Assembly (NCBI GenBank): GCA_965207375.1
Contig: CBDBMG010000002.1
Coordinates: 192,001-256,000 of the forward strand
Source of the DNA: Nitrosopumilaceae archaeon
GTDB taxonomy: Archaea > Thermoproteota > Nitrososphaeria > Nitrososphaerales > Nitrosopumilaceae
Direction of reading: 5' to 3'
Length of the DNA stretch: 64,000 nucleotides
This document shows, piece by piece, positions 1 to 64,000 of the stretch. The notes under the pieces are model-generated. The model saw only the letters and a program-made list of their open reading frames with translations. It was not told the DNA's origin and made no database searches. Both the position numbers and the translations under genes were made by a program. Within the stretch, counting starts at the first letter, position 1; each line of letters starts with the position of its first letter.

Positions 1-62
1 TGATGCATGTTGTCAAGACTAAAAAGAAGTAACTGTAGCTATTGATTGTATTAGGAAAAAAT

Positions 63-639
63 GTGACCGTCTCCACGAAAACCGGCCTTCGCACCTGGTA
101 ATAATTAGAGAAACACTTGTTTATAAAGATTTTAATTAAAAATTACCAGCTTTGCTCGTACTAGGCTGCTTTTGTTTAACAGAACTGGACTTAGTAATCT
201 ATTGAATAAAATACAGTGTACCTTTGAAATTGTTCCTTGCTTGATTTTAGGCCTTTTCAGACGATTTTTTCAAAGGTGTGCATCAATTTTAGCCCAGTGT
301 TACAAGGGGGTGTGCGGGAGGGAGGAGGAAAAACCTCCCCAGGTGAAGACACGAGGTGACCAGTTGCCCACAGATGGTCCTGACCATACAACCAGGCCGA
401 AGGGACATCATTCTGGTCAGGGGTAGAATTCCAGGCCGATAACACCCAATTGGTGCACTCCACAGGTGCCAATGTGTCAGTCATGGCTTTACAAGGCTGC
501 AAAACCTCCCCTTAGAAAAGCAGACTACCTGAGACTGGCCATAGGAGACATGGTGTTTGGGTAGCTATTGAGTATAGCTATGTGCTGGGCCAAAAAAAAT
601 TTTAGTGCAAACTAGGCTGGTTTTTGCAGAGACAGTCAC
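63..639. mobile_element. Non-autonomous DNA transposon (MITE family A), GTGAC...GTCAC termini, AWWT flanks (Sola1-like)
   Basis: Imperfect TIRs GTGACCGTCTCCACGAAAACC / GGTTTTTGCAGAGACAGTCAC; flanks AAAT/ATAT; homologous copies at 54712-55331 (inverted) and 60291-60914. Confidence 0.85.
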
Positions 640-1376
640 ATATTAACAATCCAGTAGGTAGCCAGCTATAGAGCCTAGTTAAGCAGTTGAATTTGATTTT
701 AGTCATAAATTCATAAGAAAACAATCAACTGGCACATATGTAGTTACACCCACATTAGTTTAAATTTCACAAAATTAAACCTCAGTTTACTGCAAAATGC
801 ATAGTATTAAGTTCCCACCATGTGCATACCAAATTGAATTTGGTATGCTCATTGTGGTAATTTTGTATTAACTTTATTGCTACTTTGTGCATTTTGCAGA
901 GTGTTAGCTATGATGACTAGCTAGTTCACTGACATAATTGCTTGTAGCTGGTTTTAAATGGCTGCTGTTTGGGTCTTGGTTTGGTTGCTACCTGCATGGT
1001 TAGCTTATGCAAATGTTCATTAACAAAAGTTTCTTATCATCATCAAGCAAAGCATAGTTATAGGACTGTATTCTTTATCGATAGTGAGTCGCGAGACCAA
1101 GAAGAAGCAGGCCGTACGCAACGAACGAGTGAGTTATTTACACGTAGCACCGCTCTGAAATTTGTAAACGCTCTAAATAAGCCGCCATGATAGCTATCGC
1201 TTAGTTATTATGGACTCAGCACGTTATAACTATATATAGAATCAGTAAACCAACAATGGAGGAAATCGGCTCCACCAATCCTAAGTACCAGCCATTGCGA
1301 GTTTTATGGCACCGTTCGTGCGCCCACGCTTGAAAAACCATCCCCTTGGCACCTATTCACTCGTTTACTAAACAAA

Positions 1377-1564
1377 TACCGTATACGTGGTAATTTGTAT
1401 ATTTCGCGAAAGACAAGTATGTAAGGATTTTCGCTGATCAGTAAGTCGAATACAGTGTTTCCTTAAGCCACTGCTTCTTTTCGAAGATTAAAATTTCGCG
1501 CTCGACAAGCCTACAGCAAAATCCGCGAAATTTACGTCCCTCGAAAATTACCGCGTATACGGTA
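1377..1564. mobile_element. TA-flanked MITE (Tc1/mariner/pogo-type ends)
   Basis: TACCGTATACGTGGTAATTT ... AAATTACCGCGTATACGGTA inverted termini. Confidence 0.75.
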
Positions 1565-1659
1565 GTACCTTCAATGTATGAAGAATCATTGACCTGAAAT
1601 CGTTTGATATCCATGACACAGGTTTTCCGTACGCGCCTTATAAACTCCTTCCTTCTATC

Positions 1660-2035
1660 AAAAATATTTTAGGCGCCCGTCGTTTTTTTCTTTCTTTCAT
1701 TTTCATCGCACACTTTTCGTGCGCTTGCGCGTGAATCCCGGAATTTCTATTTGAAACACTCACACTTGTTTGTCTAATAACTCACTCATTTCTGCATGGG
1801 TTTCAACCAAATTTGTATCAACACTTCTCCTATGTATGCTCTACCAGACAAACAACTTTCAGCATAAATCAATGTATTTGAGAGATACTTTTACACTGCA
1901 TGTTGATAGTTTCCATAACTCGGACCCCCTCTAAATCATTTGAATGAAATTTCAGATACACAAACTATATTGATATATGTATCTTCAGGATAAGTAAAGA
2001 AATTATGACACTTCAGTTTGTCAAAATTTGCCTTT
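1660..2035 (+). repeat. Dispersed repeat; partial second copy at ~18280-18495
   Basis: Segment atgtatgctctacc...gtttgtcaaaattt recurs, diverged, at 18280-18495. Confidence 0.55.
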
Positions 2036-2446
2036 AATGATTTCTTTCATGCTTATGTGCCATGCAAGATAATTATACCAAACAACAAGAGGTAAACAGT
2101 ACGTGGCCACACATTATAAATAGGAGACCACTGTCCTGTTAGCATACACAAAATTTATTATAATATTGTCTTCTCCTGTAGATCAATCAACAGTAGAGGA
2201 TGGCAATGATGTAGCCTTCATTGAAGTTCTCGACTGTTTTCCACCTACGTACATAGCTAACAATTATAGTAATAACACATACTTTATATGTTCATTAGCT
2301 ATACTTGGGGGAAATACAAGGGAAACACTTAAAGTATTAACTTGCTCCTCTCTCCCTTTAAATTTTTATTACTCTGCATACTTTATATAAGGTTTCTTGT
2401 TAGGACTTGTTTATAATTGTAATCTATTTATAAAAAGCAGTGATAT

Positions 2447-2619
2447 GCTAAACAAAAACAGCCAAGAAAGGCCAAGAAGTTGAACATTTTATTAAGAATC
2501 CTTTTACTTGAATGACATACAATAGTTTACAGGGCATTTTCACAAATATGATTGGCTTTGTCACTTGGCCACCTTATTTGGCCTCGCACTTTTTTACAGC
2601 CAGGCTGTTTTTGTTTAGC
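2447..2619. mobile_element. Short MITE, ATAT TSD; deletion relative of foldback element at 18779-19202
   Basis: ATAT|GCTAAACAAAAACAGCC ... GGCTGTTTTTGTTTAGC|ATAT; internal sequence matches the arms of 18779-19202. Confidence 0.75.
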
Positions 2620-2962
2620 ATATAGTTACTAAGAATTTGCTGACATTATTTCATCATGACATTGAGTTACTATATAAGTTATTTATCTTGTGAATGAATG
2701 TACAATGTACATTGTCCGGAAAGTATGCGTGTGTGTGTGTGTGTGTCTGCCCCCCAGGCTATGAAAACTATTCACGTGATTTGAAGCATGAATAATTTGT
2801 TATTACTAAGGCACAGGAGTATGAAGCTGTTTTGAAGATAAAATTTAAAAATGTAACGTTACTATGATTCCTTAGTTATGAGTCTCTGCTCATGTGATTT
2901 CTTTGTGACGTCATTGTATTATATTATTAAACATGACAGTAAATTTACAGTAGTTTAATATG

Positions 2963-3183
2963 TACCGTATAGGGGGTAAGTTTCGCTGGGCGAAACTTTC
3001 GCGGTAGAGGCCTTTCAAGTATATTCGCGGTAAAACCTTCGCGTTACAGTAGAAAGCAGCTTATACATTTGTAGTAGCCGAGTAGCTAAATATCTTTGTT
3101 TAGCGGCGAAACTTTCGCGGTTGTGTTTGAAACCGCAAAAACCGCGAAAGTTTCGCCCATCGAAAATTACCCCCTATACGGTA
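2963..3183. mobile_element. TA-flanked MITE
   Basis: TACCGTATAGGGGGTAAGTTTCG ... CGAAAATTACCCCCTATACGGTA; internal GCGAAACTTTCGCGG repeats. Confidence 0.8.
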
Positions 3184-4361
3184 TATACAGTGCCTGATTT
3201 TAGATGGTAATACATTGACTTGTTTATTAGCAGCTTGCTCTTGCAGAAAAAGACTAGTACAGTATCCCAGTGGCCATGATTAATTTTTCAAAATGTGCTT
3301 ATAATCAATTGCGTGGGTTGACGATCATTCAACAAAATTTGAGCTCACTAAAAACCTATTATTCCAGAATAATTCTCATATAAAATAATTATATAGTAGC
3401 TATTATATTCCCAAAATTATGCCGGCATATTAGCCACAAGCCTACCTATGATTGCTTATAAACTTATTTACGTAAGTTCGAAATGCAAAAATGTGGTCAA
3501 ATTTTACTTGCATATATAAGCCCTGTTTTCTCATACCGGGTCACATTTCACAAAAATTTCACCCTTGAACTTTTTAGGCTAGCTAGCTATATGGTGTGGT
3601 GTTAAATATTATGCAACTTCTAATATTACATACAGTAACTACCCGGCTGGCTTATCATCCAGTAATTTTAAATGTAAAATCAATAAAGTGTGTGTCTGTG
3701 TGAACAATTATATAGCTATATTCTGGCTACGTACATGTAGCTAATAAACCAACTGCTTAACAACTATAATATAGTCATTTGTGCAAAAATTAACCACATA
3801 GTCACATAACATTGCCATGATTTTCAATTTTGTCTTTTCATAACTCATTATCTGTTTAAATTAACAACACAGAATTTCTACCGCAAATGTAGAATTTAAT
3901 GATGAATCTTTTAAAGCTTACAGAATACTGATATACCATTTAAAATGTAACTAGGTGTAATTTGCGCTTAGTATGGTTGATTTTCACATACCCATGGCCA
4001 GCCACATTTGTTGTCAAACGTCATGGTCTCATGAAATATTTAAGAGCCAGTTAGCTATTCATGATATCCTAGTTATCATCACTTAGTCTAATGTGATATT
4101 AACTATAATAGTTATTAATATCGTCCTCAGCAGGCTTTGCGAAGCTTCTGACTTAATACACTCATAATATAATATAACTAATACTTCCAACATAGCTAAT
4201 TATTAGCCATACCTACTGTGAGAAAATCAACTAGCTAGCAAACTACTAAAGCAATTCTACTGAAAAACTGAAAAATTAATATGTACGTAGCTTATATGTG
4301 TTCTGAGCTTTGTAAGTAGTTGCAATAAGTTCAGCCTTTGATAATAGAGTTAATGATGACA

Positions 4362-4603
4362 TTACTTGAACTGATTATATTTGAAGTCATACGCAAACAA
4401 ATCATCAACTATATAATCAGTATAGACACCCTCCAGTACTCCACTTCCTTGATCATCAGTGTCAGTAGGATACCAACATGTCCCAGGACTTTTAAGATAA
4501 GGCCAAATATTTCCTTTCTTGACACTACATGGTGCTCAGTCACTACCTATCTTCAGTAATCCTTTGTGTTCATCAATTGATGCATCACTACCCATAAATT
4601 GAC
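4362..4603 (-). pseudogene. Terminal exon resembling the inter-alpha-trypsin inhibitor heavy chain C-terminal domain, with in-frame TGA
   Basis: After an AG acceptor it reads GQFMGSDASIDEHKGLLKIGSD*APCSVKKGNIWPYLKSPGTCWYPTDTDDQGSGVLEGVYTDYIVDDLFAYDFKYNQFK*. The GQF...CW...G.G.(L/I)(E/D)G.Y.DY.V..LF pattern resembles the ITIH C-terminus. Stop at 4536-4538. Confidence 0.55.
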
Positions 4604-5042
4604 CTATTATGAATTATTTTATTAATATACATAATCATTCCCATAATTAAAATTTAATCAGGCTGTAATTTACATACATAAAATTGTAGCAATTGAAAAT
4701 TGAATGATTACCTATGAAGTAGGGTTGGGTGATACTTAAAAATGTGCACTGTGATTATTATGACACACAGACAATGCGATTATTGGCAATATTGCAATGG
4801 AGTATTTTACTATATAGCTAGTCCATAGAGCAAAGTATCACCCAGCATGTGTAGCATAAGTAAATGATAACAACTTATAATGTGGATTTGGTTGTCTATG
4901 TAAATATAATGTGTACTAGTGGTGAATCTTGTGATCAACTGGGGCACTTGCTAGTTGGCCTCACAACTCACTACTGTGAGTCTTGATACACTTTAATCCC
5001 TCGATCATATATTATTGCACACGCATGCATATATGGTGATAT

Positions 5043-5626
5043 GTGACTGGATTTGACAAAAGCCAGCTGTGGTACACGCAATAGACACACTTGATAGCTG
5101 TGTCAATTAACTAACAGTTCGTGCATGTAGCTATTGGTGGCTAAAGTTTTTCCTGTGCATGGCTTGTTTTTGGGGCCTGTCAGATGTCCATGAGTGCTCA
5201 GGTGGTCTTTAAATGGCTCTGGTAGCACTTGAAAAGTAGCCACCTTGCTGGAAAACATTAGGCAATTGTCTAATCGTCTTATTCATCGATTTGGCTATAT
5301 TTTGGGGCATTTGAAGCCTAAAAGGCCTCAGGTAAGGTCTTTCAGTGGACAAGCTCTTCATTAATTTTGATAGCTAGTTGAATTGCCTGCCATTTCAGAT
5401 AATTTTAAACTGGCATAGTCAATATCACAAATATCTCCATATAGCTAGGTGTGGAGCTCGAGGGCAGGTGGATTACAGCATTATAAATTTTTCCATGAAA
5501 CAGAATTTGTGGCAAACTGCATGCACGCAACTCCTAGCCTTCTCAAGATAGAATAATTAAAAGCAGTATTTCTAAATATTTATAGCTAATTGTGTGTGGA
5601 AGCCAGGTGTTGTCAAATCTGGTCAC
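5043..5626. mobile_element. GTGAC-ended MITE (Sola1-like)
   Basis: ATAT|GTGACTGGATTTGACAA ... TTGTCAAATCTGGTCAC|ATAC. Confidence 0.75.
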
Positions 5627-5683
5627 ATACATGTATAAGGAGTATTCTGTGATATTATTGCACACGAGATTGATATTACTGAC

Positions 5684-6118
5684 TAGGCCTGAGCCAATTA
5701 TGCCAGCATAATTTGGAGCATAATAGGATGGTAAAAGCATCGAGCATAATGCCAGCATAATAGGTTAACTTTTTGTGCAAGGCATGCCACAAAGGCATGA
5801 ATTTTGAAAGTGACTACTGAAATTTTGAGTGAATCTACAATAATTTTTTATCAAATTAGGTATGTGATGAATGCAATGATTAAAAGTGATGAATTCAACA
5901 AAATACATTGTAGGAGTCATAATGTAAATGTATATCTGATGATAATGAGTGCAAAAAATCAACATGAATATCTTCATATAAAATATTAATTTAGCCTATT
6001 AATTTTCACATTATCACTGAGAATTCCCAAGCATAATTTTGAGCATAATGGGCTTGTTTTGGGAATTATGCTCAAAAGCATAATAGGTAATTCTAAAAGC
6101 ATAATTGGCTCAGGCCTA
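5684..6118. mobile_element. hAT-type MITE with 8-bp TSD
   Basis: TIR TAGGCCTGAGCCAATTATGC / GCATAATTGGCTCAGGCCTA; TSD TTACTGAC on both sides; related inverted sequence at ~56690-56960. Confidence 0.88.
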
Positions 6119-6424
6119 TTACTGACACATGGAAGTTGCTTGCAATAATTATATTGCACAGCCTATGTTATAGCTACTGATATTGGAAAGTGGCAATACT
6201 ATAAAATATTGCCTAACCTTACTAGTTACATTATTTTAACACCAGTTACATTTACCTTGTAGCTAAGCTGCCTCATTTGATTCTTCAAAATTGGACCAGT
6301 CATTTTGCTCTTCACCTTAATTATAAGTACAATACAAAAAATTATATATACGTGTATAATCCTACTCAACAATTCACAACTGATATCACAAATTTTGATG
6401 GAGTTGAAAAACTAGTAATTTTTT

Positions 6425-6615
<191 letters not shown>

Positions 6616-6859
6616 TCCTACATATAAGGCAATGTTTTGTTGAATTCAAATATACCTTTACGTATCAGTGGATACATAGTATATGCATATAATTGATCAC
6701 ATTGGTGATACTGTGTGTCCTTGGGTGTATGCATCTGCACATTTTGATCCACGTACATTTGTGTATAGATGCACGTACGTATGCCTGTGTGTGTGTTTGT
6801 GTGTGTGCAAATGCGTGTACACATTGCTGGTAGGCATTAAATAGAAATGTTTAATGTGT

Positions 6860-7067
6860 TACCGTACAGCGTAAAATTTATGCGGGGAAAATTTTGATGA
6901 ATTTGACGAATTTTGCTAATTTGTCAAACTTTTCCTCGTCAAATTTCAAGTAATTATTAATTAGAATATCATTGTACTGGGGCATTCGTCAATATTTTCC
7001 TCGTCAATATTTCAAAGAGAGGCAATTCGTCAAAATTTTCCCCCGCCAGAATTTTACACTGTACGGT
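6860..7067. mobile_element. TA-flanked MITE
   Basis: TACCGTACAGCGTAAAATT ... AATTTTACACTGTACGGTA; internal TCGTCAA repeats. Confidence 0.75.
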
Positions 7068-7452
7068 AATCACACGTTTATATGTAGATGCATGGAGAAC
7101 TTTTGAGATGGAAAGTTGCATCCGAGATTTTCACATTTATAAGGATATAATTGATCACCATTAGTTGGCAAAAATTAAATGTATGATAATCCTCAGGACT
7201 GTTGCGCTGTAGCTGTTGTCAAGACTACTCCAGTCGGTACTGAAACAATAGGGTACATTACCCGATGCATATCAGTGATATGCTCTTCATTCCTTCGAAA
7301 GGTTTACCAGAAAAGTTTCGCAGTAGTCTAAATTTTTTGAGGGTGAAGATTTTTGTGGATTCATGAATCACGGTTAACTCAATTGCAGTATTTGTAAATT
7401 GGAATTGTAACGGTCAACCCCAAAAGTTCCAAATACAGACAGATAGATGCAA

Positions 7453-7530
<78 letters not shown>

Positions 7531-8077
7531 GCACACATGCACGCACAGGCACATATGCATTTGTATATACGTATGTGTGTGCTGTGTGTGTTTGTTATGT
7601 TTATTTGTATGTGTAAATATGCCAGTGTGGATCTGTGTATACATATATGTAGTCATCATAGTTGGTCATAATTTTATACTGAGAAATGCTTTTGTGTATT
7701 TTGTGGGGATGTGCCTTATCAGCACAAAATTTTCCTTGTATCCATGCATCTTTCTATCCTTGAAATACTATCCATAATATGAGTTTATAGGCTATGACAA
7801 TGCCATTTCAGCATTATTGCATGCATATGCATCTTAGGGAGCTCGAGTACTATGCAAGTAACTAGTATTTACGAATTATTATGTACAAATATGAAAATTT
7901 AGCACGTACATAATGTTGGTGGGGTAAACTTCAGTAAAGTCATTCTACTTGTGCATTTTTATACTTGAATGTGAACTAATGGACAATCACAAAACTTTAT
8001 TCTGCCCATGTATAGTCACTGTTATTCCAGATTGGGTCAGTCATATTGATCTGTAAAACTAGCCCTGGACATTTGTG

Positions 8078-8180
8078 TTTGTTGTCATAACAATTGCTGC
8101 AGCTGTTATGACAACTGTTGCCATGTAATTGTTGTCATGACAACTGTTGCCATGCAGTTGTTGTTATGGCAGTTGTTGTT
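8078..8180. repeat. Degenerate minisatellite (ttgttgtcatgacaactgttgccatg-like units)
   Basis: Several imperfect tandem units visible. Confidence 0.6.
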
Positions 8181-11100
8181 TAATAATCATGATAGATGGT
8201 GTTATCATCAATAACCATAATAATATTTGTTGTAGGTAGCAGTGATATAGCCAGTGGAAGAGTTGGCAGGATATCAATGATTTGCACTGAAGCAAGGTAA
8301 CATATAACCTATATGTTGTCTCTGAGTTTACTGTATTATGTATGTAGACCATTGATGATCAGTACAAGAGAATGAGATGATATATTGTATCATGACATAT
8401 AGATCAAAGTGACAGTTGACTTTTTTATAATAATCATCGTATGTATGTATAATTATGTGTATGCATGCATGTATTTTTGTTAGACAAAGATATGTTTAAT
8501 TAAAGTATTTCAGTGTATAGTATACACAGTGGGATAATAACGGTATTCTCGTATATGTGTTATACAACATATATAGCGCTGTACTGTACTACTGTATCAT
8601 AGGGCAACTTATTTTCAAGGATAAAATTTTTTGAAGATTTCGTGGATATTTTATAGGACCCTAAAAATATTTATACTCTAAAACTTTGCTCTCTACTAGT
8701 TATATAACACTTATCAGTTTGATCCTCAAAAAATTTATCCATGAAAATTATATACTTGCCCTACGGTATTATGTGTGTTACATTTTTTTGTTAAAGTAAC
8801 AACAGTTCTAGATCATGATCATGCATGAGATATATTATACATGTGGGTGTATCTATATAATATAATTATATGCACATATATAGCGCACACATGTATGTGT
8901 GTGTACATGCAACTTAAATTTGCAGCAATTAATGTAAGCTACACCAATGATCAAACCACAGCTTTTCCTTAGTACGAGAGCCATTTTAATTTGTTAGCTC
9001 ACCACATACACGTATATACACATATGCATATTTACATGGGCAATGTATGTACAGTTACATGAGCAGGATATATATGTATATGCATGTGTTCATTAACATA
9101 CATGCATACACATATGTATGGTATGATGTGTATAGTATACCGTAGGGCGAGGATTTTGTGGATGTTTCCAGAATTTCAAAAATATTTATCCTAGAAATGT
9201 TTTGCTCTCTAGTAACCATTATTACTAACTCAAAAATTTATCCAAGAAAATTTCTATTTGAAGCAGATTTTTGTGATATCTTCAAATTGTTCAGTAGGAA
9301 GAGTCACATATTTTATTCCTGTGTGCACTCCTCACCTACAGTTACTAAACATTTTGTGGTACTGTTTTCAAGTGCTTAACACCATGTTCAAAGAGTTTTA
9401 AGCCATACTCTACTTCATAAAGAACAATTCTATATCCCAATTGGGATATTAAAACATATTTACTTTTAAATAGCCCCAGGCAGCAGAGTACAAAATACTA
9501 CAAAAGAGAACTAGCAGAATCAAATACTTACACATTTCAAGTTGTATCCTTGCATAATTGGTGTTCCCAACAGACATTCACTCTAAGCGTTTTGGACATT
9601 TAAACATTGGCATGCAAGTTATGGCAAGCCAAAAACTTGTGCATGGCTATATATATCTGTAATGAACAAACATAGCCATTGCCCCTAGTAACCTAAATAT
9701 TATATTTGGATCTCACATAATGTGTAAGTCATGAGATACGGCTTTAAATTTAATATCTGGTGTTAGCTATATATAACCCAGGTAACTAGCTACATCTTTG
9801 TTATTAATGCTCTTCCTCTGGTAGACTCTGTAATAACAAATAGCTACTCATAAATATTGTACAAATAATAATTAAGCTATGAAAGATACATGTAAGGTAG
9901 TTAGCTATGTGGCTTGACTACTGCTTTTTGCCTGAATAGTGTTGATTCTAGCAAATTCCTTTGAAGTATGGTACATTCCATAATAAAAATGTACAGCAAA
10001 TAAACAAACATGACCACAGTTTGTTTAGCTAGTAGGCATATGTAGTATACTGGAATTTATATGGCCACTTTAAAATTAATGTGGTGGTTATTGGCCACTA
10101 ATAAGTGTAGCATTTATCACTTGAATGGTACCTCATGATTGACCAGTGTGCCAAGCTTCAAAAGTAGGATGAATCAGCACTGGGTCAGGGCATAACTAAT
10201 ATAGGCAGTAAAATAACACTATTTGAGTATCCAAAGCATGTTTTGTTCACTTGCCCAAATGGAAAGTCAGCCATCTTTGAATTAGCAATGTTTTATGCAC
10301 TTCAAGACACATTCTGTGCCTCCTATGATTATGTAGCTATACACGTAGCCACACGTAATGTATAATACTACATCAACACACAGAACATATACCATAACAC
10401 GTAAAAGCACACAGAGAAATCTCCATAAAGAGTAAAGCATTTTAACAGTGTCTATTTTTCCTATCATTCCTTAAAGGTGGTGGTCACTATAATGATAAGT
10501 TGGCTGTGCAATTTGCGGCACGTGTGTTAACATCATATCTAGATTGTATGTTGTGGGTATCCACAGCTATCCACCGCCACCTTTAAGGAATGCTGGGCCC
10601 TATCAGAGGCAAAAGAGTTCCTAAATTTCATGATAGGCCAAGGTGAATAATTTTTTGTTCTTTTACAGTGTATAAATACGTGCTATGTGCTAGCAATTCC
10701 TTTGAAGTGTGGCTTCTAGTAGAACAATAAAATGTGACCACAGTTTGATGTATATACCGCTATTACTGTAAACCACAACATGAATTTATAATGCATGCAA
10801 CCAGTCCAATGAAGTGTTATAAAGTTGACTGACTACTGTGTTTGTTCCAAAGGGATTATTCAGCCATCCAGTATAAGTATTATATTGTTTTGACAAGAAA
10901 AGTGTTGAGAATGCATGCATTGAAGCCACGTAGCTACATTAGAACATCTATCAAACCTTTGTTTAAGTTGTTATTAACGTTTCCCTTTGTTTTTTTTGTT
11001 TAACGTTTCACAAAATATAATGATTTTAAAAAACATTTTGCCAAGGGTGCTTTTTGTACAATACATATTTGATGCCTTTAGCTACAATAAAACTGTCTCT

Positions 11101-12472
11101 ATAATAATATAACAGCCTTAGCTTTATAATAAACAATGAATGTACAATGAAATAGAGATACTATTGATAGCTATAGCTAGATAGCTATATTAAATGCAAA
11201 TTCCTATCGCTATATGCATGACAACTAGTCAATTAATTGGCATGGATTCCTATGGCCATGGATTCCTCAGTCCATATCTTTCTTTTTTGGTTGGCCTTCC
11301 TTTATTCTTTTTAGCTGACATATCCATTTCAATGTTTCTGAAACAATGTATGCTGTCCCAAACTTGATGATTGTAATATAGCCATGTCATGTACATTATA
11401 ATAGATAACATGACATGGCATGGCAATTAGCTTTGGCTGTGTTGCATATAGAGTGAATCATCACTGTGGTGACTTACTCTATGGTCTATGGTGTATATGG
11501 TGCAACACCCTTGCAGTAAATTAACCACCATTCAAATCCCATTTGACACTTCATATTTTACTGGCTCCATAATCTATAATCAAAGCTATACTCATACAAG
11601 CGCCCTCACCTTATGATGTAGCATACGTTCGAGCGAGTTCGAGAGTGGTTTTCAGTGGTAGATTAGTTCCAGCAAATTCATCTTACTGGTGTGTATGTAC
11701 ATTACAATTACTAGTATGGTGTATCCTGTGGCCTCCCACATGCATAATTCAACACTTGCTGAGGCATTAAAATTGTGTCAGGTTAGTGCCGTTATTGTTA
11801 AACCCTGCATTCTTGCATTTGAATAACAATAGTAAGATTCACAAATATATCCCTTATGTGTATGCTACCACTATTGGAACAGAGGATCGGAGGACAAGAC
11901 ATAGGCTGAGTCAGCAATGATGAGAACACATTTGGATATTTTTAAACTTGTTTTTTATTATTTTGTTTATTATACAGCTGTAACATGCATGAACATGCAA
12001 GGTAACATCCTTCAATGTAAGGTCATTCTTGTAAACATAGCACAGCCTTTTTATAAACAATATAAAATTCTATAAAAACACTAGCATCTCCACGTGATTT
12101 ACCACTGGAAGCCTTAACAAATAAAACCATAGCGATGGTGTGTATATATATTAAAGGGACAGTGAATTGTTTACGAAGCTTCAAGCACACATTTACGTAC
12201 TTGTCCAACACAAGTTGGATCAACATGGCAATCTTCTATTAAATACTTCACTATGTTCAAATGGCCTTTAGCTGATGCTACATGAAGTAGTTCTCCTACA
12301 CCCTGCATGTACACAAATGTATATACGTACGTATACGTAAGTACGTATATAGAATGTTAAAATTTCTGTTATATTAACATACATGGACATATGTGTGTGT
12401 GTATATACGTACCTCCATTGGAGTTCTAGGGTTGACTTTTAATTCATCAATCAAATACGTATTTCACAATAT

Positions 12473-12699
12473 GTGACCGAGTCTGCGAAAACCAGTCTTA
12501 TCTGCACATAAAATTTGGCTTAATTTTGAGCCTTTCAAATTTAATAACTCTTTTTCCTAACATAGTACTTTATCAGAAATTTCATCATATACACAAAATT
12601 TCCTAAGGAATTCAATAAAACTTACAGATATTGTATAACCCATACAGAAAAAGAGATAGATATTGTGCAGATAAGACCTGTTTTCGTAGACTCGGTCAC
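12473..12699. mobile_element. GTGAC-ended MITE with ATAT TSD inserted in an ankyrin exon
   Basis: ATAT|GTGACCGAGTCTGCGAAAAC ... GTTTTCGTAGACTCGGTCAC|ATAT; removing the element plus one ATAT restores codon phase. Confidence 0.9.
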
Positions 12700-14298
12700 A
12701 TATGCAGTAGTCCTTCACGAACAGCAATATGTATTGGCTGCTTACCATCCTACACACACAGTCATACATACGTATGTACGTACGTATTGATATAAAATAC
12801 GTATTGTACAGTAAAAGCTACATACGTATACTCTTGCTTGTACTGATTCCTATGTTTTGTACAGATGTTTAACTCATTTTATAGCTACATACCTACATAT
12901 CATAAACTCTCAAAAAGTGCATTAGTTACATTCATATATGCCCGAGGTGATATACGTAAACAACTGCTGTTTTGTGTGGTCAAAATTTCAGTCCATAAGC
13001 TGTCAACAAATAAATCATGACTGACTGAAATTCTAAACTGTAGCATATCATAATATGTATTGGGGATGGACAATTAACCAGTTTGGCGTATTAATCATGA
13101 CATTTCCATTGTTATCAATCGATATCGTGCAGTTTTACTAATAAAAATAATCGTGAGAAGCAATAATCATGTAAAATCATGATAATCAGCACTTATCATA
13201 ATCAATTTTGGTGTGTTTAGACACATTTGTGGACAGTGTGACACATTTCTAGACATTTTTCAATACAAATACAGTTAAATTAATAATCATGATAATCGTG
13301 ACCTTTACGATAATCGCATGCCAAAATGCCAATTTCACCCATCCCTAATACGTATCTAAGTAGAGGTACCATTATAGAAAATTTGGCTTCTACTGATACC
13401 TGATAATATGTATTTATATCAAATTCTGCTGATACTGATAGCCAACCCGATATACATACGTACACCAGTGTTATGCATTAGGCCAAACAAAGTTAAAAAT
13501 ATGTTTCTGGTCCTCCTGCCTGGTCATTTTTGCCAAGCAGTAAAACATTTTTTATTAACCATACAAATAATTTTGTGGATAGCTTTACATAAAAAAATGA
13601 AAATTAAGCTAACTTTATAATGGATGAAAGAAATATTGTGTATAATGAATAAAAATAACCAGTTCTAGTTTTAAATCTTGACAAAATTTGAAATAAAATT
13701 TAAAATAAAAAGCCTGGTCACCTGATCAATTTTAAGGGATGCCTGGATCAGAAACAGATATTTACCTTTGTGCGGCCTTACTACAATTTATACATTACAT
13801 GTACATACGTATGGGTGCACTAACTTTTGAGACAGGGGTACAAACAGGTATTTACTAGCTGAAAGGAAGCCAATTTTGCATGCTAATTTGCTATTTGCAG
13901 TAACACAGTCATTATAATAGCTCTTACTAAGTGAATACAATGCCATTAAAATTAATTAGAATTTAGCTAAATAAATAGAATACAACAAATTGCAAATCCA
14001 CATTGACAAGAAATAAAGATACTTGCCATTTCTTTGAATAAACATATCCACTGACAACCAATTCCAGACTAAATCTTGGTGATGAATTGCTTTAATTGAC
14101 AGAGATTGGAGGGCACGAAGATGACAGTTTCTATCAAAGTAATTACATAAGCGTAGCCATCATCAGGATACAAGGCAAAAACACAATTAAGAAGTGTTAG
14201 TAACCTACTCAACAGCAGCACACTTTTAGTTGCATTTCAAATAAAAATTAATTTTGCATGTGTTAGAATCTCAGTTCTCTGGGTTTGTTATACCGATT

Positions 14299-15189
14299 CA
14301 GGGGCGGATCCAGGGGGGTCATAGGGGTCAGATGACCCCCCTTCCAATCTATGCTTATTCTAAAACAAGCGCTTCAAATAATTATTCTAATAGGCGCTAA
14401 AATAATTATTAATTTGTTGTACTATAAAGCGCAAGAACCGGCTAGATTATGTCTGGGGATTCACATAAAAATTATGCACTAGCTCATAGAGCATTCTTTA
14501 TAACTAAAAGATTAGTTAAATTGCTGACCTGGAATCAGCTAGCTACTGTGATGAATACCCGATACAAGCGCCGCTAAAATATTTTCGATGATTATTTCCT
14601 TGCAAGCACTGGCTACCGTAATATGGCGGATAAGGAGATTAATCAACGTGCATTTGATTCGATGCGGTAAATGATATACTGAAGAGGGATCTCATGAGGA
14701 GGTTGCGCGTCTTTTCTCCCAGGAATTTGAACGTGCGGCTTGCCAGTGGCCCTTTTTGAACTGATGATAGGGCAGAATAACTCAAACTCGAGTTCAAACT
14801 AAAGGTACTATGGTGGATGAAATAATAAATTGTGAGTATTAACAAGATAATACACTACTCAGTCTCAGTGATTTGAATTTTTGCTCACGCGAGTGCTCAC
14901 GTGATGAATCGTCTGCAGAAGATTTTTGATAACAGAAAAGAAGAATCATGTAGTGCACAGGGTTTTAGTATAAATAACTAACCATGCACACGTAGCTTAT
15001 AGCTAGCTATACAATTGGTGAGCTGCAGGAACAGCAGCGAGTAGATTCATGCATCTATAGCTTTCAGTAGGTTACAATGCACTTCGTTTAAAATAATAAT
15101 GTGAATAATTGCAATATGTATATAATATAATTTATACATATAACCATTGCCTTGTGACCCCCCTTTGAAAAATCCTGGATCCGCCCCTG
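14299..15189. mobile_element. hAT-like MITE (CAGGGGCGGATCCAGG termini)
   Basis: 16-bp perfect TIR CAGGGGCGGATCCAGG / CCTGGATCCGCCCCTG; CCGATT flanks both sides. Confidence 0.85.
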
Positions 15190-15893
15190 CCGATTACCGA
15201 TGTGGTAAAAATAAGCATATCGGCAGCCAATATTTTGCTGACCCGATAATCGGTACACCTCTAATCATAAGGCTGGTTTACTTTGAGTATCTCAGAGTAA
15301 CAGTTTTCAAGGGTACGGATTTTCAGTGATCGTTGTTCCCCAAATAACCTTCTTTTCTTTGTTTCCTTAATAGCTATGAGTTTTAAATTAAAATTTTTGA
15401 TGGTCTTTAAACCGCAAAATTTTGTCTCTAAAAAATGACAGAGTAGCTATGCTACACACAACGAACTGATTTATATGCTCCATACTACTTTAATTCTTAT
15501 CCATATAATTATAAACCTCACCTCATTGCAAGCCGTTGGGGAAACAGTTGTCTCTTCAAAAACTTTTCTCACCTCCTCGACTGATCCAGTTTTGAGTGCT
15601 GCAAACAACTTCTCCATTACAATAATTATTTCTGTGTGTCTACTTGAATCTCCTGTTAATTAATAACATGCCAATTTTTAATACTACTAAGCCATGTAGT
15701 AGAGGTGGTAACAAGTCTACATAATGCAACACACGCATACACTACAATGCGTGAAATTTTTGTGGTGTTTGATTTTGCAATAATTACAATCCATGAACTT
15801 CTTTATTACATTGGGTTATATTCACCTTCGAGGAGAATCTTATGGTATGGTATATGTACAGATACATAATATACATACGTACGTAGATAAAAT

Positions 15894-16509
15894 GTGACCA
15901 GTTCTGCAAAAATTAACCATGTGAAGCGTAAAACTGTATTCCACTTTATTGTACAAGCTTATACGTACGTAGCTACACTTAAGAACTATCCATGTATAGC
16001 ATCTCTACTGCGTGGCCAGTGGGTCTGCTTTCCTGGATGGCATTTTGCTGATTCTGTAAAGTCAAGAATGTGAGAATGGCAAATATAGTTGGCACCAATC
16101 AGATAACTGGGACTTGGAACTGCTCCCATTGCTGGTTGTGTAGATGCCTCCTTGGTCTCGCAGAGTGGTATAATATAGTTGCCTTGTACTTTTGGTGGCT
16201 CTTCCTACTCTAAACAATTCCTTACAGTTTTTTGAGCTACCTCGCACCCCTCCATCCCACTCACCTACCCCCTTGCTATGCTGGCCTAAAATTAGTGCCC
16301 ACCTAAAAGAAGTCATCTCAAAAGCCCTGAAATCTACCCATCAGCCACTTGTAAGGTTAGCTATATGAAAGTTAATAGATTACTAAGTTTGTTACTGCTA
16401 ATAAAACTCGGCCAATTAATTAACTTGTTTTTAAAATGGTATATGTACGTATTTCTCGAAATAATACCATGTGCATAGCTACATGGCTGATTTTCCCAGA
16501 CCCGGTCAC
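15894..16509. mobile_element. GTGAC-ended MITE (Sola1-like), diverged
   Basis: AAAT|GTGACCAGTTCTGCAAAA ... TTTTCCCAGACCCGGTCAC|AAAC. Confidence 0.65.
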
Positions 16510-17829
16510 AAACTTTTGTGCAGCTGCCAGCTAGTGCTCATTGACAAATTATAAAACATTAACAAGTTATAGCTACTCTAGCTATATATTACGTATTATG
16601 TAATTTGCTGTTATAATTATGTTTGGTGAAGTTGCAAATTGGTGTTTACTGTAAATTATCTATGGTTAGCAATTATAGCTATACCTTTAAATCGGTGCAC
16701 CCAGAAAGCAAAATTGTTTTCAATACTGGCCCATCCAGTTCTTCACCTGATTCAGTGCCGTCTCCTACATTTTTACCACCGTTTCTGTCAACTCGAAAAA
16801 ATAAAGTCCTCTACTTAAACATTTAAATATGCTTATTTGGTATTCTAATTAAAGCACATCACGTCGGGCATTGTAAAATGGGATTGCTTGTAAAGTTGTG
16901 AGTTGAGTTCTGGAATAAACTCTGTGCCATTAACTTATATGTGCCTTAGTAAGGAATGGAATGGCTTAACAAGCAAGTCATACTTTGTATACCCAGAGGT
17001 ATACCCTCAATTCGACCCGCCTGCATGCGTTTACCACATAGATGCATGTACTTACACACCCTCTATGCAAGATCACTTTCATAACTGTAGTTAACACATT
17101 TACAGTCTCAGTACACAGGCGAGCCAGATTCATTTTTGTGTAAGGGTGTTATTTCACGAACCCCGGCCACAACAAAAATGACTGGTCACTCGGAGTGAGA
17201 CAGAGTCGTGAGACTATAAATGCCAGAAGTAAATAGACGCAACTCATGTGACATCATCATCATGGTGTATATCAAAACAATGATAATTAAATTTATTTAG
17301 TAATGATCATGAATAAAGCCATAGTGTGATAAGAAAAGCAATTACGGTGGAAGTTGTATACAACTTTGGACCAGCCAAAAGTGTATCAAGTTTTCAGGTC
17401 AATTAAAGTACTATAAAGGGCTACTTTGCATGGGATCTTAAACAAGTGTGTGGATTATGCAGTTGTAGGTTCCACTGTAGATCTTCCTTGGAATCCCAGG
17501 GTAATCATCTATAGCGAAGATGATATTTCAACACAACATGCACAATCAGATTTTGTAGATTCAGCAAAGCCACAGTGCATAAAGAAGTGGTCTTGCGTGG
17601 TCAGACCTAAACTGACACAGCACCTTATAGTATAAGGGCTCACACTACGTATATTCAAGTCTGGATAACTTATATAGTATAGCAAGTTCATTCAGGCTGT
17701 CATCTCAAATACAGTGGATGTTGGTTAGTTGAAAGAGTATGCAGGCACTTTAGATGACACTGCAGCAGTATTATACTGCCATGCACTGGCATATCAGACT
17801 AATGCAGCCATAGTTGCCACAAACATGTT

Positions 17830-18060
17830 AGAATGATGCAATTTTCCTATGTCACAGTTGCCGCTGCTGTGTTATATAGATGCATACAGTTCTGCTGTGT
17901 CACATCACTGCCACTGCGTTATACTGATGCAGCTTTGCTGCATCACAGTTGGTGCCGTCATGTTAAAAATAATGCAGTTCTGCTGTGTCATATAGTTGCC
18001 GCTGCTACCATATAATGATGCAACTTTGCTGCATCACAGATGCTTATTTCACAGTTGCCT
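17830..18060. repeat. Degenerate ~45-bp tandem repeat
   Basis: Recurrent gatgca...tgctg(tg/ca)tcaca(g)ttgcc units. Confidence 0.6.
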
Positions 18061-18778
18061 AAATACTCCATTCCCAGTAGAGAGGAATATGGTAGTACAG
18101 CCACCACAACCACTTGGTTAATGGTAACTTTATAGTGTTGCTGTTGCAAGGAAACAGGATACAGTGATGTGTTACTAGAAAGGGTAAGCAACAAGTTTTG
18201 ACCATTATTTAAAATTTATATAATTAGGGGATCGTTAAAACCCGGACCGGAACGGAACGGACCGGACTAAAGATGTCCAATGTATGCTCTACCTGTCATA
18301 CTACTTTCAGCCTGAAGTAAACACTTGAATGTATTTGAGAAAGGCTATTACACTGCAGGTTGAAAGTTGCCATAACTTGGACCCCCTTGAAATGATTTGC
18401 ATAAACTTTCAGATACACAATCTCTATTGATGTACCACTCTGTAGTAAAAGTTAAAAAAATATTGTAGGCGTGAGTTTATCAAAATTAAGCTTCAAAGTT
18501 AAATCTACAGTACTGATTGTGTGAAGCATTGTAAATAGGTATGTGTGAATCAGCTGAGGGACTGAAAGCTTTATCTTTCTAACTATTTGAATGACATATG
18601 CCATTTTCTGAATGATATATGGTGAAAGTCAATTGGCAAGTAGCAGCAGCAGCAACAGCATAAGGATGAAGCGAAGCTGAGTACTATCATGTTGTAGTAA
18701 GAATCCTAATTTTTAACAACTTCTCCAACAACTTCTTCATAATATTTTCTTAGAATCTCTAACAAAAAGAAGTGATAT

Positions 18779-19202
18779 GCTAAACAAAAACACCTTGGGT
18801 GTAAAAAAAGTGCGAAGCCAATCAGAAGCTACAATGGTTATATAAGCGACCAAAAACTCTGATATCAAGTAAGGCCAAGAAGTTGAACAGATTATTAAGA
18901 ATTCTTTCACTTGAATGACATACAATAGTTTACAGGGTACTTTCACAACTATGATTGGCTTTGTCACATGGCCACTTTTTTGTACTAGCTATCATCTTTT
19001 ATAAGGTGGCCAAGTGACAAAGCCAATCATAGTTGTGAAAGTGCCCTGTAAACTATTGTATGTCATTCAAGTGAAAGAATTCTTAATAAACTGTTTAACT
19101 TCTTGGCCTTACTTGATATCAGAGTTTTTGGTCGCTTATATAACCATTGTAGCTTCTGATTGGCTTCGCACTTTTTTTACACCCAAGGTGTTTTTGTTTA
19201 GC
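18779..19202. mobile_element. Foldback MITE: ~200-bp near-perfect inverted arms, ATAT TSD
   Basis: Arms 18779-18975 and 19005-19202 are reverse complements (mirror ORFs MTKPIIVVKV... appear on both strands); ATAT flanks. Confidence 0.88.
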
Positions 19203-19404
19203 ATATTACTAACATGCTTCACACATAAGATCTTCAGGGAGCTAAAACCATACATATGTATGTTAAGTGTATGTATGTATGTATGTGACAAAACATTAGG
19301 CACACTATGACATCAGGTGTATGTATGTATATAACAAAACATGTGATGGAGTCTGAGAAAACCAGTCTTATCTACATACATAAAATACACCTTTTCATAT
19401 TATG

Positions 19405-23915
<4,511 letters not shown>

Positions 23916-24289
23916 ACTGTAGAGTCAGGTTATTAAGTGCACATAGTGGTTGTTAGGTGCATGCATATTACTTGTTGTTAACTAAGGCCAGTGCTAGAAA
24001 TAAGTAGTAAAATATGCTAAGACAGATTGTCTGATCAAAAGAGATTTTGATCAGACATTTATGTAATTTGTTAAGACAGTAACATACTGCCGGATCTCTT
24101 AAAATTTAAACCAGTTAGTATTAACATGTCCATGTATTGAACAGTGTTGAGGACTGGTGATTCTGACAGTCAGAGTGGTTTCTGCTTGGACATTTTGTCC
24201 GACCAAAACCAAAATTGTTCAGAAAAATGTCAATTTTGGTCGGAAAATGTCCGATGTCCGACCACTATTTCAAGCACTGTAAGGTTGAT

Positions 24290-24660
24290 AAGCACATGTG
24301 ACCAGGAACGAGGCAATGTTACACAGAGAAGCTGAAAGTCACTCAGTGGTATTGGAATAATGGTCAAAATTTATACCAAACTTGCAAAAAGTTCGAGCTG
24401 AACTCCAAAACAGTGTTATGGTAGATTAAGGATGAAAGAAGATAAAAAAAACAGCAGGAAGGGCCGTAAACATGTTAAATCTGAGCGAACATTTGCCATG
24501 GAAGACACTTTGTATAAAGAATACCGCAGCCTTTAGCAACGAGGGATAAAAGCTAACGGCTGGTGATTTAAAGCAAGGGCAAAGCAGCTGCTTCAAGTAA
24601 CACTTGTGGAGTCTCAGTTCAAGTTTTCCAATGCATGGTTTGATGGCTTCAAGCAGTGTT
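24290..24660 (+). pseudogene. pogo/Tigger transposase relic (CENP-B/Tc5 HTH)
   Basis: From 24498: MEDTLYKEYRSL*QRGIKANGW*FKARAKQLLQVTLVESQFKFSNAWFDGFKQ, matching the F.FS..WF..FK motif; two stops. Confidence 0.7.
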
Positions 24661-24807
24661 AAGTGAACACTAAAGATTCTGGCAAGAGATAATTTATAAA
24701 AGTTTAATCCCTACTTTTGGCATATGTACTATAATGACTAATATGAGCCAAAAGTAGGGATTAAACTTATATAAATTATCTCTTGCCAGAATCTTTAGTG
24801 TTCACTT
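24661..24807. repeat. ~60-bp-arm palindrome
   Basis: AAGTGAACACTAAAGATTCTGGCAAGAGATAATTTATA...CCCTACTTTTGGC and its reverse complement, with a ~25-bp spacer. Confidence 0.9.
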
Positions 24808-25920
24808 GTGCCAGAATCTTATTCCTTGTTTCCTTACTTTTTGTAGCACTATACTAGTGAATCCCTACTCACCATTTAAATTTTAAATTTTTTATTATTC
24901 TAGTTTGTTAGCTTTTTATAGGGCAATATAATAATCATTCAGGTGCCTATATAGCAGGTATACAGGTGCTTACATAATTATGGCTTCTTTACAGGCGCTT
25001 GTTAACAACCTGCTTGTGTGGTAAAGCAGCTGTGCAAGCAAATAACGTTCTTTAAAAACAGCGAATATATTTGTCCAGCAGCTTGTCGATGTTCAGGCGC
25101 GTAAATCAGAACATCAATAAGTCGATAAGCGGCTGCGCCGTAAATTGGTCTGGAGCGCTAGACTAAGACTGGTCTGCGTTTCACTTTCAGTTGAATTAGT
25201 TTAGTTATATGGAGTCGTGTGGAGTATCATGAGTCGTATGGAGTATAGTTGTTTAAATCAAGTAATGCAACAGTGGATGTGGTGTAAGTTGATGGCTTAT
25301 TTGTGTAATGCGAGGTGTAACAACCACGTGTGTGTATGCGCATGCGTAATACTTAAGTATTGTTACTAAGCCGTATTCCCTCTGACAACATCGAGGACAC
25401 ATGCAACATTCCATGCATGAAGCGATTTGTAACTATAAAACGGCAGGCGCGCATTATTGTACCTGTTAACACCTTGTATGGAATGTTGTGGTCAAGCTGA
25501 AATTGTTTACGCATTCCAATCGATAGAGAAGAAAATAAAGAAAGGAAGTACGTATAAAAGAATCACCATGGCACAGTGGATAAATCGTCTTCGGAACAAC
25601 AGCTTCGTAAATGGGAAGGGATAACCTTTGCTGTGCTGAATTTTTGAAGCCGTACACCTAGCGAAACCCGGTCTTACGGTAGGCTGCATGCCTGGCAGGC
25701 TGGCAGATGAAATACAGGTAATTTTCAAATTTTTTAAAATTCACTATAGATCGAAATAATCGACATTTCGCTTAGTTAAACAAATGTAAAGCATTATTAT
25801 AGCTGTGCCAGTGCGTTTAAGTTGTTTTTTGGGCTAAAGCGTATTGTAAGGTGGGTTTCTAGATGTGCGAAAATTCCGCATTCCATACATTCCTTATCAA
25901 TCTCTACTATTAAGTACTAC

Positions 25921-27097
25921 CAGTGGCGTATGGCGTAGCTAGACCCAAGTTGATGGTGGGGCCAGATTATAGAGGTACCAAGGAAGTTTTGGAAGACTTG
26001 GCCCTGGCTGCACCAGGTTGAGAGTGACAGAAGTATACAACAGTTGCCAAAGGCAACTCAGCTGCGTAGCAGCTTAATCTAGGGGGGTCTGGGGGCATGC
26101 CCCCCCAGGAAAATTTTGAAAATTGTATGCTCTAAAATGGTATTTAGAGTGATTTTTCACCTCAATCATCATCTTTTTTACCTGATGTATAGCTTAGTAT
26201 ATTATACATAGCTAATCGAGTATTAACCATAGCTAGCTACTGTTCATGCATATAATGCATGCAACTTTGCTTAGCTAGCTATAACATATATACTGAAATA
26301 GCTTTGCTTAGCTAGCTAGTGCAGGAGGAAATGCAGGAAGTTTGAGCTATGCCAGTTGCAGTAGTGTTACCAGCTGGTTCATACAGGGTGAGTGATACTG
26401 AAGTAGCACTACTACAGCAACTACTACTGCTACTGCCAGCCCAAGATACATTTAATTCAGTACTTAAATCATTCTCAGCTCTCACTACCAATATCACCTT
26501 GATCGTCATTGTCATCTATCATTTCTATCGTGTACATTACTTTTCTGAGCTTTAATTGTCTGTAATGATTCTAGATGGTCATTTTCCAAAGTTATTAAAC
26601 CGTTGGTGGTGTTGCTGCAGCTAGAATTGGTTACTTCACCAGCCAGGGGGCGGTTCGCTAGGTTCACTGACTCGAGCACTGACTTCAGTCAGGTGATGCC
26701 GCTGACGCGGTCATGCAGTGTCACAAACGATGATATTCTCAAGATAACACACTGAGCCAATTCTCAGTCATTTGTTACCTTGCTGAATGCACTCGAAAGA
26801 GGGCTAGCTGTTTGGGGCGCTTGTCCATGCTATAAACACTAGACACCAGGTAATATTAATTATCAAAATATTTTTGTTGGCGCTTGCTGCGACTGGTATC
26901 GGTGATGAACTAAGTTATTCAATTGACATATGGATACAAATATAAGGTAGCTATTTAGTTACAATTTAAAGTATCTATGCATAAAACAGTTTGGAGTGGA
27001 ATTGGGTCACGTGCTAAATTGATTTGCTGATGGTGGGGCCACAGAGGCTGATGGTGGGGCGAGTGCCCCACTGGGCCCCACTGTAGCTACGCCACTG
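25921..27097. mobile_element. hAT-type non-autonomous element, 8-bp TSD
   Basis: CAGTGGCGTA ... TACGCCACTG termini; TSD AGTACTAC (25913-25920, 27098-27105); subterminal TGATGGTGGGGC repeats. Confidence 0.88.
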
Positions 27098-29732
27098 AGT
27101 ACTACCGTACTTAATGATAGTCTATGATGTTTATACAAAGACCATGCAATGCAAATTTAGCTAGCTAGCTAGCTACCTTATTTGGTCTAGCCATATTGTA
27201 AGTGATTAGCAATAGGACGAACTAGCTAGCTATAGTGTAACCTCAATTCAACGATTCTCAATCATAGCTAGTCAAAACATAATCACAGCAGTCTTATTTT
27301 GCTATTGTAAGTTAGCAAAAATGTTAAAAAATAACTATATCAGTGGCACTCGCTATGACAGCTTTGTCTTGGCATGTCTTTGATATACGCATATAGGAGA
27401 AGAGGTCGTAACTCCGATGCTGATAGCTACCTCGGATACCGACCATGCTACATATACATCATACATCGTCACCATGCATGTGATGAGCGATGATATACAA
27501 TCAACATGTATGTAGCTACTACACCGAATAAGCTGAGTCAGAACCGTGTTTCCCCACAAAATATTAATCTAAGCTATAGTTATAGTCACAGCCGGTCAAA
27601 CTAGCTGAGCTCAGTGTTTGAGTGTATATTAACCGTAATCTGTATATATTTCAGTGTAGGTCGGGATATACGTACATATAGGTGACGTTATAGCTAATCA
27701 GTAGCTATATAGCTAGCTACCAATAGTCTCAGTATAGAAAATGCCAGTTGTTCTCGTGACGCTATAGCTATATTGGATATAATTAGAAAGTATTTTGAGG
27801 GTGAATATATTTCGTTAAGCTAGCTACGTAGCTTTAAATCTTCTGAAGCCATATGGTAAACACCAATAGTACGTAAATTCACTGCGATATACATAGCTAT
27901 ATAAGCACCAACCGTGCGGGAACCGGTGACTATATACGTGGTTACACATGATGAGTGCATGTCGGTCGTAGCTACACTACCATTTTCCATTTAGCTAATA
28001 GCTAGCTGTGTACCATCGATTGCATTTGCGTTTGAACATTTGTGTATCGCGTGATCTGCCACGTAATCCAATCTTCCGGACACATTGCCTTTCTAGCAGG
28101 CTCGCAAGGTAGTTTTATGTAAATCAAACCATATCATCTAGTAACATGGTTAAAATACACCATTATCTTACATTGCGTAGATTACAATGGATCACGCAAT
28201 GTTCAAATGCACGTGCAATCTACTGTTTCATTATTACTATTAATAGATATCATAAACGACAACAAACTTTTTGCAATTTATTGGGTTCACTCATAAACTT
28301 TCACGGTTTATTGAATAAATCAATGTGTACCTCAAACATTTAGTGTATTCACAGCCATCATGTAATTCATGTATAGCTACAACAATTTTATAGCTATTAT
28401 ACATACATATATACATAACTAGCTAGCTAGCTACATAATTATATATATACACGTATATAGTTGTTAAAATTATTAGCTATCTACGTAGCTATAGATACTA
28501 GGGTAATAGCTACAGCTTACATATTTGCTTAGCAGTATAGCTTATGCAATTGTCACAATGTATAACTAGTTAGCTAGATATGTTGTAGCTCGTATACATA
28601 GGTTGTAGCTATAATTGTTTCAGTGTAGTGAAGGCTATAGCTAGCTAGCTAAGTTGTCTAAATGTATTGTATGTATAGCTACCTTGTTGACCATTAGTAT
28701 AAGATAGTTAGCTCTTAACATAAAAATAAATTTCTTTGACTATAAAAGTCTTTATTAATGTTTGGGCAATTAGCTAATTAATGGTCATAAACCCAAACCA
28801 ATCTGATATTATGTAGTTATCATAATAATTATATTATATTTTCTGCTAAATAATTACGTATTATAAATTATGTATGTTAATGATGTATGGATAATAAGCA
28901 ACACATAGCTAAGACTAAAATAATTTTATATCTTGTGATAAATTGATAACATAGTGACATCATAGGGAAAGCATTAATTATGTCAGTATAACTTTTCAAA
29001 AATAAATTTTTAGCTAGTTGGCTTCTGTTGTCACCAAATGATGCATCAAATTTACCCATATACGTACATAGCTAGCTAGCTGCTAGCTAACTGCTAACAT
29101 CAGTAAAATAATCATGTTGTTAAGTAGCTAGCTACACGGTAAAACTTGCCTATGTAGCTAAATATATAGATACAGTGGCGTAACAAAGAATTTTATATTT
29201 GGGGGCCACTATATATATCAGTATATTCATTGAGCAGAATGCTTCACTCAGTTCATGCATGTATCTATCTAGCTAGCTGCTAGCTAGCTTTAGTAGATGC
29301 TCTGGAATTAGGCCTGCGTCGATTATGCTAGCATAATTTTTAGCATAAAGGTGTGCTAAAAAATCAAGCATAATTCCAGCATAATATTGAGTTATATTTA
29401 TGGTGTGCGTGGGGCGCAAACTGCATAATTAAAACATATAGCTACTCATGCCATTTATACAGCCTAAAAACTATAAAATACACTCACCCCCACTGCCATT
29501 TAACACTTCACAACAGCAGAAATTCACAAGGCATAGCTTCTACAACTCGTTAAAAGTCGTGTATTAGGCACCTCTAAAATTAATTATAATAATTTTGTTT
29601 AAAGCTTTTATACCACTGGCATGTGGCAGATCAGAATTATGCAATGCACACCCAATGGTATGTTATACACACTATATTGCTGCATACCAGTGGTGTGTTC
29701 CGTTTATACATATGTACCTTTGTGTGCCCACT

Positions 29733-30632
29733 CACCCGCTTCACATTACGGTTATCAGGTATTACGTACCTGTTATTAAGGAATTTTTACAGGTATTGCC
29801 TGGGTACCATGGTACGGGTTTATGTGTAAGCGCATGGCGGATTTATGCAAACTAAATAGGATTCCTGTAATTGAAATACAGTCTGCTTTTTCTAGAACTG
29901 GACTCTCCTGCTCTCCTGTTTCAGGTGCGTGCTGATTTTATAGAATTATTATGTAATACTTCAGTATCAACTAAGCCACCTGGCTTGCTAATCAGTAGTG
30001 TTCAATGGTCAGTAGACTGAAATCCCTTTCCAGTGCATGCCTGAATTGCCAATGGCTGTAGTTGTGACATAGTAAAGCCCATCAGTTGATGAGTTATGTG
30101 ATTTCCTGGATTGTCAGTGCGGGACGTGAAGGCCCAGGGTGTCACATACATACTTACTGTAGAGTGATCTGCAACCGGAGTCAAGCTCAAAGTTAACAGT
30201 CAAGGTCTCCGAAAACAATCCGTTGATAGATCAAATAAAACTTGAAGCCCACAATCAAATATAACAAGTTTACTAAACATATGAACTTTTACTAGAATAT
30301 ACTGTACTTTTTAATGTAATTCACCTTGCACTGTGCATGCGGCTGTATCTTAGAGTAAATCAATGAAATAGTGAATCAATGAAATAGACAGGTGGTTGGG
30401 TAATGATAAAGCTGCTATGGTGTAATGTGTTACACCTGCATGCTACACAAGAATCTGAAAATAGTAAAAGCACAGGTGTTAAAACCGAGAATTTACAAAG
30501 GAGCAATCTGGGAGGAGCAATCTGGGAGCAACAGAGTTCTGCAGTAAGTCAGCAGTCAAGCAGTAAATCAACAGTCAAGGTTAAATTTTCAGGTCAAGAC
30601 TTTGTCCGCAGTTGCAGATCAACCTACGGTGT
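29733..30632 (+). repeat. Left TIR of KDZ element
   Basis: Reverse complement of 43194-44107 with scattered substitutions and small indels. Confidence 0.92.
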
Positions 30633-30903
30633 GTAGCTATGTGCGAGACACCCCCTTGAAGCAAGTGTCACCAAAACCTGTAACATGGCATGGTAATACC
30701 TGTAAAATTTCCTTAATAACAAATACGTAATACCTAATAAGCGCATGGCAGATTTATGTGAAATAGGATTCATTTGAAATAGGATTCATTTCTAGACCCA
30801 CAATTGAATATCATCAACCCTTGCTATAATATTTAATAGTGCCTGATCTACCTGTCAAACCTGACTTGCTAAATAAGTAGTAATTATTCTATTCTCAAGC
30901 AAC

Positions 30904-33900
30904 ATGATATCTGCAAAGCCAAAGATTAGAAGGAAGAAGAGCCGTTCTACTATTGAAATGAACTTTGTGACTGCTTTGAAAAGATCAGGAAACATTCAGA
31001 TGAAAAGAATATTAGTGCCTTTATCAAGTTCAGCTACAGTATCTGCAAGAACTAATTCAGATTCTCAATCTGTGGAAGCTATGATTGACCACAACAATAA
31101 ACCCATGTATTCTGATTCAATAGGTGATTGGTATTTTGTGTACAATTGATAAATTTCATTATTTATACAAGGGTATATACATTATGCATAGCAGCAATGT
31201 TATGTATGTGGTATGATAGTATATACGTATGTACATACATGTGCAATGAAATTTTGTAAAAAGGCCAACTTTATTTTTGTAAACCAATGCAAGGAGTTAC
31301 GTATGTAAGTAATTTACATATGTATGTACATAGATGAAGTTCCCATGTCAGCTGACTATGCCACCTCTTCAGAAGAGCAGGAAGAAGATCAGCTGCAGAT
31401 TCCACCATACCAGAGAAGGCAACAAAAAGCTGCTGAAGCATGGGAAGAAATAAGAAAAGAATTACTCCATGGCGCTGTAGTGTCTATTCCTATTCCATCT
31501 AATGCAATTTGTATAATTTGTCGTAAGGAGGCTGCAACTGTTTTATGCAAACAGTGTGGTAGTCAGGGATACTTTTGTGAAGCTTGTGCTATTAATTTGC
31601 ATTCAAATATCAATATTCTACATGCACCTGTCATACAAAAGGTACGTTTGTACGTAGCTATGTGTTGGTTTAACAGATCATTTACAAGTCTGTAGTGGCA
31701 GTGTGGTATGTTTGTTGTTTGATGATTATGTAGATAAAGATAAAATATAAGTTGCATACCTATTTTCATTGCAGGACACTAAGCAGTTGCCAATGAAACT
31801 GCCTACAGCTGTAACAAAATTAAATCATAATTGTGGTTCTAGTTGTTACTCTTATCGAACAATCACATGTGTTGGTCTATGCGGTGAGGAACTGTTACCG
31901 TATATGACAAAACAGTCGAGGGGGAAAACTTTCACGATTTTTGCTCAATTGCGAAAGTTTTCCCGTTGAATACTACACTAGACCCTAGGCATTCATTATT
32001 ACAAGAAGCTTCTACCACAAAAGTTTTCCCGTTGAATTTTCATTTTTACTCTAACCGCGAAAGTTTTCCTCCTTGAATGTTTTGTCGTATACGGTATTTA
32101 GTGGAAATACAGACAGTACTTGTGTATAAATGTGCACCTGTATAGGTATTCAACGTGATATCTCTTTTGAGAAATGTCCTTGTACTAGTGAAGCACAGAC
32201 TCTTCTTCAAGCGGGATTCTTTCCTGCAACAGCTACTCGGCCAAGGCTAGCCTTTGCATTAGAATTGCTTGATCTTTTAGAAGCGTTGCTATTTGAATGT
32301 CAACTTGCTGTTCAGGATTTTGTGTCTGCTCTCCGCTATCTTCATAGTCCATATGCTGATCATACTTTGGTAGTACATATACTTGCCTTACATAAAAACG
32401 ATATTTCTGATTCTTTCAGATTTACAAGTCACTGTACCCTGTTCTAATAGACTGTTTTGAAGAATACAGGTTTGCTTTTTGAATTTTAGATAAGTACATA
32501 AATGTGTATGAATGCATAAGCATTATACGTACGTACACGAGGAAGTTTTAAATACGCAAGTTTATTTGCTGATGCTTCTACTTTTTTGTTTTTCTGCTGG
32601 CTTCAAATAATTCACATAGCCTTGTTTTTATTTATATACATAGTATAACAGGGGCATTAGAACAGGTATGGTTAGTTGTACATATTAATACTGAAAGAGT
32701 CAATTGTACTGGCCAGTACATATAATTATGTAGAGCCATAGAGTAAAGTTATGCAATGTTGCCTTCAGATATTTATATGCCATATGTGGATATTCATGAG
32801 ACTTGTTTATGTATGTTATTATGTATTTAGCGGTCTAACAATTATCATTTATAATATCTATGGACTGCGTGTTTATGCACTCGCACTCAGAGTGCATTAT
32901 GCTTAATCGCCTATATATCTTCTTCTTTTACATGACTGGACCACTTTAAGTGCTTCTGATTCACCATATTCCAGGTATATGAAATGCTGTCTCAAAGAAC
33001 TTAAATTTATTGACCCTGATATCAGCAGCACAATTCAGTGTCCAGCTTGTCCAAAGGTAAATGTGCTCATGAACTGTAGCTAATTTAATGCTTGCTTATG
33101 GCTAGTAAAAATGTACAAGTACAAATGTAATTATGTTTTCTTTTAATTTAGAGTGGAGGAAGTTTATTTCTGTCTATTGATGGACTCTTTGGATTATGCA
33201 GAAAGAAATCAGCTGGTCAAAGTGTATGTCAACCACTGCAAGATGGAAAGTACTTTGAACCACAAGCTAAAGTAGATAGCTTTGTTGACCATTACCCTAG
33301 ACCATATGTTCACAGCAACCAAGTGGTGGTACGTACGTGTATAGTGTATTACAGATGTTACGGGTCTTTTGATATTTCAGAATTGTAATGATTTTCTTGC
33401 TGGTGATCTTATAAGATCAAGGACAAGGTTTGCTGCATTAGATGAGACTGGTGTTATCGGTATAGCTTGTCGGCATGAACATCCATTTCGATTCTACAGT
33501 TTACGTCATGGAGAGAGGTGCATAATTGTTGTACATACGTATACACATTATGTTTTGAGTATGTACTAGGATTTCCTACATTGTTTATGCTTTGGAGTAT
33601 ATAAAGCAACACTGTCCAGAGGATTCGAAGGTCTACCTGTTATATGATGTAGCTTGTGCACTTCAACGACACTTAAAGGTATGGTCAAATGTACATAATG
33701 TATTGTACATTAATTTTAGTTGCTTCTGATCAGAATCATAAGAAGACAGAGTTACTGGACTTCTTTAACATGGCTGTTCCAGTATTCCATGCATATGGTC
33801 ACAAGTCAAGTTGCCAGGTCAGCTATAACTTTTAAAACATGCATGGCCTGTAATGTTGTGCTGATTTTTGTAACAGCTAACTATGAGTGCAAGATATCAG

Positions 33901-36850
33901 ATAGGATTTGGGTTGACTGATGGTGAAGTGCTGGAAAGACTATGGTCATTTTTACGTCGTTTTTCTAAGATGACGAAAGAAATGCGATCCGCACATAGAG
34001 TTGATGTTCTGACAGATGCACTAATATACTATTCACAGCTGACATCTGAAAACTTGAGTAAGACCATAAGCTACATATGTGTGCACACTGAATGTCTTCA
34101 TTATTTTTTCTTATGTTTATTAGAAAATCTTCTTCCTAAAAGATTTAAATGAGCACTATGTGTTTGGATAGATGCTGATAATGATTTAGATAAACTAGTA
34201 TCCAGGAGCCCAGGTATAATTTATTCGATTTTTTGAAAAATCATTGTACATATGAGTGTATGCACACATGTATACAATCATATGTACATACTTGTTTGTT
34301 TGCATTAGCTTTGTCTTTTACTTGTAACAAGACTTACATAGCCACTGCATACATACGTACATACATCTGCATCTTATTCATTTATCCATATGTATGTGTG
34401 TAGTACCATTTAATGAAGATAGCATTCAGACTTGGCTAGATGCTGAAAGCTGTTCATCAAATGTTCAACAACCAAGTAGGTTATTTAAGAAGCTACGTAT
34501 TATACCTACAACCATTCAGTAATTTCCAATCTAATATTTCAATTAGATTGATCATTTAGATTGTTTGCTGTATCTAATATTTTAACTATATTTATCACCT
34601 ATGTACATATAACAGAGTATAAGGAAACTAGCGCTAATTGAAATTTCAATTGTTTAAAATTGGATGTTATGCTTGTTTAATATTCTATCCATCACTGTGC
34701 ATGTCTGCAGGTGAAGTAAATCAGTGGAAACTCCAATATTTGAAATTGCTTAAATCATCTATTTATATCAGGTTTGTGTCACTCAGATGTATCTACGTAC
34801 TAAAGGTAGTTTTCAATATATTATTCAACAGTAACCAAATTGCAGTATACACTGGAGATAATCCCTCATATGTCTCTGCATTATCTTCTCAATTGCAAAA
34901 GTAAGATGTTGTATAGCATATTTTTATTTTGACTTGCGTACATTTAGGCTTGAGCGGAAATTAAAGGTGACTGAAAGAGAACATAGTATACCACAACGAT
35001 GGACACCAGATTCTCCATCATACCAAGCCATATCAGACTTCAAATGGAGCAATCAAAACATGATGCTTTTGCAAAGCTGGAGCAATGTGCCAGAGAACGA
35101 TGGTTTTTACTTACTATTAAAGCAAAATATGCAGGTATGTACACATGCAGTGTTTTTTATTTATATAATTTTGCTTATGTACATGCATACATGTCACTAC
35201 TCTTATGTTACATAATTTATCAGATGGCCAATATATGGCATCCCGTATATCAAGAGGCATTCAACGGGAAACACAGAAGTTGAAAAGGCTTTTACATAAA
35301 TACAATCAATTGGTATCTGATCATCTCTCTTGGAAAGATGTGACTGATTTATCATCATCCACCTGGAACCCAGCTGATGGTAATAATATTACACGTCCTC
35401 CCAGATCAATCAGATTGGCTGCAATCGATGCTTATGTCAAAAAGCTTAGGGCTACTGAAGAAAAAGAATTAATAAAGACAGAGATGTGCAATATTATCAG
35501 CTTCTATTTAAACCAATATGATGACATCAACCGACTGTTAGACAGTTTTCACTCAAATTCAGAGTTTAGTAGAGGATGTCTTGTTCTTTTAAATAGGAAC
35601 TTAAGTGAGTGTAAGAAGAAAATATTCGATAATTATACTGCATTCAAAGACTATACACTCAGCTGCCTCAAGTTCCTGAAGAACTAATGTTACATGCACA
35701 CTTACCAGATACAGTCAAGTACGTAGCTGTATGATCACTGCTTATAAGTGTATATGTAAGATAATTTGTTGTTCCACAACCTTAGCAATCCTATTGATGA
35801 CTGTAATCATGATCATAGGGATCACGATCCAGGTGTTGATGAATATCATCATGTTGGTTTGAGTGATGGGTATCCACGTGAAGGTATTGATGATGGTCTT
35901 GATACTCTAGATCACAATTCTGATGTTGATTACAATGATGATAAGCTTGATGATGGGCTTTATGGACTTGACGATGCTACCAGTGTTCATGATAATGTTG
36001 ATTTAGATGATGATGAGTTTGATGACGGGCTTTATGGAGTTGATGATGCTACCAGTGTTCATAATGATGATAATGTTGATTTAGATGATGATGTAGATGA
36101 TCCTGATTTTCATAAATGTCTTGTCAGTATCAATGATACTAACAGTGATGATGTTGGCAAGGATGAATACACCCATGATGATGATCAATACAGTCATTAT
36201 GATATCAGTGACTACAGTCAAGTGGTTGTAAAGAGTTATGATATGAAACACAGTGATTATTACTTTTGTAATGCATATAAGTATGTAATACGTATGATTT
36301 CATAGTTGATTATACTGATGATGATGATGATGATGATGAGTTTGATTCTGAAGTAGCATGCAATCATGCTAGAGTAGCAAGAAACCGGCTAGAAAAGGAG
36401 GAATTTTTGCAGGTATATAATATGTGCATATATATCTGATTGTGACCATGTGACTTCATACGTATCTGTATGATTGATTCATCATGTGTAATATTATTGT
36501 TTACTTTATAATCAGCAACATCGTCAAAGTGAAGATCTACTAGCCCTTCTTCCAAAAGTGAAAATAGCTTCTACAAGAAAAGCTGTTGCAGATAGCCAGG
36601 CTACCGGTATGTTAAAAATATCCCTATCACTGCTGACTTTTTTAGAAAAATACATGTTCTTGAATGTACTATAAAAGTTGATGTGCTTCTTCCTACAGGT
36701 GGTAAGAAGACAATGTTTCTTCATCGCTCCCAAGAAGAGTTGCACAGTATGTACAAATCTTTTCAAGCAGACTTGACCAGAGAAAGGATTGCTACAGCCT
36801 TAGCCAATGTATCAACATTCAACATTACACTCAAAACCAAACCCAGTTAA
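30904..36850 (+). CDS. CxC zinc-cluster + KDZ (Kyakuja-Dileera-Zisupton) transposase, ~20 exons; probably inactivated (TGA at 34150-34152)
   Basis: Exons give CIIC..CKQC..FCEAC..H..H (31507-31625), LLQAGFFPAT..RPRLAF, CPACPK, SIDGLFGLCRK (~33171), DETGVIGIACRH, LLYDVAC, VFHAYGH..CQ, GFGLTDGEVLERLWS and KEMR..HR.D.L. This is the canonical KDZ core motif order. Acidic C-terminal tail; last exon 36699-36850. Confidence 0.88.
31896..32095. mobile_element. TA-flanked MITE in a transposase intron
   Basis: TACCGTATATGACAAAAC ... GTTTTGTCGTATACGGTA; related copy at ~53980-54148. Confidence 0.75.
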
Positions 36851-37316
36851 CTATACACATCAAAACCACTTGTGATTACATTATCAAGCTGTACATTGAT
36901 TATGATATTATACATAATTATATAATGCACGCACATGTAGCCATACATTCTAGATCTTGGCTTTGCTTCACTGTATACGTAGATTTGGATTTGCATGCAT
37001 GTATGCAGTTAGCTACTAAAAGCCAGTAGTTTTGGCACATAATGCACATATATCCAATTCCACACTGCGATTTTGATAATGCTTTACAAATACTCTTTGG
37101 CTTGTATAAATGTATATATATAATTATATGTGTTCCACTAAATGCGCAAGAGCATGCATTAATGCAAAGTAGCTATATTATGTATTAATAATATTTTGTA
37201 ATTTGATTCAAAATTGCATAAAATGTACATTCATAAAATTAATACTGTCATACAACATTATTGTGGAAATTAAATATTTGGTATACATGCGGGTGCATGT
37301 GAATTATAATTACATG

Positions 37317-42901
<5,585 letters not shown>

Positions 42902-43193
42902 TATGTACTTTAATCTATAAAAAGAAGTGTTTTTTGCACATGATGAAACATGTTTAAGGGATCCAAAATGTAAGAACAGCAGTTATAGGATTAATATATC
43001 ACTGCAAAGGCTGCATTAAAATATTTATAGTCCTATGTGTGTAGCCGTTATAAGGAACTAGCTATAAGCTCTAACTAACACTGTGATATTTTAAAAGCTT
43101 CTACACAAAATTGGCAAGTTGCAGGCACCTTATGTTATTGCTCACTTGCATATTTCTCCTTTTATGTACAAAGGGATATAGCTAATTACCTTT

Positions 43194-44107
43194 ACACCGT
43201 AGGTTGATCCGCAACTGTGGACAAAGTCTTGACCTGAAAATTTAACCTTGACTGTTGATTTACTGCTTGACTGCTGACTTACTGCAGAACTCTGTTGCTC
43301 CCAGATTGCTCCTTTGTAAATTCTCGGTTTTAACGCCTGTGCTTTTACTATTTTCAGATTCTTGTGTAGCATGCAGGTGTAACACATTACACCACAGCAG
43401 CTTTATCATTACCCAACCACCTGTCTATTTCATTAATTCACTATTTCATTGATTTACTCTAAGATACAGCCGCATGCACAGTGCAAGGTGAATTACATTA
43501 AAAAATACAGTATATTCTAGTAAAAGTTCATATGTTTAGTAAACTTGTTATATTTGATTGTGGGCTTCAAGTTTTATTTGCCTTTATTTGACCTATTACT
43601 GGATTGTTTTCGGAGACCTTGACTATTAACTTTGAGCTTGACCCCGGTTGCAGATCACTCTACAGTAAGTATGTATGTGACACCCTGGGCCTTCACGTCC
43701 CACACTGAGCAATCCAGGAAATCACATAACTCATCAACTGATGGGCTTTACTATGTCACAACTACAGCCATTGGCAATTCAGGCATGCACTGGAAAGGGA
43801 TTTCAGTCTACTGACCATTGAACACTACTGATTAGCAAGCCAGGTGGCTTAGTTGATACTGAAGTATTACATAATAATTCTATAAAATCAGCACACACCT
43901 GAAACAGGAGAGCAGGAGAATCCAGTTCTAGAAAAAGCAGACTGTATTTCAATTACAGGAATCCTATTTAGTTTCTGTCGCATAAATCCGAGCATAAATC
44001 CACCATGCGCTCACACATAAACCCGTACCATGGTACCCAGGCAATACCTGTAAAAATTCCTTAATAACAGGTACGTAATACCTGATAACCGTAATGTGAA
44101 GCGGGTG
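43194..44107 (-). repeat. Right TIR of KDZ element
   Basis: Reverse complement of 29733-30632; ends GTAATGTGAAGCGGGTG. Confidence 0.92.
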
Positions 44108-44284
44108 GCCCACTACTTGATGGCATTAGCGCCACCTATATAAGCGCGTCACGTTATGAATAGGCGCAGTTACTTGCATGATAGGAAGACGACAATATCG
44201 TTTTAAAACCCACATGTTATTCAGATACAATTGTCACATGCGTACAAGCGTTGTTTAAAAGGCATTTATTATTTATTTACTCTA

Positions 44285-45174
44285 CGGTACCGCTCAGTTT
44301 AAATTTGACACTTGCACGCGTGTGTCACTGTAGTCGCTCGCAGATTTTGCCAGGCAACTCGCGAGTTACACGCAAGCACACAACAAATCGATCCTCGTGA
44401 CGAGTCATATGCACATGAAGTGCACTCAAGAGAAGGTTACCCTGCTCGCGAGCTGTCTCACGTTACGTGCGCTTGTTAGTGCCTCGCGAGTTATGCACGC
44501 GTGTAGTTTGTCTCTCCTCGTGATTCTAGTAATACTCAGCATTATCATCTAACATACGTACCAGCTGTGAAACTACAGATAATCATCCTGGAGTAGATTT
44601 CTTCGTCGACAAATCAAGCGCGAGCGCTTACAGTTGTAATACGGGTGCCTAACACGTGTTTATAATAAGCTTCTTATATTTTAGGGCGCCAATAACACGT
44701 GTTAGTGATTTAGTAGTTTTTGTAGTTTGTTGCAGTCTTTGGGAAGCAAAGGAAAGGCCTACAGTAGATTGGAAAAGAGGTAGTACTGTAACTACTACAT
44801 TGCTGTTGGTTAAAGTCTTCCTGCTCGGTTCCACACAATTAAATTATATCACCGAATGTCTTAAAACCTTTGATAGATCTCTAGCAATGATTATATGATA
44901 GAGCTAGGCCTTTTCACTTTATTAATTTCACCCCATGCATTAGCCATGCGAGTGCATCTGTTTGCGTGCGATAGGCTTCTGGCGTGCCTCGTGGCGTAGC
45001 TCACGCATGTCGTGTCGAGTGTATGCTCGCTCGCGGGCAGTGTATTCTATTGTGCATATATGCTCTCGTGCCATACAACCAGCATGCGAGTAACTCGCGT
45101 GTGCTTCGACAAAATCTGTTAAATGCACACGTGTTTGCTGCACGCGAGTGTCAATTTTAAACTGAGCTGTACCG
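44285..45174. mobile_element. TA-flanked MITE with CG...CG termini, CpG-rich
   Basis: TA|CGGTACCGCTCAGTTTAAATTTGACACT ... AGTGTCAATTTTAAACTGAGCTGTACCG|TA. Confidence 0.8.
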
Positions 45175-46010
45175 TAATATAGACATGATATACTTCATCT
45201 GTAATTCCAGTAGATTCAACATGTTTGCTTAGATTCATTCATGTGTCAAGTTTTGGTGTTTCCAATGGAGATAGGTATGTACCACTACGTATACTGTGAA
45301 ATGTATTTTTTAACTTGTATGTCACTGTAGGGTGGTACATACAAAGATATACATGCAGTAGTGAGGTTGCTGCAGCTGAAGAAGGAAAGGAAGTAGCTGG
45401 TAGAAGTCACTGAAAAAGTAACCGCAGAAGAAATTGTAGAACATGAAGTTGTTATTTTAAATGTATTTACATAATTTTAAATGTATTTTGTAGCAATTTG
45501 AAATATAATTATTTAATCTATGCATTTCATACCTTGGGACATACTTTTATTCAGTTGGTTTGCATATAATACACCAAAATAGTGTGAGGTAACTGGACTT
45601 ACTGGAGGTTCATAAACAAATGAGAGCTTTGAAATATATATTAAATTGTGTATTATTAGTATCATAATTGATTGTGGAATAGCATAAAATCTAGCATAAT
45701 ACAGTACGTAGGTGCAAAATTGGAGCAATTCCAAAAAGCATAGCTAATAGGCAATTTTCAAAGCATAATAGACACAGCCCTATCTGGAATTAGCATTTTA
45801 GCCAAAAGCTGTGCTATGAAAGTACAGTATATGTGTATAATAATAACTTTGTGGATGTTATAAACGACTGGGATATGCTGCATGGCAGCACACAAGAGAA
45901 GCGGTTTTGTCAGCATCATGCTTAAGGCTATTTATTAAACTACATAGCTACATATAATTATTATAAATGCAGCTATATACAACACAGAAACAATATGTTT
46001 GTGTATATTA

Positions 46011-46108
<98 letters not shown>

Positions 46109-46598
46109 GATGCGTGCATACAGTGACATAATGCATTAGCTAATTAGATACAATAGCTATAAAACAGATGTTCCTTTGTTTTGTATGTCTATGTATACTT
46201 GTCCTTTGTAACATCTTATCAGTTGAACACATAAATCCTCAACACTTGTATTAAAATTTCAGCGAGTGTTCTATTAGAATGTTTCATAAGTAATAGGTGG
46301 CTCACAATTGATCAATAAAATAATGATTTCCACTATATTGCTGTTATGAAATGCATCAGCTGTGTTATTGCAAAGCATTATAGTTATATAAACGATTTTG
46401 CAAGGTATTGGTCATCAAGAGTATTAGCTACTATCATGACATGATATAGCTAATGTGAAAATGCAATAATAGCTACTATGATTAGTTAAGCAGCACTCAA
46501 TGATGTTAATTAGAAGCTGCATTTACGTATGTATTATTGAGAACCCTTGGGAAGCTTATGTAGTTATCAGTAAGGCTGGAGAATATAACAACCTTATA

Positions 46599-49777
<3,179 letters not shown>

Positions 49778-49992
49778 AACTGGTACACTTTCACTTTTGT
49801 TTATCATCAGGAATCTAATTGTTTTGGCATTATATACATAGCTAGCTGACAGTAAATCAATCATATTATTCTATCTAATAATTATGCAGTTATGTACATG
49901 GTGTTACATACACAGCTAGCAAACCTAACACAATAAAACAGTTACAGTGATCAGTTACCTTATAACTATATTTTTGTGTTATTATATGCTAT

Positions 49993-50354
49993 TCACGGTG
50001 ATTCAACAATTTCATATCCATCCTGAATTGAAGAATCTTCATTATTTTGATTAGATGATGGAAAATAAGTTGGTGATGGTTGTATTTCTATTGCGTCAGG
50101 ATTCAAATATTGCTTATCTAGAGAAATACTTTCTTCTGTGTATATAGGGATATTGAAAAGTTTACATCTATGTCAGAATATACATGGGTAGTTTAATGCA
50201 CCTTTCGTTCTTTGTTGATTGTAGAGTTTCCAAGAAAATAAAACAATTATTGCAGTAGCAATCACAGAAGTAGTTGTGAACAGTGCTGTTAATCCAATAA
50301 ATATCTCACAATATCTTTCATCATTCTCATTTTTAACATCATCTTTATTACTGT
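49993..50354 (-). CDS. Duplicated transmembrane + Tyr-motif cytoplasmic exons (alternative 3' module or relic)
   Basis: ERYCEIFIGLTALFTTTSVIATAIIVLFSWKLYNQQRTK (50202-50354) and EESISLDKQYLNPDAIEIQPSPTYFP...DGYEIVESP* (49993-50135); paralogous to 53462-53841. The acceptor appears changed from CAG to CTG. Confidence 0.6.
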
Positions 50355-50993
50355 CAGTAAAACGCAAATTGTGTAATTACATCAGAATTTGAATTACTTT
50401 TCTCATGTAAGTATGTAGATACGTAGCTACCAGGCACCCCAATAAGAAAACGGATAATTATAAACAACTACTCTTAAGTAACATGTAATGCATAAAATTA
50501 ATGGCTACCACTCACTGTAAAAACTGTCATGTGTAGCTATATACCTCACACAATAATATTAATATTGTGTGAAATTTCAGTCAAAAAATTCTCTAGCTAC
50601 TTTTTCATGTGACTATCACACACTTTTAAGATCCAATATTATGATTTTGAATATAGATAATTCTGCTTGTAGAAGTTATGGATATACAAATTTGACACAA
50701 CAGAGATACATTATGGCGGTTCTAAATTCCCGGTCTAGCAATTCTTTTATTATATATTCACCCATAATTCCCAAAATTATTCTTGATAAAAACTACTGTT
50801 ACAGTAACGATGTACCTTAAATCTATGTAATCTTCTTCAGTAACCACATATATATCTTACTTAATAAACACAAAGCAAAACATTCCTTATCTTAAATATA
50901 TGTAACAAAGCCCTCTGCAGTATAACAATTGTCATGGACAACACAAGAAATAAAATGTTTGATTGTGGGTTTAAGTTTACGTAAATCTAAGCT

Positions 50994-52003
50994 CAGAATC
51001 ATCTAGTGCAACACCTGTTAAGTCTGGGGTGCCACATGGTATGGTTTTAGGCCCCCTTATGTTTCTTGTGTATATTAATGATATAAATGAAAACATTACA
51101 TCTTCCGTTCGACTATTTGCCGATGACTGTGTTATTTATAAGTCTATTACATCACTAGAAGATGCGGAACAGTTACAAGAAGTCCTATGTAAAATATGTG
51201 AATGGACCAACAAATGGCAAATGAAATTAAATATTGATAAATGTGCCGTGCTACACTGTACCCATTCCCCGATTCCCATACAATATGCATATACTTTAAT
51301 GGGTCATAATTTAGAGATAAAGAAACTATATACATATCTCGGTGTAGGAATTGATAATACTATGTCATGGTCATCGCACATACAAATGATAAGTAATAGA
51401 TCAACTAAAGTGTTGAATTTTATTAAACGAAACCTTAATAGTTGTCCACTTAACACTAAAAACAGCCTATCTAATGCTAGTTAGACCTATTATGGAATAT
51501 GTTGCTCCTATCTGGGATCCATATTACATTTATAAGCTAGAAAAAGTACAAAGAAGAGCTGCTCGATGGATTTTATCTGAATACTCTAGAACTACCAGTG
51601 TTACATCATTGTTGTCTGTTCTCAATATATACATTACAACAGCGTCATCAATTATCAAGGTTAACATTATTTTATAAAATAATTAACAATGCACTACCGA
51701 TTTCCATTCCTTTACACTATCAAAGAACCCAATTTCACACAAGACAACACCATCCGAATCACTTTATCCTGCCACAAGTTACTCTTAATACTTATAAGTA
51801 TAGTTTCTACCCAAGAACTATTAAAGATTGGAATAATTTACCAATTAGTATTATAGAATCAAGAGATTTGGACAAATTTATCCACTTACTTAACTATAAT
51901 TTTTGTAATTAATTGTATCTATGATTGTACTATTTGGGGTTTTCACCCCCTGGGCAAACCAGCTGAGCTGACTGCCCAGTATTTAATCTTAAATCTAAAT
52001 CTT
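50994..52003 (+). mobile_element. 3' fragment of a CR1/L2-group LINE
   Basis: SGVPHGMVLGPLMFLVYIND, LFADDCVIY, YLGV, LVRPIMEY..WDP, SFYPRTIKDWNNLP; tail of AAATCT(T) repeats; possible TSD AAATCT(A/C)AGCT; frameshifts. Confidence 0.88.
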
Positions 52004-53461
52004 AAATCTCAGCTTTTTTAACTTTGACAATCAGATGATACTAGACAGTTTAAAAGTAATTTTTACTAGATAGCTTGGTTTTATAGTATAACATAACTTC
52101 TATTATTCTTTTATTAGCTAGCTAGCTATTCTTGATTGTAAGATACTCCAGCAAAATGTTTGCATGCCTATAGCTAAGCATAGCTAGGATTGTAAATGAT
52201 GCAAATTTTAGGTTATTAATCAATTCACAAGGGCCATAAATTATATATCTAGCTATGGCTGGGTAAAGCTGCCCAAAAGTAAATAGCCACAGAAAGTGTA
52301 TAATAATGCATATAAAATTAAAAGTAGCTAATGGTAATAGCTAACACTTTCAGCTGCATGCATACATTATACTTGATATACGTATAGTAAAAATGTCATA
52401 GCACCAGTATCATACGTACATAGTTACCCCTGATTATTGTCTAGAGTATTTTGGTTATAGTCTTGAGCCTATTGTGCTCAAAAATTTATTTATTACTCCT
52501 TCCCGAACTTCCCAAAGTTTTACCCATTGTTCTTAATTTATTCCCAAATCATCACCCATTATTCCTTTATTATTCTTTTAATTTTACTAGGTCAATAAAA
52601 ATAATATAAAACTCTTTGCAAACTGAGCTGCTGATGTCCAAAGAATAAAAATCTTTTTAAAATGAATTTTTTGTCAATGATTAATTGATTGACCCCCTAT
52701 ATGGCTATATATGATACCTATATCTCCACCCTTGATTAATTATTTGTGTAAAAAGTAACAGCTACGTACACATGTACAATTAACTACATACGTATGTGAA
52801 CATCTCAAATAAAATCCAGGAGTGATAGCTATATCCAGAGAAATACACACTTGAAAGTTTCGAAAACAATTTTTTTATTTTCAAATTTTCATATTTTGAT
52901 ATCTTAATAGGCAAAAATAATACGTAGCTAGCTACTTTGACTGTTGTTTGATATTTTTTTGCTACGTAGTTCATACAACATACTATGGTGTTGTAACAAA
53001 GGTGCAACGTTATAGTTATAAGTCCTGATTTTTACTTGATATCTATGTAAAGTGTATTAAGGTCCATTACTAGCTAGGCATGAATTAGTGATGATAGTGC
53101 ATTGTCTAAACAATAAATCTTTCAAGCATAAAGCTTTCGGGATTTAGTGGAGAAAAAACTTTTGCACTTATGCTAAATAAGAATAAAAGCAGCTTTCACG
53201 TAATGAAATTAGTAGAGTAAACTTTCACAGTTTATTGAAAATTGTGAAAGTTTCTCCCTCGAAAATTTTGTTGTTTACGGTAAGACAATTGTAGCATACA
53301 CAAGTAACTACGTAAATAGTACATTTCTACCTTAGCAGAATAAAGGTAGCTAATTAGCTAGTCATCTGCTGTGACTATATTATATTGTTCTGTGCATGTG
53401 AATGTTTCATACAATTCTGATATAGAATCTTACATACAAGTTGTTACACAAACTCCTTTTA

Positions 53462-56400
53462 CTAATCTACAGGTGCTTGGACTATTTCATACTCAGCTAC
53501 AGCTGAAGAAGCTTTATTGTCTTGACCAAAGGGAACATAAGCTGGTGAGGACTGCATCTCTACGTTGTCTGCATTAAAATATTGCTTAACTGGAGAAAGA
53601 ACTTCTCCTGTGTAGAGGGTGTAAATATACATTACAGCTAAAACTATATATATCAAGTGTAGCTACACAATTAGTTAATATTAATTTTTCACATCACCTT
53701 TTTTCTTGTGTTGATTGTAGAGTTTCCAAGAAAGTACAACAATTATTGCAGTAGCTATAGTTGTGAATAATCCTGTTAGTCCAATAAATATCTCACAATA
53801 TCTTTCATTCCCATTGGTCAAGGTATCCTCTTTAGTGTTGTCTGTACAATGCAAATATTGTGAATGATGGTTATCATTACACATGTATATGTTAACTAGT
53901 ATACTTAATAATAGAGATTGATAAGAAAAATGGTGAACAAAATTTACAGCCACCTTTTGAAAGATATTCAGAGATGTATGTACCTTAAATGACAAAACTT
54001 TTGAGGGAGAAATTTTTTACCTTACTAATTTCAGTATGTGAAAGCTAATTATTCAGCAAAACCATGAAAGTTTTCCCTACATTATAATTGAATACAATTG
54101 CAATGAATCATGAAAGTTTTCTCCCTCGAAAGTTTTGTCGTTTACAGCATATTGTCACTATACCTGTACATTTACCATAATATACATTTGTCCAACTATT
54201 AGTAAAACTCCACTAATTTTATTTAGTTAAATTTAATTTTTAATTCCGCCATTTCGTTAACCTCCTTATTATTGAACTACATATACGTATGGCTTTTTGC
54301 TACATAACACGAAAAAATGATTCTAAGAAGAAAGCTAAAGAATTACAGTTGAAGCCATGTTACAGTGGACGAATTTTTCCATCTGCATAAGAAAGGTGGT
54401 AATAATCTAGAAGCGATTGATATTGCAAGCAAAATGTTGAGCTGCAGTTATTATTATGTAGGCTCAATTAACGCCTTGTGAGTTCTCATCTTTCTATGAG
54501 TAACTCCAAGAAGAAAGCCATGCAAGGAATAACAATACATGCCACGACATAATGGATAAAAGAGATTTGTGAACCTTGTTTTCTCAGTATTTCAAGTAGC
54601 TACATATGTAATTTATGTAATTTCTCAGTGTTTATGCTTTACAAGTATATAATTTATGTACAGTATAAAAGTAAACAATCTAGAATGGGATAAAAATGTA
54701 TACTTGAAAATGTGACTGGATTTGCGAAAATGTGCATAGTTCACACAAAAAATTAAATTCCTTTTTTTGATCCAGCTTATAGCTACACTCAATAGCTATA
54801 CACACACCATGTCTCCTATGGCCAGACTCAAGTGGTCTGCTTTTCTGAGGGGAGTATTTGGGGCCTTGTAAAACCATGACAGACACATTGGCACCTGTGG
54901 AGCGCACCAATTGGGCGTTATCGGCCTGGAATTCTACCCTTGACCGGAATGATGTCCCATCGGCCTAGTTGTATGGTCAGGACCATCTGTGGGCAACTAG
55001 TCACCTCGTGTCTTCACTTGGGGAGGTTTTTCCTCCTCCCTCCCCACCCTCCCCTCCCCTCCTCCCACCCGCCCACCCCCTCGTAACACTGGGCTAAAAT
55101 TGATGCACACCTTCGAAAAAATCGTCTGAAAAGGCCTGAAATCAAGCAAGGAACAACTTCAAAGGTAAACTGTATTTTATTTAATAGATTACTAAATCCA
55201 GTTCTGCTAAAAACAAAAGCGGTCTAGTACGTACGAGCAAAAGTTAGTAATTTCAATTTAAAATCTTTAAACAGGTGTTTCTCTAATTACTACCAGGTGC
55301 GAACTATGCACATTTTCGTAGAGCCGGTCACAAATAAGGAATAAGTATCCTTCTGGTAGCTAGAGGTTAGAGGTTAGTGCCAGTATATAAAATTTAATCT
55401 GTTTAATGTGAATGTATGGTATATACAATTTTATACCTAACAACTGTGCCAGGAAAAGGATTCTTGTTCCTTTAGTTAGCTAGCATGTCAATGTCTTGCT
55501 TTAGAGAACCTTAGCTATGTGCATTTTTAAAAATTTTGAGTTTAAAATGGGAATTAGCTATGTATGTTGCAGTTTAAATTTCCTATACGTAGCTACTACA
55601 GTAGCTAGCCTCAGATATTGAATAGCTACATGAATATGATCGGCTGTGTATATGCAATCATAATGAAAATATGGCCATGGTTATACATACCTGTGTGAGC
55701 ATATACTTAGCCATATTATAATTATGCTGTAGCAAGTTCTTTGAAAATGGCTAGCTACATGTACACATGGCTGAGCTCACTTTCGTTCTGTTCAATGTCA
55801 CTGGTTTTCATAGTCGGATGGCAGTGTAATCCTCCCTTATCAACAACTGCAATATTGATTGCATTGTGGTGAGTTAAATAAATTCTTTAAACCTAGTGTG
55901 TTATACTAAATGGGTAGCTGCTTGACATCGTAAAACATGAAAATCTAAATAAATAAATTCTTGTGTAATCAAGTTTTACTTTTGTTATTTCCATTAGCCA
56001 TTGGAATTAATTACGTATATCACCTAATGTTCAATGGATAATGTAAATCTTCATCATTTGCTGAAGGCTGTAAAATTATTTAAGTACACTCTTACTTATC
56101 TTAATAATAACTATAAGTTAATTGCTTACCTAAGTTTTTTGTAGTTGGCTGACTACTCATTTCTTCACTATTATACACCACAATAGTTAGTATGTAAGAA
56201 ACGTTGGACTTGTTGTTTAATTCAGATGGCAAAAAGCTAATGACAGTGCTGTTAGTTTCCATGGATACTGATTTACCATTATCAGAGCTGATATTCACAT
56301 TATAACATTTAATTTTTGACATCAAACATGCATCAATGTTTGGTTCCTGTGAAAAATGCGTATCACTATATTAACTATAATATATTCTGCATTGCATAGT

Positions 56401-56495
56401 AAATGACACATGTGTACATACCTTCCAAGTAATTTCTATGTAACTAGTATTTGTTGTCAAAACTTCAATAGTGTCAAAATCAACAGGATTTGGAG
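53462..56495 (-). CDS. 3' part of a single-pass receptor-like gene: fibronectin type III domain, TM helix, short Tyr-containing tail
   Basis: Exons 56422-56495 (PNPVDFDTIEVLTTNTSYIEITWK) and 56130-56346 (EP...CYNVNIS...SYILTIVVYNSEEMSS) are FN3-like; 53698-53841 is the TM exon; 53462-53607 is the tail (...KQYF...SPAYVP...EYEIV). Intervening exons are uncertain. Confidence 0.65.
54712..55331. mobile_element. MITE family A copy (inverted), AAAT TSD
   Basis: AAAT|GTGAC ... GTCAC|AAAT; reverse complement of 63-639. Confidence 0.88.
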
Positions 56496-57399
56496 CTACA
56501 ATATAACATCATTATTACAATAATTATGTACATAGCTACGTACTAAGCTAATACAATGTATGTAGTACTAGCTAGCTACATAATAATAATATTATAGCTA
56601 TAGCTATAGCTACATACATAGCTACGTAACTACTCTGGTTAAAAATCTTATGGTAACTTCGATATTTTCCTTTAATTTACCATTGGATTATGCTTTAGTG
56701 ATAATGTGAGGTTTAAGCTATGTATGGAGTCTTGTATATTTTTTGTTCATTATCAGATACAATTGCATTAATTATGACTCCTATTTATCAAACTCATCAT
56801 TGCATTCATTCATTAATTGATCACTGTAGGTTCACTCAAAATTTCACAAGCTCTTCCAAAATGTCAATGCCTGTGGGCAAAGTGTGCTTTGCACAAAAAC
56901 TTGCCTATTTTGCTGTCATTATGTGCTTGATGCTTTTGCTATCCTATTATGCTCAAAATTATGAGTGATACAAGTTAGCTAGTTAGTTAATCTCTTGTAT
57001 AGGATTTATAATAAATAGTTGTGTTGTTTCAAGAGTCACACAGTCCAGGCTCGCATCCAGGTTATCCGAGTCGATGCCTTTGAGAGGTTTTACCCTCAGT
57101 TCTCCCCCTGTTCAAGCTTGTTGTACAAACTCAAGCTGGAATAAACTGGCATCAATTAGCTAAGTGGTTCACTACCATTATGATAAGTGCCAATAACTAC
57201 ACTATTAGCTATAAACATGGGTGTATGTATACATTTTCCTGTGTTTTCAATGTTGTAAAGCCATAATTAAAAATTAACTATCTAGATCTAGATATTCCAA
57301 ATCATGTTGATGGCTCTAGGAATTACTGTTGGAATTAACGAATCAATTCTTGATTCAAGAAACAAAAATTTAGCAATTTTCCGCATATTATGACTACGT

Positions 57400-57990
57400 T
57401 TATATGCATATGCCCTTATTTGGTAAACGGAACCACAAGAATCGATCTTGTAGTCGAGCCAAGGATCGCTCATTCCGAATCACGTGGACAAAAATTCCCC
57501 TGAATTATAATTGTCAAAAAATTCGTGGCCGGATTGCCGGCTCAGAATTGCTTTAGTAACTTTCGGAGTTAAAAGAGCCAGCGAATCCTTACCGAAAATT
57601 CACGGTTTGCCGTAGCTATATCGCGGGATATCGTAAACAACATGTAGCTAACGAAAATCAAAACCATTTATGGTTATACCTTTTCACTTTATCTGAACTC
57701 TGATGTATTATATCGTCTGTCCCGAGATCTCATACCACTTGTCTCATACAGATAGTCGGTGATTCCAATTTTTAATTTCAGATTTCGAAATTTTAATAAT
57801 TTCAAATAAGATTTCAGAAAGAGTTCCAGTGGCGCCGGGTAGAACATGAACGAGAGTAATAGAGTGTGTGGCTTGGCGAGTCTTTAATGGACCGGACTGA
57901 CCGGGTTTGACTGCGTTCCGGCATCGCCGGGACAGCCTGTTCCAGTCGTCGGTCTCACCCGGTCTCACCGCCGGACAGAAAATTACCCAG
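57400..57990. promoter_or_regulatory. CpG-rich island, possible promoter/first exon region
   Basis: Locally high GC/CpG in a CpG-poor background, ending near a GTAAGT donor-like site (~57990). Weak evidence. Confidence 0.3.
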
Positions 57991-60037
57991 TAAGTAGCTA
58001 GCTATATCTACAAATTGTTGAACACAACTATAATATAAAGTGACAACGTGATAACTTAATTTTACTTAGTGCATGAAATTATTTTCATGTGCGTTATATA
58101 ATAATTATATTATGTGAGTTAGAGTAGTATTCCCACAGTGAGGCCCAGGGGATCTGTGCTGACACTATTTCACAGATGTACGTACTATTACTCTGTTCTC
58201 TATATATGTTTATGAGATTCTGCTATAATATCATCACTATAACTGAATGATAACTCATAGCTAGCTAGCTATGTCAGATAAGATTTTTGTATTTGTTTTT
58301 GTGGTTGAAAACGACTATGATCTTTTTCGAGGACATAAATAGCGGACTGGACTGGACCTTGGACTGGACCCTGGACTCACAGCTTTTTATCTGTGAACTG
58401 AAAGTTAGTCTTTCTTACTGGTCTGACTCCACTTAGATATAGAAACGTGAACCAGATTCTTCTTTCTGTGATGCAGAGTATTATTCTCTTTTACATACAA
58501 AAGACCCTTAGGAATTGCCTTAGCAGCCTATACACAGTTTTATTCTAAGATTTATCGATTGTTGATTGCCAATGATGTTGTAAATCTAGTCTGGCATGAC
58601 CAAATCCTTTTGTCGCAGCATGCTTTGATTAGAGATGATAAGCACCCATTTATCATCGATATAGGCACCCTTGGACAAAAGGATATGGCTACGCCAGACT
58701 AGATTGACACCATCATTGACAATCAACAATCGAGTAAAACTGTGTAGACAGTTCCTAGGGGTCTTTTCTATGTGGGCACTTATTAAGAGAATAACACTCT
58801 GCCTGGAAAGAAGAATCTGGTTCAATGTAAGTGGAGGCTAGGTCAAGGACTAGTGAGTAGACTATAAATTATAATACAATTAACTCATTTTCTTCCAGTT
58901 CGCAGATAGAAAAGCTGAGTACAGAGTCCAGCCCACCAGTCCAGAATCCAGGTTTTGTGAAGATGCAAAGGGTAAAGAAGCAGCTTTAACTATAAGAAAA
59001 AAAGTTTAGCACATAATAGAGGGACCATAATGACCCTATTGATCTATTGTTTATTATGAAGCTATTATATATTATACCTACGTACCTATAGCTATAGGCA
59101 AGCGTTAAATATTTTATCACTGCATGTAATGAAACCTGATCTCTTATGACTTACTATCAATATATTTTGAAACAAACTACCATTCATGGCATGGGCTGTT
59201 GCTCAATTATGCCTAAATATTGACACTATTGTAGAAATATAATGGCTGATCAGGCAATGTAAGGTCTAAACATGAAACTACATAGCTGTGTGGTAAGGTG
59301 TTCCAAGAAATATGATATTATATATATTCCGCATCATCCGGCTCCACCACAACTAGCTAGCTTACCTCACTAGTTGCTGAAAACACCGGCCGGCCCACCT
59401 TAAGCTACGTAAGTATGTAAAATTTAATCTGTAGCAAATTATAATTTCGTGGTTTAAATTTCGAGGATAGAGCAAAATCCGCGAATACCTCAAAAATTTC
59501 TCACCTCAAAATTAACCCACTATACGGTAGTACGTTGTTACTGTATTTCAATTGTATAATTGCAAATGCTGACATGTAACAATGAGAGTACCTACTGATA
59601 AGTATGTATGTATATGGCATGTTTATTTATAATGTGGCCCGGCATGTGAAATGTGCACATAAAATTTGACCACATTTTTGGATTTTAAACTCTTCATAAG
59701 TAATCATAGGAGTGTAATAAAATTTGCACCATTTATGCAGCTGTTCATAGGGAATCTCATACAGCTTGTAGATTTCTAAAATCTTAAACAGTAAAGGAGA
59801 TACATACTGTAACATGAATAGGTGTATTTTGTGTACATAAGCCTGTTTCCACTTATATGTATGTCCAGTTTATGAGATCATTTGGGATTATTTACATAAG
59901 CTACATATTTGTGGTTTACTTGTATATGAGTAGCCCAACATGATAACAGTTGTCTATATAGTCACACGGGAACAAAATGTAATTTTAGAAAGAAATAAAA
60001 GACATTATCACTCACATGGTAGTAACTAACAACATAT

Positions 60038-60286
60038 GTGACCCGGCATGAGAAAACCGGGCTTATGTACACAAAATACACCTATTAACATTATAGTAAG
60101 TATCTCCCTTATTATATAAGACTTTCAAAATCTGTAAGCTGCATAAGATGCCTTATTAACAGCTGCATAAATGGTGAAAATTGTGTTGGACTCCCATGTT
60201 TACACATAAAATTATTTAATTTTAAAATCCAAAAATGTGGTCAAATTTTATGTGCACATAAGACCCATTTTCTCATTCCAGTTCAC
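60038..60286. mobile_element. GTGAC-ended MITE directly abutting a family A copy
   Basis: ATAT|GTGACCCGGCATGAGAAAA ... TTTTCTCATTCCAGTTCAC|AAAT; related fragments at ~3460-3545 and ~59635-59860. Confidence 0.7.
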
Positions 60287-60290
60287 AAAT

Positions 60291-60914
60291 GTGACCGTCT
60301 CTGCGAAAACCGGCCTAGTTCGCACCTGGTAGTAATTAGAGAAACACTTGTTTAAAGATTTTAATTAAAAATTACCAGCTTTTGCTCGTACTAGGCCGCT
60401 TTTGTTTAACAGAACTGGACTTAGTAATCTATTGAATAAAATACAGTTTACCTTTGAAGTTGTTCCTTGCTTGATTTTAGGCCTTTTCAGACGATTTTTT
60501 CGAAGGTGTGCATCAATTTTAGCCCTGTGTTACAAGGGGGTGGGCGGGTGGGAGGAGAGGGAGGGGCGGTGGGGAGGGGAGGTGGGGAGGGAGGTGGCAA
60601 AAACTCCCAGGTGAAGACACGAGTTGACCAGTTGCCCCAGATGGTCCTGACCATACAACCAGGCCGAAGGGACATCATTCCGGTCAAGGGTAGAATTCCA
60701 GGCCGATAACGCCCAATTGGTGTGCTCCACAGGTGCCAATGTGTCGGTCATGGCTTTACAAGGCTGCAAAACCTTCCCTCAGAAAAGCAGACCACTTGAG
60801 TCTGGCCATAGGAGACATGGTGTTTGGGTAGCTATTGAGTATAGCTATGTGCTGGGCCAAAAAATGAATTTAAATTTTAGTGCGAACTAGGCTGGTTTTC
60901 GCAGAGACAGTCAC
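60291..60914. mobile_element. MITE family A copy
   Basis: High similarity to 63-639; AAAT/ATAT flanks; expanded G-rich tract 60536-60597. Confidence 0.88.
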
Positions 60915-62384
60915 ATATGTAGATTACCTTTTGTACACATACCAGATTAAAAGCAGTAGTTTTTAACAATTTTATCAAGTAAAGCATTTAAAATAGTTAT
61001 AATACTGAAGCACTAAAATGAAAACTAAACCCACAATCATATTGTTTATGTTACCATATAAAAGAGATGGTAAATCTTGAGGAATTGTGCACCGTTGTAC
61101 TTCAGAATTGTTCAGTTCACATAATTTTTTGGAAGGCCCCAAAGGCCTATGATACATCATACATAATGACAGTTATTTTATTGTGGTATGTACGTATGTA
61201 TTAGGCTTAAATGAATACTTAAATATTTGGAGAGTTCGAATATTCAGATATTTGAATACAAAATTTCATATTCGAATATTCATTTCAAAGGAAATATATA
61301 ACACCAATATGTAGAGTATGCATAAAATCACTTTAAATGATTGACTCTACACCAGTGATCAAGTCATTTAATTCTGTTGTATTAATGTAGCATATTATAT
61401 ACATCACAGGGACTTGACAATGCCTTGTATGTACTAAAGAATATTCGAATATTCGGTAGTGGTCACTAAAGAATATTTGAATACTAAAACAGTTTGAGCC
61501 ATAGTATGTACGTATGTACATACATATATGCACAATCTTTCTTTGTCTTAACAATAATATTTATTATAATGTATGCATGTGGTAATGTACAATTTTACAT
61601 TAATTGGATTGTTACTCCTATAGGAGAAATAATAATGCACTTCACTATATTTGTGAAGATATGGGAGAGATTTTGCATTCCTTATGCAAAATGCCTCCTA
61701 TAGGATATAGGAAAATTTTTACGTACCCCACACAAGATGCCTCCTAGGAAAGATTTATTAACAGGAGCTTATAAGTGGCACAAACCAGTCCAAAGGAGCG
61801 TGAATCTACATGGCACATGCTCTAACCATTGTTGAATTCAAAATTTCCTATTAAGGATGTGTTGCTAACGTGACAAAATGTCATGATATAGCATTGTGGG
61901 TGTAGAAATATTGTAATCATGCCGGGGTAGCGTCTGAGAAAGAAAGAACTGCTGTCCATTGGCAACAGACTGTTGCAAGTTGATTTAACTATAATGGAAG
62001 TGTTCATTATGAAAAGAATTGGATACCACTGAGTCATGGGTTGTTATCCTATGCAGGCTCCCGACAAGTTTAAATCAGCTCATTTGACATTTCATTTGTT
62101 GATCTACTGTTTTCATTCCTTTCGTAGAAAGTTTACCAGCATCATTTATACAAGACTTCTTTATACCTCTACCTTCCATAATGATCGATTATAGCACAGT
62201 TGTGCTTCTCACTTAGTTGACTACATTACAAAACAAATGGCAGCTGTGTGTTAATTATATCAATCCATATTAGGAAATATGAGCATGTAGGAATTCAATA
62301 AATAAATGGTTATAGCCAATAGATTCATGGTGCTTATAAGCTCCTGGTATTAATTTTGAGATATTATTTTTTGGCCAGCGTGCC

Positions 62385-62545
<161 letters not shown>

Positions 62546-64000
62546 ATGTGCGTAATAACTGCAACAATGTTCTGTTGAATCTTTCAACCATACCATCCCC
62601 TAGGGGATGATATGGGGTGGTGCATGATTTATGAACACCAAGTGCATCTAAAACTTGAGTAAATATGGCATTTTCAAAATTATGGCCTTGGTCAGAATGT
62701 AATACTTGTGGTGGTCCGTATGTACAGAAAAATTTGACTCTACTGTAATACGAGATGCAGTCTGGTCTGGGAGGGGAATGGCATCAGCCCATTTAGTGAA
62801 ATAATCTTGTATCACAAGTAAGTAACGATTATTGTTTGTTGATAATGGCACTTGCAGGATGTCCACACTCCACAGCTATCATTTGTCATGGCTGTCCAAT
62901 GGGAATGTTTTGCAGTGGTGCACGTTGTGGCATGTTGAGCTTTGACTGTTGGCAGGTGGAACAATGTCTGCAGTACTCCTCAACATCTTTGGCCATGTTA
63001 ATCTAAAATGCATCATGACGTAGACGTTCAAGGGTCTTCTCTGCACCTAAGTGACCTGCAGTTGGGGCATCATGACTCTGAATGAGAGCATCTTTCTGGA
63101 GATCTGGTGTTAGTATAGGGACCATGACTGCTTGGTGCATAGGACTGGGTGTGTACTGACGACAAAGTACACCATCAACTACTTTAAGCTGGTGCCAAAG
63201 TTGTTTGTATCGGTGAAATGGGTGTTTATTCCATCTTGTGGTCTGTGAAGTATCTGGTGAACTTAAACGAGCTTGGCGAACAGCAGATAAGATATCATCA
63301 TTGGATTGACTTGCATGGAGTTCTGTAGGAGAGTAATGGGGTAACCCTATTGTGACAGCACATGATTCAGTGCAAGAGAGAGCATCAGCATTACTGTTTG
63401 AGGAACCCTTACGGTACATAATCTTGAAATCATATTCTTGGCTGGCCAAGGACCATCGGCACAACATACCTTCCATTTTTTGTGCCGATAGCCATTGCAA
63501 TGGAGCATGATCTGTATATAAATGAAATGGTCTGCCAAGTAAGTAGTGGTGGAATTGCTTCAAGGCAAAGACAACAGCCAAGCATTCATGTTGTATAACA
63601 CTGTAATTACGCTCTGAGCTGGTAAGAGATCGACTGGCATAGACAATAGGATGTCCATCTTGTTTTAAAACTGCTCCCAATCCAAGTGCACTATCATCTG
63701 TTTGGAGCACAAACTCTGAGGCATTAGAACTAAAACAAGGATAACCAAGTACTGGTGCTTCAGTTAAGCATTGTTTAAGAGTTTCAAATGCATTAGTGCA
63801 GTCTTCATTCCATAAAAATACTACACCAGCTTGTGTAAGAGAATACAGTGGAGCAGCAACATTGGAAAAGTGCTGAATGTACATATCGCCTATAATAAGA
63901 TGCCAATCCCAGGAACTGACGCACTTCTGTGACATTAGTAGGAGTTGGCCAGTCTACTACCACCTGCACCTTCCTGGGATCGGGTGACATTCCAGTGGCC
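62546..64000 (-). mobile_element. Ty3/Gypsy LTR retrotransposon pol relic (RT connection, RNase H, integrase), frameshifted; runs off the window
   Basis: VRQFLGLASYYRRY, LTEAPVL, LQTD.S..GLGAVL.Q, YASRSL...[50 protein letters not shown]; RT-RH-IN order. Confidence 0.92.

Follow-up and report, generated by a model that had tools for sequence, protein, structure and literature searches.

KDZ (Kyakuja/Dileera/Zisupton) elements rank among the least studied of the DNA-transposon superfamilies, and we know of no member that has been reconstituted. Zisupton carries 99-bp terminal inverted repeats (TIRs) and a single coding sequence, and the Ulp1 protease of the platyfish element is reportedly a splice isoform of that sequence, a description attributed to Bohne et al. 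in 2012. Two-gene layouts are familiar from other superfamilies. In the maize element MuDR (Mutator), the transposase gene mudrA and the accessory gene mudrB converge, and each has its promoter in a long TIR. In PIF/Harbinger (transposase and Myb/SANT protein) and En/Spm (TnpD and TnpA), the transposase is assisted by a second protein that binds DNA. According to passages of Kojima 2025 (PMC12730594), Zisupton generates 8-bp target-site duplications (TSDs), the fungal KDZ elements termed Kyakuja have 7-bp TSDs and 5'-CA...TG-3' termini, and the described fungal Kyakuja families lack TIRs and carry TET/JBP dioxygenase genes. Excerpts of two further papers term Zisupton "multi-exonic" (PMC9297572) and place a CxC7 cluster at residues 1333-1393 of the original Zisupton protein (PMC12062965). 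Across these papers, KDZ elements are presented with a single transposase gene, plus the TET/JBP cargo in fungi.

The window, the whole stretch of 64,000 nucleotides analysed here, contains a 14.4-kb element (E1; 29733-44107) that is a real, recently mobile cut-and-paste transposon. Its left TIR (29733-30639, plus strand; 907 nt) and right TIR (43187-44107, minus strand; 921 nt), delimited by block pairing and blastn, pair in five gap-free blocks of 116, 265, 126, 288 and 162 nt (98, 99, 94, 98 and 86 % complementary, respectively), and match at 93.6 % over 928 columns in a single gapped blastn alignment. The element reads 5'-CACCCGCTTCACAT...GGGTG-3', with CACCCG...CGGGTG outermost, and copies of GCCCACT lie directly outside the left (29726-29732) and right (44108-44114) termini; the TSD is set at 7 bp because the eighth base is mismatched. 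The TIRs of ~900 bp and the exact GCCCACT duplication described in an earlier reading of this DNA, made from the sequence only, were thus recovered, as was the empty site for which it had suggested a search. Contigs from three of the four public runs compared (X1, X8 and X12) contain a joint from 29705 to 44108, bridged by 25 other letters ending in ...CCTTTGTGT, with only one GCCCACT. The immediate flanks of E1 are unique across the 4.3 Mb searched. At C4:18328-30814 the assembly contains the element again, between flanks that are 99.6-99.9 % identical and with the same TSD; this copy therefore represents the other haplotype of a single insertion event, so that the 4.3 Mb hold one E1 insertion site only, on two haplotypes. 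Just inside the left TIR, an inverted internal copy of terminal bases 17-68 is found (30692-30743, minus strand; 88 % match); the right side yielded no equivalent. The motif CAGGTAWTRC occurs at 29756 and 29790 in the left TIR and at 44041 and 44075 in the right TIR, with all five of its matches in the window located in the terminal modules of E1 (0.76 expected).

The transposase gene occupies the plus strand (30904-37200) and comprises at least 15 exons, with the start codon and 3' end approximate, as delineated using Pfam, tblastn with full-length relatives and tblastx against two related elements (E2 and E3). A distance of 264 nt separates the inner edge of the left TIR (30639) from the putative ATG (30904), which is placed from the open reading frame only. 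Conserved blocks include an N-terminal zinc-finger block (31372-31671), a CxC1 block (32130-32476), the KDZ core (33152-34065) and a C-terminal block (35074-35718), followed by an acidic tail (35786-36260), all on the plus strand. In Pfam searches, the ORF at 32130-32447 scored 43.7 bits for CxC1 (cut-off 26.9) and 38.2 bits for CxC2, while the exon at 33874-34152 matched the KDZ domain PF18758 with 39.6 bits (E 6e-10; cut-off 26.6) and that at 33345-33569 with 22.4 bits, which is under the cut-off on its own. A motif search located SIDGLF (33179), CRHE (33468), YDVAC (33643), FHAYGH (33785) and DGEVLER (33919) in the core. The D/D/H/E set, with a catalytic role predicted from the family description, is present as SIDGLF, YDVAC, FHAYGH..CQ and DGEVLER, and these motifs map to the invariant or near-invariant columns D132, D253, H282/H286 and E308/E311 in an alignment of 28 relatives. 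Relatives with PF18758 (63 at E≤1e-3) occur in sponges, corals, fish, tunicates and lancelets. Two GT..AG joints (36409>36513 and 36605>36698) are seen in contigs of X8 and X12. As the coding sequence was not joined end to end, the transposase is termed intact on the basis of its conserved blocks only. By its domain and motif content it is a member of the KDZ superfamily; a profile search, as proposed in the sequence-only reading and run here on single exons, returned both KDZ and CxC1 above the Pfam cut-offs. This agrees with the animal KDZ transposon recognised in that reading; the animal is probably a sponge.

A partner gene is encoded on the minus strand (37317-42901), and a splice and phase search combined with Pfam yielded a model of seven exons and 373 aa, with all six introns GT-AG and one open frame. 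The inner edge of the right TIR (43187) is 286 nt upstream of its ATG (42901). No more than a few hundred bases separate the 3' ends of the two genes, with the transposase contig extending to ~37.2 kb (from record lengths) and the partner stop at 37317. Two intron-rich, inward genes starting ~270-300 bp inside the TIRs had been noted, and the positions of the two start codons, the left one putative, accord with this. Since both genes start 264-286 nt inside identical repeats, one repeat-borne promoter would, by analogy with MuDR, probably drive both. Exon 1 (42901-42746) encodes homeodomain helices 1-2, exon 2 (42697-42558) homeodomain helix 3 and the N-terminal half of an HMG domain, and exon 3 (42033-41859) the C-terminal half of the latter; exons 4 (40431-40281) and 5 (39931-39848) are followed by a GTF2I-like repeat in exon 6 (39439-39278), and a beta-barrel domain and the stop codon in exon 7 (37570-37317). 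Pfam scores are 24.6 bits for Homeodomain, 23.3 bits for HMG_box_2 and 34.1 bits for GTF2I (PF02946; cut-off 27), with only one GTF2I-like repeat found by Pfam.

The C-terminal barrel (37320-37574, minus strand; ~75 aa) is the part kept in all three local elements, and its structure is predicted with a pLDDT of 93. It had no match whatever in a Pfam copy that did not include PF26133, a family assigned to two Dysidea relatives of the barrel in a precomputed domain list. A fold search gave no significant match (best E 0.066; TM≤0.55), and the weak structural neighbours of the predicted model are SH3-like (Tudor, PWWP and CAP-Gly). A barrel profile retrieved 133 representatives at E≤1e-3, and one cluster at 50 % identity holds 14 members that are at least 90 % identical and located on separate long contigs. 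A 27-nt tandem repeat (38540-39110; 20.8 copies) separates the GTF2I exon from exon 7; none of the three minus-strand frames has a stop in it, and optional exon paths run through this part of the gene. In the Dysidea homologues, repeats at the matching position are coding, and the tandem repeat is possibly a coding linker.

Three KDZ loci occur in the 4.3 Mb, namely E1, E2 (C3:77527-101072) and E3 (C4:619548-632737). The barrel is convergent with the transposase at all three, and barrel HMM matches among all six-frame ORFs are confined to these loci. The partner of E2 retains the HMG, fourth, GTF2I and barrel exons in the order of E1 and convergent with the E2 transposase. Its GTF2I exon is 41 % identical to that of E1 (E 5e-10) and scores 40.9 bits in Pfam (cut-off 27), its barrel exon matches with E 3e-8, and its HMG domain (21.3 bits) falls under the Pfam cut-off. 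E3 retains a barrel ORF, convergent with its transposase, as the sole partner part. Divergence among the three elements is alike for both genes (partner 26-41 %, transposase 27-55 % identity). A 13-14-nt E1 terminus recurs in E2, at a solo end (C3:330300) and in an element from another host (L083), while no TSD was found at E2. Proteins of the sponge Dysidea avara, multi-copy and encoded on at least three long contigs, combine HMG, GTF2I (47.8-58.6 bits in Pfam) and barrel, and are named [quoted passage not shown] at NCBI. The homeodomain is absent from the E2 partner and the Dysidea proteins and E3 retains the barrel alone; the DNA-binding head is therefore not constant. Since the same pairing occurs in related elements, the second gene has the look of a standing partner rather than of a stray passenger, and the term cargo, applied to it previously, was the wrong word.

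The pairing extends to KDZ loci of other hosts. Among 83 such loci, 38 are informative, with at least 7 kb of downstream sequence, and at 31 of the 38 pieces of a convergent HMG/Ulp1/PHD gene are present. This X-type partner has a homeodomain/HMG-like head, followed by Ulp1-like (15.5 bits, under the Pfam cut-off) and PHD parts. In a quick tree limited to animal relatives and the loci, and including the 29 of 32 X-type loci with a long enough pseudo-protein, all 29 fall in a single transposase clade (SH-aLRT 100). The X-type element L083 has the termini CACCCGGTTCGCA, with the same CACCCG, TIRs of 38 nt and a 7-bp TSD (TGCCTCC). The search for further copies advocated previously thus yielded the diverged E2 and E3 with partner parts and L083 with its own TSD, while the C4 copy, as the other haplotype, is not independent. 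Profiles of the L083 head exons select the matching E1/E2 exons among 12 targets (E 8.3e-5, 4.6e-4 and 2.8e-3). However, iterated searches over all ORFs found no homology between the E1 and X-type heads, and targeted comparisons scored just 7.6-12.5 bits; the likeness could be generic HMG similarity. The GTF2I/barrel tail is found at none of the 83 loci. The convergent second gene at 31/38 loci shows that the two-gene layout is widespread rather than rare; the supposed undescribed system is a widespread two-gene KDZ clade, of which E1 is a variant with a different tail. Only the tail of this partner and the long TIRs are special.

Like Zisupton, E1 encodes a multi-exon KDZ transposase in an animal and has TIRs and TSDs; a transposase exon shares 61 % identity with a protein of Xiphophorus maculatus, and Ulp1 protease is linked to the superfamily. 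It differs in the TSD (8 bp in Zisupton, 7 bp in E1 and L083), in having CxC1/2/3 near the N-terminus instead of CxC7, which was not found among the ten ORFs scanned with Pfam, and in its 0.9-kb TIRs, separate convergent gene and lack of Ulp1. With Kyakuja, compared by description, E1 shares the 7-bp TSD and 5'-CA..TG-3' ends, but it has long TIRs and a homeodomain-HMG-GTF2I-barrel gene; TIRs in E1, E2 (at least 168 nt) and L083 likewise set these elements apart from the TIR-less fungal Kyakuja families. The MuDR-like layout with a dedicated DNA-binding partner, as proposed in the sequence-only reading, stands in its geometry, with two convergent genes starting just inside long TIRs, and in the tie of the partner to KDZ elements (E2 and E3, and nowhere else in the 4.3 Mb). 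This likeness is one of analogy and not homology, as MuDR has an unrelated transposase (MURA versus KDZ), 9-bp TSDs and TIRs of ~0.2 kb, and its MURB protein bears no relation to the E1 partner. PIF/Harbinger and En/Spm are similarly two-protein DNA transposons, but belong to other transposase superfamilies with other DNA-binding domains, and the requirement for the second protein is proven there and inferred for E1. Finally, the partner shares with TFII-I/GTF2I one I-repeat above the Pfam cut-off, whereas the vertebrate proteins have several; its single repeat is fused to a homeodomain, HMG domain and barrel, and is transposon-borne.

Taken together, it is likely that E1 is an autonomous-looking KDZ cut-and-paste transposon of an animal two-gene clade, in which the partner serves as an accessory transposition factor. 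Jointly with this account, we consider it likely that the clade is characterised by CACCCG termini, 7-bp TSDs and, usually, a second gene that converges on the transposase gene and encodes a homeodomain/HMG-like head, and that the tail varies, being an Ulp1-like protease with PHD in most members and a GTF2I-like repeat with barrel in E1 and its sponge relatives. With its homeodomain and HMG domain, the head would read sites just inside the ends of the long TIRs and bend the DNA there, with CAGGTAWTRC, present twice per terminus, as a candidate binding motif, and the barrel may dock the partner to the transposase or to chromatin. Such a role would be analogous to that of the Myb-like protein of PIF/Harbinger or TnpA of En/Spm.

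Not probable, but still of appreciable weight, is that the transposon encodes in the partner a regulator that targets the host, such as a chromatin or silencing modifier, repressor or dosage controller, with the variable tails as working parts and the head as tether. Different clades have exchanged the tail but loosely conserve the head, the PHD finger and the SH3-like barrel, to judge for the latter from its weak neighbours, are typical chromatin- or protein-binding modules, and the convergent 3' ends lie close together; the TET/JBP enzymes of fungal KDZ elements are, according to PMC12730594, thought to counter methylation-based silencing. However, none of the fold matches of the barrel is significant, and the barrel alone in E3, free of a DNA tether, is explained by a protein-protein adaptor no less readily than by a chromatin reader.

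It is unlikely that the partner is a host transcription-factor gene captured by an ancestral element and carried along passively, without contributing to transposition, although its domains and the NCBI names of the Dysidea relatives are typical of host transcription factors, gene capture is known from TET/JBP in fungal KDZ elements (passages of PMC12730594), and its tail is absent from the 83 other-host loci. An exon-3 deletion allele also persists: a 1.9-kb segment (40445-42321) is absent from the C4 haplotype, which therefore lacks exon 3, and splicing of exon 2 to exon 4 would shift the frame; in run X1 the deletion joint (40433>42322) has a depth of 304 versus 104 for the full-length segment, so that an element can at least do without a partner in cis. 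A passive passenger would, however, be expected to decay or be lost, yet the partner is retained collinear and convergent across transposases diverged to 27-55 % identity and found nowhere else in the 4.3 Mb, its 373-aa frame is open with canonical splice sites, and members of the sister clade normally carry a convergent gene of analogous function. That E1 is a host locus, with an inverted segmental duplication on either side of two convergent genes, is next to impossible, although its one insertion site might speak for it. This reading is already contradicted by the insertion-free allele with a single GCCCACT and by the terminus common to E1, E2, the solo end and L083; the exact TSD and the conserved motif set of the transposase also speak against it.

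With the partner as a probable accessory factor, a two-component KDZ model becomes concrete and testable, and E1 provides a young, polymorphic and apparently intact test element. As judged from predicted domains, a whole clade of animal KDZ elements appears to combine the transposase gene with a convergent one whose product is of DNA-binding type, one branch using a GTF2I-like repeat and an uncharacterised barrel, which suggests transposons as a potential origin of the GTF2I repeat outside vertebrates. It is a distinctly doubtful extension that animal KDZ transposons are generally two-component systems, with an undescribed modular accessory protein of end-reading homeodomain-HMG head and interchangeable tails (Ulp1 and PHD, or GTF2I-like repeat and a new beta-barrel), and that the I-repeat of vertebrate TFII-I/GTF2I was domesticated from partners of the sponge type; if true, this would parallel the vertebrate genes reportedly derived from Zisupton transposases. 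Such multi-copy partner genes are currently annotated as host transcription factors, as with the "GTF2IRD1-like" genes of Dysidea avara.

Two further sequences are nested in introns of E1. A short MITE-like repeat (31895-32097) lies in a transposase intron, where element positions 2164-2365 match five other places in the contigs, match E2/E3 in all frames (tblastx) and coincide with a depth peak. Intron 3 of the partner contains a eukaryotic large-subunit rRNA-like fragment (41305-41685, plus strand; Rfam RF02543, 76.7 bits, E 9e-17). The host DNA of E1 is animal, probably sponge, and was binned with an archaeal genome, a warning that prokaryotic genome bins contain animal contigs.

Inverted-repeat analysis of the 14.4-kb KDZ (Kyakuja/Dileera/Zisupton) transposon E1 (29733-44107) paired 29733-30639 with 43187-44107 as terminal inverted repeats (TIRs); the pairing comprises five ungapped blocks, each between 116 and 288 nt long and 86-99% complementary, and a gapped alignment gives 93.6% over 928 columns. 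Both termini read 5'-CACCCGCTTCACATTACGG and GCCCACT abuts the element at both outer edges; as the eighth base is mismatched, the target duplication comprises 7 bp. The ~900-bp TIRs and exact duplication of the sequence-only reading are thus borne out. The assembly searched consists of four contigs (4.3 Mb; window at C3:192001-256000), and those examined here are clearly of animal origin. E1 occurs a second time, at C4:18328-30814, where the flanks are 99.6-99.9% identical to those of the window copy and GCCCACT is likewise duplicated; the C4 copy is itself 99.9-100% identical to the window copy, without 1.9 kb (window 40445-42321). This copy is the other haplotype of the E1 site and no independent insertion. 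Twelve public sequencing runs from four studies, none of them listed as RNA, contain the stretch, and one run per study (X1, X4, X8 and X12) was examined. In X1, X8 and X12, contigs lead from 29705 to 44108 via 25 other letters ending ...CCTTTGTGT; the element is absent from the joined site and GCCCACT is single, the arrangement that the sequence-only reading had proposed to look for, and in X4 the same 25 letters occur as a loose end. Since no intron-like ends were found on the skipped 14.4 kb and the immediate flanks of E1 are unique within the 4.3 Mb, this arrangement is taken to be an allele without the insertion. In X1, the joint left by the 1.9-kb deletion (40433>42322) reaches a depth of 304 versus 104 for the full-length segment, these contig depths being approximate and no basis for a copy number, and X4 contains only the full form at this 1.9-kb segment. 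Just inside the left TIR only, terminal bases 17-68 recur in inverted orientation at 30692-30743, on account of which 29733-30760 alone resembles a 1-kb foldback or MITE precursor. Immediately to the right of E1, a repeat of ~930 bp with 33-nt inverted ends (44252-45188) is found in this haplotype and not in the other, and is skipped by X1, X4 and X12 contigs; it is a polymorphic MITE-like insertion.

Pfam comparison of single stop-to-stop ORFs identified CxC1 (43.7 bits) and KDZ (39.6 bits) domains in the transposase gene, in agreement with the KDZ transposase with CxC proposed in the sequence-only reading, with the scores of B-box/ZZ-like zinc fingers all falling under their respective Pfam cut-offs. 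The motifs SIDGLF, CRHE, YDVAC, FHAYGH..CQ and DGEVLER are present and represent invariant or near-invariant columns among 28 relatives. At least fifteen conserved exon blocks could be distinguished by tBlastX against two local paralogues, and full-length relatives are collinear with the gene from 31381 to 35669. From these conserved blocks, the transposase is presumed to be intact. In X8 and X12, runs of unrecorded type, the contigs leave out 36410-36512 and 36606-36697, each bounded by GT..AG, as spliced transcripts would. Sixty-three transposase relatives (E<=1e-3) occur in sponges, including Dysidea (74%), Geodia and Halichondria, in corals, in fish, including Xiphophorus (61%), and in Ciona and lancelets. 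The aspartate-rich C-terminal tail incorporates a 72-nt (24-codon) tandem repeat in 2.3 copies (35923-36092).

A splice-phase search, with an exon model built by pairwise junction tests, placed the seven exons of the partner gene between 42901 and 37317 on the minus strand, with GT-AG ends on all six introns and a single open frame of 373 codons. Single exons score over the Pfam cut-offs for Homeodomain (24.6 bits), HMG_box_2 (23.3 bits) and GTF2I (34.1 bits), and homeodomain helix 3 shares an exon with the N-terminal half of the HMG box. A search for longer homologous proteins with the GTF2I exon gave 76 candidates, none of them significant. The interval from the GTF2I exon to the final exon holds a 27-nt tandem repeat (38540-39110; 20.8 copies), open in all three frames, which possibly encodes a linker, like the repeats of the Dysidea proteins. 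The haplotype deletion takes out exon 3, and the join of exon 2 to exon 4 would be out of frame. A fragment resembling eukaryotic large-subunit rRNA (41305-41685, plus strand; Rfam RF02543, 76.7 bits, model positions 24-664) is located in intron 3, inside the segment deleted from the other haplotype. In all four runs examined (X1, X4, X8 and X12), 41374-41471 is swapped for nine other letters, and nearby bins show very high depth.

The last partner exon encodes a domain of ~75 amino acids, here termed the barrel, which AlphaFold2 with 47 sequences predicts as a small beta-barrel (pLDDT 93, pTM 0.81). A Pfam scan of all 47 members of the barrel alignment (E up to 0.1) matched seven families, none on the barrel, including GTF2I on two full-length Dysidea rows, at their I-repeats, and five families on one row each (E 0.002-0.1). 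Scans of the three local barrels and the homologous proteins P0074 and P0084 (E up to 10) matched zero families. PF26133, which may be a 'DUF' also found in plant transposon-associated proteins, is listed among precomputed database matches for the homologues P0157 and P0218, the Pfam copy scanned here being without this family. The barrel was unmatched by sequence in the PDB, returned only generic SH3-like barrels short of significance in Foldseek (best E 0.066, TM<=0.55) and gave no usable match in the ESM Atlas, where P0218 provided one lead, a 166-member cluster from cnidarians (GTF2I in 52%, Homeodomain in 18%, score 0.77). Comparison of a single barrel protein against genome contigs matched 454 pattern stretches, none of which was confirmed. 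Among 1.84 billion proteins, the barrel profile identified 133 representatives at E<=1e-3 (54 at <=1e-10), one of which, a bacterial repeat protein, was taken as a false match. Most representatives are short gene calls on long contigs, and several clusters comprise many near-identical members on separate contigs. The named members belong to Dysidea avara only, with the annotation 'GTF2IRD1-like' or uncharacterised; they are spread over at least three long contigs and combine HMG, the exon-4 region, GTF2I, repeats and the barrel. A whole-sequence regular expression search located the motif [DEH]H[TSC]Y anywhere in 33/133 barrel proteins (P0064-P0196), and in those alignment rows that were displayed the motif precedes the barrel by some tens of residues.

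A tBlastN search of the 4.3 Mb with every exon ORF identified two further diverged KDZ loci, E2 and E3. E2 (C3:77527-101072; termini CACCCGCTTCGCAT) has 168-nt TIRs with 100% identity, the left one interrupted by a 776-bp MITE (C3:77605-78380), whose ends read GGTGGGGTATATTTCACGGAA... and whose duplication, GATCCTATA, is 9 bp long. Its partner exons are convergent with its transposase, in the same order as in E1, and include an HMG half (Pfam 21.3 bits, slightly under the cut-off), equivalents of exons 4 and 5, a GTF2I repeat (40.9 bits) and the barrel. E3 (C4:619548-632737) has TIRs of ~1.2 kb with 77-94% identity, and its partner comprises only a barrel ORF, pointing inward 314 nt inside the left TIR. 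Examination of the E2 and E3 termini revealed no target duplication for either element. The barrel is the sole partner part retained across E1, E2 and E3, and the barrel HMM, run against all six-frame ORFs of the 4.3 Mb, matched these three loci and nowhere else. Thus three of three KDZ loci contain the barrel, and three of three barrel loci are KDZ loci. A fourth element at C3:330300 was rejected. A solo E1-related terminus of ~178 nt is located there (C3:330300-330477; CACCTGCTTCGCATTTTGG..., 83% over 84 nt), with two CAGGTAWTAC-like motifs and no second end nearby, and the inverted match 16.5 kb off is another repeat.

Conserved transposase exon scans yielded 83 KDZ loci from other hosts, 79 on metagenome contigs and four from a contaminated bacterial bin, with a barrel or GTF2I-type exon in none of the 83. 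As the contigs of loci L082 and L083 are filed under that bin, it also contains animal DNA. L083:7004-17053 is a complete element of 10.05 kb, whose TIRs span 38 nt, with termini CACCCGGTTCGCA, and whose 7-bp duplication, TGCCTCC, is perfect. Its convergent gene, termed X-type, has a homeodomain/HMG-like head, with an exon that reads NWIRRRN... and then an HMG-like start, followed by a second HMG-like exon, and a tail with an Ulp1-like protease, which at 15.5 bits is under the cut-off, and a PHD finger (32.3 bits). In 32 loci (L083 and 31 others, L016-L085), the strand opposite the transposase holds pieces of X-type genes downstream of it, as is the case for 31/38 loci with at least 7 kb downstream. 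Profiles of the X-type head exons select exactly the matching E1/E2 exons among 12 targets (E 8.3e-5, 4.6e-4 and 2.8e-3), but common descent of the E1 and X-type heads is suggestive only, because untargeted, iterated jackhmmer searches from the X-type head exons recovered no E1 or E2 exons. A quick tree of 71 rows of rough transposase pseudo-proteins (SH-aLRT support only; loci under 330 residues excluded) lacks resolution in the branching among the X-type, E2/E3 and E1 groups. It places E1 beside one short metagenome locus, with long branches on both, E2 and E3 with Dysidea and Geodia proteins (support 100), and 29/29 X-type rows in one clade (support 100).

The Zisupton of Bohne 2012 reportedly has TIRs of 99 bp, a single coding sequence in 24 exons and an Ulp1 isoform. 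Zisupton is described as 'multi-exonic', with proteins of up to 1400 aa (PMC9297572); in the platyfish protein, a CxC7 cluster is found near residue 1350, and one isoform includes an F-box (PMC12062965). The 7-bp duplication of E1 differs from the 8-bp target duplications given for Zisupton in PMC12730594. Fungal Kyakuja likewise have 7-bp duplications, with CA..TG ends and TET/JBP genes carried, but unlike E1 they lack TIRs (PMC12730594). Within the literature listings and passages searched, no description of a separate homeodomain/HMG partner gene for KDZ was found. Judged by the convergent partners of the other-host loci, the two-gene layout is widespread. From comparison with the known KDZ systems, E1 is therefore assigned to a two-gene animal KDZ clade, in which it is distinguished by long TIRs and the GTF2I-plus-barrel tail of its partner.

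The anatomy of E1, its polymorphism and the recurrent partner-KDZ linkage were observed directly, and known two-protein transposons provide the analogy for all further steps of the mechanism. Both genes would probably share one promoter, located in the identical 0.9-kb repeats that precede them, and the transposase would act by cut-and-paste, generating the 7-bp duplications. The barrel may dock onto the transposase or chromatin; a complex prediction pairing residues 1-700 of the Dysidea transposase with the barrel of the Dysidea partner scored 0.24 against a mark of 0.32, which speaks neither for nor against such docking. The sequence-only reading had regarded the second gene as a dedicated partner, with which its KDZ linkage is consistent, although a strict need for it is disfavoured by the allele lacking exon 3, by the E2 and Dysidea forms, which have no homeodomain, and by E3, which retains only the barrel. 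The homeodomain-HMG head of the partner could bind and bend subterminal DNA, for which candidate sites can be named. The motif CAGGTAWTRC occurs five times in the 64-kb window (0.76 expected), two of the five being TIR mirror copies; all five sites lie in the terminal modules of E1, and a count of five was reached in 0/100 shuffles.
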